A stretch of DNA of 64,000 nt from a virus (IMGVR_UViG_3300035497_000279:1-64000), one strand, 5' to 3'. Counted from the stretch's first letter, positions 1-64,000 are shown. Numbers and translations: made by a program. The notes: generated by a model from the letters alone, not told the origin.

Positions 1-1
1 C

Positions 2-127
2 TCTACATATGCTAAATCATGTAGAGATGTAGCAATGCCAGATATAGATATACAAGAAAGAGCTGCTGTTATAAGGGATAAGTACAAAGTTAAGAAAGTA
101 ATGTGTATGCCAGTGTTTAAAAAATGA
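2..127 (+). CDS. 3' end of a gene entering the window (partial)
   Basis: Open frame from position 2 (STYAKSCRDV...VFKK) to TGA at 125-127, followed by an early-type promoter. Confidence 0.55.
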   Translation, partial: STYAKSCRDVAMPDIDIQERAAVIRDKYKVKKVMCMPVFKK

Positions 128-203
128 ATTAATAATATTATTTTTAATTGTATAATATAGGAGTAATAAAGTAGTATGCATTATTAAAAAGGAGGAAAAT
201 AAA

Positions 204-1430
204 ATGAGAAAAGAAAATGTAGTAGATATTGCAAAGAGTGCAACATTAAGATTTAGCAACGCAAATGTCCAGTTTGCAGATGAAGTACAGGATAGTTATA
301 GAGAAGGTAAATTAAATATTGCTTCTGTAGCTTTCAGTATCAATAATGCATTAAAGAATGGTGTTGATATCGTTGATGCATTTGCATGTCTTGATAAACA
401 ACTGGAGAATGTACGAGTTATTAGCTTATCAGAATTTTGCAACATTGTTTATTCTGTTCTTTCATTTATGGAAGAAGAATCTAATAATCAGGGAACAGTT
501 AAATTGATTACTGATAAGTCTTTAGAGAATCAGTATAATGAGGGGACAAATAATCAGGGAACAGTTAAATTGATTGTTGACAGTGCTCCAAAGGATCAGC
601 CTAAGAAGGATGAAACTAACAAGGCAGAAACTTCTAAGAAGAAGGATGAGCCGCTTAAAAAGCAACAGTCCAAGCAGGAACCATCTAAAGAAAAAGAAGC
701 CGTTGTTGAACAGCCTGTAAGCAATCCTAGTATTGATCAGGTGATTAATACGGTACATCAGAATTCCAGTGCTAACAAGGATTTAGGAGGATTAGGATTT
801 AATATCAATAACTTCATTGTTAGAGAAGATAATAATCCTCCACAGCAGTCTGCGCATGTAAATCCATGCTGCGGACACCATCATCATGAACATGCTAATT
901 CATGTCAGCAGCAGCCTGTACCACAGCAGTATCAGCAGCAGGTTATGTATGATGCATTCGGTAATCCATATTATCCGGCACCAATTAAGCAGTTTGCACC
1001 ACAACAATATGGAAATATTGGTAAACTTAATTATTCAAACTACAATCCTACCAATGCAAAAAGGAAGGATCCAATGCCTGGAGCAACTCTTGATAAGAGA
1101 GTTAATAAATTGAATAAACATTATAAGTTTATCAAAGGAAGGCATAATGGTACAACCAGAGAACAGGTAGATTGCCTTCTCTGGTTACTTACAAATGGAG
1201 CCGTATCTAAAGCGTTAAAAGAATGGGATGCTAAATGTACAAAAAAGAATATATTTATGACGGAGATCGAAATTCCTGAAGATCAGAAAGAAGAGTTTGA
1301 TTTCTGCTTCAGAATCGACTCTAACATTGAAGGGAAGTATATTCGTGTATTGTATAATAGCAAAGACGAATACCTTAAAGAAGTTGACAGTTTCGTTAAT
1401 CTTACTCTTGTAACTCTTGAGGACGATTAA
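204..1430 (+). CDS. Hypothetical early protein with Q/P-rich central linker
   Basis: 408-aa ORF, AAGGAGG SD, upstream TGTATAATATA, internal NNQGTVKLI duplication, downstream hairpin. Confidence 0.8.
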   Translation: MRKENVVDIAKSATLRFSNANVQFADEVQDSYREGKLNIASVAFSINNALKNGVDIVDAFACLDKQLENVRVISLSEFCNIVYSVLSFMEEESNNQGTVKLITDKSLENQYNEGTNNQGTVKLIVDSAPKDQPKKDETNKAETSKKKDEPLKKQQSKQEPSKEKEAVVEQPVSNPSIDQVINTVHQNSSANKDLGGLGFNINNFIVREDNNPPQQSAHVNPCCGHHHHEHANSCQQQPVPQQYQQQVMYDAFGNPYYPAPIKQFAPQQYGNIGKLNYSNYNPTNAKRKDPMPGATLDKRVNKLNKHYKFIKGRHNGTTREQVDCLLWLLTNGAVSKALKEWDAKCTKKNIFMTEIEIPEDQKEEFDFCFRIDSNIEGKYIRVLYNSKDEYLKEVDSFVNLTLVTLEDD

Positions 1431-1573
1431 CAGTTTTCGGCATACTACTACTTTGATGGATTTGGGCAAGGTTAATCCTTGCCCGATCAATCCATCTAAC
1501 TATAGTATTATTTTTTTGATTTTATATAGTGTAAAACTTTTAAGTAATGATAGTATTGATAGAGGGTGTTATG

Positions 1574-2296
1574 ATGGCTGAGATGGTTACTATAGTTCAT
1601 AATGATTATGACCGTATTTCAGATACAGTATTTTGGTTGAACAAAGATTGGGTAGTTAAGTTTGTAGTAAGACTTAATAGATATACAGAAAATAGAGGTA
1701 AAGAAAATTATCATAAAGAATTTGGATATTCTGCTAAGAATGGATTTGCTGTAAGCATAAACAGAGATTTTGATTATTTCTTACAGATAGAATCAGTAAG
1801 GAAAGATAATAATGGATTCAAAGATCAAATTCAGATTACACAGAATGACATATATTTTTTACAATTTAAATTGAATAAAGCATCAAAATGGTTTACCGGA
1901 GCCAAATCAATATTTGCCAAAAGTAGTAATGGAGCAATGGTACCAACTAAAACATATAGTGAAAAAATAGATATATCATTTGGTAAATATATTGAGATAG
2001 AACCTGCGGTGGTAAAGTATGATAATGGTAATTATATAACTGGAGTTAGATTTTATATGAATAGTGATGCAGTAAATTTTTTTATTGATGTGAATAAATT
2101 CTTATCGTTTAATTACTTTATATCTAATTTCAATATGTATCTTGCAGCTCAAGGATTATTATCATATTTAGGCAGACCAGAAAATGGAACTAATTATGTT
2201 TCATTTAATTCATTACCTAAAAATGGTAATAGAAATAATTACAATAATTCAAATAATAGTTCTTTCTTTAGCAAAGTAAATGCAACTGAAAGATAA
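1574..2296 (+). CDS. Hypothetical protein
   Basis: ORF with GAGGG SD and AACT-N6-TA promoter at 1535-1546. Confidence 0.75.
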   Translation: MAEMVTIVHNDYDRISDTVFWLNKDWVVKFVVRLNRYTENRGKENYHKEFGYSAKNGFAVSINRDFDYFLQIESVRKDNNGFKDQIQITQNDIYFLQFKLNKASKWFTGAKSIFAKSSNGAMVPTKTYSEKIDISFGKYIEIEPAVVKYDNGNYITGVRFYMNSDAVNFFIDVNKFLSFNYFISNFNMYLAAQGLLSYLGRPENGTNYVSFNSLPKNGNRNNYNNSNNSSFFSKVNATER

Positions 2297-2297
2297 T

Positions 2298-2320
2298 ACA
2301 GGTGGGATTTACCCACCTGT
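2298..2320. terminator. Bidirectional intrinsic terminator
   Basis: acaggtggg-attta-cccacctgt hairpin between convergent genes. Confidence 0.75.
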
Positions 2321-2324
2321 AATT

Positions 2325-3077
2325 TTAAACTGTCATAATTAATATCTGATCTTCATTTGCTGTAGTGGTATGAGCTTCATCCAATCTACTTATAATATCA
2401 TCCCTTTTATTTTTCCAATCCTGAATAGTCTCTAATTTAAGACTAAGGGTAAGGAATGAGGTTTCAGTATCATCAAAGTGTTTAAGCTGTTCATATAAGA
2501 AAGTTGCTACATCAGCAGTACATAAATCTTCAAATATATTCATCATTGTTGGTGATATAGTCATAAGATTAGATGGATGCTGAATAAATACTCCTAGTGG
2601 AAATGATCTAAATCTAGTAACAGATGATCCATTTACTGAAACTAATTTAATCTTGTTAGGAGGTAAAAATTCTATATAGATTCCTAAATTAAAGAAAGAC
2701 ATATAATCTGCTGATACCTGAGTCAATGCTACTTCATCAGCTCCATATGTAGATAAGAAGTTATACCTATCATATCCATTATTACAACGATAAGCATTCC
2801 AATCTACATCTTTAACACCTAAGATTATACTACCTTCTGGTAAGTCTTTATCAATAAAATAGAATCCATCTTTTTCACAAGTATGGTCTATAATTGTAAT
2901 AACTTTATATGGGAAGAATCTACTAAACACTGGGAGTGAATCATCTTCAATTATACGCACCCAATAATCTTTTCCTATAGTCTCAGGAAGATTAAGCAAG
3001 ACTGTACCAAGTCTACGTTCTATTTTATCTAAGAGTTTAGACATTCTATTTGCTGGAACGTTGCTATCTTTATACAT
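2325..3077 (-). CDS. Putative neck/head-tail adaptor protein (T4 gp13-like)
   Basis: N-terminal LLDKIERRLG resembles the gp13 RRLG motif; late promoter at 3099-3110; SD GGAGG before ATG 3077. Confidence 0.5.
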   Translation of the reverse strand: MYKDSNVPANRMSKLLDKIERRLGTVLLNLPETIGKDYWVRIIEDDSLPVFSRFFPYKVITIIDHTCEKDGFYFIDKDLPEGSIILGVKDVDWNAYRCNNGYDRYNFLSTYGADEVALTQVSADYMSFFNLGIYIEFLPPNKIKLVSVNGSSVTRFRSFPLGVFIQHPSNLMTISPTMMNIFEDLCTADVATFLYEQLKHFDDTETSFLTLSLKLETIQDWKNKRDDIISRLDEAHTTTANEDQILIMTV

Positions 3078-3098
3078 ATTAAGCACCTCCTTTAATAT

Positions 3099-3110
3099 TA
3101 TTAAAGTGTT
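3099..3110 (-). promoter_or_regulatory. Late-type promoter AACA-N6-TA
   Basis: AACActttaaTA on the minus strand just upstream of the SD. Confidence 0.65.
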
Positions 3111-3167
3111 TAATCTGGCAATATTACTTTGAAGGATATATTATATATTAAAGTGAGGTGATAAAAA

Positions 3168-3962
3168 ATGATAAATAAAGAATATGTTGAAAATTTTATA
3201 AGGAGGGTGTTTAATTATTATAATGGCAAAATTAATACATGCAATATAGCAGTACTAAAAATAAACTGGTTGTGCTTAGCGGAATCTGAAATAGGTGGAT
3301 CATCGTTCAGTCCTAATATTGTCGAGATCTATCCTCAAGTAATATCCAGATTTGTTAATTCTGAATATGAGTATTATTGTACTATAATAGAGACAATCAT
3401 TCATGAATTATATCATCAAGATCAAGTAGTTGATTACGTGTTGATTGCTTCTAATCGTTCATATAGATTAAATATAGAATCAGCAGTTGAAGTAGAAACA
3501 GTTATATATCTTGCCAATAATCAGATTGATATTCTGAATAATTTTGGTATAGATATGGCAGAATTTATAGCATTATCATATAATAATCGTTTATCTGTCT
3601 ATGATCCTGTGAATCGTGGATATAAAAGAAGATCCATATTTATGCATTATCTCATAGTGATAAGAGAGATCGTATATGACTTTAAAACTTTCTCTAAGAT
3701 TGAGGATGATTTACTTAGCATTGCCAGTGATAAAAAGAAAATACGAATATCAATATCTTTAAATGGAAGTAAGATATATATACGTAATTCATATGACATT
3801 AACAATTGGTACTGGATAGATATAGAGTCATTTAACAGATGGGCTTATGATAATTTTTATAAGTATTCTCTACATTATTATAATTCTATAGAGTATAACA
3901 ATGAAGGTTCTGAATATTCTATAGTTATAAATGGTGGTCAAAAAAATATAATGTGTATATAG
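3168..3962 (+). CDS. HEXXH zincin-like putative metallopeptidase
   Basis: IIHELYH motif with downstream Glu; early promoter at 3137-3145. Confidence 0.55.
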   Translation: MINKEYVENFIRRVFNYYNGKINTCNIAVLKINWLCLAESEIGGSSFSPNIVEIYPQVISRFVNSEYEYYCTIIETIIHELYHQDQVVDYVLIASNRSYRLNIESAVEVETVIYLANNQIDILNNFGIDMAEFIALSYNNRLSVYDPVNRGYKRRSIFMHYLIVIREIVYDFKTFSKIEDDLLSIASDKKKIRISISLNGSKIYIRNSYDINNWYWIDIESFNRWAYDNFYKYSLHYYNSIEYNNEGSEYSIVINGGQKNIMCI

Positions 3963-3969
3963 AAAGGAG

Positions 3970-4158
3970 ATGAATAAGATGGCTGAAAAGTTTGAAGAAA
4001 ACAAGAAAGAGAAAGATTATTTATCAGACAATGATAAATATATTTCTAACTCTAAACCTAATGTTGATGTAGTCAAAGTAGACGGACAAAGGGATTTAGA
4101 GTATAACAGATCTGCTTTAGAATCAATACGTAGAGCAATAAGTTTAAGTTTCCATTAA
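3970..4158 (+). CDS. Small hypothetical protein
   Basis: ORF with SD, packed between neighbours. Confidence 0.6.
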   Translation: MNKMAEKFEENKKEKDYLSDNDKYISNSKPNVDVVKVDGQRDLEYNRSALESIRRAISLSFH

Positions 4159-4181
4159 AAACTATTTAAAGGAGAAAGATC

Positions 4182-4562
4182 ATGATTATTACCAATATTA
4201 ACTACACGGCAATAAAAAATGTAACAAAATGTATTATTAATGAGTTCAAAAATACACCAATAAGCCAATGGTCTACTGATATGATTAGGCTTTGTGACTA
4301 TAATGTTTTAATGAGAGATTACGACCACTATGCTCCAGATATTAAATTTTATACTATCAAAATTAATGATGATTGTATCATAATGATAGAAAGAGTTAAA
4401 TGCAGTACTCTTGATGGGATTGCAAATGGCTACATTGTATCTTATATGGATGCTAAATATATGGATCATGTAGAGAGCTGCTATATGAGTGAAGCTGCAT
4501 TAAGACTTCTCTCATTTAAAATTTGTTATATATACGAAGAAACACCTGATGATGATGAGTAA
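4182..4562 (+). CDS. Hypothetical protein
   Basis: ORF with AAGGAG SD, followed by a terminator. Confidence 0.7.
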   Translation: MIITNINYTAIKNVTKCIINEFKNTPISQWSTDMIRLCDYNVLMRDYDHYAPDIKFYTIKINDDCIIMIERVKCSTLDGIANGYIVSYMDAKYMDHVESCYMSEAALRLLSFKICYIYEETPDDDE

Positions 4563-4574
4563 ACAGTCAAAACA

Positions 4575-4622
4575 TAAGCCATAGGGAATTACCCTATGGC
4601 TTAAATTTTTTTATTATTTTTT
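4575..4622. terminator. Bidirectional intrinsic terminator
   Basis: taagccataggg-aatta-ccctatggctta plus T-tract, between convergent genes. Confidence 0.75.
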
Positions 4623-5457
4623 ACATCTTAAATACATAATCCATAATAAGATTACTAACGTGTTGCTCTAAATTAACAATAATCTTATCTCCATATCTTG
4701 AAGTCATGCGTAAACTATTCTCATTTAATAGATCAATTCTATCATAAATACCATCAAATGTTTCAACAATCGTTGTTAAGTTTGCAGACTCTCTCTGAAG
4801 ACGATTAATTACTTCCATAGCATCGCTATTAGTAATAGTAATAATTGTTCCGGGATCATTTTCAGGTACAACTATCTGATTCTCAAATGATGGTTTACCA
4901 TCTATAGCAGATTCAGTAACAATCTTTTCAGTATAAGCTACCCTATGTGAAGGATAAATTACACTATCCCATGTAATAATTTTGATTCCTTTAACATAAG
5001 CTTTGCCCTGTATATTATCTATAGTGCCAAGAGCTCTTAAAGAGAATGCTGGTAAACAACCCTCACGCAGATCAGCATCAAAATAACTACCATAATCATT
5101 ATTGGTTCCCTTAAATTGGGCTTTAATCAAATTACCTTCAACCCAAACTTTTATAAATCTAACACATACAAGCTTAGGATCAATAGTCTGCTGTCTAACT
5201 AAATCATCAGATAATGGATGACCATATTCTCCACAGAACTGTTTAGCTTTAATAAGCTCCTTCATACGATCACCATTAATCTCAGGTACTAGATCAGCTT
5301 TGGCATAAATTCTTCTATTTCTATTCTCTTTATCCATATCTTGAAGTGTTCCTTCGGCAATTACCCTTTTATTAGAGCAATCTGTAATCACTGCATCTTC
5401 AGCGGTGCTGGCTCCTTCCAGAATAATATTGCCAATAGCTCTATCATTCATATTCAT
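4621..5457 (-). CDS. Prohead maturation protease (T4 gp21-like)
   Basis: NRNRRIY, GEYGHP (His), FSLRALG (Ser), WDSVIYPS (Asp) match the gp21-type protease motif order; late promoter at 5490-5501. Confidence 0.85.
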   Translation of the reverse strand: MNMNDRAIGNIILEGASTAEDAVITDCSNKRVIAEGTLQDMDKENRNRRIYAKADLVPEINGDRMKELIKAKQFCGEYGHPLSDDLVRQQTIDPKLVCVRFIKVWVEGNLIKAQFKGTNNDYGSYFDADLREGCLPAFSLRALGTIDNIQGKAYVKGIKIITWDSVIYPSHRVAYTEKIVTESAIDGKPSFENQIVVPENDPGTIITITNSDAMEVINRLQRESANLTTIVETFDGIYDRIDLLNENSLRMTSRYGDKIIVNLEQHVSNLIMDYVFKM

Positions 5458-5489
5458 TACCTCCTAGGATTTTTATATGTATCGATACT

Positions 5490-5536
5490 TATATTTATGT
5501 TCTAGAGTGGGTACCAAATCTGTTAACTTTATAGTA
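5490..5536. promoter_or_regulatory. Divergent late promoters
   Basis: AACAtaaataTA on minus (5490-5501) and AACTttatagTA on plus (5525-5536). Confidence 0.6.
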
Positions 5537-5564
5537 ATACTAACCGGTGAAAGGAGGTTATGAT

Positions 5565-8159
5565 ATGAAGATTACTATTGATGATATCAATAGACGTCAG
5601 AGTATGAGAACCGATAAATTTAAAGCCAAAGGTTCTGTAATTGGTGAGTCTAGAATCTATACTGAGAATGGAGTATTTTGTGAGAATAATGCAATAAATA
5701 CCATTCAGAATTTAGAAAATCTTTCAGAGAATTCTAATGCTGCATTTAATAAAGCGTTAGATGTATTTTCAGAGTTATTCCTTAATTCTAATGAGTCTGT
5801 AATTAGGACTCAGTGTTATTTTTTGTTAGAAAATGTAGATAAAGTTAGAGATGCTACACAGTTAATGAATTCTATTAAGTATAAGAATTCAAGATTAAAA
5901 ACTAAAATAACTACTAAGATTAATAATAAGCTTGGTAATGTAAACAATGCTATTACATCTGCTATAGGAAATATTACTAATACCATTACTAAAGCTGGAA
6001 TAGCTTCTGGTGGTGGTTCTACAGGAGTTGCTAATGAGCAAGTAGTAGATAAGTATTTTAATATGCTATATGAAGCAGCATCTAAAGCTAAACAATGTGA
6101 TAGAGTATTAGAGAATTACTCTAAGATTTCTAAGAATTTTGATATTGATTACATAGTAGAATCTAATGAGGGAGATATTTATCAGACATGCTATGATATA
6201 GCAGAATGTGTCGATCAATATAATTCTTCATTTAAAGCAAGATATAGTGCCGCATTAGAGACTTCATATTATAGTCTTGCTAAGAATCATATCTATACTG
6301 AACCTGAGAAGATAATTGAATCTGTTACAGATTATTTTATTTTCCGTAAAGGATTAAGTGAGCATGATATCTCTGATATTAAATCACTTTCTACATCATC
6401 TGTATTATTTGAAGAATGTGATTTTAATGATTCTGCGTATATGTGGCAAATTCCTGTAAGTGATGAAGATACTAGTATAGATTTTATAGATCCTGATAGA
6501 TTTGGAAATGATTTAAATATGTTTACTGAGAGTTTGGAAAAGACTCTAAATCAGAAGAAGAATGATATCAAACATGCTAAGAAGCAGGTTAAGAAAGATG
6601 TTAAAGAAGTTAATAAAATGCTTAAATATAATGCTAAGCATGGTAATCCAGAAGAGAAGCGTGATGAAGAAGTTAAACAGATGGTAGATGAGTTCAGAGA
6701 TAATTGTGCTAAAGAAAAGGATGGTAATAAGAATATTATTAGTTTGAAAGGATTAGTTAATAAGATCTTTACTAGAACTCCATTTCAGATTATTAATGAA
6801 CTTCCATCTATCTTTAGTATTATTAGAGCTTCATTCATCATAAGTACTGTAGCAATTAATCCTATCTTGGGAGTAGTTACATTAATTACAGATCAGATTA
6901 TTAAACTTACTCTTGAACGTAAACAGATGGAAAAGATTATTAATGCTTATACAAAAGAATTAGAGACTGTTAAGGGTAAGATTGATAAAGCTAAGAATGA
7001 TGATGATAAGGATCGCTATACAAAATATAGAGATGAATTAAAGAAAGATCTTGAGAAGTTAAGAGAATATGATCGTAATAATTTCTCAGAAGAAGAAAAT
7101 GATGAGCGTGGAGCTTATGATTACGATGATGATTTTGACGATAGCGATTATAATTTAGATGACGATGATTGGGACTTTGATGATGATGATTGGGATACTG
7201 ATTTTGATGATGAAAAGATGGATGAAGCATCATATACTACAGGAGCATCTATTTGTGTAATGGCTAATCTTATGACTACACTTTCAGAAACACTTATAGA
7301 TGATAACTTAGATGGTATGGTTTGTGATAATATTCTCAAGTTATCAAATGATGATATTGATGTAGCAACAGATTTTGTTATCACTGTTCCTGTATTACAT
7401 GAGCGTAAAAAGTTATGCGAAGCTCTTACTGTAGAAAGAGATAATCTTCGTAGATTAAATAATCGTTCTGTAGAGGAATCTAAGAGAATAGATTGTCTTA
7501 ATGAGAATATCTATAAATTCTCTAATATTGGATCTACTCATGAACCTAAGACCATGAAAGAAAATATGATATATATCAAGTCATTACAAGAGTTGGCTAA
7601 TATTAATGGAGAAGAAACTTATGTAACAGAAATGGAGTTTACTAATACATTAAAATTAGCAATCAATAATCTTAAACGAACAGCTCTTAAATTATCTGAT
7701 AAAGAAAAGAAAATATCTAACGAAATAGATGTTTCAGTAAATAATGTATCTAAGGGTATGGAACAAGCTGTAATGAATGGTAATAGAGAAGCAGTTATTA
7801 AAGGTCGTATTATTCCATCTGCTTCTAAATGTATTAAACTTGCTTTAGCTACAGGTGCGGCTTGGGCTATTAATCCAGCTGTTGCTGTTATTGGAGCTCT
7901 TGGTACATTTATCTGTATGAAAAAGATGCAGAATAAAGAGAGGCAGTTAGTTCTTGATGATATTGAAATTGAGCTTAAGATGTGCGAGAGATACATTTCT
8001 CAGGCAGAAAACAATAATGATCTCAAGAAAGTAAGAGACTTAGAAAAGATTCAGAGAAATCTAGAAAGACAGCATCAGAGAATTAAGTATAAGATGAATG
8101 TAGAGCATGACATGAGAGTTCCTAATTCTACTGATAAACCTAATGGTGCTAATGATTGA
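5565..8159 (+). CDS. Putative virion/prohead core protein
   Basis: Large helical ORF in the head module, late promoter, several [ILVF]-x-E sites; start moved to ATG 5565 on SD spacing. Confidence 0.6.
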   Translation: MKITIDDINRRQSMRTDKFKAKGSVIGESRIYTENGVFCENNAINTIQNLENLSENSNAAFNKALDVFSELFLNSNESVIRTQCYFLLENVDKVRDATQLMNSIKYKNSRLKTKITTKINNKLGNVNNAITSAIGNITNTITKAGIASGGGSTGVANEQVVDKYFNMLYEAASKAKQCDRVLENYSKISKNFDIDYIVESNEGDIYQTCYDIAECVDQYNSSFKARYSAALETSYYSLAKNHIYTEPEKIIESVTDYFIFRKGLSEHDISDIKSLSTSSVLFEECDFNDSAYMWQIPVSDEDTSIDFIDPDRFGNDLNMFTESLEKTLNQKKNDIKHAKKQVKKDVKEVNKMLKYNAKHGNPEEKRDEEVKQMVDEFRDNCAKEKDGNKNIISLKGLVNKIFTRTPFQIINELPSIFSIIRASFIISTVAINPILGVVTLITDQIIKLTLERKQMEKIINAYTKELETVKGKIDKAKNDDDKDRYTKYRDELKKDLEKLREYDRNNFSEEENDERGAYDYDDDFDDSDYNLDDDDWDFDDDDWDTDFDDEKMDEASYTTGASICVMANLMTTLSETLIDDNLDGMVCDNILKLSNDDIDVATDFVITVPVLHERKKLCEALTVERDNLRRLNNRSVEESKRIDCLNENIYKFSNIGSTHEPKTMKENMIYIKSLQELANINGEETYVTEMEFTNTLKLAINNLKRTALKLSDKEKKISNEIDVSVNNVSKGMEQAVMNGNREAVIKGRIIPSASKCIKLALATGAAWAINPAVAVIGALGTFICMKKMQNKERQLVLDDIEIELKMCERYISQAENNNDLKKVRDLEKIQRNLERQHQRIKYKMNVEHDMRVPNSTDKPNGAND

Positions 8160-8174
8160 TAAGGAGGTTCGATT

Positions 8175-9443
8175 ATGTTATTAAATTTTAGTGGATTAGA
8201 CGAATCTCGAACTTTCTTTAATGAGTTAGAGATTAATGGTCAAAATGTAGACGATGATGATCAGACTGATTATACAGCAGATCAGAATGATGACAATGGT
8301 GAAGAAACAACTGACGATACGCAAGATACAGATCCAGCAGAAGATGAATCTCCTGAAGATGATGAGGATGATTTAAATGATTATACTGCTGAAGACATGG
8401 ATGATGACGATACTGATGATACAGGAGAAGATGATGAATCAACCGATGATGTTCCAGCAGATACTGAAGATGACACTGGTACAGATGAAGATAGTGGAGA
8501 TGATACCACAGATTATACTGACGAAACTGATGATGATTTAGATACTCCAGATGATGATACTGGTACCGATGAAGGTGGAGATGATACAGAACCCACAGAA
8601 GATACTGATGATACAGGAGAAGATGATGAATCAACCGATGATGCTCCAGCAACAGATGATGATACAGGTGGTGGTACTGGAGGAGATGAAGATGATCTAA
8701 CTGATTATACTGCCGAAGATATAGATGACGATGATACTGAAGCAGGAGGGGATGAAGGTACTGACGATGCTGGTGGTGATGATACAGGCGGAGATGAAGG
8801 CACTAACGATGAAGGTGGAGGAGATGATGGAGAGACCACTGACTATACAGCAGAAACAGAAGATGATGGAGATGACACTGGGGGGGATGAAGGTACTGAC
8901 GATGCTGGTGGTGGTGGAACTACCGGTGGTGGTGGAGGAGGTGGAGAAACTACCGACTATACTGCCGAGACTGATGATGATGGTGGAGACGACACTGGCG
9001 ATGACGATAATGCTGATAATGGCGATGATGAGAACAATGATGATTCTGAAGGGGATAATGCCGAAGATGACGACAATCCTAAAGATTTAGCATCAATGGA
9101 AAAGAATCTATTCTCTGATTTAACCCCACAACAGATGGCTATTAAGAATGCTGAACTCTTAAGAAACTATATTGATCTATATAGAACTGTAGACACTATA
9201 ATTCAGGATGTAGAAAAGATTAATAAGACATTTGATAATATAAGGATTATTGATTTTATAGAGGAAAAGTTAACAGAGCTTAAGGATATTGTAAATTATA
9301 CAATTACCACAACTTATGTTGCTAGAACTTATGTAGAAAATTTATCCAACTATAAACAGTGTTTATTAATGCTCCAGCAAGTTAATTCAATGCTAAAAGG
9401 ATTGATACAAAAACCAGTAAAACAAACAAATCCAGAACAGTAA
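8175..9443 (+). CDS. Highly acidic low-complexity protein, scaffold-like
   Basis: About 280 aa of D/E/T/G-rich sequence with six DYT motifs and a helical C-terminal domain, directly upstream of the capsid gene. Confidence 0.6.
   Translation: MLLNFSGLDESRTFFNELEINGQNVDDDDQTDYTADQNDDNGEETTDDTQDTDPAEDESPEDDEDDLNDYTAEDMDDDDTDDTGEDDESTDDVPADTEDDTGTDEDSGDDTTDYTDETDDDLDTPDDDTGTDEGGDDTEPTEDTDDTGEDDESTDDAPATDDDTGGGTGGDEDDLTDYTAEDIDDDDTEAGGDEGTDDAGGDDTGGDEGTNDEGGGDDGETTDYTAETEDDGDDTGGDEGTDDAGGGGTTGGGGGGGETTDYTAETDDDGGDDTGDDDNADNGDDENNDDSEGDNAEDDDNPKDLASMEKNLFSDLTPQQMAIKNAELLRNYIDLYRTVDTIIQDVEKINKTFDNIRIIDFIEEKLTELKDIVNYTITTTYVARTYVENLSNYKQCLLMLQQVNSMLKGLIQKPVKQTNPEQ
8409..8643 (+). repeat. 43-nt exact direct repeat inside the acidic protein gene
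   Basis: gatactgatgatacaggagaagatgatgaatcaaccgatgatg at 8409-8451 and 8601-8643. Confidence 0.85.
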
Positions 9444-9448
9444 ATTCT

Positions 9449-9460
9449 AACAATATAGTA
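9449..9460 (+). promoter_or_regulatory. Late promoter of the major capsid gene
   Basis: AACAatatagTA, matching the AR9 late consensus AACA-N6-TA. Confidence 0.7.
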
Positions 9461-9539
9461 AATATTTAGGCAAGAATAACCTAATTATTTATATAAATAA
9501 TTAACTTTATTCAATAATTACAAGGAGGTAAATTTAATT

Positions 9540-11390
9540 ATGCCAGTTGTAGGAGAAAGAAAAAATCCTAACATGGGTAATATGTCGAAAGATCCCATGT
9601 ATGCATATGCTGCTTCATTTATGGATACGCAGCAGAACATGCTTCGTGAAAATCGCGTAGATTATGGATTTGAGCCAGTTCGTGCACTGTCCATTCCTGG
9701 TAATCGCGACGCTTTGCAGAGATTCTTCGTAGAGAATTCTGCAATTTGTAAAGAACAGATGAGTACTGAGGAATATGAAGATCATCAGAAGATGATGAAT
9801 GAAGCGTTCGCCTCAGATATGCAGGCTGTACAGGAGAACGGAAATATTGGTATGGCTAGTTATAACCCGTTGGTAGGTCTGTCACTTCCGATGCATAAGT
9901 ATCTTATGCTGAATTGTGTATTTGCTCAGGCAGTACCGCGTTTTGTTGCTAAGAGTCCGTCATGGACAGAGACAATGGAGACCAGATTTATGGTTACTCC
10001 AGAAGGAAAGAAGATTGATATTGCTAACCAACAGAATCAGATCTTTGCAGCTTGGAAGTCAGCTAATAAGCCGATCGAGGTTGAGATTGCTCTTCCTGAG
10101 ATGCAGACAATTGATATTCTGAATGAGTATTTCCATGTAGATCGTCATAGTCACAATTTGTCTGTAGCAACTCATATTTCTGCTGTTGCTATTGAGGATT
10201 ATGTTGAGGCTGGAACTGAGGTTATTACCATTGATTCCTCTACCGGTGAGATCACTGAGAGTGAGGCATCTGAAGATGGTGTGGCTCTTGTTTGGAAGCC
10301 ATGGATCGCCGAGTTCAATCCGGGATATGGTGAGTACAACAGAATTATCACCAAGCCTGTAGATATTCTGGTAACAAATGCTGATGGAGAGCAGGAGGCA
10401 TTCCATGACTCTATCTTTGCTACTCAGATGGATAATATGTTTGAGATCAACTCTGGTGGAAAGATCAAGGCTGTTAAGCTTTGGGCTCGTTATGATGCAT
10501 CTTCTCGTATGCTTAAGACTAACCGCGTAGAGTGGTCAGAGCGTACAACGTTCGTACAGATTCCTGAGAATGATGGAATTACCATTCCGATCACTCCTGA
10601 GGAGGTAAAGGATATCGGAGCTTCTTATGGAATTAATCAGGTTACTAAGTACATGAGCATGATCAAGGATATTCTTGAGAATGTTAAGGATGATGATATT
10701 CATGAGCAGCTCGATGAGTCATTCATGAGATTGGATGATGAGCATAAGCTTGCTAAGACAATTGATTTCGCTCCGAGAGAGGGATATTACTCTGATCATC
10801 TTGAGTGGTTACAGCGTACATTCATGAACACTCTTGAGCAGTATATTACTGGCTTACTTACTGTTCTTCGTGACCCGAATATGCAGATTTGCATTATTGG
10901 TCGTCCTGCAATTATCCGTCAGATTACTCCTGTAGAGTATAGTTATAGTACTCCTACAAGTGTAGGACCGATTGAGCTTGACTTTAAGAAGACTGTAGTA
11001 AGCTCTGATCATAGAGTTTACAACTTCCTGTCATCAGATAAGTTATTTACAAATGATAACCTTATTGTACTTTTGATTCCGAAGAATACTGATCGTATCG
11101 TATATCGTCTGTATGATTATCAGATGTATATCAGTAATGAGATCCGTGATGCTGAGAATCCGGCGCTTCCGGCACTGACAGCATTCCAGAGATATAAATT
11201 CTTTAGTTATCAGCCGGTACAGGGTAGATTGTTTGTTGCTAATCCGAGTGGATTACGTGAGCATCTTCCTGCAATTGATCCGATTGGACCGCAGTATGCT
11301 AACAACGATCTTGGTTCTGTATATACACATTATGATGCAGCAACAGGAAAGAATGTAGCTACTCCGAATGAGCTTCCTACAACAGATTAG
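9540..11390 (+). CDS. Major capsid protein (precursor)
   Basis: 616 aa, follows protease and scaffold-like genes, strongly biased codon usage, own late promoter and terminator, ~100-aa N-terminal propeptide-like segment ending VQE. Confidence 0.75.
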   Translation: MPVVGERKNPNMGNMSKDPMYAYAASFMDTQQNMLRENRVDYGFEPVRALSIPGNRDALQRFFVENSAICKEQMSTEEYEDHQKMMNEAFASDMQAVQENGNIGMASYNPLVGLSLPMHKYLMLNCVFAQAVPRFVAKSPSWTETMETRFMVTPEGKKIDIANQQNQIFAAWKSANKPIEVEIALPEMQTIDILNEYFHVDRHSHNLSVATHISAVAIEDYVEAGTEVITIDSSTGEITESEASEDGVALVWKPWIAEFNPGYGEYNRIITKPVDILVTNADGEQEAFHDSIFATQMDNMFEINSGGKIKAVKLWARYDASSRMLKTNRVEWSERTTFVQIPENDGITIPITPEEVKDIGASYGINQVTKYMSMIKDILENVKDDDIHEQLDESFMRLDDEHKLAKTIDFAPREGYYSDHLEWLQRTFMNTLEQYITGLLTVLRDPNMQICIIGRPAIIRQITPVEYSYSTPTSVGPIELDFKKTVVSSDHRVYNFLSSDKLFTNDNLIVLLIPKNTDRIVYRLYDYQMYISNEIRDAENPALPALTAFQRYKFFSYQPVQGRLFVANPSGLREHLPAIDPIGPQYANNDLGSVYTHYDAATGKNVATPNELPTTD

Positions 11391-11404
11391 TTTTTAGATT
11401 TAGA

Positions 11405-11440
11405 TATCCAGGTAGGTATTATCCTACCTGGATATATTTT
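11405..11440 (+). terminator. Intrinsic terminator after the capsid gene
   Basis: atatccaggtagg-tattat-cctacctggatat followed by T-rich tract. Confidence 0.75.
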
Positions 11441-11500
11441 ATACCAAGAGCATAGATTGAACAAATAAATAAAACTTATTTGTTTGAGGAGGTGTTAAAA

Positions 11501-11692
11501 TTGTCTAATATAATAGATAAACGTTCTGTTGTAAATATGGATTATTCATTAGAGAAACCAAAGAATAACTACCCTATGAATGATTTAGGATCTGTATATA
11601 CTCATTATGATCCTGTGTTGCATAAGAATGTTACGACACCAAATACATTATCGTCTAAGGAGGATATTAATAATGGAAAAGACAGCAAGTAA
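11501..11692 (+). CDS. Small protein paralogous to the capsid C-terminal tail
   Basis: TTG start with GAGGAGG SD, late promoter at 11460-11471, contains NDLGSVYTHYD-x4-KNV-x-TPN shared with the capsid C-terminus. Confidence 0.7.
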   Translation: MSNIIDKRSVVNMDYSLEKPKNNYPMNDLGSVYTHYDPVLHKNVTTPNTLSSKEDINNGKDSK

Positions 11693-12815
11693 TTTTAATT
11701 TTTCTATAATGGAAAAGTTATTGTCTAATCTGGATGCAGATCATTCTGGTAGTACATTATCTAAATTAAAAAATGAAATAAACAGATTCTTTTCTAAAGC
11801 AAAATGTAGAGATATTCTGTATACTGTAAATACAGATAAGATGTTTTTCGGTATGAGAGTATACCCATTATTTAATGGTGATGATGCTTTAGAGATGATT
11901 GGTAATGAAAAAACAAAACCTATTGAGCAATACTATCTTGAATTAGATTCCAAGTTATTTGATCCAATGCTTGCTTTGGATGAAAAAGAGCTTACAGCAA
12001 TATTATTACATGAGATTGGTCATATTGTATATGATACTGAAACTATTGATGAAGTACGTAAACAAGTCGATTTATATTTTGCTGCTACTGGAGATTATGC
12101 TGATCTTAGAGCATCCAAGGGGTATAAAGAATTACTTGGTTATGCATTAAAGGATGCAGTAATGAAAGCTGGTTCTTTATTTACAAGATATAATAATGAT
12201 GAATTAATTGCTGATGCATTCGTTACTAGTTGTGGGTATGGACCATATCTTGAAACGGCTATGAGAAAGATCATGCATTCTTCTGTATATATGAATAAAG
12301 ATATAGATGATCGTTTTATTACTCTTAGTTGGGTATTAAGATTAAGAACAGAATTTGGAGTAAGAAGACTCCCTGCAATTCATACTCTTAATAAAGCTAA
12401 ACAGCTTACGTCATCTCAGTTAGAGAAGAGAGAAATTGATTATGCTTTAAGATTACTTAATAATATGGATGATCCTATTTCTGAAGGTGTTATTGATGCA
12501 GTAGCAAGCAGATTCTCAAAGAAGTTTAATGAATTTAAAATTAAAGGAATCAGATCAATTAAGAATGATGTGTATGAACTTAATTTAAGATTAAGATGTG
12601 CACAAACAGAAGAGGATCTTTTATATATAATTAGAACAATTAATTCTGATATTGCTATCCTACAGGATTATTTATCTGAAGATTTATCAAATGAAGAACG
12701 ACAGTCGGTTGTGGATACATTGCAGGAGCTTTATGATGTAAGACAAAAGGCTGCTAAAGAGAAAAGTGTTAAAGATTTAACCAATTCAATGCTTACAGTT
12801 ATATACCCAGATTGA
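11673..12815 (+). CDS. Zincin-type metallopeptidase-like virion protein
   Basis: AILLHEIGH plus ELIAD motif; SD AAGGAGG before ATG 11673. Confidence 0.65.
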   Translation: MEKTASNFNFSIMEKLLSNLDADHSGSTLSKLKNEINRFFSKAKCRDILYTVNTDKMFFGMRVYPLFNGDDALEMIGNEKTKPIEQYYLELDSKLFDPMLALDEKELTAILLHEIGHIVYDTETIDEVRKQVDLYFAATGDYADLRASKGYKELLGYALKDAVMKAGSLFTRYNNDELIADAFVTSCGYGPYLETAMRKIMHSSVYMNKDIDDRFITLSWVLRLRTEFGVRRLPAIHTLNKAKQLTSSQLEKREIDYALRLLNNMDDPISEGVIDAVASRFSKKFNEFKIKGIRSIKNDVYELNLRLRCAQTEEDLLYIIRTINSDIAILQDYLSEDLSNEERQSVVDTLQELYDVRQKAAKEKSVKDLTNSMLTVIYPD

Positions 12816-12979
12816 TAAATTATATAGGGAAGCATTAATTGCTTCCCTATTTATAGTCACTTTATATAACTTTATAATACTTTAGATCTTGTTCATTATT
12901 ATTTGTATTATTTTACATTGTATATTACATGGAATTAAATAAAAATAACTTAATAATATTATCTAAGGAGGATTTAACT

Positions 12980-13753
12980 ATGTCATTTAAAAGCTATAGC
13001 AATAATAATAACGATAATCAGCCCACTAATACAACTTATACACCTATTTCATTTTCTAATCCAGAATCAGAAGTTAGTCAGACAAGAATCTCCATTAGTT
13101 ACTTTAATAGATTAATGAAGATTTCTATAGCTAATAAACTTTCTGGAGGATCTAATGATCAGTATGCTTCATACGATAATGATAATCAGGCATCTGTTTA
13201 TATCTCATTTACTAAAGCTAAGATTCTTCTTGATTTGATCAAGAATAAATTACTTGCTGATGATGATGTTCATAATGTATGTATTGAAACAAAGCAGGGT
13301 TTATTTAAAGTATCTGATGGTGTAGAGTTTGGATCTACAATGCCATGTATTTCTATAAGTTCAGCAGATGCTTCTGGCAATGTAACAGAGACAGTATATC
13401 AGTGCAAGAATGATTTCTATACAGGAGCCTATAATTACAGTGATGGCAAGTATTCTACTATGAAATTTGATGATATGGAGTTGAGTACATTCATGATGGT
13501 TCTTGAAGAGTATTATAAATCATCATCTTATGCTATAGCTTCATCTATAATGGAAGCAAGTATGTATAAACGTGAAGGTCATTATAGTCTTACTAAGTCT
13601 ATTGCCGATAAAGTAGGAGTTGTTACCAATAATACTAAGTCTGGTAATTATAACAGTAAGACATTTTTAGCTGGAGATGGTAATATGACAGGATCATCAA
13701 GTGGTTATGAATCAGCAACATTTGATGATATTGCCAATTCTATGGTTTCATAA
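12980..13753 (+). CDS. Hypothetical protein, possibly ssDNA-binding
   Basis: Beta-rich core, flexible tail with acidic FDD end; SD before ATG 12980; function is a guess. Confidence 0.55.
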   Translation: MSFKSYSNNNNDNQPTNTTYTPISFSNPESEVSQTRISISYFNRLMKISIANKLSGGSNDQYASYDNDNQASVYISFTKAKILLDLIKNKLLADDDVHNVCIETKQGLFKVSDGVEFGSTMPCISISSADASGNVTETVYQCKNDFYTGAYNYSDGKYSTMKFDDMELSTFMMVLEEYYKSSSYAIASSIMEASMYKREGHYSLTKSIADKVGVVTNNTKSGNYNSKTFLAGDGNMTGSSSGYESATFDDIANSMVS

Positions 13754-13768
13754 ATAAGGTGATGTTAC

Positions 13769-14443
13769 ATGAAGAAAGATAATGTAATCTTAGCTAATTT
13801 TGAGTTTTTGGTTGATCTTGATTTGGCAATGTATAGGTTTATAAAAGATAAGTTCTCTAATTCTAAGTATGTAGATCAGGAATTTATAAATGAACCTAAT
13901 GAAGATAAAGTTATCTATAAACTTCTTAATAGAATTCATATAAACCCATTAGAAATCATAATGCCAGAGGCAGATACAACTAGTTTGTATTATGAATTAT
14001 TAGACGAGAACTATGAGGAATTGTTATCATATGCAACAGCATATGATACATTCCCCTTACTAATTACTCTATTGAATAATGCTTCATCATTAGATATAGT
14101 AGTGCGGTGTAAGAATAAGTTGGAAAAGGAGTTTATAAACAATCTAAATCCAAGAATTAATGCTAAGATTATACCTACAAGACATGAAATAGATCTTAAA
14201 GATTATACTGTAATATATGAAAAATATTTTGCTAATCTTATAGAATATAATAATCTTGCTGTAAAGCATATTTATATTGCTGCTGCTAAATTTAATATGG
14301 AGCCTGATAGAGACATGATTAATGGTTCTCTAGCCATATTATTTGGTGATGTAAATATAATTCATTTAATGGATTTATATAGGTATGTAAAATTTAGATT
14401 TAAGAAAACGGAGGAGGATGCAACAGATGAAGATTTACTCTAA
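13769..14443 (+). CDS. Hypothetical protein, possibly a degenerate HAD fold
   Basis: N-terminal LVDLD motif; overlaps the chaperonin start. Confidence 0.55.
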   Translation: MKKDNVILANFEFLVDLDLAMYRFIKDKFSNSKYVDQEFINEPNEDKVIYKLLNRIHINPLEIIMPEADTTSLYYELLDENYEELLSYATAYDTFPLLITLLNNASSLDIVVRCKNKLEKEFINNLNPRINAKIIPTRHEIDLKDYTVIYEKYFANLIEYNNLAVKHIYIAAAKFNMEPDRDMINGSLAILFGDVNIIHLMDLYRYVKFRFKKTEEDATDEDLL

Positions 14444-16160
14444 TATTGTTCCAGAACAGAAAGTGCGGGAAGTTCAGAGAGAAACACTCACAATTATAGC
14501 AGATGCATTAAAAAAGTCATTTGGTCCAAAAGGTTCAACCACTGCATTTGTTAGAGATATGGATAAGAATAGTTATAATATATCTGTAGAGCATACTAAA
14601 GATGGTCATACGATTATAAATAATATAAGATTTCTTAATCCAATTGAACGATCAGTTCAGAATTTGCTTAGTGATCTTACTGGGTATATCGTAAAGGAGG
14701 TTGGTGATGGTACAACATCAGCAATTATTCTTTGTAAGACTGTATTTGATGCTCTTTGTGACAATACAATCATATCCAATGATGCACCATCAGACATATT
14801 ACATGATTTTGGAGAGATTGTAGAGGAAGCAAAATCTAGAATCTTAAAGAATGGTTGGGAATGCAGCATTAATGATATTTATGATATAGCTCTTATATCT
14901 ACCAATAATAATGAAGAGATAGCTGGAACTATTAAAGCTATCTATGAAGAGTTTGGTATGGATGTATATATTGACGTAGGAATTTCTAATGAAGTAAATA
15001 ATCTGGTTAAGAAGTATGATGGTATGACTATTGATACTGGATTTGCAAATACATGCATGGTTAATAATCATACTAATAATACAGCAAATATTAATAACCC
15101 TAAGATTTATTGCTTTAATGATCCCATTGATACACCAGAGATGCTTGGGTGGTTAGATGCTATTATTGAGAATAATATTATTAGGTGCTATCGTCAGGGC
15201 AGTGTATATGAACCAGTACCAACAGTAATATTCTGCAAATCTATATCTCCAGATACAAGTTCTTACTTTGAGACTGTAATTAGGCTTATGAATAGTGTAC
15301 CTAACGTACCACTTCTTATTGTAAGTGATATTCATCAGGAATATATGTATGAGGATATTGCTAAGATGTGTGGTGCTCCATGGATTAAGAAGTATATTAA
15401 TCCTGATATTCAAAAGGCTGATATAGAAGCTGGATTGGCTCCTACACCTGAAACAATATTAGATTTCTGTGGAAGTGCAGAACTTGTAGTTTCAGATCAG
15501 CTTAAAACTAAGGTTATTAATCCATCTGAAATGTTTACTGTTGATGAGAATGGTAATCGTGTATATTCAGATACATACAATATGATGGTTAATTACTTAG
15601 AGACTCAAGTAGAGAAAGCTAAGAATGATAATGCAGGAGTAACAGAAGTACAACATGCTAAGAGAAGGTTAAACAACTTTAAGGGCAATATGGTAGACTT
15701 CTTAATTGGTGGAATGACTCTTGCTGATCGTAATAATCTTAAAGCTTCTGTAGAAGATGCTATATTTAACTGTAGATCTGCTGCTAAATATGGTGTAGGA
15801 TATGGTGCTAATTTTATGGCATTTGATGTATTACATGATATGCTTAGAGAATGTATTGATTTTAAAAGTAGACGCTATGTTTATATACATATTTTATATG
15901 AAGCATATACAAACCTCATATCCATCCTATACAATGTAGAAGATGGTTCTGTTGAACAAAATGGACTTATTTCAGATCTGTTTTATAATGAATGCCCTCT
16001 TAATATTCGTACCAATATGTATAATTACGATGTAAAATCATCCATAAAGTCGGATGTTGTTATTCTTGATACTATTAATAAAGTTCTAATGCTTATGTTT
16101 ACAACTAATCAATATCTCGTTCAAACACCTGCTCACAATGTGTATAGTGCTGATGATTAA
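14427..16160 (+). CDS. groEL: Phage chaperonin, GroEL-like
   Basis: SFGPKG, TKDG, VGDGTTS, YDGM and EDA motifs of the Cpn60 family. Confidence 0.92.
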   Translation: MKIYSNIVPEQKVREVQRETLTIIADALKKSFGPKGSTTAFVRDMDKNSYNISVEHTKDGHTIINNIRFLNPIERSVQNLLSDLTGYIVKEVGDGTTSAIILCKTVFDALCDNTIISNDAPSDILHDFGEIVEEAKSRILKNGWECSINDIYDIALISTNNNEEIAGTIKAIYEEFGMDVYIDVGISNEVNNLVKKYDGMTIDTGFANTCMVNNHTNNTANINNPKIYCFNDPIDTPEMLGWLDAIIENNIIRCYRQGSVYEPVPTVIFCKSISPDTSSYFETVIRLMNSVPNVPLLIVSDIHQEYMYEDIAKMCGAPWIKKYINPDIQKADIEAGLAPTPETILDFCGSAELVVSDQLKTKVINPSEMFTVDENGNRVYSDTYNMMVNYLETQVEKAKNDNAGVTEVQHAKRRLNNFKGNMVDFLIGGMTLADRNNLKASVEDAIFNCRSAAKYGVGYGANFMAFDVLHDMLRECIDFKSRRYVYIHILYEAYTNLISILYNVEDGSVEQNGLISDLFYNECPLNIRTNMYNYDVKSSIKSDVVILDTINKVLMLMFTTNQYLVQTPAHNVYSADD

Positions 16161-16227
16161 ATCAACAATGGGACTGGATGGCTCCAGTCCCTAAAAAGTA
16201 ATAAGAAGAATAGTAGTTGTGAGGTGA

Positions 16228-17031
16228 ATGGTAATGGAGATGACTTTTAATAAGTATATAGGTAATCCAACTGGGGGTACATCTGCTATAACCAATAGAA
16301 AGATGTATAAAAACTTATATACTGAGAAATTTGATATTTTGATGGTGAGGGAGAATGGAGAGTTAAAGTTTAAAGTTTATAAGGCAAAAGATTTTAACGA
16401 TACTCATTATATCCATTTTAAAATGCCATCTGAAACTTGTAGTGGAATATATTATGACACAGTAATCCAACTTAGTACAACATCTAAAGAGGCTAAGTCT
16501 AGTGCTAATCTTAGAGGCTATAATATTAAATTCTATTCCAATGATCCAGCATTTGTTTATTCATTTGCTCATGCTTTCAATAAGAATGGATTATTCATTC
16601 AAGACTTAAAAGATAAGATGAGCAGACAAGCATTAAGAGATGTTGCTAAAGTAAGAAATCCTAAAGATGATATTTTCTATGTAAAATCATTATATTTTGC
16701 TTATTTAGCTATGGATAGATATAATCTATTTGATAGAAAAACTTTAGATGATCGTGCTGAAAAATATTCTAGAGGCGTTATGCGTAGGGACATAATGCAT
16801 TCAGAAGATAAGTTAGTAGAGATCAATGATGCCAAGGAGAAGGCAAAAAAAGGTAAGCAAGATAGTAAAGCTAATGATATAAAAAAATATAACGATAAAA
16901 GAAACCAAGATGTAAAGTCAAAGCAATCAAATATTACAAATACATCTAAGGTTTCTAAAATTATAAAAAAGACACCTACAACAAAATCTAGTAAGACCAC
17001 AAAGATTGTTGGTATGAAAAGGAAGTCTTAA
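16228..17031 (+). CDS. Hypothetical protein with a basic C-terminal tail
   Basis: 267-aa ORF between the chaperonin and the sigma-like gene. Confidence 0.7.
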   Translation: MVMEMTFNKYIGNPTGGTSAITNRKMYKNLYTEKFDILMVRENGELKFKVYKAKDFNDTHYIHFKMPSETCSGIYYDTVIQLSTTSKEAKSSANLRGYNIKFYSNDPAFVYSFAHAFNKNGLFIQDLKDKMSRQALRDVAKVRNPKDDIFYVKSLYFAYLAMDRYNLFDRKTLDDRAEKYSRGVMRRDIMHSEDKLVEINDAKEKAKKGKQDSKANDIKKYNDKRNQDVKSKQSNITNTSKVSKIIKKTPTTKSSKTTKIVGMKRKS

Positions 17032-17089
17032 TGTATATTTTCGTTGTATACTATATAATTAGCAATATGGTGGGAGGTGTTTATAAACC

Positions 17090-19886
17090 ATGATTATGTG
17101 TCATATTATAGACAGGAGTAATTTTATACCTGTCGATGAATGGGGTTCAGAAAAGTATCCAGTAGACCCAAAAGATGTTATATTCAAAAATATTAAAGGG
17201 GAGATTATACTTCCTATAGCAGAGTTCTTTTCAGTCGATCAGTCTGATGAAGCAAGACAGTTAGACTACTTTGCTATGAATAGTAAGCGTTCTTATAATT
17301 CAGATAAGATGCGAGATCATATATGTCAGTACATGAACTATTTTGAAAGGTTTTATGATTATGACAAAGAGCTTCTTATGTTAACCTATAATATGAAGAC
17401 CATTATAGATTATGAACGTCTTTATACAAAAGATGCTTTCATGAATGATATAAATCGTTATATTATTAGGAATAACTCTATATCTAGAAAGATCGTTCAT
17501 TTTGTAGAAGATAACTACAGTATGAAATTGTCAAATAATGGAGGCAGAACTCCAAATTTACAGTTTACAGACGGTCATGCTAAGATATTATATGAAATTT
17601 CATTAATGATGGATATGTACATACCACTTGCTACACACTATATGTATATGCATATGATAAGAAGTTCAGCAGAAGTACAAGACTTTATGCTTGAATTATT
17701 TGATATGTGTATGGTAAAGTATGAAGAGGAGAGGGGTATATACATTTATGATAAGATTTATGAAACTGCATTATCTGTAGTGAATAAATCTAAGAATCCT
17801 GATAAGAAGTTATGGGATAAGAACTTCATTAGAGGTAATAATCCTACAACTCATACTAAGGATTCTGTAAATGACGTGATTTTACAGATCATGCCTAAAT
17901 ATTCATATGATAATAATATCATTAATTTCAACTATTATTCTAATAGAAAATCTCTTCAATATAAAATTACTGATATTGCATATGAGTATCAATTAAATAG
18001 ATTATCATCATCTGAAAGAGATGAAGATCAGAACTCAGAGTACGATCAAAAATACGGTCGCCATATAATAGTAATATTGTGTGGAAAAGCTTTCTAAATG
18101 CTGAAAAATGGTAAAGCTCTGGAGCTCTTATTATAAGAGAATCGAAAGATAGAAACAAAGTACAGAGATGAGTCATGGTGAAATACAAGCTTTGTATATA
18201 CGCCTAATATACAAGGTCCTAAAACTTATTAACAATTCATGATCAGCAGCGAAGACTAATAATTATACATTGGTTGCATTCATGGAGGTGATTTATATAT
18301 GATTCTTCCGGAATACAAACAAGAATACGAATGTAAAAGGATGTTACCAGAATGGGTATTTCCAGACGTTATGAGATACTATTCAGTTAGCTCATATGGT
18401 TATATTCATAATTTGGCAACTGGAAATTACTTACCAAAAGCAACAAGTTTTGATAGTAACGAATACGTGTCAGTACATTTAAAAAGACACGATGGAAGTA
18501 TACTTAGTACATCATTGCATAGAATAATATTAATGACGTTTTTATACATTGATGGATGTGAGTATTTAGATGTAAATCATAAAGATGGTATAAAATATCA
18601 TAATTGGATATGGAATTTAGAATGGGTTACTCGTGAAGAAAATGTACATCATGCTTTTTCTAATAATTTAATATCTTTAGGTGAAGATAGAATTAGTTCT
18701 GTGCTTACCAATAATCAAGTTCATGAAATATGTAAGCTAATAGAATTAGGATATTCTACTAAAGATATTTGTAACATATTAAATTATGATAATTGCGATC
18801 TCAGAAGAATAATATGTAATATAAAAGCAGGATTAAGTTGGAAATCAATATCGTCTTTATATGATTTTAGTTCAGCATATAAAAATAAATATTTATTTAC
18901 TAATGATCAAATACATTTTATTTGTCACTACTATCAAACTTATGGTAAAGATATTATAACAGCAAATAGCATTTTGAAATTAATAGGTATAAATACAGAT
19001 ATTCTTACAGATAAAGAATTATCTAATTATTTTACCTGTATATCAAATATTAAACACAAGAAGACTTTTAAAGAAATATGCAATTTGTATAATTATTAGT
19101 AACGTTCAACGACTATATATGTAGCACCCAAGTGGGTCTGGCACGCTCAATAAGTCCAGGTAAGTCGAAATGGAAGCATATCCTGCAAAGGATAGTGATA
19201 TAGTCTCCTCTTCTAGCTAATTACTAGAGAAGTTCATAAGAGAACTGCGAAGATTAACGACCTTCGTGAAGATTTGGAGGTATGAGGCAAGGTTAAACAA
19301 GAAGGATGAAGCATTGTTCCTACAGAATAAAGTATCTAGTGAACAAGCAGTAAAAATAATTGAAAATGCGTATGGGCCATTTTCTGATGAAGAGATTGAG
19401 CATTATAGAAAAGCATTAACCAGAGGGGGATCTCAAATTATAAATAAGACAACTAGTACATTAGTTGGATATGTATTTTATAAAGATTTGGGTGATCCTG
19501 AGACATGGAAGAGCATTCCTAGCTCTATTGATTATATCAAGCTTATTATAGCTGCTAAAAATATGTTGTTAGGAATGGGCATGATATTATTGCCTTGGAT
19601 AATCTCTTCTAAGGTTGTACGTCAATCAAGCAAAAAAGCTATCACTAAAAACAATGCTACAGAGATTAGAAATGCAGAACTTTATAACGAGATTCAAAAT
19701 AAATATCAGAACCCAAAAGTATTGAATACACTATTTGAACTTATTGGTACTATTAAATCTTCCCAATTTGAAATTATTGATTGGAATAGAGAGAATAATT
19801 GTCCTGGTAAAAGGGATGGTGAACTTGTACCTATGATTAGTGATAATCTTGATGATGAATTACTAATGTTTTCACTTTATATATAA
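17090..19886 (+). CDS. Spliced gene, probable promoter-specificity (sigma-like) subunit of the non-virion RNA polymerase (AR9 gp226/phiKZ gp68-like); exons 17090-18046 and 19278-19886
   Basis: Intron removal gives a continuous 521-aa frame (..DEDQNSEYD|RYEARL..); lies two genes from the chaperonin, as gp226 and gp228 do in AR9; early-type promoter; function inferred. Confidence 0.55.
18047..19277 (+). mobile_element. Group I intron (IA-like) carrying an HNH homing endonuclease
   Basis: 5' splice after U with P1 cgaU/Gucg; core elements aaatgctgaaaa, atcagcagcg, gttcaacgactat, gatatagtct; P6a stem actaataattatac/gtataattattagt encloses the ORF; ends in G 19277. Confidence 0.88.
18299..19099 (+). 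CDS. Intron-encoded HNH homing endonuclease
   Basis: NUMOD4-like YSVSSYG, LHRII, VNHKDGIKYHNWIWNLEWVTREEN HNH motif, repeated C-terminal helical motifs. Confidence 0.9.
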   Translation: MILPEYKQEYECKRMLPEWVFPDVMRYYSVSSYGYIHNLATGNYLPKATSFDSNEYVSVHLKRHDGSILSTSLHRIILMTFLYIDGCEYLDVNHKDGIKYHNWIWNLEWVTREENVHHAFSNNLISLGEDRISSVLTNNQVHEICKLIELGYSTKDICNILNYDNCDLRRIICNIKAGLSWKSISSLYDFSSAYKNKYLFTNDQIHFICHYYQTYGKDIITANSILKLIGINTDILTDKELSNYFTCISNIKHKKTFKEICNLYNY

Positions 19887-19897
19887 GGGGGATTGTT

Positions 19898-20140
19898 ATG
19901 AATAATACAGAAGCTATGATTAAAGATAAAACTTTCCGTATGCAATTAACTAATGCTAGAAAGGCAAAGAAGTTAACTCAAAAAGAGGTTGCCTTAGAAA
20001 GTGGTTTATCTGAATCATGCGTATCTAATATAGAGTCTGGTAGTGATTCATCTCCTACATTAAGGAGTCTTATTAGATATGCTAATGCTGTTGGCATAGA
20101 ATTTTATGTTGGATTTGATATTACAAATGAACCAACATAA
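19898..20140 (+). CDS. XRE-family helix-turn-helix regulator
   Basis: RKAKKLTQKEVALESGLSESCVSNIESG..PTL..L..YA.A.G. Confidence 0.9.
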   Translation: MNNTEAMIKDKTFRMQLTNARKAKKLTQKEVALESGLSESCVSNIESGSDSSPTLRSLIRYANAVGIEFYVGFDITNEPT

Positions 20141-20272
20141 TTATAAAGTGTGTAACTTATTAATCGGTATCTTTCTCTGTCAAAATATATTCAGGTTGTC
20201 TTTATGACAACCTGGAATATTTTGTGCGATATTATTTTTTCTAATACATGCAATTAAGAAAGGTGATGAAAT

Positions 20273-21337
20273 ATGTATGATCTTTTAGGAAATAATTTTA
20301 TAGATATGATCAAATCATTTTACCCAAATGCTAAACCAGCATCAGGTAGATCAGAGGTAGTTGTAAGATGCCCATTTTGTCAAGATTCTAAAAATCCAAA
20401 TCATGCTCATATGTATATATCAGTTCCAAGAACTGTTGAAGATTTATCACAATATCATTGTAAGTTATGTTCTGCACATGGGATATTTAATGATGATGTG
20501 TTAAGAAAATTAGGATGCTATAATAGTAATACATTAGTAGCAATATCTAAACACAATGCTGATATTATGAAACTTCCTAAATATAAGACATTAAAAAATA
20601 TAAATATATATCCGCTAAAGAACTCTATGATTACAGATAATAAATTCAGTCAGATGAAACTGAAATATATAAATGAACGTATTGGATCAAACTTTAGTTA
20701 TAATGATATCTTATCTCTAAAGATATTTATTAATCTATATGATGTGATAAATTATAATAAATTACAACTTAATAGAGATCAAAGAATATGTAATCAACTC
20801 AATAATAGTTTTATTGGGTTTATTTCATATGATAATTCATTTGCTACTCTTAGAAGAGTATTATTTACTAGAAATTTAGATAAATCTATTGATAAGAGAT
20901 ATATAAATTATAATCTTATAGATAAGATAGATGATAACAAAAATTTCTATATTATACCTACAAAGATAGATACAATGAATCCTAATAAAGTAAAGATTCA
21001 TATTACTGAGGGAGCATTTGATCTACTATCAGTATTTTATAATTTGAATAACTGTTGTATAGATCAATGTATTTATATTGCTAGTGGAGGGAAATCATAT
21101 AAACAGGCATTACAGTTTGTATTACATGAGACTGGTATAATGAATTATGAAATTCATATATATCCAGATAAAGATGTAAATGACTATGAATTATATAGAC
21201 TTATAATTTTAGGTATTCAGATGCTTCCAAGTAATATATTTATTCATAGAAATATGATGGATGGAGAAAAGGATTATGGTGTTCCAAAAGAAAGGATAAT
21301 AGATTCAGTTAATATGATTAGTGACGTATATGAATAA
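20273..21337 (+). CDS. DNA primase (zinc finger plus TOPRIM, DnaG-like)
   Basis: CPFC...H...CKLC zinc ribbon, ITEGAFD, YPDKD, KDYG. Confidence 0.82.
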   Translation: MYDLLGNNFIDMIKSFYPNAKPASGRSEVVVRCPFCQDSKNPNHAHMYISVPRTVEDLSQYHCKLCSAHGIFNDDVLRKLGCYNSNTLVAISKHNADIMKLPKYKTLKNINIYPLKNSMITDNKFSQMKLKYINERIGSNFSYNDILSLKIFINLYDVINYNKLQLNRDQRICNQLNNSFIGFISYDNSFATLRRVLFTRNLDKSIDKRYINYNLIDKIDDNKNFYIIPTKIDTMNPNKVKIHITEGAFDLLSVFYNLNNCCIDQCIYIASGGKSYKQALQFVLHETGIMNYEIHIYPDKDVNDYELYRLIILGIQMLPSNIFIHRNMMDGEKDYGVPKERIIDSVNMISDVYE

Positions 21338-21713
21338 TATGGAAAAGAATAAATTCTTTAAAGAGTGTATTGATTCTATTAAAATAGATCTAAGAAGTCC
21401 TAGAGAATTGTATGAAGATTCTATAGCATTTAGATACAACGATAAAGTTCCTATGGAATTAAGAGAGCATAATATAAGAAGAATAATGGTTAATGATGCT
21501 AGACACAAAATAGAGTCAGGTTATACACAGACAATAAAAGCTATAAGTAAAATGGATAAATATAATAGACAAAGAAATTATACTCTTTATAAGAACAATG
21601 TACTTCTCAAGATAGCAGAAGCTTATCCATTCTTAGAACAAGAATGCAGATCTCAGATGAGAAGAGAAGATATGGTAAGAATAGTAAATAATAAAAAGAA
21701 GCATTATTATTAG
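21321..21713 (+). CDS. Hypothetical protein
   Basis: ORF coupled to the primase gene. Confidence 0.65.
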   Translation: MTYMNNMEKNKFFKECIDSIKIDLRSPRELYEDSIAFRYNDKVPMELREHNIRRIMVNDARHKIESGYTQTIKAISKMDKYNRQRNYTLYKNNVLLKIAEAYPFLEQECRSQMRREDMVRIVNNKKKHYY

Positions 21714-21722
21714 GAGGATAAA

Positions 21723-22346
21723 ATGGGAAAGAAAAAGAAGAAAAATAATAACACCATGTCTATTTGGGACTATACAACCAAATCTAATTCAGAGAAATTT
21801 GCACAGGCATTTTCTCATAATGATAATAGATTCGCATCTTGTTATTGTGAGAATTGTTTTCATAAGCTAGGAGATATAGAATTCAAACAGACTTATTTTG
21901 TAAAGATAGTATCTAAAAATATCCCAACTAGCAAATTAGATCAGATGATGCCTAATGTACCACGTCTTGAAGAGTTTATGACAGAATGCCCAAAGTGCTC
22001 ACCTGATAGACCTACAAATCATGTAATATTAGATTACAATATTGGTAAGGTTATTCAATTACTTAATAGACTTAACCTTAGAACTATGTTCTGTTGTGAA
22101 GGGCATATAACGAACACAGGATTTGAGCAACCGTATATATTATTCTATGACAATGTATCCAGATATTTTGATATGGATAATGAATTACTTAAATGGTGGA
22201 GGATTGAGAACTTCATTACTGAAACTCCTGCGACTAGAAGCAGATTATGTATAACCTTTGATGCTCCAATGAGTTATGTTGTAAACGGATCTCATATAGA
22301 TGACTTATATAAATATATTAAGAAGTATATTAAGGAAAGCAAATAA
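21723..22346 (+). CDS. Zinc-ribbon protein with a T-x-x-C-C-E-G-H motif (paralog 1)
   Basis: CENC/CPKC pairs, IQLLNRLNLRTMFCCEGH. Confidence 0.7.
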   Translation: MGKKKKKNNNTMSIWDYTTKSNSEKFAQAFSHNDNRFASCYCENCFHKLGDIEFKQTYFVKIVSKNIPTSKLDQMMPNVPRLEEFMTECPKCSPDRPTNHVILDYNIGKVIQLLNRLNLRTMFCCEGHITNTGFEQPYILFYDNVSRYFDMDNELLKWWRIENFITETPATRSRLCITFDAPMSYVVNGSHIDDLYKYIKKYIKESK

Positions 22347-22363
22347 GGGAAGGCAGGCAAAAT

Positions 22364-23296
22364 ATGGAAGAAAAATATTATAAAAGGTATTATTATTTAG
22401 GGTATTTATTTGTAGAACCAACACAAGGTTCTGAAGGGTATGGTCATTATGAAGATTATGCCTTATGTTCAGGAACAACACCATTAGAAGTAGTTACAGA
22501 TTATTTTGAAAAGGCAAAAGAATTGTACGAAGAAATAGCATACAGTGATTTTAATAAAGATAATATTATAGTTAAAGAAAATGGCGAATTCTATTATAAT
22601 GATTATTTTAATTTCTATTTCATACAATTACCTAATAATTGCTATTTAGCTCAACCATTAGATATAATCACAAAGAATGAAAGAAAAAACAATAATAGTG
22701 CACAATTTTATGATTATACATCAAAATTGCATAAAGAGGAATTTGTTCAAGAATTCTTTAATAATGATACTAGACATGCGTCCTGTTATTGTTCTAAATG
22801 CTTCCATAAATTAGGTGATATAGAATTTAAGCAAGCTTATTTTGCAAAGGTACAATCTAAGAATATTTCAAGTGAAAAATTAGATACTATTATACCACCC
22901 GTACCAATGTTTGAAAATTTTATGATTGAATGTCAAAATTGTTCACCTGATACTCCTACAAAACATATAGTCTTAGATTACAATATTGGCAAAGTTATTC
23001 AATTACTTAATCAACTTGGAATAGAAACTAAATATTCATGCGAAAGCCATTTAAATGCAACTGGGTTTGTTCAACCATATATTTTGTTTTGTAATGATGT
23101 ATCTAATTATTTTGATTTTGATAATAAACTTCTTAAATGGTGGAGAATTGAAGAATCCACACCATCAGGTTCAACCGATGTATTAAGTAAATTATACATA
23201 GATTCTGAAGCCCCAATAAGTTATATACAAGGAGGGATTTATATTGATGATTTATATAAATATATAGAAATATTTGTTGTAAATAAACTTAGATAA
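22364..23296 (+). CDS. Paralog 2 of the preceding gene with an extra N-terminal domain
   Basis: C-terminal ~190 aa align with 21723..22346 (CFHKLGDIEFKQ, LDYNIGKVIQLLN, LLKWWRIE). Confidence 0.75.
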   Translation: MEEKYYKRYYYLGYLFVEPTQGSEGYGHYEDYALCSGTTPLEVVTDYFEKAKELYEEIAYSDFNKDNIIVKENGEFYYNDYFNFYFIQLPNNCYLAQPLDIITKNERKNNNSAQFYDYTSKLHKEEFVQEFFNNDTRHASCYCSKCFHKLGDIEFKQAYFAKVQSKNISSEKLDTIIPPVPMFENFMIECQNCSPDTPTKHIVLDYNIGKVIQLLNQLGIETKYSCESHLNATGFVQPYILFCNDVSNYFDFDNKLLKWWRIEESTPSGSTDVLSKLYIDSEAPISYIQGGIYIDDLYKYIEIFVVNKLR

Positions 23297-23363
23297 ATTA
23301 TTTATAGGGTAGGGTTAATTCCCTGCCCTATACTATTATTTTTGTGTAATATGGCTTAAATTG

Positions 23364-23375
23364 AACATTTTAATA
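23364..23375 (+). promoter_or_regulatory. Late promoter AACA-N6-TA
   Basis: AACAttttaaTA after a terminator and before the SD. Confidence 0.65.
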
Positions 23376-23405
23376 AATTATTATCTCTAGAAAGGAGGTA
23401 GATTA

Positions 23406-24695
23406 ATGGCTGGAAGATTCACTAATACTGATAGAACTGGAGTATTGACTCAACACTCCATATCGAATAGCATTCAAACTACTGTAAAAAATATATTAAA
23501 TAATCCATATTATTTGTTCTCTGATAAGAGAGCTTCTAAATGCGCATATTATAATCTTAATAGTACTATGACTACATTTGATGAAGCAACCAGAGGAAAT
23601 TTTGGAGAGATAAGCACTGATAGTCCTCTTAGATATAATAAAGTTTCAGACTTTTATATTTATGGAATGACTAAAATTGAACCTAATCTTGATGTAGGAG
23701 AATATGGATTAGAGGCTAATGATATTAGTGGAGATGCTATTATATTACCATATACATTGGTTCCGTATCCTGGAGATTTCTTTTATCTTGATCAGATAGA
23801 TGGTCCTCTTTTATTTAAAGTTACAGGAGTGGATCCTAATACTTTAGATACTGGAGCTGTGATGTATAAAGTTACTTATACATTATCCTCATCAGATGGT
23901 ATAGAGAATCTTGAATCTCAAGTTATAAATAAGCTTAAGTTCATGATTAAGAATATCGGAACTAATTTTGCTAGTTTTATAGATGAAGAAACTTATAATG
24001 ATGCTTCAGAGATGGAAGAATTATCCACTCTAATGAAGGATTATTATATATCATTATTTTATGATGCAAAGATTCAATCTTTTTCATTCAATTATAGTAA
24101 TAATGGTACAGTTGGAGGAGCAATGCGTAACCAATATGGCTATAATGAATTTATGGGGTTTAAAGTCTATGATCCTTATTTAATTGAATTCCTTATCAGG
24201 AATAAGATTGTTAAAGGATCGACCAACTATATTGCTGTTCAGCATCAAATGATATTACCAAATTCATTTCCTATAGACTATGATAGAACGTTTTTTGCAT
24301 CTTTAGAAAGACATGATATAACTAATCATCATGGTACATATATAGGAAATCTTCATAGATGTGATCAGCGTTTATCATTATTATATGCTTATCCATTTGA
24401 TTATTATTATATGGAGTATAGAAATCTAAGTAGAGCTTTTTATACTATTAATATATTTGATGATCCTGATTTTACCAATATTATCAAATCTAATTCTCAA
24501 GTAGATGATGATAGTTGGGTTATGAGGAATATTATTATCAAATATTTTAATGATGAAGAAATTACTTTAGATTATTTAAAAAATCTTAAGCATATTGATT
24601 ATGCACAGAATAAAGAATTATTCTATCTTATACCGATGGTTATTTTCTGCATTGATAAGACTGTAGAAGGTCTAATGTCAGAAACATCTAGTTAA
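23406..24695 (+). CDS. Putative virion neck/head-closure protein (T4 gp14-like)
   Basis: PYPGDFF...LFKVTGV motif typical of head-closure folds; late promoter. Confidence 0.5.
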   Translation: MAGRFTNTDRTGVLTQHSISNSIQTTVKNILNNPYYLFSDKRASKCAYYNLNSTMTTFDEATRGNFGEISTDSPLRYNKVSDFYIYGMTKIEPNLDVGEYGLEANDISGDAIILPYTLVPYPGDFFYLDQIDGPLLFKVTGVDPNTLDTGAVMYKVTYTLSSSDGIENLESQVINKLKFMIKNIGTNFASFIDEETYNDASEMEELSTLMKDYYISLFYDAKIQSFSFNYSNNGTVGGAMRNQYGYNEFMGFKVYDPYLIEFLIRNKIVKGSTNYIAVQHQMILPNSFPIDYDRTFFASLERHDITNHHGTYIGNLHRCDQRLSLLYAYPFDYYYMEYRNLSRAFYTINIFDDPDFTNIIKSNSQVDDDSWVMRNIIIKYFNDEEITLDYLKNLKHIDYAQNKELFYLIPMVIFCIDKTVEGLMSETSS

Positions 24696-24708
24696 TGGAG
24701 GTGTATAT

Positions 24709-24924
24709 ATGATAATTGCTAAAGAGGGAGTGGTACGCACTCCTATAGAACAATTACTTCTAAATGAAATGGAAGAAGATGACATGAACTCAATAATGAG
24801 AGAAGAATCTGAAATTGATGCTATTATAGATTCATCTACAGATAAAGGATTATTTAATAATACTATATCTGGTGATGGATTAGAGCATATTGATGATTTA
24901 GAAGATGCCGATTATTTATTCTAA
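24709..24924 (+). CDS. Small acidic late protein
   Basis: SD GGAGG; acidic; LLNE site. Confidence 0.65.
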   Translation: MIIAKEGVVRTPIEQLLLNEMEEDDMNSIMREESEIDAIIDSSTDKGLFNNTISGDGLEHIDDLEDADYLF

Positions 24925-24938
24925 CAGGAGGTAAAATC

Positions 24939-25253
24939 ATGGATGAGTTAATCAGAGAAGATAGTGCTATAGCTAACTACTTGGATGATGAAACAGATGA
25001 AATACAGGCAGCTATGGATGATGTCTTAGAAGATGATGGAAGTGATATTGATGATATTGCAGAAATCACAGATGAAGATGTCGATAATTTTGATTATGAT
25101 ATTGACGCAGAATCTCAATATTATGAAGATATTGATACCAATGATGTTGGTCCAGATGGTACTATTGATTATGAACTAGATGACGAAGAAGATGATGAGA
25201 ATTATGATATCGAAGATATTAATAATGCATTATTAGATGATGATGAATATTAA
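24939..25253 (+). CDS. Very acidic small late protein
   Basis: SD AGGAGG; D/E-rich. Confidence 0.7.
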   Translation: MDELIREDSAIANYLDDETDEIQAAMDDVLEDDGSDIDDIAEITDEDVDNFDYDIDAESQYYEDIDTNDVGPDGTIDYELDDEEDDENYDIEDINNALLDDDEY

Positions 25254-25269
25254 AAGGAGGATTAGAACA

Positions 25270-25755
25270 ATGCCAAATAATAACTATCCAAATGTAAAGA
25301 AGGTAAATATTATTCCTTCTAGACCTATCACTTCAGTTAACCCGCCAATTAGAAGTGCTGTACGTAGAGTATATAAAACTTTAGATGAAATCAGACAGTG
25401 TATGATTAGTCGCGCAGTGGTTCAGGAGATTCTTGAAGATGGATCAGTTTTAGTACTTGATTTCTCTAATTATGCAAGTGATAATAGATTGAGCACAAAG
25501 CAGGCTGCTATTGATGCTGCTAAGAAGAAAGCTGAAGAGCAGAGAGCTGCTGCTATTGAGGAAACTAAAAAGAAAGCTGCTGAGGAAGCTGCTAAGAAGA
25601 AAGCTGCTGAAGAGCAGAGAGCTGCTGCTGAGCGTAAAGCTATTGAGGAAACTAAAAAGAAAGCTGCTGAGGAAGCTGCTAAGAAGAAAGAAGCAGAAAC
25701 TGTTAAGACAAATAATATTGAAGACAATAAGTCTGAGAATACTACTGAACAGTAA
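25270..25755 (+). CDS. Protein with a K/A/E-rich repeated helical tail
   Basis: AIEETKKKAAEEAAKKK present twice; SD before ATG 25270. Confidence 0.75.
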   Translation: MPNNNYPNVKKVNIIPSRPITSVNPPIRSAVRRVYKTLDEIRQCMISRAVVQEILEDGSVLVLDFSNYASDNRLSTKQAAIDAAKKKAEEQRAAAIEETKKKAAEEAAKKKAAEEQRAAAERKAIEETKKKAAEEAAKKKEAETVKTNNIEDNKSENTTEQ

Positions 25756-25917
25756 GAGAAGAAGTAATATTATAATAATTAAATTGCATATTATATACTT
25801 GATGGAGATAGCTATAAGCTATCTCCATACTATATCTTCAGAAAGGAGGTATAGGTATAGAAGATGAAAGCTGCATCGGCGTTGAGAGTTGAGCAATAAC
25901 CATGAGGAGGTGTTTGA

Positions 25918-26232
25918 ATGATACGCCAAAGCTTATTATCAGAGCTACCAGAATATGGAATCAAGTATGGAATATTTAAATACTCTATAGCTAGATTATT
26001 AGATTATCTTGATGATCATGGGCTGAACCATAACTATGAAAACAGATGGTTCAAATTCTGGCAGTTTGAAGCCTATAGCTATCTTCTTTATAAGCCATCA
26101 GGCATACTATTATCCTAGTTGACTATTGGAGAAGATAGCGATATCGTACAGTCAAATGTGATGTTGTACAAAGAAGAGTACAACAAAATCATAGAAACGT
26201 TTTTAGAAACGATATTGTGCGATAAAAACTGA
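25918..26232 (+). pseudogene. ORF interrupted by an in-frame TAG (26116-26118)
   Basis: Frame continues for 37 sense codons after the TAG to TGA 26230-26232, just before a terminator. Confidence 0.5.
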
Positions 26233-26292
26233 ATAGGAAGAATAACCCGTAGGCTATTATGCCTACGGGAAATCTTCTGTTTCATTTTTTTT

Positions 26293-28352
26293 TTAAAATT
26301 GTGGATCCGTAAGTTTAGTTCCTGGTAATACCATTGTAAGACTATATATTGCTTGTATTGCTTCTTTATCTGCTTTACGTCCATTGACGCCGCCTAATGT
26401 AATATATTGAGCATTAGAGTTCATATATTCATTAAGTTCTTTATTTGCTTCTACACTATATGCAACTTTACAAGTAACCTGATCACCATCAAAATCGGCT
26501 CCCATCAATATGCAATATGGATTACAAACTTGCATAGTATCAATAAATTTATTAGCAGTATTAGAACCTATATCCTGCTGACGTATTTTAGGATACCATT
26601 GGTAAAATACACCATTCACTATCATAGGTTCTGTTCTAGTCATAGAATTAATATGTATCTTAGTATACAGTTGGTTGAAGTATGAATCTCAATGTCTTCA
26701 CATAGGTCGTTAATCTATGCAGTTCTCTTATGAACTTCCTTAGTATTTCTCTAAGAGTTGAGACTATATCACTATCCATTATAATGGATATTGCTTGTTT
26801 TGATTTAAAGGGTTCTCACCTACTCACTTGAGCCCTACTCCTGTTGCTGAATTTCACAGCCCATATGGGGATAGTCGTTGAACATCAATAATTATTAATG
26901 TGCTGATCGTACATTGTTAATAGACCTTAGGACCTTGTATATCCTACTTCAAAATATACAAAGCTTTTATTTCACCATAGCCCATCTCTCTACTTGTTTC
27001 TATCTTTCGATTCCATATAGGCAAGAGAGCTTTAGCATTTTCCAGCTGTTAAAGCAATTTTCGACACACTATTACTAGTATGAAGCCACAAATTTACTTA
27101 TGGGGTATCTGCTTATAATAGCAACTTTATCTTCAGCAGCAGCACATGCAGCAATATAGAACAAATCCACCCATGTCATATCACGTTCCATTATATTGCC
27201 TTTCTCTCTTATGCCTGCCGCATATTCATCTTTAGTGATTGAATATCCTTTAAAGTGTAGATTAATATCTTTATTCTGTTTATTAGGAACTTTTATAGGT
27301 TTTAATCTATTAGAATACCCATGCACAAATTCATTCAATTCTTTATCTAATCTATCATCAGAAAATTCAATCTGGATATTATCTAATTCTACTTCCTGTT
27401 GTTTGCCATTCTTATCTATATATGGGTAAGTTGCTTTACCTCCAAATTCATTATTAAAGAACTGCCTTAGTTGGTATATAACAAATGGATACATTGTAAC
27501 TAGAGCTGCTGGTAATGGTATAGCTGAATAATCCATATCTACCATTAGATCTTCTTTTTTATTAACGTTAATTTTCTGAGAAGATAAAACCAATCTAGTA
27601 GAGTTATCTACAGTTCCAGACATTACAGAACGTCTCATTACACCAAACTTTTTAAATATACCACTTCCAGTATGTTCTCCACCAACAACAGATTCACCAA
27701 GAGTAAACCAGTTAAATATTTCAAGCATCCCATCTTGAATTTTTCCTCTAACTCCTCCTGCTAAATCTAATCCATATTCTGTTGTTTCTTTAAGAGCTTT
27801 TATATTATTTAAAAGATGCACATACAATTTATTAATTTCACCAACTCCAACTCTACCACCATTAGTATTAACATCTCTATAGAATGGAGGAATGATGATA
27901 AATTTAGTAGTAAATAACTTTTTGTTATTTTTAGCATAATGTAAAGCTGACAAGAATTGATCTTTTTTAGAGTTCTTGAAATTAATTTTATCAATATTTT
28001 TGATAATGAATTTTATACCTGTCTCTCCATCATAATCTGGAACTAAATAGCCATTAGAATCTATCTTAAAGTTTTGTGTCTCATATATACAACCTCTAAG
28101 ATTCTTATCTATCTTTAACCAGATTTTATAATAGTATGGATTGATAAATTTTTCACCAAGATCTACATAAGCAAATATGCCAGATCGTTCAGCTTTAGTA
28201 ATACCAAAGATCTCATTACTAAGTAAACCATCTGAAGTTGGACCATTGCTAGAATTAAATAATGCTGAGTTTGTAATTTGTTGCAAATCATTCTCTTTAA
28301 TTAATCTAGGCTGATCCAGCTGATCAATTTCAAAATGTTTATTACTAGCCAT
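26293..28352 (-). CDS. rpoC: Multisubunit RNA polymerase beta'-like subunit with the catalytic motif, probably virion RNAP; exons 28352-27100 and 26689-26293
   Basis: DGLLSNEIFG, IPPFYRD, splice-restored SRYPIDSYFNQ, GADFDGD; 549 aa after splicing; late promoter at 28384-28395. Confidence 0.88.
26690..27099 (-). ncRNA. ORF-less group I intron (410 nt)
   Basis: P1 ccaU/Gugg, cagctggaaaa, atcagcac, gttcaacgactat, gatatagtct, terminal G at 26690; removal restores the reading frame. Confidence 0.88.
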
Positions 28353-28383
28353 TTAATTAGCCACCTCCCTTTATATATTAATT

Positions 28384-28434
28384 TACTTATTTGTTTTTCA
28401 AATGTATTAATAATGGAATCAATTATATATTATA
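28384..28434. promoter_or_regulatory. Divergent late (minus) and early (plus) promoters
   Basis: AACAaataagTA on minus at 28384-28395; TATATTATA on plus at 28426-28434 followed by GTAGTAGTA. Confidence 0.6.
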
Positions 28435-28482
28435 ATGGTGTAGTAGTAGATTAAATATATTATATCTAAGGAGGAAAAATAA

Positions 28483-29091
28483 ATGAGAACACTTACTGAA
28501 ATATTTAAAGAGGAACTTAATCGTTTTAATAGTACTGAGGCTATAGAAATGGCTGTAGAAGTACTGGATAGTAAAATTGATTGTGATTATGATAAGTATC
28601 AACATGTAATATTTTTAGCGCATAAATGTACAGAGCATTATAAACCCACCATTAAAAAGTGGTATTATGATCTCAAACAAAACCAATTAGGTTATGACAA
28701 ATTAAAAGAAGCAGTAGATAGTGGCATGTATGATATTAGTGATGAAGAGTTCAATAAGATTGCTAGTATCTATTACCCATATGCAAAGTTAGCTATTACC
28801 ATTGATGATATTATACAAAGTATAATAGATCTTGATATGGATGATCACTTATATCTAAGTCTCAAATTAATATTAGAAAATGATGTCTTATTTGCTATTG
28901 GTAAATGCATAGTGAAAAGTGAGCTGAGAAGATATGTTAAAGAAATCAAAGAGCGTGAGGATGATAAAGCTGATGAAAACACTGACTCTTACATGTCAAC
29001 TTCAAGAGCTGCGCAATGTATGCCAAGTATGAATGAGAGTATTCCTTATAGATATAGGAAGAGAATAATTATGCCTAAAAATGAGGAATAA
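28483..29091 (+). CDS. Hypothetical early protein
   Basis: SD, early promoter, terminator. Confidence 0.75.
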   Translation: MRTLTEIFKEELNRFNSTEAIEMAVEVLDSKIDCDYDKYQHVIFLAHKCTEHYKPTIKKWYYDLKQNQLGYDKLKEAVDSGMYDISDEEFNKIASIYYPYAKLAITIDDIIQSIIDLDMDDHLYLSLKLILENDVLFAIGKCIVKSELRRYVKEIKEREDDKADENTDSYMSTSRAAQCMPSMNESIPYRYRKRIIMPKNEE

Positions 29092-29149
29092 ATATTAGAA
29101 TATAGCGCGGTTTATCACCGCGCTTATTTTTTTACTAAAGGAGGAAATT

Positions 29150-29584
29150 ATGAAAAAGATTAAATGGTACTATTCGCGTACAAAGAAAATGCTAATAGAA
29201 TTAGAAAATATACAGGAGGAAATTGCAAGACTTAATCTTACCATCAATAAACCAAAATTAGGCAATTATGTTACTACTACACAAGCATTTAATTGTCTAA
29301 AAGATAATGAAACAGTTAACAGGGCTGCTTTATCTTATATTGGAGATGTGATTGAAGGGAAAGCAGATCCAAAACATATTCCACATGCTACGCCAGGTTT
29401 TAATGATAAATCATACCACAAAATTCCAGATCCTGAACTTTTTTGGCGTACTTTTGAAAAATATTGTCACGATATGACAGTATATGTTTCTGTAAATGCT
29501 GAAAGAAAAGAACGTCTCATTGAACTTAAAAATATGGAGACTGATTTAAAATATATTTTGGGAATTGATAGGAGGTATTATTGA
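29150..29584 (+). CDS. Hypothetical protein
   Basis: AAGGAGG SD; coiled-coil-like ends. Confidence 0.7.
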   Translation: MKKIKWYYSRTKKMLIELENIQEEIARLNLTINKPKLGNYVTTTQAFNCLKDNETVNRAALSYIGDVIEGKADPKHIPHATPGFNDKSYHKIPDPELFWRTFEKYCHDMTVYVSVNAERKERLIELKNMETDLKYILGIDRRYY

Positions 29585-30036
29585 TGTTTAATTATGAGGA
29601 GTTTATAAATAATAATAAAAAATTAGATGAAGATGTAGATGTGCAAGTTCTTGCTTACATATATAACTTTCTCACATGCAAATCAAAAACTAATGATGAT
29701 ATCGAATTAATACGTTCTTTATTTTTAGATGAATACGGTTATTATTTTGCGTATATGCTTAAAATTGCATTTAAACGTGGAGATGTTTGTTGTACTGTAG
29801 ATAACCATTTTATATGGTTGGATGATGATTTTATTGCTTATGATATAAATGGTGTTTCCCCAGATGATACTATTTTATTTTTAGCATCTAGTATTGCTGA
29901 TTTAAATAGACATAAGCATATTCCAATTGTATCTTCTCGTAATAATACTTCTCATAAATGGTCTTTTGATGATATATTGATGATGAAGAAATATAAATTG
30001 ATAAAGAGGGTAGGAGTTGTATTAAAGCATCATTAA
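29581..30036 (+). CDS. Hypothetical protein, degenerate papain-like family
   Basis: F..EYGYYFA..L, HF, YDING resemble GxCYxFA/H/D proteins but the Cys is absent. Confidence 0.5.
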   Translation: MMFNYEEFINNNKKLDEDVDVQVLAYIYNFLTCKSKTNDDIELIRSLFLDEYGYYFAYMLKIAFKRGDVCCTVDNHFIWLDDDFIAYDINGVSPDDTILFLASSIADLNRHKHIPIVSSRNNTSHKWSFDDILMMKKYKLIKRVGVVLKHH

Positions 30037-30192
30037 AAATAGGAGAATCATTAAATACTCTTGGTAATAAATTAAAAGATGTTTTATGTGATAAAAATGA
30101 TGATATGTAAAATTATATTTAATTAATGATATATTATATTTATAGATAACTAGTATAAAGAATAATAAAAAATAAGAAAGGAGGTACTAGTT

Positions 30193-31056
30193 ATGTTTAA
30201 ATTAATGGCAAAGATACCATACGGACAGAGCGTTTCAATTTCCACCGTCCCATGTGAAATCAATAAGGTAGACACGTTGATAACGTTCCCTGAAGGATCA
30301 GAAATTTCCAGATTTCCTTCTGGCGAATATACAGGATGTCATGGTCATTGTACTAGGTTCCCTTCCTATTACGGGGTTGATCCGGTTTCACTCTCATACC
30401 AGAACGCTATGATGCGGACCATGACGATTCCTGGACAGAACATTGGGAATGATGCGCCTATGCCATCATATAGTGATTGTATGAAAACCATGCTCATGCA
30501 TAACAATGTGGAAATCGGCAGATTACTTAAGTTTAATTTTGCTGGTAACTGGCTTTACGCTGTCATTACAGACATAAACGATGATGGTGAGATTCAGGTT
30601 ATAAGTGTGGACTCTATTCCTTATGAGCATTCGCTCGATCCAGCTACATCTAAGCAGAGTGTAATGGCAAAAATTGATAGTCTGGTTAGAGCTAACCTGA
30701 TGACCGATTACATCGGGATTGTCGTGAAAGATGTAGGGGTGCCTAAAGTTACTGATATTTTTGGGGATCCAGAGCACCCTCTTAGTCACACACCTATGTC
30801 TGTTGATGCGCTAAGAAAATCAAGAGAATTAGGCACCAATAGAGTGGTACCATATGCTGTTAGCAACGATGATTTGCCGGAGGGGTTTATGCTAGTTACC
30901 AAAATTGGCGACTTGTCACTTCTTTTACATGATGATCAGCTTGTTGATAATAGCAAACTCGGGTTCAGAATTAAACTTACACTCGAACCTTGCAGCATGA
31001 TCGAAAGATACATTGTCTATGATATGAACGAAATCAAAATTGCACTTCATATCTAA
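30193..31056 (+). CDS. Hypothetical early protein (paralog of 31157..31852)
   Basis: Shared KFNFAG, DIFGDP..PL..TPM and EIK.ALHI. Confidence 0.75.
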   Translation: MFKLMAKIPYGQSVSISTVPCEINKVDTLITFPEGSEISRFPSGEYTGCHGHCTRFPSYYGVDPVSLSYQNAMMRTMTIPGQNIGNDAPMPSYSDCMKTMLMHNNVEIGRLLKFNFAGNWLYAVITDINDDGEIQVISVDSIPYEHSLDPATSKQSVMAKIDSLVRANLMTDYIGIVVKDVGVPKVTDIFGDPEHPLSHTPMSVDALRKSRELGTNRVVPYAVSNDDLPEGFMLVTKIGDLSLLLHDDQLVDNSKLGFRIKLTLEPCSMIERYIVYDMNEIKIALHI

Positions 31057-31156
31057 GACGTGTGAGAAAATAATGCTGGTGTCAAACCCAGCATTATTTT
31101 TTTAGTAATATATTATAAATGTGTAAATAAACAATAAACAACTAAAGGAGGAAAAT

Positions 31157-31852
31157 ATGAAATTTGAAATTAATGTTCCAGAAAATGTATCAAAAGTATC
31201 TGTAAATATAGGTGGTAAAAATACTGATATTTATAATGATGCTGCACCCGTTCAATTACCTAATAATCATAAAAAACTTAATCTTGATAGACTTGATTAT
31301 ATCGGTAAGTTAGTTAAATTTAATTTTGCTGGTAGTCCGATTTATGGTATTACGTTAGGTTATACAGACACTAGATATGCAGAGATTATAACATTAGATG
31401 CTATAGCAAAATTTCCTATGGTTACAACCGATAATGTATCATTGATTGAGGAACTTCGTGGACCATTGTTTGTTGACAATCTTCAAAATAAACTTGTAAA
31501 AAAGTTAGCAACTGTATGTGATGATGTCACACATTTTGTTACTGTGCCACAGTATAAGGATATTTTTGGCGATCCTACTGATCCATTGTTCCCTACACCA
31601 ATGGCTACTAGAGATTTACAAAAAACCAGATTTATCAGAACAGGTGATTATATATCATATTGGCTTGAAGATTTTGAAAATTTTGACGAGCATAGATATA
31701 AAGCTGTAACATATGATGGTAGAGAATCTTCATGTGACGAAACTATTCATATGGGGGTGCGTGTCAAATTTGGTCTTATGTGTAATATTTATGATGAAGG
31801 GCTTGTTGTGCAGGATAAATCAGAAATAAAGAAAGCATTACATATAAAGTAA
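31157..31852 (+). CDS. Hypothetical early protein (paralog of 30193..31056)
   Basis: Same shared motifs; own TATATTATA promoter at 31109-31117. Confidence 0.75.
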   Translation: MKFEINVPENVSKVSVNIGGKNTDIYNDAAPVQLPNNHKKLNLDRLDYIGKLVKFNFAGSPIYGITLGYTDTRYAEIITLDAIAKFPMVTTDNVSLIEELRGPLFVDNLQNKLVKKLATVCDDVTHFVTVPQYKDIFGDPTDPLFPTPMATRDLQKTRFIRTGDYISYWLEDFENFDEHRYKAVTYDGRESSCDETIHMGVRVKFGLMCNIYDEGLVVQDKSEIKKALHIK

Positions 31853-32008
31853 TCTAATACAAAATTATTTTACTTCCCTCAGCTTACAGTTTATGATAGT
31901 TTAGAATACCATAAAATGTCTAGAAGATAAATATTGTATTAATCCACATCAAGTAGTGAGAGTAATTATACAGGTAGCCTAAATTGGCTACCTGTAATAT
32001 CTTGTGTT

Positions 32009-32311
32009 TTATTTTTTTATTGTTATGCATAACAAATCGCCATTTAGGAATATTTCGGGCGTATATGTTTTGCCATATATCATCAAAGAAGCCGAAGCGG
32101 ATTGGAATCTTTTAATTAATCTATCTTTGTTCTCATCGTTTAATTTGATTGAGTACATGATAGACGCTTCGTTTATGGATATGTCGTTTAATGATACGAA
32201 ATCCACTCCTTTGAGTAAATCATATACAAGCATGTGTTGTTCAAAATAGTCTTTAAATACGGCAGCAACAGTACTAGCCGGAATATCCTTTACAAATTCT
32301 ATGGTATTCAT
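32009..32311 (-). CDS. Hypothetical late protein
   Basis: SD GGAGG; ATGA overlap with the upstream small ORF. Confidence 0.7.
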   Translation of the reverse strand: MNTIEFVKDIPASTVAAVFKDYFEQHMLVYDLLKGVDFVSLNDISINEASIMYSIKLNDENKDRLIKRFQSASASLMIYGKTYTPEIFLNGDLLCITIKK

Positions 32312-32481
32312 GTTAATGCCGCCTCCATTTCATCTTCAAGAACTTCAGCATTATGTTGTTCTTGACCTTCTTTATCTTTCTGTTGACGCTCAGCGATCAA
32401 ATACAGTGAGTTTATATATGATAGAGGAAGATACATCATTTCAGTAAATGAGCTTCTCCCTCTATAATATGTGCAAAGCAT
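32308..32481 (-). CDS. Small ORF missed by the track, possible -1 frameshift extension of the upstream gene
   Basis: MLCTYYRGRSSFTEMMYLPL...EAALT, 57 aa; the frame is open back to about 32537. Confidence 0.65.
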   Translation of the reverse strand: MLCTYYRGRSSFTEMMYLPLSYINSLYLIAERQQKDKEGQEQHNAEVLEDEMEAALT

Positions 32482-32492
32482 TTCTATTTTAG

Positions 32493-34172
32493 TTATAAAC
32501 TCTTGATTTGGGCCAACTGAGCTCGTGTAAAAAGCAAGTTAAGCATTGAATCAACAGCCTCCTCAGGAATTTCCTCTCCGCACTCAGGACATTCAGCTGC
32601 TGGATAAATATAAGTAACCTTTGGATCTTCAATAAGGTTCTCAAGTTTACCAGTTAAAATATTATACTGATCTGTAGAAAGAGTCTTAAGGAGTTTTACA
32701 TAAGTTTTAAGCTTAGAAATGACTGTCTTATTAATATTTCCAGGATATTCTTTAATAGCCATTCTTACAAGTTCCTTAGATTCTCTATCAATCTTAAAGA
32801 ACTGATCTACATAAGCCATAGTGTTAAGAATATCAGAATACTTCTGAGTAATTTCTGGTTTTAATGTAGAGTACTGAACGAATGTACTATATAATGTAGC
32901 AGGTAAGAAAGAGATAACGTAATCATCAGAGATCTGCATAAGTGTTCCTTCAATCTCTTTAGTTGGTGTAGTAGAATCCATAGAACGAATAGTGTCGAAT
33001 TCTGCTTTAACTTCATCACTTTCAAACTTAACCATCTTATATACATCAGTCTCAATCAATGATGTCTTATTACAAGTCTTACTATCATGCGTACGAGCCA
33101 TAAGATTTGAATCCCCATAGCAAGCTAAATATAAACCAAAATATAGAGACTCAATATCTTCTGTACGAATCATTTTAGTCCATGCTTCAAATGAAGGTTT
33201 GTCTGCATCAATGATATGATTATAGATAAATCTTAATGAAGCAATAACTCCATTGACACCATTACTATTTCTAATAGTTTTTCTAAGAGCATCTAACTCT
33301 GGACCATCGCATTCAAAGAATGTTACATTCCTCTTAGTGTAATATAGTGCCCAATCTGCTTTCTTTTTTGTGGCTTGAACGTTATTATCATCTAATAACC
33401 TAGATGCTGATACTGGCTTTTCTCTAATCTTATACTGAGAGAAATCAATAGGATCTTTAGAAGATACAATAGAACCCATACGCTCTTTGAACTTTGCTCT
33501 AAGTTCCTCAGGTGTTTCTTCCTCATCATCCTTAACATCATATGCTTCATCTGCTGCATTAAGATCATTTAATAAACCATCAAGATCATCATCCCCATTA
33601 TCATTAATAGATGCTGGAATCTTAGTAGTTTTCTCCACTACTTTTGGTTTATCATTATCAGACTGTTGTGCTTCTTGAGAAGCTTGCATATTCACTGGAG
33701 CTGGTTTAGAAACTTCTGGTTCTGGCTGCTCTTCTACTGAAGAATCTTCATCATCATCTAATAACTCATTATCGAGTTCATATTCAATCTCATCTAAACT
33801 CTTAGTATTATTTTCAATTGATTCTTCATTTTCTTCAGTATCTTTTTCAAATTGCTCTTGTTCTACAGCTTCTTTAACCTGTTCAACCATTCTATCAGCA
33901 TTAGCCTTTTTCTCAGCAATAGTTCTATCAAGAGAACTAAATGCGTCAGTTATAATTTCAGGATTAATTTTCTCTGAAGCCTGCTTTTTAGCTGCACTTT
34001 CTTCAGGATGCATAATTTCTAATTCCTTACCAAGTTCAGCCATACTTACTGGCTTCATGGTTTCTGGTGCATGAGGAGTATTTTTAACCTCACTTTTTTG
34101 GTTATTAGTTGTAGTCTTCTGCTGATGTGCTACAGATTTACTCAGAGCGTCCAATGATATTTCTTTACCCAT
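32493..34172 (-). CDS. Putative baseplate hub/tail assembly protein (T4 gp26-like C-terminal part, acidic N-terminal part)
   Basis: D..SL.FG...ACYG and C-terminal CPECG...LLF; adjacent to a gp25-like gene. Confidence 0.5.
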   Translation of the reverse strand: MGKEISLDALSKSVAHQQKTTTNNQKSEVKNTPHAPETMKPVSMAELGKELEIMHPEESAAKKQASEKINPEIITDAFSSLDRTIAEKKANADRMVEQVKEAVEQEQFEKDTEENEESIENNTKSLDEIEYELDNELLDDDEDSSVEEQPEPEVSKPAPVNMQASQEAQQSDNDKPKVVEKTTKIPASINDNGDDDLDGLLNDLNAADEAYDVKDDEEETPEELRAKFKERMGSIVSSKDPIDFSQYKIREKPVSASRLLDDNNVQATKKKADWALYYTKRNVTFFECDGPELDALRKTIRNSNGVNGVIASLRFIYNHIIDADKPSFEAWTKMIRTEDIESLYFGLYLACYGDSNLMARTHDSKTCNKTSLIETDVYKMVKFESDEVKAEFDTIRSMDSTTPTKEIEGTLMQISDDYVISFLPATLYSTFVQYSTLKPEITQKYSDILNTMAYVDQFFKIDRESKELVRMAIKEYPGNINKTVISKLKTYVKLLKTLSTDQYNILTGKLENLIEDPKVTYIYPAAECPECGEEIPEEAVDSMLNLLFTRAQLAQIKSL

Positions 34173-34187
34173 CTTTAATTCCTCCTA

Positions 34188-34577
34188 TTAAATTAATAAT
34201 TCATCTAACACATGGGTTACCCCAGCATCAAGATCATCAGTTTCTGTATTATAAGCCAATGTATAAGCTCCTTCAGAAGTATTGATTATAATTCCAATAG
34301 AATGATCCTTAAGCATACCCACCTTAATCTCAGTAGAGTATAACCATGGTAAATAAGTTTCTATTTGATTACTTATGTTATTTTGTAATTCTTGGATCAT
34401 ATTCTCTTCATTATTGAATCTATACTTACTCTTTATACCTACACCCATTTCTGGATGTGATTGGAACTTCCCAGGCTCTAATAATATGATATACATAATA
34501 TGTACGTATGCCGCATCTGCTTTATCAAATACTTTTGGCATACCAAAAACATTTTGAGATAATACATGAGCCTGCAT
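34188..34577 (-). CDS. Baseplate wedge protein, gp25-like
   Basis: LEPGKFQSHPEMGVGI and IETYLP motifs; late promoter at 34600-34611. Confidence 0.6.
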   Translation of the reverse strand: MQAHVLSQNVFGMPKVFDKADAAYVHIMYIILLEPGKFQSHPEMGVGIKSKYRFNNEENMIQELQNNISNQIETYLPWLYSTEIKVGMLKDHSIGIIINTSEGAYTLAYNTETDDLDAGVTHVLDELLI

Positions 34578-34711
34578 ATTAAGTACCTCCTTTAGATATT
34601 AATTTAAAGTTGCGGTAGTAAAAATTTACACAGCACAAAATACTATTAAATTATATATTATAATAGTGATCATAATTTAAAATCAAAATAAAATTAAGGA
34701 GGAAATAAATT

Positions 34712-35269
34712 ATGGGAATGATATTTAATCCAAATATAAATGATAATAACGCTTCATTATCATTTATTGTAGAATTTACACAGGAATGAGCGTTATTAGA
34801 ACAATTTAACGTTAAAGAAACTATGGACGATAAAACTAAAAAGAAGATTAATCGTAATATTATGATCGATAATCAGATTAATCAGCATGGTCCAAGAATG
34901 AAGGTTTCAAAAGAAAATAGTAGGGTAACTACAGATCATAAAAGTACCATATCCATTTATGTCTCAAAAGAGAAGTATGACATCAATGGAAATCCAGATT
35001 TCGAATATGGTCATATTGGGAATTTAAAGAATATAAAACTAAGTAATAAAGAATATAAATATTTGTGCGATATGTACGGTAGGAATTACAATTTAATCAA
35101 GATGGTAAATTCTAATAATGCCAAACAATGCGAAAAAGCAATGATAAATGATGAGCATCTTTATCATAAAGGAACGAAATATAATAGAGATGAGAATGGA
35201 GTTTTAACAGTGTATGATAGCAAAGGTAATATACATCACAGAGAAAATTTGGAAGGAGATATAATATGA
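34712..35269 (+). CDS. QHGPR-motif protein A1; in-frame TGA at 34787-34789 (ORF track starts at 34823)
   Basis: AAGGAGG SD before ATG 34712, in frame with 34823; paralog of 35723..36310. Confidence 0.6.
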
Positions 35270-35709
35270 TAGTATGTGACAGCCTTATATGCACTAGTGG
35301 TAATCATATGTATTCGCAAAATAGTCCTTATTTGTATATAGGAGATTCTCTTCTTGAAACTGATGAAGATGGATGGAAATATCCAAATAAAGAAGAATTA
35401 GAGTATAGAATACAACAAGCACGACTTCTTGATACGCGTTGTGCATTAATGAATGCTAGAAAAGCAATGCCTATATTTAGATTTATTCCTAAAAAGAAAA
35501 TAAGTATTTTTAGTTTAGTATGGTTTATTTCTGATGAAAAGAAAGATGCTATACTTGTATATTTTGTAGATATTAAAACTGGTAAGTATATTCAGTTATT
35601 TACATCATGTGCAAATTGGTATGCTTCAAAAAAGGATTATTTTGAAGATAAATGCCATAATGATTATGACGATATAGTAGAAGAAAAACTTGGTATTAAA
35701 TTAAATTAA
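35266..35709 (+). CDS. Partner protein B1
   Basis: ATGA overlap with A1; KYP...ARK.M..FRF motif shared with 36307 and 36747. Confidence 0.75.
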   Translation: MIVCDSLICTSGNHMYSQNSPYLYIGDSLLETDEDGWKYPNKEELEYRIQQARLLDTRCALMNARKAMPIFRFIPKKKISIFSLVWFISDEKKDAILVYFVDIKTGKYIQLFTSCANWYASKKDYFEDKCHNDYDDIVEEKLGIKLN

Positions 35710-35722
35710 GGAGGTAGAAGTT

Positions 35723-36310
35723 ATGATATTTGATTATAATGAATTTCAAACAAAAATTTTAACGGAAGGAGAAATAGTTAATTTATTAACAGAAGATATG
35801 CAGCATGGCATAATTCTAAAAGCTACTTTAAATGAGAATCAGATTATATTAGAAAAATTGGAATCTGAGGATTTAGGGTTGCCTGTAAAGGGTGGTAAAT
35901 CTAGAATCATTATGATAGGAATGACAGGAAATCAGCATGGTCCTAGAATAAAGATATCTAAATATGGAAAAGGAATAAAGCGTAACGATAAGAAAAGCTA
36001 TGTTGGATTATATACAAAGGATGAGCCTACAGGTAATGATAAGTTTTATTTTGAGGGTGATCCTAAGAATGTAGATCTGCGTGGAGAAGAATTAAAGTCT
36101 TATGAAGATATATTCATACGGAATTATAATCTCATTAGATTAGCTCAGGATTCTAGTAATCTTGATGATTGCGAAACTGCGTTGCTTAATGATGAAAAGC
36201 TTTATCGTGATGGAGTTAAGTATGAAAGAGACAAATTTGGTACATTGATTGTTTATGATGATAAAGGTAATATATCTTATAGAAAAAATTTAAAGGATGA
36301 TAAAATATGA
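35723..36310 (+). CDS. QHGPR-motif protein A2
   Basis: NQHGPRIKISK, RNYNLI, NDE.LY..G.KY.RD..G.L.VYD.KGNI shared with A1. Confidence 0.78.
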   Translation: MIFDYNEFQTKILTEGEIVNLLTEDMQHGIILKATLNENQIILEKLESEDLGLPVKGGKSRIIMIGMTGNQHGPRIKISKYGKGIKRNDKKSYVGLYTKDEPTGNDKFYFEGDPKNVDLRGEELKSYEDIFIRNYNLIRLAQDSSNLDDCETALLNDEKLYRDGVKYERDKFGTLIVYDDKGNISYRKNLKDDKI

Positions 36311-36735
36311 AGGTATTTATACAAACTACTTGCTCATATAAGAGCCATGCTTATAATAGCGAAATTGACGTTCAAACAAAAGCAGATAATGAGGGTACTG
36401 TTATAACTATTGATAATAAAAAATACCCAACAGATAAAATGCTTAGATATTGCATGAAGCAAGCAGATATAACTGCTAAATACCATTTAGATGAAGCTAG
36501 AAAAGAAATGTTTTATCTTAGGTTTGTACGTAAGAATAAACTTAATTTGTTTTCACTAATTATATTTGTATTTGATGATGATGAAGAATGGTTAACAACA
36601 TACTTTTATGATCATAAGTCTAAGAAAACCATACAGATATTTATGTCACATAATGATTTTATGTCTTCAGATTTATCTGAAATTTATGGCAATATATCAG
36701 ATGCCGTTACTCAGTATGGAGTAACGGTAAATTAA
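36307..36735 (+). CDS. Partner protein B2
   Basis: ATGA overlap with A2; paralog of B1. Confidence 0.75.
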   Translation: MKVFIQTTCSYKSHAYNSEIDVQTKADNEGTVITIDNKKYPTDKMLRYCMKQADITAKYHLDEARKEMFYLRFVRKNKLNLFSLIIFVFDDDEEWLTTYFYDHKSKKTIQIFMSHNDFMSSDLSEIYGNISDAVTQYGVTVN

Positions 36736-36746
36736 GGAGGTGTAAT

Positions 36747-37178
36747 ATGGTATATAAGATAGAATTATTTTGTGAAGGTAAGAATAGTCTATTTACTGCA
36801 ACTTATGACCCAATGCTATTACCAGATAGTATGATAGAAATAAGAGATGGTATGCAGTATCCTACAGATTTCGGATTTAGATATGCTACTAGAGATTATA
36901 TAAACAAAGGGGATGATATAATAAAAGCTGCCAGAAAAGAAAATTGGCGTATGAGATTTATACCAAAAGATAAACTTCATACTTATATGCTGCTATATTT
37001 ATTCTCTGAAGATAAAGGTGGAAAAGTATTAGTATATTACTATAATTTTACTACAAAGAAAACGCTTGAACTATATACTATAGATACTGACTGGTTTACA
37101 AGACCTTCAGAAGATGCTTGGCCATATCCGTGTTTAAGTTATATATTAGAATCTGTTTTTGGAATTAAATCCAAGTAA
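36747..37178 (+). CDS. Partner protein B3 (orphan)
   Basis: QYPTD...ARKE...RFIPK motif; followed by a terminator. Confidence 0.75.
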   Translation: MVYKIELFCEGKNSLFTATYDPMLLPDSMIEIRDGMQYPTDFGFRYATRDYINKGDDIIKAARKENWRMRFIPKDKLHTYMLLYLFSEDKGGKVLVYYYNFTTKKTLELYTIDTDWFTRPSEDAWPYPCLSYILESVFGIKSK

Positions 37179-37274
37179 TTAATAGAGCGTGGTATAATAA
37201 CCACGCTCTTATACCACATTTATTTTTACCCAAGACATCAAAGTAAATTATTTTTAGTAGGAGGTGTGTTATAT

Positions 37275-40200
37275 ATGTCTAGTAAAAGATATAAATGCCC
37301 ATATTGTAATGAGCGATTAGATAGAGCTAAACTTATAAAACACGTAGATAAATCGCATCAGGAATTAATTCCTGATACTTTTACCGCTACACAAGTAGTA
37401 TATAACTCGGTAAATAAAACTACTGGAGGAAAATGTAGAGTATGTGGTAGACTTACTAAGTGGGATGAATCTAAAGGTCGTTACGAAGTATTATGTAATG
37501 ATCCTAGATGTAAACAGAAGTTAAGAGATGATTATAAGAAGAATATGCTTAGAGTTAAAGGCACTTATAATATTCTTAATGATCCTGAACAACAGAAATT
37601 AATGCTTGCCAATAGATCTATATCTGGCGAGTATCAATTTCAGGATGGTGGTAAAGTTGGTTATACTGGAAGTTATGAGAAGAAGTGCTTAGAGTTTATG
37701 GATGTAGTCATGAATATTAAGTCTGACGATATCATGTCTCCAGGACCAACGATGGAATATGAATATAATGGTGAGAAACATGTCTATATTCCTGACTTTT
37801 ATTATATTCCGTATAACCTCATTATTGAGGTTAAAGATGGAGGAAGTAACAAGAACGCTAAAGACTCACCAAGTATGAAAGCTTCTAGAGAAAAGACTAT
37901 AGAGAAGGAAAGGTTAATTACAGATAAGGGAGTATATAACTACGTTAGATTAACCGATAATCAGTTTGCTCAATTAATTGAAATATTTATGGATATTAAA
38001 GAGAAATTGATTAATGGTGACCCATCTAAGACTGTTAGAGTAAATGAGAACACTGCTGATATATTAATGGAGAATGTATTTGAAGAGGCTGGGTTTATTG
38101 GTGGAAAAGAGCTTAAAGAATCAGTATTTATAGAATCAGAAAATCCTACAAGATATTTTGTATCTGATAAGGAATTATCAAATGCTCCAGTAGGAGGAAA
38201 TGAAAATCCAGTAAGTGCAATTTGTTTATATGCTAGTAGAAATATTGGTAATTCTTATTCAACTAAAGACGGTATAAATACTACAGTTAGGTCTAAATTT
38301 AAACAACAGGTGTATTTCTATAAATTCAATACAAATGATAGAAGTTTTGATTTGGAATACTCTGGAACTTTCGAAGATCTCTGTGATAAGAAAGGTATTA
38401 AGATTAAAGAAATCAATGATGCCAGAAAGAATAATCATATTAATGCTTATAAACAAGCTGTACAATTATGCAAACAAGAATTGCAGAAGAATAAAGCTAT
38501 AAATAAGCATGTTAAGTTCCCTAGTACTGGTGATAATTTAGATAGATTTTCTGCTGAGGTTGGCGATATAACAATTTTTTGTATAAATTCAAAAACATCA
38601 AATAATGATAATGATGAATTTAAAGAGAAAGTTATTAAGCCAGTAGCAAAAATGATGACTGAAGTAAATAAACAATTACCAGATGGTTATAGCATGGATA
38701 TTAAGCCATGCTATATCAAAGGTGAAGGTTATACGTATGCACTAAAGACTACAAATAATCTTAAAGAAGCTGCTGTTATAACTGAAGGAGTAATGTTTGC
38801 ATTTGCTGGAATTGTACTTGGAATAACTGTTTTAGCAGAATTAGAAAAAGCATTTAAGAAAGCTGTTAATACGTACTATGTTTATATGGTATCTGATAAA
38901 GAGCTTAAAGAAATTCCTAAGTATGGTTGTGATTCAAAAAGAGCAGCATTAGTACAATATGGATATTATAATCTTAATTTCCGTAAAGGAGATAAAAATA
39001 TTTTATATGAAGATAAGAGTACGGGAAATGTATCTAAGAAAGTTTATCTTTATAAATTTAAGAAAGACTCTCTTATTCTTGTAGACTATGGTCCATTTGA
39101 TATCTTATGTGCTTCAAATAAAATCGAAATAGAACCATTTGATAAATCTAATAGTACAAAGAATAAAGATACCGCAGATAAAGCAATAAAATATTTGTAT
39201 AATTATATTAATTCTAAATCTGATATTATTTGTGGTGAAATAAATTGGTGCAAAGTTCATAAAGATTATAGTTGGAATAATGCTAAAGATAGAGACACAA
39301 AATTATTTCATCTAGATCTTACCAATAAAAATTTAAAGCAAGTTAATGGAGATATCAGAAATATTCTTAAATCGTGTGTAAATTATACTAATAAGAAACT
39401 TCCTAAGGATTATAAACTAATATTGAAATATGGTACTGGAGACGTTGATTGTTTATTATTATATGCCGGTAAGAAAAGAACTGAAGAATCATTTAAAGAA
39501 TCTTTGCTTGAATCTAAAAATGAACCATTTTATTTCTATCATTTAGTACCAAAGGGCGCTAATGTATCTAATGGCATTACTAGCTTAGAATATCAATATA
39601 ATCATAATATAGATGATTTCTTAAATAATTCAAATAAATACAGAGCTAGATTATGTAATGGCTGGGGTATTTATCCAGGAATCAATCCAAATTCTTTATC
39701 TTATAGTGATATTCATGATGGCATAAATCAACACAGAAATTCAGTAGATGGATGTAATAAAATTTACTTATTCAGATATGCTCCATATAAAGAACTTGGT
39801 GCTCAAATGAAGAAGATTCTATCAGGAAAAGATATTTATAGAGTCGATGTAGATAGACTTTTAAAAGATGGAGTAATAACTTCTATTGATTATGGCTATG
39901 TAGATTCTAATACTGATAATGATAGATTAGATGAAGATTGGTATAGGAATATATCTTATGAGGATTATTTTAAGAATTATACAGAATCAGATCCTGATCG
40001 TCTATTATTTAGTTATATGAATCATATAAGTGTTACACCTAAGGATGGAGTTATTCCTAAGAAATATTTAACCAAAATCAATAACTATAATAAAATATCT
40101 GAAGGTGCAGGATTAATGATTCAAAATTATACATGCTATGAATGTAATTATACTGCTGATGAGACTGAAGTACAATTTGATCAACATCCAGATTATAATA

Positions 40201-42074
40201 GGGTAAAAAGACTGCACCCTAATTGGAATTTATCTAAAGGAAAACTTGCTTATGTTGTATGCCAGAATTGTGGTACTCGTAATGATATTCTTATAAATAA
40301 AGAACAAACTATAACCGAATCACAATATCCTAAAGCTAGTAAATCTATCAAACTATATCATGGTTCTACAAAACAAGGATTAAAATATATTAGTCCACGA
40401 TCTATAAATATAAAGAAAGAACTTGGTAAGAAAGATTTAGTTTTTGCATCTGATACTAAAGATTTTGCTGCATGTTTCTGCGGTAATTGGAATGATTCTA
40501 TAGCAAGACAGGGTTCTTGGGATGGATGGAATACTGTTACTATTGGAATTTCTGATAAAGTAGATATGGATAAACCATGCTCTTTATATGAATTAGAGAA
40601 TGATGGAGAATTCGAGCAGGTTGCAAGAAAAGAATTTGTATCTGACCACAAAGTTAAAGTGCTAAAAGAAACACAATATAAATCTTATAGAGAAGCATTA
40701 AGAGCTAATGGAATAGAAGTCATATCTTACCAAGAATATCAAGATAGATTAAAAGCTACTAAGAATGAATCTGCTATATTAGAAAGCAGTAATGATTTAT
40801 CGGCAATACTTAAATTTAATCAATATATGCTAGACAAAGAGTATGTAGTAAATTCAGGAAATGGTAAAGTTATTGATCAAGAATCACCTGAAGATTTTTG
40901 CAAGTATTACAGATTAATGAGCCCGAAAGAGTTTGAGAAATTTGGTGGAGGAGTTTGTTGGGATTATGTACCATATGAAGCTTATTATTTTAGCAAGAAC
41001 TTTCCAAATATTAAGTATAAAACCTTTTATCATGTTTTTAATGATAATCATAATTGTCCGACTCATACATTTTTATTATTCTATATGAATAATAAATGCT
41101 ATTGGTTTGAAGCAAGTTGGAAGAAGTATGCTGGAGTATATGAATTTAACTCTGAGATGGATGCATTAAATTATATAGTTTATAATCTTAGTCTATTTGT
41201 GGATAATAATAAAGTGGTTAATGATTACACATGTGAATATAATGCATTAAATCAGAAAATATATGGAATGAATACGATTGAATTTATGAACTATATGGAT
41301 GCATTACCAAAGTATAATTATCAAAAATTTAGTATGTCAAAACCAAATACTATATATAAACCCAGCTCTCCAACTAATAAACTATATAATGAATTATCTC
41401 TATTAGAAGAAGTTGCTATAAATAGTAAATATTTAGAAAGAGATGATTATTGTTACAATCTTGACTTATGGGATCCATTCTCAAATAATATACTTTATAT
41501 TACTGGAGTATCTGGTTCTGGCAAAACTACGTTAGCTATAGATATTGCTAAAGAATTTAACTGTAATATAGTTGAATTGGATGATATTGCTAATTATAAT
41601 TACACTAAATATCTTAATAATGGCAATAAGCAGTCGATTATTTATAATTGCATTAAAAGAAATTGTGCTGGAGCTGAAAGATTCTTTGATACACATAAGT
41701 ATGAGCCATATAATAATCCCAATATTGGTCTTAAAGTATGTAATGACTTCTTAAAATGGTTTATTGAAAATATGAGTAATGATGGCAATCTTTATGTCAT
41801 AAATGGAGCACAGATATATTACATGGTTGAACCATCTTATTTTGCTGATAAACCTATAATAATTAAGAAGAGTGATTTATTTACCTCTATCAATAGAAGG
41901 AGTCAAAGAGAATCAAAAGACCTAAAAACTTACATAAAGAAATATATTGATTTTCTTGCTAAGAGTCCATATAGAGATGCTCAAAGAAGTGCTGTTACAT
42001 TTGCAAAAGATATTGGTAGATTAACTAATGAATCATCTATAGACTATCTATGCTTAGATGATGATGAGGAATAA
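37275..42074 (+). CDS. Large multidomain late protein: zinc finger + TnsA/gp4-like PD-(D/E)XK nuclease, two repeated domains, two ADP-ribosyltransferase-like domains, zinc ribbon, transglutaminase-like domain, P-loop kinase
   Basis: CPYC..H..H; YIPDFY...IEVKD; FYHLVP; LYHGS...VFAS; GVCWD..HTF..WFE; ITGVSGSGKTT; GACA-N6-TA promoter at 37234-37245. Confidence 0.75.
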   Translation: MSSKRYKCPYCNERLDRAKLIKHVDKSHQELIPDTFTATQVVYNSVNKTTGGKCRVCGRLTKWDESKGRYEVLCNDPRCKQKLRDDYKKNMLRVKGTYNILNDPEQQKLMLANRSISGEYQFQDGGKVGYTGSYEKKCLEFMDVVMNIKSDDIMSPGPTMEYEYNGEKHVYIPDFYYIPYNLIIEVKDGGSNKNAKDSPSMKASREKTIEKERLITDKGVYNYVRLTDNQFAQLIEIFMDIKEKLINGDPSKTVRVNENTADILMENVFEEAGFIGGKELKESVFIESENPTRYFVSDKELSNAPVGGNENPVSAICLYASRNIGNSYSTKDGINTTVRSKFKQQVYFYKFNTNDRSFDLEYSGTFEDLCDKKGIKIKEINDARKNNHINAYKQAVQLCKQELQKNKAINKHVKFPSTGDNLDRFSAEVGDITIFCINSKTSNNDNDEFKEKVIKPVAKMMTEVNKQLPDGYSMDIKPCYIKGEGYTYALKTTNNLKEAAVITEGVMFAFAGIVLGITVLAELEKAFKKAVNTYYVYMVSDKELKEIPKYGCDSKRAALVQYGYYNLNFRKGDKNILYEDKSTGNVSKKVYLYKFKKDSLILVDYGPFDILCASNKIEIEPFDKSNSTKNKDTADKAIKYLYNYINSKSDIICGEINWCKVHKDYSWNNAKDRDTKLFHLDLTNKNLKQVNGDIRNILKSCVNYTNKKLPKDYKLILKYGTGDVDCLLLYAGKKRTEESFKESLLESKNEPFYFYHLVPKGANVSNGITSLEYQYNHNIDDFLNNSNKYRARLCNGWGIYPGINPNSLSYSDIHDGINQHRNSVDGCNKIYLFRYAPYKELGAQMKKILSGKDIYRVDVDRLLKDGVITSIDYGYVDSNTDNDRLDEDWYRNISYEDYFKNYTESDPDRLLFSYMNHISVTPKDGVIPKKYLTKINNYNKISEGAGLMIQNYTCYECNYTADETEVQFDQHPDYNRVKRLHPNWNLSKGKLAYVVCQNCGTRNDILINKEQTITESQYPKASKSIKLYHGSTKQGLKYISPRSINIKKELGKKDLVFASDTKDFAACFCGNWNDSIARQGSWDGWNTVTIGISDKVDMDKPCSLYELENDGEFEQVARKEFVSDHKVKVLKETQYKSYREALRANGIEVISYQEYQDRLKATKNESAILESSNDLSAILKFNQYMLDKEYVVNSGNGKVIDQESPEDFCKYYRLMSPKEFEKFGGGVCWDYVPYEAYYFSKNFPNIKYKTFYHVFNDNHNCPTHTFLLFYMNNKCYWFEASWKKYAGVYEFNSEMDALNYIVYNLSLFVDNNKVVNDYTCEYNALNQKIYGMNTIEFMNYMDALPKYNYQKFSMSKPNTIYKPSSPTNKLYNELSLLEEVAINSKYLERDDYCYNLDLWDPFSNNILYITGVSGSGKTTLAIDIAKEFNCNIVELDDIANYNYTKYLNNGNKQSIIYNCIKRNCAGAERFFDTHKYEPYNNPNIGLKVCNDFLKWFIENMSNDGNLYVINGAQIYYMVEPSYFADKPIIIKKSDLFTSINRRSQRESKDLKTYIKKYIDFLAKSPYRDAQRSAVTFAKDIGRLTNESSIDYLCLDDDEE

Positions 42075-42193
42075 GAATATCATAGTTAATAAAAATTTAT
42101 TAGGCTAGGTTAAATCCTAGCCTAATCTTTTTGTATTTATAGGAGCTTAAACTTAGAGGTAATAAACTATAAAATATTTGGAGGTGATATGAT

Positions 42194-42487
42194 ATGGTAG
42201 ACACCCAATTACAAGAATTATTAAAAGAATTAGAATGCATTGTCATTAATTCAATATGCCATAATTGTACAGATTATTATCAATTTACGGCTCAATATAA
42301 TGAAATATTGCATAATTATGCTGAATATTGGAATAGAATAAATTATGGGGAAGAAATTGAACTGGTGTTTAACTTAGATGAAGAGGCTAGTGAAAGATCA
42401 CATGTGATAGGTAATTTAACTATTACTGGGCCTGGAGCTGATTATTTTAAATCTATTATTCGAGATGGGGTTAATTATAATAACTAA
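42194..42487 (+). CDS. Hypothetical protein
   Basis: SD GGAGG; AACT-N6-TA at 42150-42161. Confidence 0.7.
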   Translation: MVDTQLQELLKELECIVINSICHNCTDYYQFTAQYNEILHNYAEYWNRINYGEEIELVFNLDEEASERSHVIGNLTITGPGADYFKSIIRDGVNYNN

Positions 42488-42550
42488 AATGATTATATAT
42501 TATATTTTTGTAATAGTATAATAAAATTATATTTAATAATGAGGTTTAAT

Positions 42551-43021
42551 ATGGATGATAAAGAATTTATTAAACAAAAAGTAATTAAAGCTATTAAGCT
42601 TAGAGCAGCACTTATCAAAGATATGCAGGATCTTGGTATTAAATCTTTATGGGAAAATGTACCAAAACTAAATCATTATAATAGTGCAAAGCAGTATACT
42701 AGTTTAGTAATTGCGTACTCTAATCGTTATCCTGAAAAAATCTATACTCCGATTGGTTATATTAATATCACAACTAGTGACACTGTATACGCCACTAATA
42801 AAAACTCCAGTACACAAACTATGAATCTTATTACTAGCAAATATGGATTTGAACTTGCTTACGTAATGCAAACGTATGATTTCGGATCTTTTGGTCCATG
42901 GTATTCTGAGGATGGTGAAATACATGATGTTAGTAGTAATTTAAACGACTATGAATGTGAAGATATATATGAAGAAGCGTTACAGGAGGCTGCATATGAT
43001 AGCACCAATACGTATTGGTAA
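42551..43021 (+). CDS. Hypothetical early protein
   Basis: Early promoter at 42496-42504. Confidence 0.7.
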   Translation: MDDKEFIKQKVIKAIKLRAALIKDMQDLGIKSLWENVPKLNHYNSAKQYTSLVIAYSNRYPEKIYTPIGYINITTSDTVYATNKNSSTQTMNLITSKYGFELAYVMQTYDFGSFGPWYSEDGEIHDVSSNLNDYECEDIYEEALQEAAYDSTNTYW

Positions 43022-43072
43022 TCAATTGTTTGAACAGAATTGTAGAATTTATATAATAAGGAGGATATAAAA

Positions 43073-43372
43073 ATGGCAGTATGTGAGTATTGTAACAATG
43101 AAATGCTTAGTGGTTCATCGTGTCTCTCGACGTTAGTTATTAATGGGTCAAGATATCAAAGAATAAAATATGGAGATCCAAATGATTTGTATCCAGATAT
43201 TGCTGATAAAACTAGTTGTCCTGATTGTGCTTGTCTTAAAGGTGCGTATCATCATTGGTTGTGTGATATGGAACGATGCCCAAAATGTGGTAATCAGTTA
43301 CTTATGTGCGATTGTGATGTGTATATGGATTCAGGACACATGTGTACTAAAGTCACAGATAAAGAATCATAA
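43073..43372 (+). CDS. Cys/His-rich zinc-binding protein
   Basis: CPDC...HHWLCDMERCPKCGNQLLMCDC. Confidence 0.75.
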   Translation: MAVCEYCNNEMLSGSSCLSTLVINGSRYQRIKYGDPNDLYPDIADKTSCPDCACLKGAYHHWLCDMERCPKCGNQLLMCDCDVYMDSGHMCTKVTDKES

Positions 43373-43393
43373 TTTAAAACTGGAGGAAAATAT

Positions 43394-44053
43394 ATGATAC
43401 TGGTAAATAGAGACGAAATTAGTAAGGTATATGATATGATGAATCTTATGAATGAATATTTTGATGAAACTAATCATATCCCGCCACAGAATGTTTTCTA
43501 TTCAACATGTGTTACATTTTTGGATGAGAATGATACTTTAGATTTAGAGGGATTCTTTAATAAGATTATCATGCAGATAAATGTATTGTATGATATGGTA
43601 TATAATTTTAGTGAAACTAATAATGATTCGAAAGAATCAGAGATGGATAGAATTATAAATAAATATTCAAAAGAAGAAATCTTACCGATAGCATCAGAAT
43701 TATTTGTAATTTTTGAATATTTATTACCATCTGAGTATGGAATTTTGCATAAAATGATGCATCGTTCAGACTGCGAGAGATTGAAAGGATGGTTGGATAC
43801 GACTATCAAAGTCAATTACGATTATGATCCAAAGAGGGATCTAGCTAAGTGTATTCATAAGCTAGTAAGTCAATTGCGTTATTTATCAATGCATACAAAT
43901 GGTTATGTAAAAAATGATTACTATAAGTCTGTTTCATTTAATTATATTGAATGCTTAAGAGTTGTACTTAAATACATAGGTATGGGAAGTAAAGAGTTCT
44001 TTAATATGGTAAGAGCTATATGTGCTTTGTATACCAAAAAGTTACAACTGTAA
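43394..44053 (+). CDS. Hypothetical protein (paralog of 45049..45693)
   Basis: Shared ILPIASELFVIFE and FFNM..A.C..Y.K. Confidence 0.75.
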   Translation: MILVNRDEISKVYDMMNLMNEYFDETNHIPPQNVFYSTCVTFLDENDTLDLEGFFNKIIMQINVLYDMVYNFSETNNDSKESEMDRIINKYSKEEILPIASELFVIFEYLLPSEYGILHKMMHRSDCERLKGWLDTTIKVNYDYDPKRDLAKCIHKLVSQLRYLSMHTNGYVKNDYYKSVSFNYIECLRVVLKYIGMGSKEFFNMVRAICALYTKKLQL

Positions 44054-44079
44054 AACACAAATTATATACCTAAAGGAGG

Positions 44080-44556
44080 ATGATTAAAATGAAGGTAGAA
44101 TATAATATTAAGGTAAAAGCATTAACTTATGATTTAGGATGTAAAATCTTTAATCAGACTTACAGCACATTAGAATCAATGTGTAATTCTTTAGAGAATA
44201 TGAATGTAAACTTTTATCATAAGATCAAGAAAACGAAATACGGATTCAATTTAAAAATCTCTGAAGGAGATGTTTATCCGTCAATTGGTTTTATTAGAAA
44301 GTATGGTACTCATACAAGGTCGACATACTCTGCTGATAACAATTTTGTTATTAAAATTGAATGTAATAATGCTAAAAAAGCAGAGTCATTATCAAGAGAT
44401 ATTTATAATAGACTCGTAGATTCATTTGACTATGAACTTGGCAAAATCACTTATGATGTAGGGTATGACGCAACGATAAAAATAATATTCAGAGCAGACT
44501 CAGATTGTATGCCAATCTTGTTACTTTTACGAAACAGAGAAAACATAAGGGGGTAA
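44080..44556 (+). CDS. Hypothetical protein (paralog of 44561..45034)
   Basis: Shared MKV.Y.I..KA, PSIGFI, F.I.I.C.N. Confidence 0.75.
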   Translation: MIKMKVEYNIKVKALTYDLGCKIFNQTYSTLESMCNSLENMNVNFYHKIKKTKYGFNLKISEGDVYPSIGFIRKYGTHTRSTYSADNNFVIKIECNNAKKAESLSRDIYNRLVDSFDYELGKITYDVGYDATIKIIFRADSDCMPILLLLRNRENIRG

Positions 44557-44560
44557 ATGT

Positions 44561-45034
44561 ATGAAGGTGCAGTATAGTATTATAGCAAAAGCAGAAAATG
44601 CTGAATTGTTGCATAGAATTGAGAATCAGGCTTTAAATGCTATTAAGTCTATTTCTAGTGATAATAAATTGGGTATTGAAACTGGTGCATTAAATGAACA
44701 AATTGGGTTTTATTTAATAACCACTCAAGAGGTTGAAGATGACACCAATATTATATGCCCATCAATTGGGTTTATTCAGGAAGAAGGAGTCAATAGAGAG
44801 CATGGTTCTATTTATTTTAATAATTTTGATATAACGATTGCTTGTTCTAATCATGAATTGATTAATAGAACCTATATTGGAATGCATAATAAATTATGTG
44901 GATTACCAGACTATATGGATAATAATGTTATACTTCGTATGGAAGATAAAATAACTGTACGGTTTTTACCGGAGTCAAGATGTATACCAGTATTTTTATT
45001 CCTACAATATCAAAATCCTATGTTTAGCGTATAA
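44561..45034 (+). CDS. Hypothetical protein (paralog of 44080..44556)
   Basis: Same shared motifs as 44080..44556. Confidence 0.75.
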   Translation: MKVQYSIIAKAENAELLHRIENQALNAIKSISSDNKLGIETGALNEQIGFYLITTQEVEDDTNIICPSIGFIQEEGVNREHGSIYFNNFDITIACSNHELINRTYIGMHNKLCGLPDYMDNNVILRMEDKITVRFLPESRCIPVFLFLQYQNPMFSV

Positions 45035-45048
45035 GGAGGCGAAATAGT

Positions 45049-45693
45049 ATGTTATTATGCAAAAACGATATCAATGAGACTTTCGATACAATAACTATTC
45101 TTGATAATTATTGTACCAAAAATAATACAATATTGGACAACGCTGCATTAGATGCATGTAAAGTAACTTTCGGAGGTAGAAAAATATGCTTACCAAAATT
45201 ATTTAAATATCTTAATAAATATATAATGCAAGTATATACTAACGTATGTACCAATTTAGCAATGAAAGAATCGAGGATTATAGATTATGAAATCAATGCT
45301 TATGCTTTAAGAAATATATTGCCAATAGCATCAGAATTATTTGTTATATTTGAAATTGGACTCCCATATATTTATAATACATTAAGAATACCAATTCATG
45401 ACTATATCTGTAATATCGATATGGATAAATTTTACAATATGCTCCATTTTTATAATTGCTCTACTAAATTAATTAATGAATTACAAAATGCAGAGCGATA
45501 TACAGATACAGATAATCCTAATGAATATATAGATTTAATTAGGCGCTATTATCTTAAATGGATTGAAATTATTATAGTTGTTACAGGAATAACCAACAAA
45601 CAATTTTTCAATATGACATGGGCTGTATGCATTAATTATTTGAAGTTGGGCAATAAAGATATTGACAAATACTTGTATGATGATATATTGTAG
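45049..45693 (+). CDS. Hypothetical protein (paralog of 43394..44053)
   Basis: Same shared motifs as 43394..44053; followed by a terminator. Confidence 0.75.
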   Translation: MLLCKNDINETFDTITILDNYCTKNNTILDNAALDACKVTFGGRKICLPKLFKYLNKYIMQVYTNVCTNLAMKESRIIDYEINAYALRNILPIASELFVIFEIGLPYIYNTLRIPIHDYICNIDMDKFYNMLHFYNCSTKLINELQNAERYTDTDNPNEYIDLIRRYYLKWIEIIIVVTGITNKQFFNMTWAVCINYLKLGNKDIDKYLYDDIL

Positions 45694-45814
45694 ATATCTA
45701 AATACTAACAAGGATAGTGTATATGCACTATCCTTACTTGTTTTTTGTTTATTTTTAATTATATATTATATATGTAGTAGTAGCAAATAATATTCAATAT
45801 AAGGAGGGAAAGAT

Positions 45815-46132
45815 ATGAAGATATTAAACTATACGCCACACGAAATTAACTTGATTAAAGAAAACGGGTACAGCATTTCAATACCATCAACAGGTATAGC
45901 TCGTGTATCAAGTACTGAAAAGGTAGTTTCTACCTTGGATGGTATTACAGAAACAGAAACAGTATACGGTGAGGTAGAAGGTCTTCCTGCTCCGGCAGAT
46001 GATACTATTATCATCGTATCCCGCCTTGTATTATCAAGGTGCCCTGATAGATCTGACTTTCGGGCTCCAGGTTTACAGGTACGTGATGATGAAGGCAGAG
46101 TAATTGGTTGCAAGTCCCTGGCTCGCAATTAA
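45815..46132 (+). CDS. NxTPH-family small phage protein
   Basis: NYTPHEI, GLP, IIVS, VRDDEGRVIG; standalone early cassette. Confidence 0.8.
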   Translation: MKILNYTPHEINLIKENGYSISIPSTGIARVSSTEKVVSTLDGITETETVYGEVEGLPAPADDTIIIVSRLVLSRCPDRSDFRAPGLQVRDDEGRVIGCKSLARN

Positions 46133-46278
46133 TTACAATAAAGGGCTCGCTTCGGCGGGCTTCTTTTTTGTCTATTATCTACGTTCCTGAGGTTGAAATT
46201 GTAAAAGTTGTAAATTTCAGCTATATAATATAATGATGTAAAAGTAGTAGTAATACATATTTTAAGGAGGAAATTCTT

Positions 46279-46698
46279 ATGAGAAAAGAAGTTAAACGCA
46301 TTTATCAAACAGCACAGAAGTACATGACACATGAGAACAAAAAAATGAGGAGAACATCCTCGAAGCCAGAATACCCACTGGTTGACGACATGCTGAACGG
46401 GGCTAGACATCTTAGTTATTCAACAGACGGCATGGAGTTAAACATCATCGTCGGTGAAAAATACTGTATGGTATATGTATCCGATGATGAAAGCATTGAA
46501 TCACTGAAGCTCACAGCGTACGAGTACAAACTCGTAAAAGAGCACATCAGGAGGCAGAGGGATGATGCAATCATGCGGCTCCAGCAGATGAGAGATGACT
46601 ATAAAATGAGCAAAATGATCGCATTGATTAACGAGCAGATTGATAAAAGGGAGGCTGAGAAGTATTGCAGGAATCTGCCGGCACTTAAGAAAAACTAG
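46279..46698 (+). CDS. Hypothetical early protein
   Basis: Own promoter, SD and terminator. Confidence 0.75.
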   Translation: MRKEVKRIYQTAQKYMTHENKKMRRTSSKPEYPLVDDMLNGARHLSYSTDGMELNIIVGEKYCMVYVSDDESIESLKLTAYEYKLVKEHIRRQRDDAIMRLQQMRDDYKMSKMIALINEQIDKREAEKYCRNLPALKKN

Positions 46699-46858
46699 CA
46701 ACATGGGGGTCTCTTGACCCCCTAATATTTTTTATTAATTTCGTTTATTTTTTATTACTTTATTCTATGATCCAATTGGGCGATAATAATAAAAATTAAT
46801 TGTATAATATTATTGTGTAGTAGTATAAAAATATAATATATCTAAAGGAGGGAAGATT

Positions 46859-47410
46859 ATGAATAATACTACAGCTGAGGTATTGATTAAAGGTATCGAG
46901 AACGGCACTATTAAATTAATAAAGTTCGCAAACACGGTATACGAGAGAATATCTGAATACGTATGGATGTACAGAAAACTTGACGATGGTAAGTCTGAAG
47001 GTGTAATGCTAAGTGATTATATTATCAAAAATATAAAGATATTTAACGAGAATGATTTTAAATTTGTGAATTTTTATCAGTTTACGATGAATGACATAAT
47101 GTGCACTCCAAACAGAATCATCTCACCAGAAATTGCAGAGATGATGGATAGTATTGTAATGCATCGTGATAATGTTGATTCAGTATCTGTAGGTGATGGC
47201 GAGTCAGTGTTTACATGGTATAACGTTGAAGGTGGTGATCACTGGATTGAGAGGGAACAGCATTTCGTAGATGGTGATGAGGTAAGTTGTAAAAGACGAA
47301 CCGTTGATTCTGTTAGCATTATTGAAACTATCTATAGGATTGAATATGCTAAAAAGGAAATGCAAGAAAAATTAAACATGTTTGAGAATTCAATAGCATA
47401 CTCCTCTTGA
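46859..47410 (+). CDS. Hypothetical early protein (tandem paralog 1)
   Basis: MNNTTAE.L.KGIE.GTIK shared with 47545. Confidence 0.8.
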   Translation: MNNTTAEVLIKGIENGTIKLIKFANTVYERISEYVWMYRKLDDGKSEGVMLSDYIIKNIKIFNENDFKFVNFYQFTMNDIMCTPNRIISPEIAEMMDSIVMHRDNVDSVSVGDGESVFTWYNVEGGDHWIEREQHFVDGDEVSCKRRTVDSVSIIETIYRIEYAKKEMQEKLNMFENSIAYSS

Positions 47411-47544
47411 ATATGTTTATGGCTAGGGTTATTCCCTGGCCATATTTTTTTGTTATATTATAATGCAAGAGTAATAGTATAAAAAATTAATTGCATAATA
47501 TTATTGTGTAGTAGTATAAAAATATAATCAAGGAGGGAAATATT

Positions 47545-48102
47545 ATGAATAATACTACAGCAGAAATACTTGTAAAAGGCATTGAGGACGGAACTATTAA
47601 AATTATAACATGCGGTAATATGACATACGAGAGAATATCTGAATACGCATGGATATATAACAGGAATGATGTAGATGGTAACATCGAGGGGGTAATATTC
47701 CGCAACGACCTGATTGACAGAGTAAAAACAATTGAAGATGATGATCCTGATGTATATTTTTATCGGTTTACCATGAATGACATACTATGCGCGTCTGACA
47801 GAATCATATCTCCAAAGAAGGCGGAGATTTTTGATGCGGCAATAATGCATCATGATCGTTTGGATTGTATATACGGAGGAGATGGTAGAGTAAACTACAC
47901 ATGGCATAGTGTAGACGATGGCACAGATCATTGGCTTGAGATTAGGGAGGAATATTATAACAATAAAAGAAAGCCAATTACAGATCTCACAGTAACTACA
48001 CTTCATCTCGTGGAAACAATGGTGAGGATGGAGTATTCGAAAAGGGAGTTGGAAGAAAGATTAAACCTGTTCGAGTCAGGAAGCATACGTTATTCTGAAT
48101 AA
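47545..48102 (+). CDS. Hypothetical early protein (tandem paralog 2)
   Basis: Duplicated together with promoter and an identical terminator. Confidence 0.8.
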   Translation: MNNTTAEILVKGIEDGTIKIITCGNMTYERISEYAWIYNRNDVDGNIEGVIFRNDLIDRVKTIEDDDPDVYFYRFTMNDILCASDRIISPKKAEIFDAAIMHHDRLDCIYGGDGRVNYTWHSVDDGTDHWLEIREEYYNNKRKPITDLTVTTLHLVETMVRMEYSKRELEERLNLFESGSIRYSE

Positions 48103-48249
48103 TATTTATGGCTAGGGTTATTCCCTGGCCATATTTTTTTGCTATATTCTATGATTCCGAATGGTATTAGTCTGTAAAACCTATTAATTTCAGCTATATA
48201 ATATAATGGTGTAAAAGTAGTAGTAATAATATCCTAAGGAGGGAAAACT

Positions 48250-48525
48250 ATGTTAAACGAAAAAATTATGAGGTACTATAATAATGTTAGAGGAGTCATT
48301 GCAGACGCAGTAGCTAAAATAACAAAAAATGATTGGAAGGAGCTAAGTAAATTATTTGCATCATCGTCAACATATAGCACATACGATTCTGATAGATTAA
48401 TACAACAGATCGTATACTTTTGCAAAATTTATTTATATGATCTGACGTCAGGAGCGGTTCCGGAGTTTAATGATTTCGAGTTAAATTTTATGGTTAGGAT
48501 GTTTATATTGGAACATCTCGACTAG
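48250..48525 (+). CDS. Hypothetical early protein
   Basis: Promoter nearly identical to that of 46279. Confidence 0.7.
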   Translation: MLNEKIMRYYNNVRGVIADAVAKITKNDWKELSKLFASSSTYSTYDSDRLIQQIVYFCKIYLYDLTSGAVPEFNDFELNFMVRMFILEHLD

Positions 48526-48662
48526 AAAAATGAGGGTAGCAAAAGCTATCCTTATTTTTTTCACTAATATTATTTTTTATCTTATATACTCTAATCTACA
48601 ATTAAGTATACTTTTAATTATATATTATATATAAGTATAAATACAAAAGAAAGGAGTAAAAA

Positions 48663-49592
48663 ATGGGGGAAACAAAAGATGAAACCATTGAGAGATGGTC
48701 AACTAAAAACATTAGCGATGAGAAAATTAAAAGCATTACAGATAAATTAAAATCTGGAATGAAAAAAGTTGATATCGCTGAATCTGTTGGTATATCATAT
48801 GTAACAGTTTATAGATACGCTAAAAAGTTAGGTTATGTTAAATGTAGGGGAGATAAAGAGGTAACCGAACCACTAAAACAAACAAAAAATTTAACAGAAT
48901 CTAAACCATTAGAAGAACACAATAACAGAGTACTACTAACTACAAAGAGGGAGACTTTAGAATGTGCGCTAATAAAAGATCGCCATACCGGAATTCCCAC
49001 AGATAAGTATATATTTAGTAGTATTAACCAACAAATAATGTTTAATTACAAACGTCTTGATGACATTGTTAAAAAATTCATAATTTCAAATATGGAATTT
49101 GTTAGTAATGAATCTGGAATAATGGTTGGGAGTAAGGACTTGGTTGTATATGTTACTGGGTTGGCATGTACCCAAGCATCAGTATTGAAAGTATGCCAAG
49201 AACTCAGAGTTAATTTAACTCTAATGCATTGGAACAAGCGTAGTAAACAATACTTTCCACAAGTAATTTGGAAAGATTTTGGGAGGCATAATATTAGAAG
49301 CATATTCCCGCTTACAGATAATATATGTATGCGTTGTACATATAAAGATCTTGAAGCCAATGAGTTCTATTATACAAGTGTAGTAGATGATGGTTATAAA
49401 GACAACATAATGAGAATGTATGAAAGCATAACGATCTGTAAGTCCGAAGAAGATATGTGGAATCAATATGGAGCCCAGTTCAGTGAATTAATGCCTGACA
49501 AAAATGCAAAGAAAATAATACGTGCTTTTAAAGCAAAACTCAAATCTGATGGTATGAGCAAACAGTGTTTATACCAAATGTCTACTTATTAA
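48663..49592 (+). CDS. HTH protein with a central Rossmann/CARF-like domain
   Basis: GMKKVDIAESVGISYVTVYRY HTH; DRH...YIF...LVVYVTGL...LTLMH. Confidence 0.55.
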   Translation: MGETKDETIERWSTKNISDEKIKSITDKLKSGMKKVDIAESVGISYVTVYRYAKKLGYVKCRGDKEVTEPLKQTKNLTESKPLEEHNNRVLLTTKRETLECALIKDRHTGIPTDKYIFSSINQQIMFNYKRLDDIVKKFIISNMEFVSNESGIMVGSKDLVVYVTGLACTQASVLKVCQELRVNLTLMHWNKRSKQYFPQVIWKDFGRHNIRSIFPLTDNICMRCTYKDLEANEFYYTSVVDDGYKDNIMRMYESITICKSEEDMWNQYGAQFSELMPDKNAKKIIRAFKAKLKSDGMSKQCLYQMSTY

Positions 49593-49747
49593 TAATAACA
49601 AGTCTATATGCGGTGAGGTATAATCCTCACCGCTATTTCTATTCGTTTTTATTTTTTGTCTATAATTAAATTCTAATAGAATTGTATACTATATAGGTAT
49701 ATAAGTAGTACGTATTATAAAACTATATCTTAAGGAGGGAACCAAAG

Positions 49748-50251
49748 ATGGAAACAAAACAAAAATTTTTCAATTTAATCATTGCCAATGGTCCAATATT
49801 TAGTGATAATGACATTTTTAAATTGACCAGAACCAAAGGAGACTCAGATATTGAGTACATTTATGATGTACCAATGAAGGAATCAAATGGACTATACTTA
49901 TACTATTCAAGAACTAATGGTAAATCATTATTTGAGAATGAATCACTTAAGAAATTGGATAGTGCTTTTGTACTTATTTCAAATGAGCTGGATTATAGTT
50001 ATATAGACGTGAATGTAAAGACAGGCTTTGAATATATTCCTTTTGAATCAATTGTTAATTCAATCAGTAAATGGGAAAAGTATCCAGAAGCAAAAAAAGA
50101 CTTTTATAGTATTCTCGATAAGATAACTGATTTGTTTGAAGTAAATAAGTTTTCTGATTCTGATAAGAATTTCATATCAGGAGCTTATATTACTGACATG
50201 AATATCGTAAGAGAGTATGAAAGATTATGCTGGATTGCTGGTGCTGATTGA
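49748..50251 (+). CDS. Hypothetical early protein
   Basis: TGTATACTATA promoter, SD, terminator. Confidence 0.75.
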   Translation: METKQKFFNLIIANGPIFSDNDIFKLTRTKGDSDIEYIYDVPMKESNGLYLYYSRTNGKSLFENESLKKLDSAFVLISNELDYSYIDVNVKTGFEYIPFESIVNSISKWEKYPEAKKDFYSILDKITDLFEVNKFSDSDKNFISGAYITDMNIVREYERLCWIAGAD

Positions 50252-50356
50252 TAATGATAAGCCCATGGATAAAACCATGGGCTTTTATATTTTATTATTT
50301 TTTGTTAAATTGTAAAGACTCTATAACTTTGAAGTAATATATTTATATAAGGAGGA

Positions 50357-50938
50357 ATGATTATGAAGTGCGATAAGTTAATAGTAGTTATCAATGGTAA
50401 AGGCGGATCTGGTAAAGATACTTTAGCTAATTTTGTTGCAGAGCAAATGCGGGAAGGATCAGCGGAGGTTGTAAGTAGTATTACACCAATTAAAGAAATT
50501 GCATACAAATACGGATATAGTGATGATGATAAGAATTTAATGGCTAGAAGATTCTTATCAGAGTTAAAAGCAGTATTTATAGAATGGAACGATTTACCAC
50601 TTATGTATTTAGGCCCAATTATTGATGATTTTTTAGATACACCATCTAAAAAGTTGTTATTTGTTATGATAAGAGAACCTGTGGAAATAAAGAAGTTTAA
50701 AACACTGGTTGATAGGAAGTTAGTAGATTTGACAAAGGAAGGGAATTGTCCATCTACAGAGATAGTCACTTTATTAATTAAAAGACCAGAAGTAGATAGT
50801 ATAGATTTCTGCAATGAATCAGATGATTATGTAGATAACTATAATTATGATTATATTTATAATAATGATGGAGATCTTTTCAGAGAAAAGTATAAGTTCA
50901 TGTTATTCTTTATAGATAATATACTAAGTGTATATTAA
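50357..50938 (+). CDS. P-loop nucleotide (dNMP) kinase-like protein
   Basis: INGKGGSGKDT, IRE..E, YDYIYNNDG. Confidence 0.7.
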   Translation: MIMKCDKLIVVINGKGGSGKDTLANFVAEQMREGSAEVVSSITPIKEIAYKYGYSDDDKNLMARRFLSELKAVFIEWNDLPLMYLGPIIDDFLDTPSKKLLFVMIREPVEIKKFKTLVDRKLVDLTKEGNCPSTEIVTLLIKRPEVDSIDFCNESDDYVDNYNYDYIYNNDGDLFREKYKFMLFFIDNILSVY

Positions 50939-50976
50939 TTGCTATTGACTAATAAATGAAAGGAAGGATGCTATAG

Positions 50977-51120
50977 GTGTTGCATAATTTATTAGGGGAG
51001 GTTTTATCATGGATTAATGATCCTAAAAATAAAGATATGGTAATTGATATTTCTTTGGGTATATTTACATTCTGTATGATAATGTGTGCAGTCTTAGCAA
51101 TACTCATTGATCAGAATTAA
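50977..51120 (+). CDS. Small predicted membrane protein (not in the ORF track)
   Basis: 47 aa with hydrophobic ISLGIFTFCMIMCAVLAILI; purine-rich SD. Confidence 0.5.
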   Translation: MLHNLLGEVLSWINDPKNKDMVIDISLGIFTFCMIMCAVLAILIDQN

Positions 51121-51690
51121 TAGGTATAATTACAGGAGTATATGAAAAGAACGGAGGTTAATTAATGTCTAAAAGTAATAAAAACGAAAGTGGGTTTTTG
51201 ATTTCGATGGAATTCTTAATTATAGTATAATAGAATAATCCATTTTGTATTTTCAGTTATATAAAATTGCATATACAAAATAATCATACGCCGTACTATT
51301 AGCGTAAACTAGCAAGGGCAAAATTGTAATACTTAGCTCTTGGAGAATACTTATTATGTAGATTACAACGAGACCGGCTTAACGAGACAATTCTCTACAA
51401 AAAAGTTTAAACCTTCTATGTATCAATTAATTGATATACACTTAATTATAAACTAGAAAAAGAGAGGGAGTGATCCAAGCTTGGTTGGGAGAAAATAAAA
51501 AATGTGAATAATTCATTATCTTTAACAATGAATCTTTTGATATTAAAAATTACTTTCCAATACTTTAATTTAACTTTAAGAAATGATAAGTTTGCTAGAG
51601 TTTAATATGTAAATTTTTAGTTAAACTAGAAGTATATTTTATTTACTTACGGGATAGCATTTATTAAAAGTATATTGGAGGTAAAAAGAT

Positions 51691-52494
51691 ATGTTAGTAT
51701 TAATGATTCAAGATAAGCTTGAGTTTGACGTGGATGGAATAGCTATATGTAAAGATAAAATTAGCCCTGAAGTTAAGGGGTTCTTTAAAAGAATAAATGA
51801 TTATTATAATAAAGTATTTGATACTAATTATAGTAGGAATTTTTTCTGGGGATTTAACAATCTTAATCCCCTTATTAAAACAATAGACTTATCAGTAGAA
51901 GCAATTCAGAGAGCTATGGCTATGGCATGTAAAGATTGTGATAATATCTACCTATTGGATGTACCTAAAGAGATTGCTTTGGTTACTGATTATTACAGTT
52001 TTCAGGATGCTATATACACATCTAGAAATTGTAACTCTGTTGATTTAGATTGGGAAACAATATTGCAGCTTGATAATGATAGAGAGCAACAAGTATTAAT
52101 CCCATATATAAATAAATCCTGGATCATAGAAGAAATCACATTTGCTGATCTTATTAAGAAAGTAGTATTAGAATTAGCAGATAAATATAAAGGTTATGAT
52201 GCAGAATTTTATAAAGCACCAATTGGAAAACGTATAAAGAGAGGAATACAAAGAATGACAATTAATGTAGACCCAAGGCAAATTATTGAAGGAGACACTG
52301 TTTTATGCAAATTAGAGGATCTTGGTAAATTAGGTTCTGATATTGCTGACAAATTTGATTTACGTATATATGATTCTATTTATTTGTATATCAATACAGA
52401 GCATCAAGTTTATGGTGGAGCACTATTAAGTGGATTACATTTAAATTTTTCTAAGCTTGATGTAAACTATAGTGATTATTATATTAACTATTAG
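51691..52494 (+). CDS. Hypothetical protein
   Basis: SD GGAGG; downstream hairpin. Confidence 0.7.
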   Translation: MLVLMIQDKLEFDVDGIAICKDKISPEVKGFFKRINDYYNKVFDTNYSRNFFWGFNNLNPLIKTIDLSVEAIQRAMAMACKDCDNIYLLDVPKEIALVTDYYSFQDAIYTSRNCNSVDLDWETILQLDNDREQQVLIPYINKSWIIEEITFADLIKKVVLELADKYKGYDAEFYKAPIGKRIKRGIQRMTINVDPRQIIEGDTVLCKLEDLGKLGSDIADKFDLRIYDSIYLYINTEHQVYGGALLSGLHLNFSKLDVNYSDYYINY

Positions 52495-52606
52495 AAGCAT
52501 GTAATACTATAAAGGTATAGGTGGATGCCTATACCTTTATAATTCTGATTTTGGTAATATATTATACTTATGATTATAGAAACTAATGATATTAAGGAGG
52601 AATAAA

Positions 52607-52975
52607 ATGGATGACAAAATATTTGAATTTATTGTAGGTGATGGAGCTGATCTAAAAGATATAGTTCGTAATGAATTATCAGATCATATTAATAAGATTA
52701 TTCTTGATGGTCTTATCAGATGTTGGGGAGAAGTGGAGTATACATTTGTAAATCATTTTATTATAAATGATAATAAAAACTTCACTATTAATTTCATTTT
52801 TAGTGACATGGTAATTTACATGTTTAAAGTTGATGATGATACTTTTAGGATGATTATAAGATATAATATAAGTCCTAATACGAGAACAGAATTGGTTATA
52901 GAAAATATACGCATCCTTACAGATCCAGATAAAATTCAAGCGTTAAACAATAAAGATAGCAAGGAGGACAAATAA
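52607..52975 (+). CDS. Hypothetical early protein
   Basis: Early promoter at 52558-52566; SD before ATG 52607. Confidence 0.7.
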   Translation: MDDKIFEFIVGDGADLKDIVRNELSDHINKIILDGLIRCWGEVEYTFVNHFIINDNKNFTINFIFSDMVIYMFKVDDDTFRMIIRYNISPNTRTELVIENIRILTDPDKIQALNNKDSKEDK

Positions 52976-53221
52976 ATGACTTGGATGAATAATATTGTAT
53001 TAAGTATTTTAAACAAACTTAACCATGAAGAAATCATATCGTTCTATAAAAAGGTTTATTGTGAGAATGATATTGTTATGAGTGAGCTTCTTAGGAATAT
53101 GAAGCTTAAGTATTTAACACCTGAAGATATATCATATCTATTAGAGTGGGCTGGAGATTCTGAATATGTAACAGCAGAGCAACTGATAAATGAAGTAAAG
53201 GAATTAGACGAATCAGCATGA
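52976..53221 (+). CDS. Small hypothetical protein
   Basis: SD AAGGAGG; abuts the previous gene. Confidence 0.7.
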   Translation: MTWMNNIVLSILNKLNHEEIISFYKKVYCENDIVMSELLRNMKLKYLTPEDISYLLEWAGDSEYVTAEQLINEVKELDESA

Positions 53222-53367
53222 ATCAATTATAAAAAGTAATAATAGCATTGACAAGAAGAATAAGGAATAATATATTGGCTAGGGTTTGTGCTCTAGCCAT
53301 ATTATTTTTTGGTTATATATTATAGTGGTGTAATAGTAAATATATTTGTAATAGGGAGGAATAAAAA

Positions 53368-54372
53368 ATGCAAAAAACCAGATGTAGAAATGACGCGTTA
53401 AAAGATTCAATTGAACTTTTAGACGAGATCAAATGTGTACTTCAGGAAGTTATAGAAGGTGAGAATCTTACTGATTCTTGTAGAAATCATAATCTTGATT
53501 ACATGAGAATACGTAGATTTATTATGGGGACTAATAGATTTTACGTAGATAATAGATTCACGATAGATACATGTGATATAGATTTTCCTGTAGAGGATGG
53601 TTATCACAGGCTCTATAGAAAGATATTCAGTTTACCGGCAAAACAGAGAATTAATTTGCCGAAAGATTTGAGAGAATCTATTGATTTTATCATAGACACA
53701 CAGTTAACCCCAATACAGGCAGATATTTTAACTAATCGTTTTGCTGTTCATGGTGTAGAGGAAGCTAAAACCATGAAGTACTTAGCCTATAAACATAATA
53801 TAAGAGAATCTAGAGTAAGAGATATTGAGATTAAAGCTCTTAGGATTTGTCGTGCAGGTAGTAATAGCAGTATTATAAGAGATGGTATGTCAAAACATTT
53901 GGAAGATGTTTCAAATAAGAAATTCATAGCTGCTAGAAAGAAGGCTGGCGAAGAGCAGAGAGCTGCCGCTGAGCGTAAATCTATTGAGGAGTTTTATGAG
54001 TCATATCTAAATGGATTATCAAATTCCGAAAAAGAAGTATGGGATGCTATAATGCATAATCTTAATTCTCGCAGAATATATGATTTAGATAGAGATGTAT
54101 TATCATCAAGAGCTTTTAATGCATTAAAAGCAATACCGAGCCAGTATGATGATCCTGATCACTATACACAGTTTCCGTATGATACTCATTCATATATAAC
54201 TCTTGGTGAGCTTATATTATTAACTGACGATAAGATATTATCTTTACATTCTTGTGGTAAAGCAACCACAAAAGAAATTGGAGAGGCTATCGAATCAATC
54301 ATACATGAATATGGTATTCCTTACACAAGAGAAGAATTCTTAGATGCTTATAAGAAATATTGTGAAGGCTAG
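53368..54372 (+). CDS. Sigma-70 region 4-like HTH fused to an RNA polymerase alpha-CTD-like domain
   Basis: LTPIQADILTNRF...T..LA....IRESRVRDIEIKALR; LSSRAFNALK...TLGEL...DKILSLHSCGKATTKEI. Confidence 0.75.
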   Translation: MQKTRCRNDALKDSIELLDEIKCVLQEVIEGENLTDSCRNHNLDYMRIRRFIMGTNRFYVDNRFTIDTCDIDFPVEDGYHRLYRKIFSLPAKQRINLPKDLRESIDFIIDTQLTPIQADILTNRFAVHGVEEAKTMKYLAYKHNIRESRVRDIEIKALRICRAGSNSSIIRDGMSKHLEDVSNKKFIAARKKAGEEQRAAAERKSIEEFYESYLNGLSNSEKEVWDAIMHNLNSRRIYDLDRDVLSSRAFNALKAIPSQYDDPDHYTQFPYDTHSYITLGELILLTDDKILSLHSCGKATTKEIGEAIESIIHEYGIPYTREEFLDAYKKYCEG

Positions 54373-54857
54373 GGTTAATCCCTAGCCTATATTTTAAGAT
54401 AAATAATAAGAAAGGAGATTTATAATTATGCATATGTTACCAGATGATTACAGAGATGATATGTTGCTTGGTAGATTATTATTTGATATTATTGGCGTTG
54501 CAGAAATAAGAGTGTACGGATCTGAAGGAGATATTGAACCACATTTTCACATAATAAATAATACAGTAGATATTGCTATATGTATTTTTGAAAATAGTTA
54601 TTTGCCGGCTCACTCAAATAATGTAAAATCATTAACAATAAATGATTATAATATGCTAAATAAATGGTTAAAAAAGAATGTATCTAATTTACCATTCACT
54701 GTTAATATGACTAATTGGGAAAATATATGCCTTACCTGGGATTGCTGCAATGATGGAGATACAGACCCAAATGCTCCACAACCAGAATATTTAATAAGGG
54801 AACTTATATCTAATTAATATATTAATGCTATGGTTAATCCCTAGCCTATATTTTAAG
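54368..54857 (+). repeat. 31-nt direct repeat (hairpin) flanking one gene
   Basis: gcta(g/t)ggttaatccctagcctatattttaag at 54368-54398 and 54827-54857, one mismatch. Confidence 0.85.
54428..54817 (+). CDS. PHFH-motif (DUF4160-like) protein 1
   Basis: VYGSEGDIEPHFHI, ICIFENSY..H, LNKWL, TNWE. Confidence 0.65.
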   Translation: MHMLPDDYRDDMLLGRLLFDIIGVAEIRVYGSEGDIEPHFHIINNTVDIAICIFENSYLPAHSNNVKSLTINDYNMLNKWLKKNVSNLPFTVNMTNWENICLTWDCCNDGDTDPNAPQPEYLIRELISN

Positions 54858-54869
54858 GAGGATTTTATT

Positions 54870-55301
54870 ATGGATAATAATTCTGTATTAATAGGAATAA
54901 TTAAATTTGAAGATGAATTAAACGAAGCTGAAATAATTGCTACAGGTGGAAGATTCAATCCGTCTCGTATTGGTTTATGCAAAATAAATGTATACTCTAA
55001 TGAAGGTCAGAAACCTCATTTTCATTTATATAAATTAAATGGGAATGATGAATTTGAAACTTGCATATGTATTTATTCAAATAATTATTTTTCTCATGGA
55101 GGGAAATATACATCCAAATTAAACTCTAAACAATGCAAAGAATTAAATGATTGGTTGAAGAATCCAAATAAAACATACCCAAATCTCAGCAATTGGGAAG
55201 CAATTGTGTATGAGTGGGAACGTGGTAATGGAGGTAAGAAATTCAAAAATAAAGTTTCTGTTCAACCAGATTATGATAAAATGAATATGTTCAAAGATTA
55301 A
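54870..55301 (+). CDS. PHFH-motif (DUF4160-like) protein 2
   Basis: VYSNEGQKPHFHL; start moved to ATG 54870 on SD. Confidence 0.65.
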   Translation: MDNNSVLIGIIKFEDELNEAEIIATGGRFNPSRIGLCKINVYSNEGQKPHFHLYKLNGNDEFETCICIYSNNYFSHGGKYTSKLNSKQCKELNDWLKNPNKTYPNLSNWEAIVYEWERGNGGKKFKNKVSVQPDYDKMNMFKD

Positions 55302-55316
55302 ATAAAGGAGATTTAT

Positions 55317-55691
55317 ATGATAGTTAAGCATGGAAGAGATGAAAAGTTTGTAGGAGAACTTAATTTCGACAAAATAGGAGTCGCTAAAATGTGGGTATAT
55401 GGAGATGAAGGTAACTTACCACCACATTTTCATATTATTAATAACGAAACAGATTTAGCTATATGTATTTTTGATAATGCATATATACAAAAGCATTCTA
55501 AATATATTAATATGATAACAGATAAAGATTGTAAGATGCTTAATGAATGGTTTACAGATAATATATCAGATATGCCATTTAAAATTAATAATTGGAATGC
55601 AACCGCTGGATTATGGGAGTCTAGTAATGGTTTAACTGGCAGGGAACGTAATCAAACAATTTATTCTATAAATGAATTTAAAGCCATTTAA
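55317..55691 (+). CDS. PHFH-motif (DUF4160-like) protein 3
   Basis: VYGDEGNLPPHFHI. Confidence 0.65.
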   Translation: MIVKHGRDEKFVGELNFDKIGVAKMWVYGDEGNLPPHFHIINNETDLAICIFDNAYIQKHSKYINMITDKDCKMLNEWFTDNISDMPFKINNWNATAGLWESSNGLTGRERNQTIYSINEFKAI

Positions 55692-55786
55692 AAATTACAG
55701 CTAGGCTATTATTGTCTAGCTGTATTATTTTTTGCTTAATCTAATTCCTTGGACAATCTATTAATGTAAGAAAGGAGGTCTTATAA

Positions 55787-57931
55787 ATGGCTTTAGAAGA
55801 ATTTAAAAGCTCTAATAATCCATCTGATAAAAGGGCACTACTTGTTCGTACTGCTACAGACACTCTAAAAATTTATGGTATTGATTATTCTATTACTGTT
55901 AAAGATAGGGATGATTTTATTAGTGGTAAGAAAAATGACTTTGGAGATATATCATTATGCTTTATGCTTGGAAGGAATATAAATAAAGCATGTAGAGTTG
56001 TCAATAAAGCAATTAAGAATTTTGGTGGGGAATTTGAGCAGGGTAATCATGGGATGGCTTTCTTATATCTAAATAGAAATGATGATGATTTAGAATTACC
56101 AGAGGATGAATCTCAAGATATTCATTTTATTCTGGATAATACAGATCCATCAAGAGTATTCTTATCCTCAGATTGGCATATATTTGGTGATCATTACGGT
56201 AAAGGTAAGAATCATGTAAATATTAGAGATATTGTATCATGGTGTAAGAAAAATATTAAAGATGATGATGTGTTTATTTTTTTAGGAGATCTTACTCATA
56301 GATATTGCAATGAAGAAGATCAACAGAAAGCATCAGCAATTTATAGATCAATTCCAGGAATCAAAGTATTAATTTTGGGTAATCATGATATTATTACTGG
56401 AGAAGACTTCTATAACAATTGTGGATTTGATTTCATATTTAATGAATTAATTCATAATGGAGTAATATATACTCATAGACCAAAGAATATTGATATAGAG
56501 CCTGAATGTTATCTTAATATTCATGGTCATAAACACAATGTAAGAACTTATAATGTTACTGATGGCAAGAGTTCTATAAATGTATATCCTGAATTCTTTG
56601 ATAATAAACCTACTACATTGAAATATTGTTTAGCTCATGTAGGAAAACTTACCAAAGACAATATTCAAGATTATGGTTCTAATTATAAAGAGAGCACAAT
56701 AAGTGAAACTAAAAGATCAGAATTACCAAGTTCATCATTTGGAATTCCAGAAGATAGAAAATTCCCATTAGATACAAAACAGCATATCAATTCTGCTATT
56801 AAGTTATTTGGTCATGCTGAAGAATCTAAGAAGAAATTATTAGCAAAGAGAATATCTAGCGCTGCTAAGAAGTATAATATTTCTATTAAAGATGATTCTC
56901 AGGTTGCTAAATATTTATCTGAAGCATCTGATGTAGTTTATCAGAAGGATTCTATCATGGTTAATAATGATGGAGAACTTATTGAGATGGATATTAAGAA
57001 TATTTGTCATTGGTATGTAACTGCATCAAGATATCCAGGAGATATACCTGAAGAGAATTATTCTAAAAATCTTATAGATGCAATAGAAAGTTGTGAAGAT
57101 ATAACTGAAGAAAATAATCAGTTATATGTATTCATTTGTAATGGATTAAGAAGAGATCTAGATCATTGTTTTAAAGGTATTTGTGTTGGTATTATTACTG
57201 TAGATGAGAATAAGCAATATGAATGGTTAATTCAATATCCAATAGATTTAGTAGATGGAGAGTATAAAGGATTAAGCATTAATGAATGGGCTATGTCTTC
57301 AGTAAATCCTATAGTAGGGGTTAGTAAACCATTTATTATGAAGATAGGAACTATGGATTCTACATTAAATCCTAAACAATATTTATTCTCTCCAGATGTA
57401 GTTTCTGATAAGTATTTAGCTATATCTGAAGATGCTAAACTTACTATAGTAGATGCTAAATCTGTTGCTAATTATTATATTGAATCAGAATATGAATTTG
57501 TTGGTGATAGAAGAAAACTAAGTAAGATATATGAAGCTTATAAATCTGGTAAGATTGTAGATAATACATTCTTCTATACTGCTCTTGCTGGGAAACCATT
57601 ATTAACAGAAGATCAAATTGATTTTGATAAAGATTTTAGAAAGATTAATTTTAAAGCTTTAAAAGAATCATTTATCGGAAAACTTGCAACTACAGAATCT
57701 CAATATAATTCTATATCTAGAATAAGTAATAATGTTATAGATATTGGATTGTCTGAATCTATATATGGTACGCTAGATACTAAGTATGGTATTAAAGCTA
57801 AGTTTTCTTTAGATGGGTATTATTTAGAATCGTCAGTATTGAATACAAGAAGTCCATATTATGATACATTAGAAGAATTGAAAGAATCAGATTCTAGTTG
57901 GTTAAGACTGGATTTTCAGGAGGTGATATAA
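55787..57931 (+). CDS. Calcineurin-like metallophosphoesterase fused to a DUF6582-like domain and an unknown C-terminal region
   Basis: SDWH, LGD, GNHD, THRP, HGHKH; RSELP.S.FGIPEDRKFPL...H..SA..LF; GACA-N6-TA promoter at 55752-55763. Confidence 0.75.
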   Translation: MALEEFKSSNNPSDKRALLVRTATDTLKIYGIDYSITVKDRDDFISGKKNDFGDISLCFMLGRNINKACRVVNKAIKNFGGEFEQGNHGMAFLYLNRNDDDLELPEDESQDIHFILDNTDPSRVFLSSDWHIFGDHYGKGKNHVNIRDIVSWCKKNIKDDDVFIFLGDLTHRYCNEEDQQKASAIYRSIPGIKVLILGNHDIITGEDFYNNCGFDFIFNELIHNGVIYTHRPKNIDIEPECYLNIHGHKHNVRTYNVTDGKSSINVYPEFFDNKPTTLKYCLAHVGKLTKDNIQDYGSNYKESTISETKRSELPSSSFGIPEDRKFPLDTKQHINSAIKLFGHAEESKKKLLAKRISSAAKKYNISIKDDSQVAKYLSEASDVVYQKDSIMVNNDGELIEMDIKNICHWYVTASRYPGDIPEENYSKNLIDAIESCEDITEENNQLYVFICNGLRRDLDHCFKGICVGIITVDENKQYEWLIQYPIDLVDGEYKGLSINEWAMSSVNPIVGVSKPFIMKIGTMDSTLNPKQYLFSPDVVSDKYLAISEDAKLTIVDAKSVANYYIESEYEFVGDRRKLSKIYEAYKSGKIVDNTFFYTALAGKPLLTEDQIDFDKDFRKINFKALKESFIGKLATTESQYNSISRISNNVIDIGLSESIYGTLDTKYGIKAKFSLDGYYLESSVLNTRSPYYDTLEELKESDSSWLRLDFQEVI

Positions 57932-57932
57932 A

Positions 57933-59456
57933 ATGAATGATAATAAAATTCAAGCAATGATAGAATCGTTTAAATCATCCAATTTAACTGAATCACAGTC
58001 GGTATCAAAATATAAATTCCCAGGAATGTATTGTCCATACTTTACTCCTAATGAAGTTGCTTCTTATACAGGGTATTATTCAGATCATATAGATGAAGAA
58101 TGTGTTTCTTTATATGAGGAAGCTATCAATATAAATACACATCATACTCCAGATCATGCATTTCAAAAATCTTGGAATTCTAAGGTAGGGGAATTACATG
58201 ATAAACTTAAAAATACTGAAGATCAGGATGAAATAGATCAGATCAAACAAGACATGATTTCTTTAGGATGGAATCCAGAGATAGAATATAATACTGAGAA
58301 TCAGATTATGGCTAAAAAGAGATTTGAAAATATAATGAATGAGATGTATAATAGGGTATTTATTTCTAATATCACACCATTAGTTGAATCTTTTAATGAT
58401 GAATACATAGAGGAATCTACTTCATCTAAAAAGAAATTATTCCCTGTTCATATAGTTTTAGTTAGAGGTTGTTCACCATTATCTAAACTAATTACTAGTG
58501 TGACTCCTGGAGAGTTTTCTCATTCTGCTATATCTTTAGATAATAAACTTGAAAAGTTATATAGCTATAACTTTGATAATAAGTTTAATTTTGGTGGTGG
58601 ATTCTCATTAGAATCTATTAAAGAATATCCTAAAGAAAATAGATTAGCTGTATATACTGTATTTGTTACAGAGAATGCTTATAAGAAGATTTCAGATAAT
58701 ATTCAATATCTTCTTGGAGATATTAAAAATACAACGTATTCTATTGTAAATCTTATTACGTTTCCTATAAAGAATATTAATATAAATATGGGAGAAAATA
58801 TGATTTGCTCTCAATTTGTAGATTCTATTCTTAAGTTAGCAAATACAGATTTTACTAAAAAAGATTCATCTAAAGTTTCACCTAACGAATTGAATTTTGC
58901 TTTAAGTAATAATCCTAAAGCTTATAAGATATTTGATGGTGTTGTAAAAGACTTTGATGGGAATAAAACAAATAAGTTTATTAACAAGATTTCAAAAACA
59001 GCTACCTCAGCTAACGAATCATGTAAGTATGAGAATGCTATATTTGAAGCTCGCAAAATTCCTGTAGAAGTGAGTTCAGAGGGTGATGTACTACTTACAA
59101 ATCCATTTCCTGACTATAGTGAAGAATATTTTTCATCTCATAAGTTATTATTAAATTATGAGAAGACTGGTAATATTGATGGTATGAAATATGAATTGGC
59201 TAGACTTTATTATATGAATTATACATTAGAGAAGAAGCTATATCATAATAAACTTCTACCGAAGAAAAATGAGTATATAAAGACAAGAGCTAGAATACTT
59301 AATGATTTTAATAAATATCTTAAATATGTATTAGATAAAGATAAGAAGTTTAACTTTGGTGAATATTATGAGCAATCGCCTTTCTATGCTAATACAATCG
59401 AAGTTAAAGGATCCACTATAGGACAAGTAAAAGATATAATTAAGTATATATTATAA
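57933..59456 (+). CDS. Protein with a permuted papain-like (NlpC/P60, YiiX-type) domain
   Basis: FSHSAISLD precedes ICSQFVDSIL (His before Cys), followed by VSPNEL. Confidence 0.7.
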   Translation: MNDNKIQAMIESFKSSNLTESQSVSKYKFPGMYCPYFTPNEVASYTGYYSDHIDEECVSLYEEAININTHHTPDHAFQKSWNSKVGELHDKLKNTEDQDEIDQIKQDMISLGWNPEIEYNTENQIMAKKRFENIMNEMYNRVFISNITPLVESFNDEYIEESTSSKKKLFPVHIVLVRGCSPLSKLITSVTPGEFSHSAISLDNKLEKLYSYNFDNKFNFGGGFSLESIKEYPKENRLAVYTVFVTENAYKKISDNIQYLLGDIKNTTYSIVNLITFPIKNININMGENMICSQFVDSILKLANTDFTKKDSSKVSPNELNFALSNNPKAYKIFDGVVKDFDGNKTNKFINKISKTATSANESCKYENAIFEARKIPVEVSSEGDVLLTNPFPDYSEEYFSSHKLLLNYEKTGNIDGMKYELARLYYMNYTLEKKLYHNKLLPKKNEYIKTRARILNDFNKYLKYVLDKDKKFNFGEYYEQSPFYANTIEVKGSTIGQVKDIIKYIL

Positions 59457-59548
59457 AAACGAACAAGAATCCCATACTCTTTCGAGTATGGGACCATCTT
59501 GCGGAGGACTTTTACATGAAAAAAGTAACAATTTTAACCATAACTATT
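59456..59548 (-). ncRNA. Candidate late small RNA with an anti-SD/anti-start segment
   Basis: Minus-strand AACAtttaagTA (59548-59559), then TTTTTTCATGTAAAAGTCCTCCGC, then the hairpin 59471-59492 whose T-rich tract lies on the minus strand. Confidence 0.45.
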
Positions 59549-59614
59549 ACTTAAATGTTATCAAATAAAAACAGCATTATCATTTAAGTAATACAAGTCT
59601 AAGGAGGGAAACAA

Positions 59615-60547
59615 ATGATATTAACAGGTACAAAGTATTATAAGTACGATGAAGATCAACTTCAGGTATACCGTGTAGTTAATAATAAAGACGACAAGTA
59701 TACTCTGAAAGAATTATTTGGTAAAGGTAAAAGAATTGTAGTAGAAGAAGAGAAACTCAAATCTGTATATATAAAGTTAAACAATGATGCATTCTTAAAT
59801 ATGATGATTACTGCAAGCAATGGAGTAGCTAACGAAGATATTAAAGATGTATTTGCTTGTGTTAATAAAGTCGTAGATATGCAGTTAGATAAATTAGTAC
59901 CGTGCTTGATAGTAAGGCAAAATTGTATGTCTCAATCTAAGAATGCATTTAATACTGGGATAGAAACATACGTTGGGGATTGTTTTACCAGTAAGAATAT
60001 TCAATTAGATATGAGTATGGAAGAGGTAATGGAGTATGATGAGATTAGTTATACTTATTCTGTAGCATTGTATATTGATGATACGATTAATGATATATTT
60101 GATTCTATACCACCACATATACTGGAAGAATTTAATAAAGCATTAAAAGAAATCAAATCATCAAATAAAAGTTCTTTAGTTAAAGGATATTCTCTTACAT
60201 TACAAGATTTATTTAATGACAATAACTTTATGTATAATTATAGAGATATCTTTGGCGTTGTTCAATTAGATTTCCCTATATATTTAGGCAAGAGTTCATA
60301 TAATGAAGATGGGGATATTGTATTAAATGAAAAGCAGCATAAGAAGTTAGAAGATCGTATGTATCAATATATCAATATTGTTGCAGTTCTTAAATATGAT
60401 AGAGATATAGATGTATCTAAAATTGTAAAATATGCACATATAGTTGTATCTGACAGTAATGGAGATATATATCTTATTGCTTATCAAAAGATAGGTGATT
60501 ATAAAATTGATGATGATGTATTAAATGCATTCAATTTAGTTAAATAA
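59615..60547 (+). CDS. Hypothetical protein
   Basis: SD AAGGAGG; 310 aa. Confidence 0.75.
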   Translation: MILTGTKYYKYDEDQLQVYRVVNNKDDKYTLKELFGKGKRIVVEEEKLKSVYIKLNNDAFLNMMITASNGVANEDIKDVFACVNKVVDMQLDKLVPCLIVRQNCMSQSKNAFNTGIETYVGDCFTSKNIQLDMSMEEVMEYDEISYTYSVALYIDDTINDIFDSIPPHILEEFNKALKEIKSSNKSSLVKGYSLTLQDLFNDNNFMYNYRDIFGVVQLDFPIYLGKSSYNEDGDIVLNEKQHKKLEDRMYQYINIVAVLKYDRDIDVSKIVKYAHIVVSDSNGDIYLIAYQKIGDYKIDDDVLNAFNLVK

Positions 60548-60650
60548 GAAAATATAACAGAGTAAACAAAATTATAATCGCATAATATATTGGTGTATAA
60601 CGAGTATGACAGCTCGATATATAAAAAAATTTATTAAGGAGGAACTCGAT

Positions 60651-61490
60651 ATGGAGACCTTAGAAAAATTAAACAATGTCAAAACCGTAACTACAAAAGA
60701 TGGTGAGAAAGAGCCGAAGATGATCGGTAACTTACCGGAGAACTCAGTATTTGAGTTTGAGCCTACCCCATTTGATAAGGTAGGTGAGTTCACAAGAACA
60801 ACAAACAAAAAGCTCTGCATGTTAATCAAAGCAAAGTTCTCACAAACATTTCATGATCTTCGCGGTGTGATGATTCATTTTCGCGGTGGTCAGTTTATCA
60901 CTGAGTTTTACTTTGAGCAGAATGCAGATCCGTTAAAGCCGGGACAGATCCATAACCTTGAGAATCTTGTTACTCAGGTTAATAACAGCAAGTCATTCTT
61001 ACCTGGCCAGCAGGCTATCTCAAACAAACTTAATGGCAGAATGTTTACGCTCAATGACGAGACTAAGTTGCTGTTGTCTGATTTCATGATGGGTGGTAGA
61101 AGAGCAAACCATCCGAACGATAAAGGCAAGTGGGATAAGAATATCAAAATTGTTGACAGTCAGATTAGGGTTGGAGGAATGAATCCATTATATCCGACAA
61201 CTGCACATGAGGTATATGTGATGGTTACAGGACTTGATCTTCGCAGATTACTCAAAGGAGTTGTATACGGAGAGACAATGGTAACAGAAACCAAAACAAA
61301 TGCTGATGGCAAGACAGTCAACTTAACTGCAACAGCTTTTTATGAGCCTCGCTATATGAGACCGTTGCCTAGTGTTGATGAGTTATTTGCTATCAACGTT
61401 GATCGCTTTGATAAGGCGGCTGTAGAGAAGTCTATTATCGAGGAGAACCCAACGATTTACAATGCGCCAAATGGTGTTGCTTTCTATTAA
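60651..61490 (+). CDS. Hypothetical early protein, probably highly expressed
   Basis: SD before ATG 60651, capsid-like codon bias, own promoter and terminator. Confidence 0.75.
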   Translation: METLEKLNNVKTVTTKDGEKEPKMIGNLPENSVFEFEPTPFDKVGEFTRTTNKKLCMLIKAKFSQTFHDLRGVMIHFRGGQFITEFYFEQNADPLKPGQIHNLENLVTQVNNSKSFLPGQQAISNKLNGRMFTLNDETKLLLSDFMMGGRRANHPNDKGKWDKNIKIVDSQIRVGGMNPLYPTTAHEVYVMVTGLDLRRLLKGVVYGETMVTETKTNADGKTVNLTATAFYEPRYMRPLPSVDELFAINVDRFDKAAVEKSIIEENPTIYNAPNGVAFY

Positions 61491-61570
61491 AGTATTGGCG
61501 CGAGATATGTCGGGATGGACTTATGTCCATCTCGGCATTATTTTTATTTTTTGGAAATTGAGGTTGTATA

Positions 61571-61750
61571 ATGATTAAAGTGATATGTACTATAATTTGG
61601 GTATTAGTAATAATAGTAAACATTGTTACAATTATTAATCTTAATAAGGCTAATAAAAATTTAAAAGAAATAGAAGATTTAATGTATACTAATAGTTATT
61701 TAAATGATCTTATTAATGATTTTCATGATGATGAAAATGATGAAGAGTAA
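61571..61750 (+). CDS. Small membrane-anchored protein (not in the ORF track)
   Basis: MIKVICTIIWVLVIIVNIVTII..., 59 aa, GAGG SD. Confidence 0.55.
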   Translation: MIKVICTIIWVLVIIVNIVTIINLNKANKNLKEIEDLMYTNSYLNDLINDFHDDENDEE

Positions 61751-61810
61751 CATTTTATACTAAGCATTACTAATAAGTAATATAATAATATAAAATGGAG
61801 GAATAGAGAC

Positions 61811-62188
61811 ATGAGAGGAAATAATAATTCAGATTTTACCTATGAAATTAACAAGAAGTTTGATTTCGTATTAGAAGAAGGAGATAACACATCCATTAAT
61901 CTTCGTAAAATTTCATGGAATGGACGTCCAGAAAAACTGGATATTAGAAAGTATGTATACGAAGATGGTAAAGAGAAGATGATGAAAGGTATATCATTAT
62001 CGGATGAAGCTGCTAATGAATTAGCAAATAGATTGGTGGAGAATAATTATGGCGATACCAATAAACTTATTGATTCTATTAAAATGAGAAGTGATTTTAC
62101 CGAAGCATTAATCAGTATGCCGAATGATGAAATTTTTGATCCTGATGAGGATGAAGAATACTATGATCCTAAAGAACTTTTAGGGTAG
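61811..62188 (+). CDS. PC4/YdbC-family ssDNA-binding protein
   Basis: LRKISWNGRPEKLDIRKY...MMKGISLSDE. Confidence 0.8.
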   Translation: MRGNNNSDFTYEINKKFDFVLEEGDNTSINLRKISWNGRPEKLDIRKYVYEDGKEKMMKGISLSDEAANELANRLVENNYGDTNKLIDSIKMRSDFTEALISMPNDEIFDPDEDEEYYDPKELLG

Positions 62189-62201
62189 AGAGGAGTATAT
62201 A

Positions 62202-62483
62202 ATGCTAAAGAGAGAAATTATTCCAAGAAGCAAACCTGCAAAAATAGAAAAAATATATGCTGATACTACACCATCTGCAAACAAAGATAAAATGGTTAAT
62301 ACTGTAACAACACAGTCTACATCTAAAGAGAGTAATAGTGTTAGTCTTAATGCTGTTGGTGTGGAGGTAGCAACAGATTGTATGATTTGCTCCAACCCAT
62401 TTATGCAAGATTGGCAGCACCCAGAATATAATATTTGTCCATCTTGTAGGGAGAAACTTAGAAATATTATAAACGGAGTGTGA
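62202..62483 (+). CDS. Small zinc-finger protein
   Basis: CMIC...ICPSC. Confidence 0.7.
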   Translation: MLKREIIPRSKPAKIEKIYADTTPSANKDKMVNTVTTQSTSKESNSVSLNAVGVEVATDCMICSNPFMQDWQHPEYNICPSCREKLRNIINGV

Positions 62484-62488
62484 TATTC

Positions 62489-63544
62489 ATGTCTTACGAT
62501 GCTAAAGTTAATTTAGAATCTCTATTATATAGTAATTATATAAAATATGATAGATTAAAACTTCTAATAGATTCTATACCATATGATATAGAATCAAATA
62601 AAGTGGATATTTATATAGACGTTTATGATATGCTAAAACCTATATATACAAGAGATGTGTATGCTGAAAAGAAATTTCTTATAGTATCTCAAGTAATAAA
62701 TTTAGCAGCACATATGAGAGGATTCTTCTGGACTAGATACGGTATTGCTACAAGAATATATCTAGTCTATGGAGAAGATATTACAACAAACCATCGTAAA
62801 TTCTATCAGTCATTTGGAAATGATAAATTCAAAGATACTGTAGATTTTGATAGGAATAATGCTGTTGTAAATTCTCAATTAGACATGGTTAGGTTATTGT
62901 GTGCTTATATACATGGAGTATATTTTATTAGAAGATCAACCAATTTTTCTATGTTTACTTACGATAATATAAGCAAGAATCAACCAATACCGTCTATCAT
63001 AATAACCAAAGATAAATATGCTTATCAGATACCAGCACTATTAGATAACGTATATTTATTAAGACCAAGAAAAACTGCTAGTGGCGATGAATCTTATATT
63101 ATATATAAGAGAGTAGCATTAATATCATTCTTTAATAAACTATCTGAAGCTTCAATAAAGAATTTGTCATTAATAAACCCAGAGTTATTGAGTTTATTAA
63201 TAGCTCTAACAGGATTTCCGTCTTATAATTTGAAGACAGTATGTAATATAACTACTGCATCAAAGATGGTTATTAATGGTATAAACACTAATAGGATTAT
63301 AAATGCTTATAATACTGATATTGATTATGTATATAATCAATTATCTATAGATAGGCGTATGGATAGTACAACTTTCAAATTCAGATTTAATGCTGTAGAT
63401 TTAGTGTATCAGCATAGGTTATATAATTCTAGTGCTGAAGCTAGAGATATATCATGGATTATAGATCTTGAAGACAAGTTTACTATACAAAGAATCAATA
63501 ATCAATATTTTATTGATAATTCATTGGACCTAAACAATTTATAG
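62489..63544 (+). CDS. Hypothetical protein, possibly a PIN/5'-3' exonuclease fold
   Basis: IYIDV, IYLVY, HRKFY, IIITKD pattern; weak. Confidence 0.45.
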   Translation: MSYDAKVNLESLLYSNYIKYDRLKLLIDSIPYDIESNKVDIYIDVYDMLKPIYTRDVYAEKKFLIVSQVINLAAHMRGFFWTRYGIATRIYLVYGEDITTNHRKFYQSFGNDKFKDTVDFDRNNAVVNSQLDMVRLLCAYIHGVYFIRRSTNFSMFTYDNISKNQPIPSIIITKDKYAYQIPALLDNVYLLRPRKTASGDESYIIYKRVALISFFNKLSEASIKNLSLINPELLSLLIALTGFPSYNLKTVCNITTASKMVINGINTNRIINAYNTDIDYVYNQLSIDRRMDSTTFKFRFNAVDLVYQHRLYNSSAEARDISWIIDLEDKFTIQRINNQYFIDNSLDLNNL

Positions 63545-63560
63545 TGGAGGTAGTAGCGAT

Positions 63561-63878
63561 ATGATTAAATTTAAATATACATTGCCGAGAGAACTATTAC
63601 CATTGATCAGACAGGTTGTCGTCGATTATACAGACGATTTCATGTATGGCTGTATGAATGAGGGCTTGGTAGGGCAGTTAAAGCACTGTACATTATTCTT
63701 AGTATGTGAATACGAAGAAATAAACAGTCAGCAAGTATACAGAAACCCAGTGGTAGTAGTAGCTCGTAATGATAGTGCTGCGGTAGAAACTTATAATGAA
63801 ATGACCAATAAGATTGGATTCATTCTTCACCGTATCACAGAAGATTGTTCAACTCTTACTGTTGAACCAGTAGATTAA
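63561..63878 (+). CDS. Hypothetical protein
   Basis: SD GGAGG. Confidence 0.7.
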   Translation: MIKFKYTLPRELLPLIRQVVVDYTDDFMYGCMNEGLVGQLKHCTLFLVCEYEEINSQQVYRNPVVVVARNDSAAVETYNEMTNKIGFILHRITEDCSTLTVEPVD

Positions 63879-63893
63879 AATGGAGGATTATTA

Positions 63894-64000
63894 ATGATTC
63901 AATATTTAGTTTCTCAACAAACCAGCATATTAACAATTGATGATATCAATCTTGTTAATTTTATTAAAAGGACTGATGATAATAAGTCAAAAAATTATAC
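63894..64000 (+). CDS. 5' end of a gene leaving the window (partial)
   Basis: GGAGG SD, ATG 63894, open to the window end. Confidence 0.55.
   Translation, partial: MIQYLVSQQTSILTIDDINLVNFIKRTDDNKSKNY

Follow-up and report, generated by a model that had tools for sequence, protein, structure and literature searches.

A candidate late cis-antisense RNA, with a layout kept among relatives, opposite a predicted early leader of an uncultured AR9-like jumbo phage

The P22 sar and lambda OOP RNAs are about 70-80 nt long and non-coding; each is transcribed from a promoter of its own on the opposite strand and ends at an intrinsic terminator, and they exert a secondary control of timing. The sar RNA covers the ribosome-binding site of ant, and both RNAs overlap a regulatory part of an mRNA. 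Both are listed as phage cis-antisense RNAs (PMC5415839). The locus described here resembles them in that a short non-coding RNA, with promoter and terminator motifs of its own on the opposite strand, is predicted from its sequence. It differs from them in lineage and in the use of a host polymerase, as the promoter considered here is of the type read by a phage-encoded non-virion RNA polymerase; furthermore, the predicted target is the 5' leader of an early transcript and not the end of a coding region or a true gene start. The predicted RNA has no sequence relation to any described RNA; its kind, the cis-antisense phage RNA, has long been known, and no new principle is involved.

In the AR9/PBS1 group of jumbo phages, the entire programme is run by two RNA polymerases that the phages themselves encode, and to our knowledge no regulatory RNA has been defined for them. 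In AR9 the early promoter consensus is AAATATATATTAT-N6-G (PMC5312081) and the late one is AACA-N6-T(A/G) (PMC5312081, PMC5449584). Late transcription is abolished by substitutions at -11 to -8, -10 included (PMC5312081, PMC5449584), and the late (non-virion) enzyme requires uracil-containing DNA, with uracil in the template strand at -11/-10 (PMC5449584). In AR9, antisense transcripts arise from seven late promoters, for the most part when infection is ending (PMC5312081). The present locus shares with those transcripts the early TATATATTAT-N6-G and late AACA-N6-T(A/G) motifs and the setting in a jumbo phage with multisubunit RNA polymerase genes in two sets. The AR9 study lists its antisense RNAs without characterising them, and a short, terminated and conserved unit facing an early promoter, such as the sequence leads us to predict here, is not described there (PMC5312081).

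The window, by which we mean the whole stretch of DNA that was analysed, is the opening 64 kb of an IMG/VR virus contig of 235,843 bp (31% G+C). The contig comes from an uncultured AR9-like giant (jumbo) phage and has RNA polymerase genes of two kinds, two beta-like and two beta'-like. Its major capsid protein matches remotely (~22% identity) those of AR9-like jumbo phages of Staphylococcus and Listeria. Only the capsid gave such remote matches; the DNA and protein searches with the flanking genes against 50,697 phage records, tblastn included, gave no match, and in this respect AR9 is unlike our phage, with no sequence homology to the locus. Our main reading, to which we give a probability of about 0.5, is that a late cis-antisense RNA is directed here against the early leader and the read-through RNA of a gene for a 310-aa protein. 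The features on which this reading is built, and those that lie among them, are the following.

59445..59461, plus strand: predicted early (virion RNA polymerase type) promoter, TATATATTAT-AAAAAC-G, with +1 at G59461
59450..59462, minus strand: U-rich tract UUCGUUUUUAUAAU that immediately follows the hairpin in the RNA; the 3' end is predicted here, level with the plus-strand early start or slightly past it
59455..59548, minus strand: predicted non-coding antisense RNA of ~90 nt, with 5' end at 59548 and an approximate 3' end; fold z = -4.7
59463..59502, minus strand: extended terminator hairpin with lower stem CAAGA/TCTTG; -24.6 kcal/mol, z = -6.7
59471-59492: core of this hairpin, CCCATACTC-TTTC-GAGTATGGG
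59503..59507, minus strand: CCUCC (anti-SD-like, CU-rich) motif just 5' of the terminator, corresponding to GGAGG on the plus strand
59516..59554, plus strand: 12-codon ORF MKKVTILTITIT with its ATG at 59516, probably not a gene
59545-59557 / 59581-59593, no strand assigned: 13-bp inverted repeat, two divergent promoter-like boxes
59559->59548, minus strand: late (non-virion RNA polymerase type) promoter AACA-TTTAAG-TA, with predicted start site 59548
59579..59590, plus strand: conserved box ATCATTTAAGTA, close to a late promoter except for a non-consensus base at -10; the ATG at 59615 lies 25 nt downstream
59615..60547, plus strand: 310-aa gene, the presumed regulated gene behind the early leader, with 20 homologues

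The promoter grammar of the phage was evaluated by counting motifs. In sense-oriented upstream regions the late motif AACA-N6-TA was observed 32-37 times against 5.5-7.6 expected (a 5-6 fold enrichment), and this was specific for strand and spacing, with sense above antisense and the N5 and N7 spacings not enriched. The extended late consensus in this phage is [AG]ACAT-N5-TAA. The early 10-mer TATATATTAT is rare, with 17 copies in 236 kb, eight of them followed by G after N6; seven of these eight TATATATTAT-N6-G copies lie no more than 200 nt upstream of a co-oriented gene. Judged by these counts, the AR9-type early and late promoter grammar holds in this phage.

For the comparison with relatives, the 20 homologues of the 310-aa gene product (38-56% identity) were used. 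Their contigs provided nine distinct versions of the intergenic region upstream of the gene, the window itself counted, which fall into a close clade (the window, L008, L010 and L006; 51-56% protein identity) and a distant one (L011, L014, L012, L022 and L023; ~40-44%). Promoters were compared on anchored alignments, as MAFFT across both clades misaligned the promoter. A search for the distant-clade hairpin pattern in viral contigs found one true relative, identical to the L012 type, and with the close-clade pattern the L006 contig was the sole match; in metagenome contigs the hairpin pattern had four matches, all of them unrelated bacterial terminators. A possible second copy of the unit in the phage, at 122,779, was rejected, since it has TTCA instead of AACA and overlaps a ribosome-binding site.

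The initial annotation had placed a perfect late promoter on the minus strand at 59548-59559, and the motif AACATTTAAGTA is indeed present there, with AACA at 59559-59556 (-11 to -8) and TA at 59549-59548. It had also warned that so short a motif arises by chance, and rightly so: bare AACA-N6-TA is weak, with 192 matches on both strands of the 236-kb genome, mostly intragenic. For this reason the flanking positions were scored as well, by means of a matrix built from 36 sense promoters and contrasted with 218 intragenic core matches. With its flanks the site reached 8.2 bits, higher than any of the 36 sense promoters (leave-one-out) or the 218 intragenic core matches, so that it is the top-scoring late promoter in the genome. 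Among the relatives, AACA is invariant in all nine versions of the intergenic region, and T(A/G) follows exactly six bases later in eight of them, L006 having a spacer of 7 nt, while the spacer itself varies (TTTAAG, TCTAGG, TATAAG, TTATAG, TTATTG, TTATTA, ACAATA). Flanks and conservation together lift this site above chance. In all nine intergenic regions the plus strand is free of late-promoter matches. In the neighbouring intergenic region, taken as a control, orthologous plus-strand late promoters are conserved in several relatives, and no minus-strand late promoter was found in any of the 12 sequences compared.

The hairpin noted earlier at 59471-59492, with its T-rich tract on the minus strand, is likewise there: in the 16 nt flanking it, the minus-strand side has 11 T and the plus side 3. 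All nine versions have the hairpin, which with the lower stem reaches -23 to -25.5 kcal/mol, and compensatory changes affect five of the ten core pairs. In the 16 nt after the core hairpin, the minus side has 9-11 T in eight of the nine relatives, the U-tract of L023 being weak; the plus side has 2-3 T in the close clade (four versions) and 5-9 in the distant clade. Both marks of an intrinsic terminator are thus found, a stable G+C-containing stem-loop and a U-tract on the transcribed (minus) strand. The U-tract is supplied by a conserved A-run between the early start site and the hairpin. In L011 and L022 T-rich sequence follows the hairpin on the plus side too, and therefore it may equally terminate the upstream operon there. 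In the window, the T-richness of the minus side is in part the mere complement of the AT-rich early promoter.

Between the late promoter and the terminator, the predicted RNA of the relatives measures 67-91 nt from the start site to the end of the hairpin, plus the U-tract. No conserved ORF was found on the minus strand in the window or in the relatives, only unrelated frames of 5-9 codons without an SD. A search of the window against Rfam gave no family at gathering score, the best weak match being Atu_C9 (17.3 bits against 40). The earlier proposal of a minus-strand unit in which a late promoter is followed by non-coding sequence and a terminator is supported by the promoter core, the hairpin and the U-tract conserved in the nine versions, and we consider it quite likely that a minus-strand transcript exists. 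Since nine related phages keep the layout, it is probably a real antisense regulator of the kind familiar from phages.

The plus strand carries a further element, which the initial annotation had missed: a full early-promoter match, overlapping the stop codon (59454-59456) of the upstream 507-aa gene. The match is kept in the window, L008, L010, L011, L014 and L022, and it deviates in two relatives, with A as +1 in L006 and a weak form in L023. In L012 and L022 the element is conserved after the stop codon, outside coding sequence, and therefore it is not conserved merely as coding sequence. An early transcript probably starts at G59461, which would give the 310-aa gene a leader of 154 nt, and the predicted RNA is complementary to the first ~88 nt of this leader. 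In the whole genome this locus is the only case of a convergent late promoter within an early leader. The upstream operon consists of a 714-aa and the 507-aa gene, with a late-type promoter GACA-N6-TA at 55751-55762. As no plus-strand U-tract follows its last gene, late read-through RNA would also be covered by the antisense RNA.

As the earlier description had it, a 13-bp inverted repeat has the late promoter as one arm, while the other arm faces the gene at 59615. The relatives retain only part of the repeat, and their two boxes stand 22 to 31 nt apart. The right arm is conserved as A(C/T)CATTTAA(G/A)TAA in the window, L006, L008 and L010, 25-27 nt upstream of the start codon; the AT and AC that it has at -11/-10 are not enriched among upstream sites. 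In the distant clade the proximal box differs and is early-like (TAT-AGAACT-AA). We take the inverted repeat to be a pair of promoter-like boxes standing back-to-back rather than an RNA or DNA structure.

In the reading that we prefer, a late cis-antisense RNA directed against the leader, two promoters would stand face to face. The early promoter, of the virion RNA polymerase type, would start the plus-strand mRNA at G59461, and the late promoter, of the non-virion type, would start a minus-strand RNA at 59548, to be stopped by the hairpin and the U-tract (59502-59450) right at the early start site. From sequence elements and a conservation that are observed, we infer both transcripts and their timing. 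The RNA of ~90 nt would be perfectly complementary to the first ~88 nt of the leader and to whatever is read through from the late operon upstream. It would pair with these plus-strand RNAs at the late stage of infection, and expression of the 310-aa gene would be switched off or reshaped, possibly by duplex-dependent cleavage or decay or by masking of the SD-like element in the leader; converging polymerases may add transcriptional interference. This regulatory outcome we infer purely. More tentatively still, and with some doubt, the locus could represent a conserved RNA-based early-to-late switch in AR9-like jumbo phages, in which an RNA of ~90 nt made by the non-virion polymerase converges on an early promoter of the virion polymerase and silences the leader of a conserved early gene. 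In a bolder variant of this idea, a 16S-like CCUCC tail would also act in trans on Shine-Dalgarno sites.

If true, such a switch would give this phage group its first defined regulatory RNA and would amount to direct cross-talk between its two polymerases. An RNA of the late polymerase set against a leader of the early one would show how two programmes are separated in time, and the locus would provide a compact promoter-terminator cassette for these unusual enzymes. Of particular interest is that a single locus would set two phage-encoded polymerases in opposition, in a layout conserved across an uncultured group.

Other readings of the same elements concern what the RNA, or the leader, would do. 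A motif of the CCTCC/CTTCC/CCTTC/CCTCT type is found just 5' of the terminator in eight of the nine relatives, against ~10% of random 45-nt intergenic windows of this genome, and it keeps its place although the surrounding sequence cannot be aligned between the clades. Selection may have acted on the RNA, for an anti-SD, or on the leader, for an SD-like ribosome-binding or stabiliser element, and the sequence is compatible with either. If on the RNA, it might act in trans, its unpaired CCUCC, similar to the anti-SD tail of 16S rRNA, pairing with the SD of host or phage mRNAs and so preventing their translation; the CUUCC and CCUUC variants should still pair with GGAGG through G-U wobble. C-rich seeds that target SD sequences are typical of Firmicute sRNAs (RoxS, FsrA, RsaE), and these resemble the predicted RNA in having an unpaired C/U-rich motif upstream of the terminator hairpin that could pair with an SD. 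Unlike for them, neither a trans target nor an Rfam match was found here, and the motif may be no more than the complement of the SD-like element in the early leader, which would explain it equally well. The best pairing of the RNA with a translation start of the phage (-27.3 kcal/mol) falls among the shuffled bests (-20.6 to -29.8), with none beyond these controls; no second GGAGG..ATGAAAAAAGTAAC site was found in the phage; and the pattern GGAGG-N6-9-ATGAAAAAAGTAACAAT gave 29 matches in 185,579 genomes, scattered over unrelated phyla and uninformative. A 15-nt identity at 234,094 was rejected as a target, being same-sense and at the end of a plus-strand gene. The initial annotation had favoured the silencing in trans of a mRNA beginning MKKVT, and had suggested a search for such targets and a scan of related phages for the unit. 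The scan bears out the conservation of promoter, terminator and CU-rich motif, but what is complementary beyond the SD, namely to ATG-AAA-AAA-GTA, shows no conservation; with no phage target better than shuffled controls and only scattered matches in the genome collection, the MKKVT proposal is not supported, and we regard action in trans in general as very unlikely. The second proposal of that annotation, a cis-antisense RNA to a 12-aa peptide, fares better in its first half. As the conserved early promoter makes the plus strand an early leader, cis-antisense is the better reading, but the target would be that leader and not a peptide gene. GGAGG (59503-59507) does precede the ATG at 59516, and one might think of a pair resembling a type I toxin-antitoxin system, in which an antisense RNA covering SD and start codon blocks the translation of a small hydrophobic peptide; the frames of the window, L008 and L010 begin K-rich and continue with hydrophobic residues, and VSS occurs in both L008 and L010, its codons differing at third positions. 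Only the window and L008 (2/9) place an ATG at SD spacing, with unrelated peptides of 12 codons each, whereas L010 has ATA at the start, L006 combines GGAAG with a frame that is interrupted, and no ORF is present in the five distant relatives. The mean open frame expected at 31% GC is, by our own calculation, ~12-13 codons, about the length of this ORF, which therefore probably arose by chance; with no conserved toxin ORF, a toxin-antitoxin pair seems extremely improbable.

It could also be that the act of transcription matters and the RNA is a by-product. The late promoter faces the early one 88 bp away, and back-to-back with it, at a distance of 40-49 bp, stands the promoter proximal to the 310-aa gene; if strong, the late promoter might deny polymerases access or displace them, or stop transcription that reads through from the upstream operon, and the terminator would only keep antisense transcription out of the 507-aa gene. 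Interference between convergent promoters is known from coliphage 186. The convergent early and late starts and the back-to-back boxes are conserved while the RNA sequence between them varies, and in the four close relatives the lack of a plus-strand U-tract after the hairpin makes read-through likely. Nevertheless, interference would have no need of a CU-rich motif conserved inside the RNA, and a plain plus-strand terminator would be a simpler insulator, so that we hold this explanation to be distinctly unlikely. Finally, the minus-strand RNA could be without function and all elements could serve the plus strand: the hairpin would end or process the late operon mRNA or structure the early leader, the SD-like motif would be a ribosome-binding stabiliser or the start of an upstream ORF, and the TA-N6-TGTT box would be kept, for example, as a protein-binding site or as a piece of the promoter region on the plus strand. 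Bacillus has mRNA stabilisers of the SD type, such as the STAB-SD of cry3A, and the SD-like motifs of all relatives match parts of the ideal SD AGAAAGGAGG; the start codon at the right spacing in the window and L008, the plus-side T-rich tracts after the hairpin in L011 and L022 and the frequency by chance of the core late motif agree with this as well. Against it, the conserved positions are exactly those that the late consensus demands while the spacer varies, and the site has the top flank score of the genome. In addition, the distance from the box to the proximal plus-strand promoter is not fixed (22 to 31 nt), the conserved A-run gives the minus-strand RNA its U-tract, and in most relatives the hairpin does not lie at the extreme 5' end of the leader. 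We therefore find a purely plus-strand role rather unlikely.

The 310-aa protein, whose gene would be the one regulated, belongs to no Pfam or PHROG family. Its structure was modelled with confidence (pLDDT 89), and a Foldseek search of the PDB with this model gave no match at E <= 0.001. VIA-align matched only an N-terminal Tudor/SH3-like barrel (Z ~7), with the RNA polymerase-interacting domains of PcrA/UvrD and CarD among the matches; at this Z the modelled barrel would indicate no more than a common fold.

Enrichment upstream of genes in the whole 236-kb genome (G000) was also observed for GACA-N6-TA and AACT-N6-TA, and for this reason the late consensus seems to be looser at -11 and -8 in this phage than in AR9. 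The operon of the 714-aa and 507-aa genes has a late-type promoter of the GACA form at window positions 55751-55762. At the other end of this operon (window 59440-59456), the last codons of the 507-aa gene, K-Y-I-L-stop, coincide with the predicted early promoter. The protein end YIL is conserved in relatives, and this conservation may be dictated by the early promoter and not by the protein.

Downstream, the following features were located in the window:
59579-59590, box A(C/T)CATTTAA(G/A)TAA ahead of the gene of the 310-aa protein, kept at orthologous sites in the close relatives L006, L008 and L010
59615-60547, plus strand, gene of the 310-aa protein, with a confident predicted fold (pLDDT 89)
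60548-60605, region between the 310-aa gene and the next gene (294 aa), with a plus-strand late promoter of the latter that is conserved in orthologous regions

The box does not fit the late consensus at -10, a position that late transcription in AR9 requires (PMC5312081, PMC5449584); perhaps it is a weak promoter, or one that is recognised in a different way. In the distant clade it is replaced by TAT-AGAACT-AA. Searches with the 310-aa protein in Pfam, PHROG and Foldseek PDB gave no match. Residues 1-57 of the model form a Tudor/SH3-like barrel similar to the C-terminal Tudor domain of PcrA/UvrD and to the RNAP-interacting domain of CarD, a likeness that, at Z about 7, may reflect just a common fold.

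The late promoter of the 294-aa gene presents AACT instead of AACA in the distant relatives L011, L012 and L022. In L008, L015 and L016 it is directly followed by an early-type TATATATTAT-N6-G, an adjoining arrangement that suggests continuous expression of this gene.

Elsewhere in G000, further terminator-like hairpins lie between plus-strand genes with a T-rich flank on the minus side only, as called by a loose criterion; a matching late promoter was not found for these:
16170-16191
102533-102564
104107-104132
122668-122695
128331-128355

Six further short units, in which a late promoter is followed by a terminator without an ORF of at least 50 aa between them, were also observed in G000:
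20145-20216, plus strand
26193-26269, plus strand
80515-80578, minus strand
156143-156222, minus strand
174162-174208, plus strand
230601-230684, plus strand

Several of these units contain CU-rich runs, and they may encode small RNAs or be very short genes.
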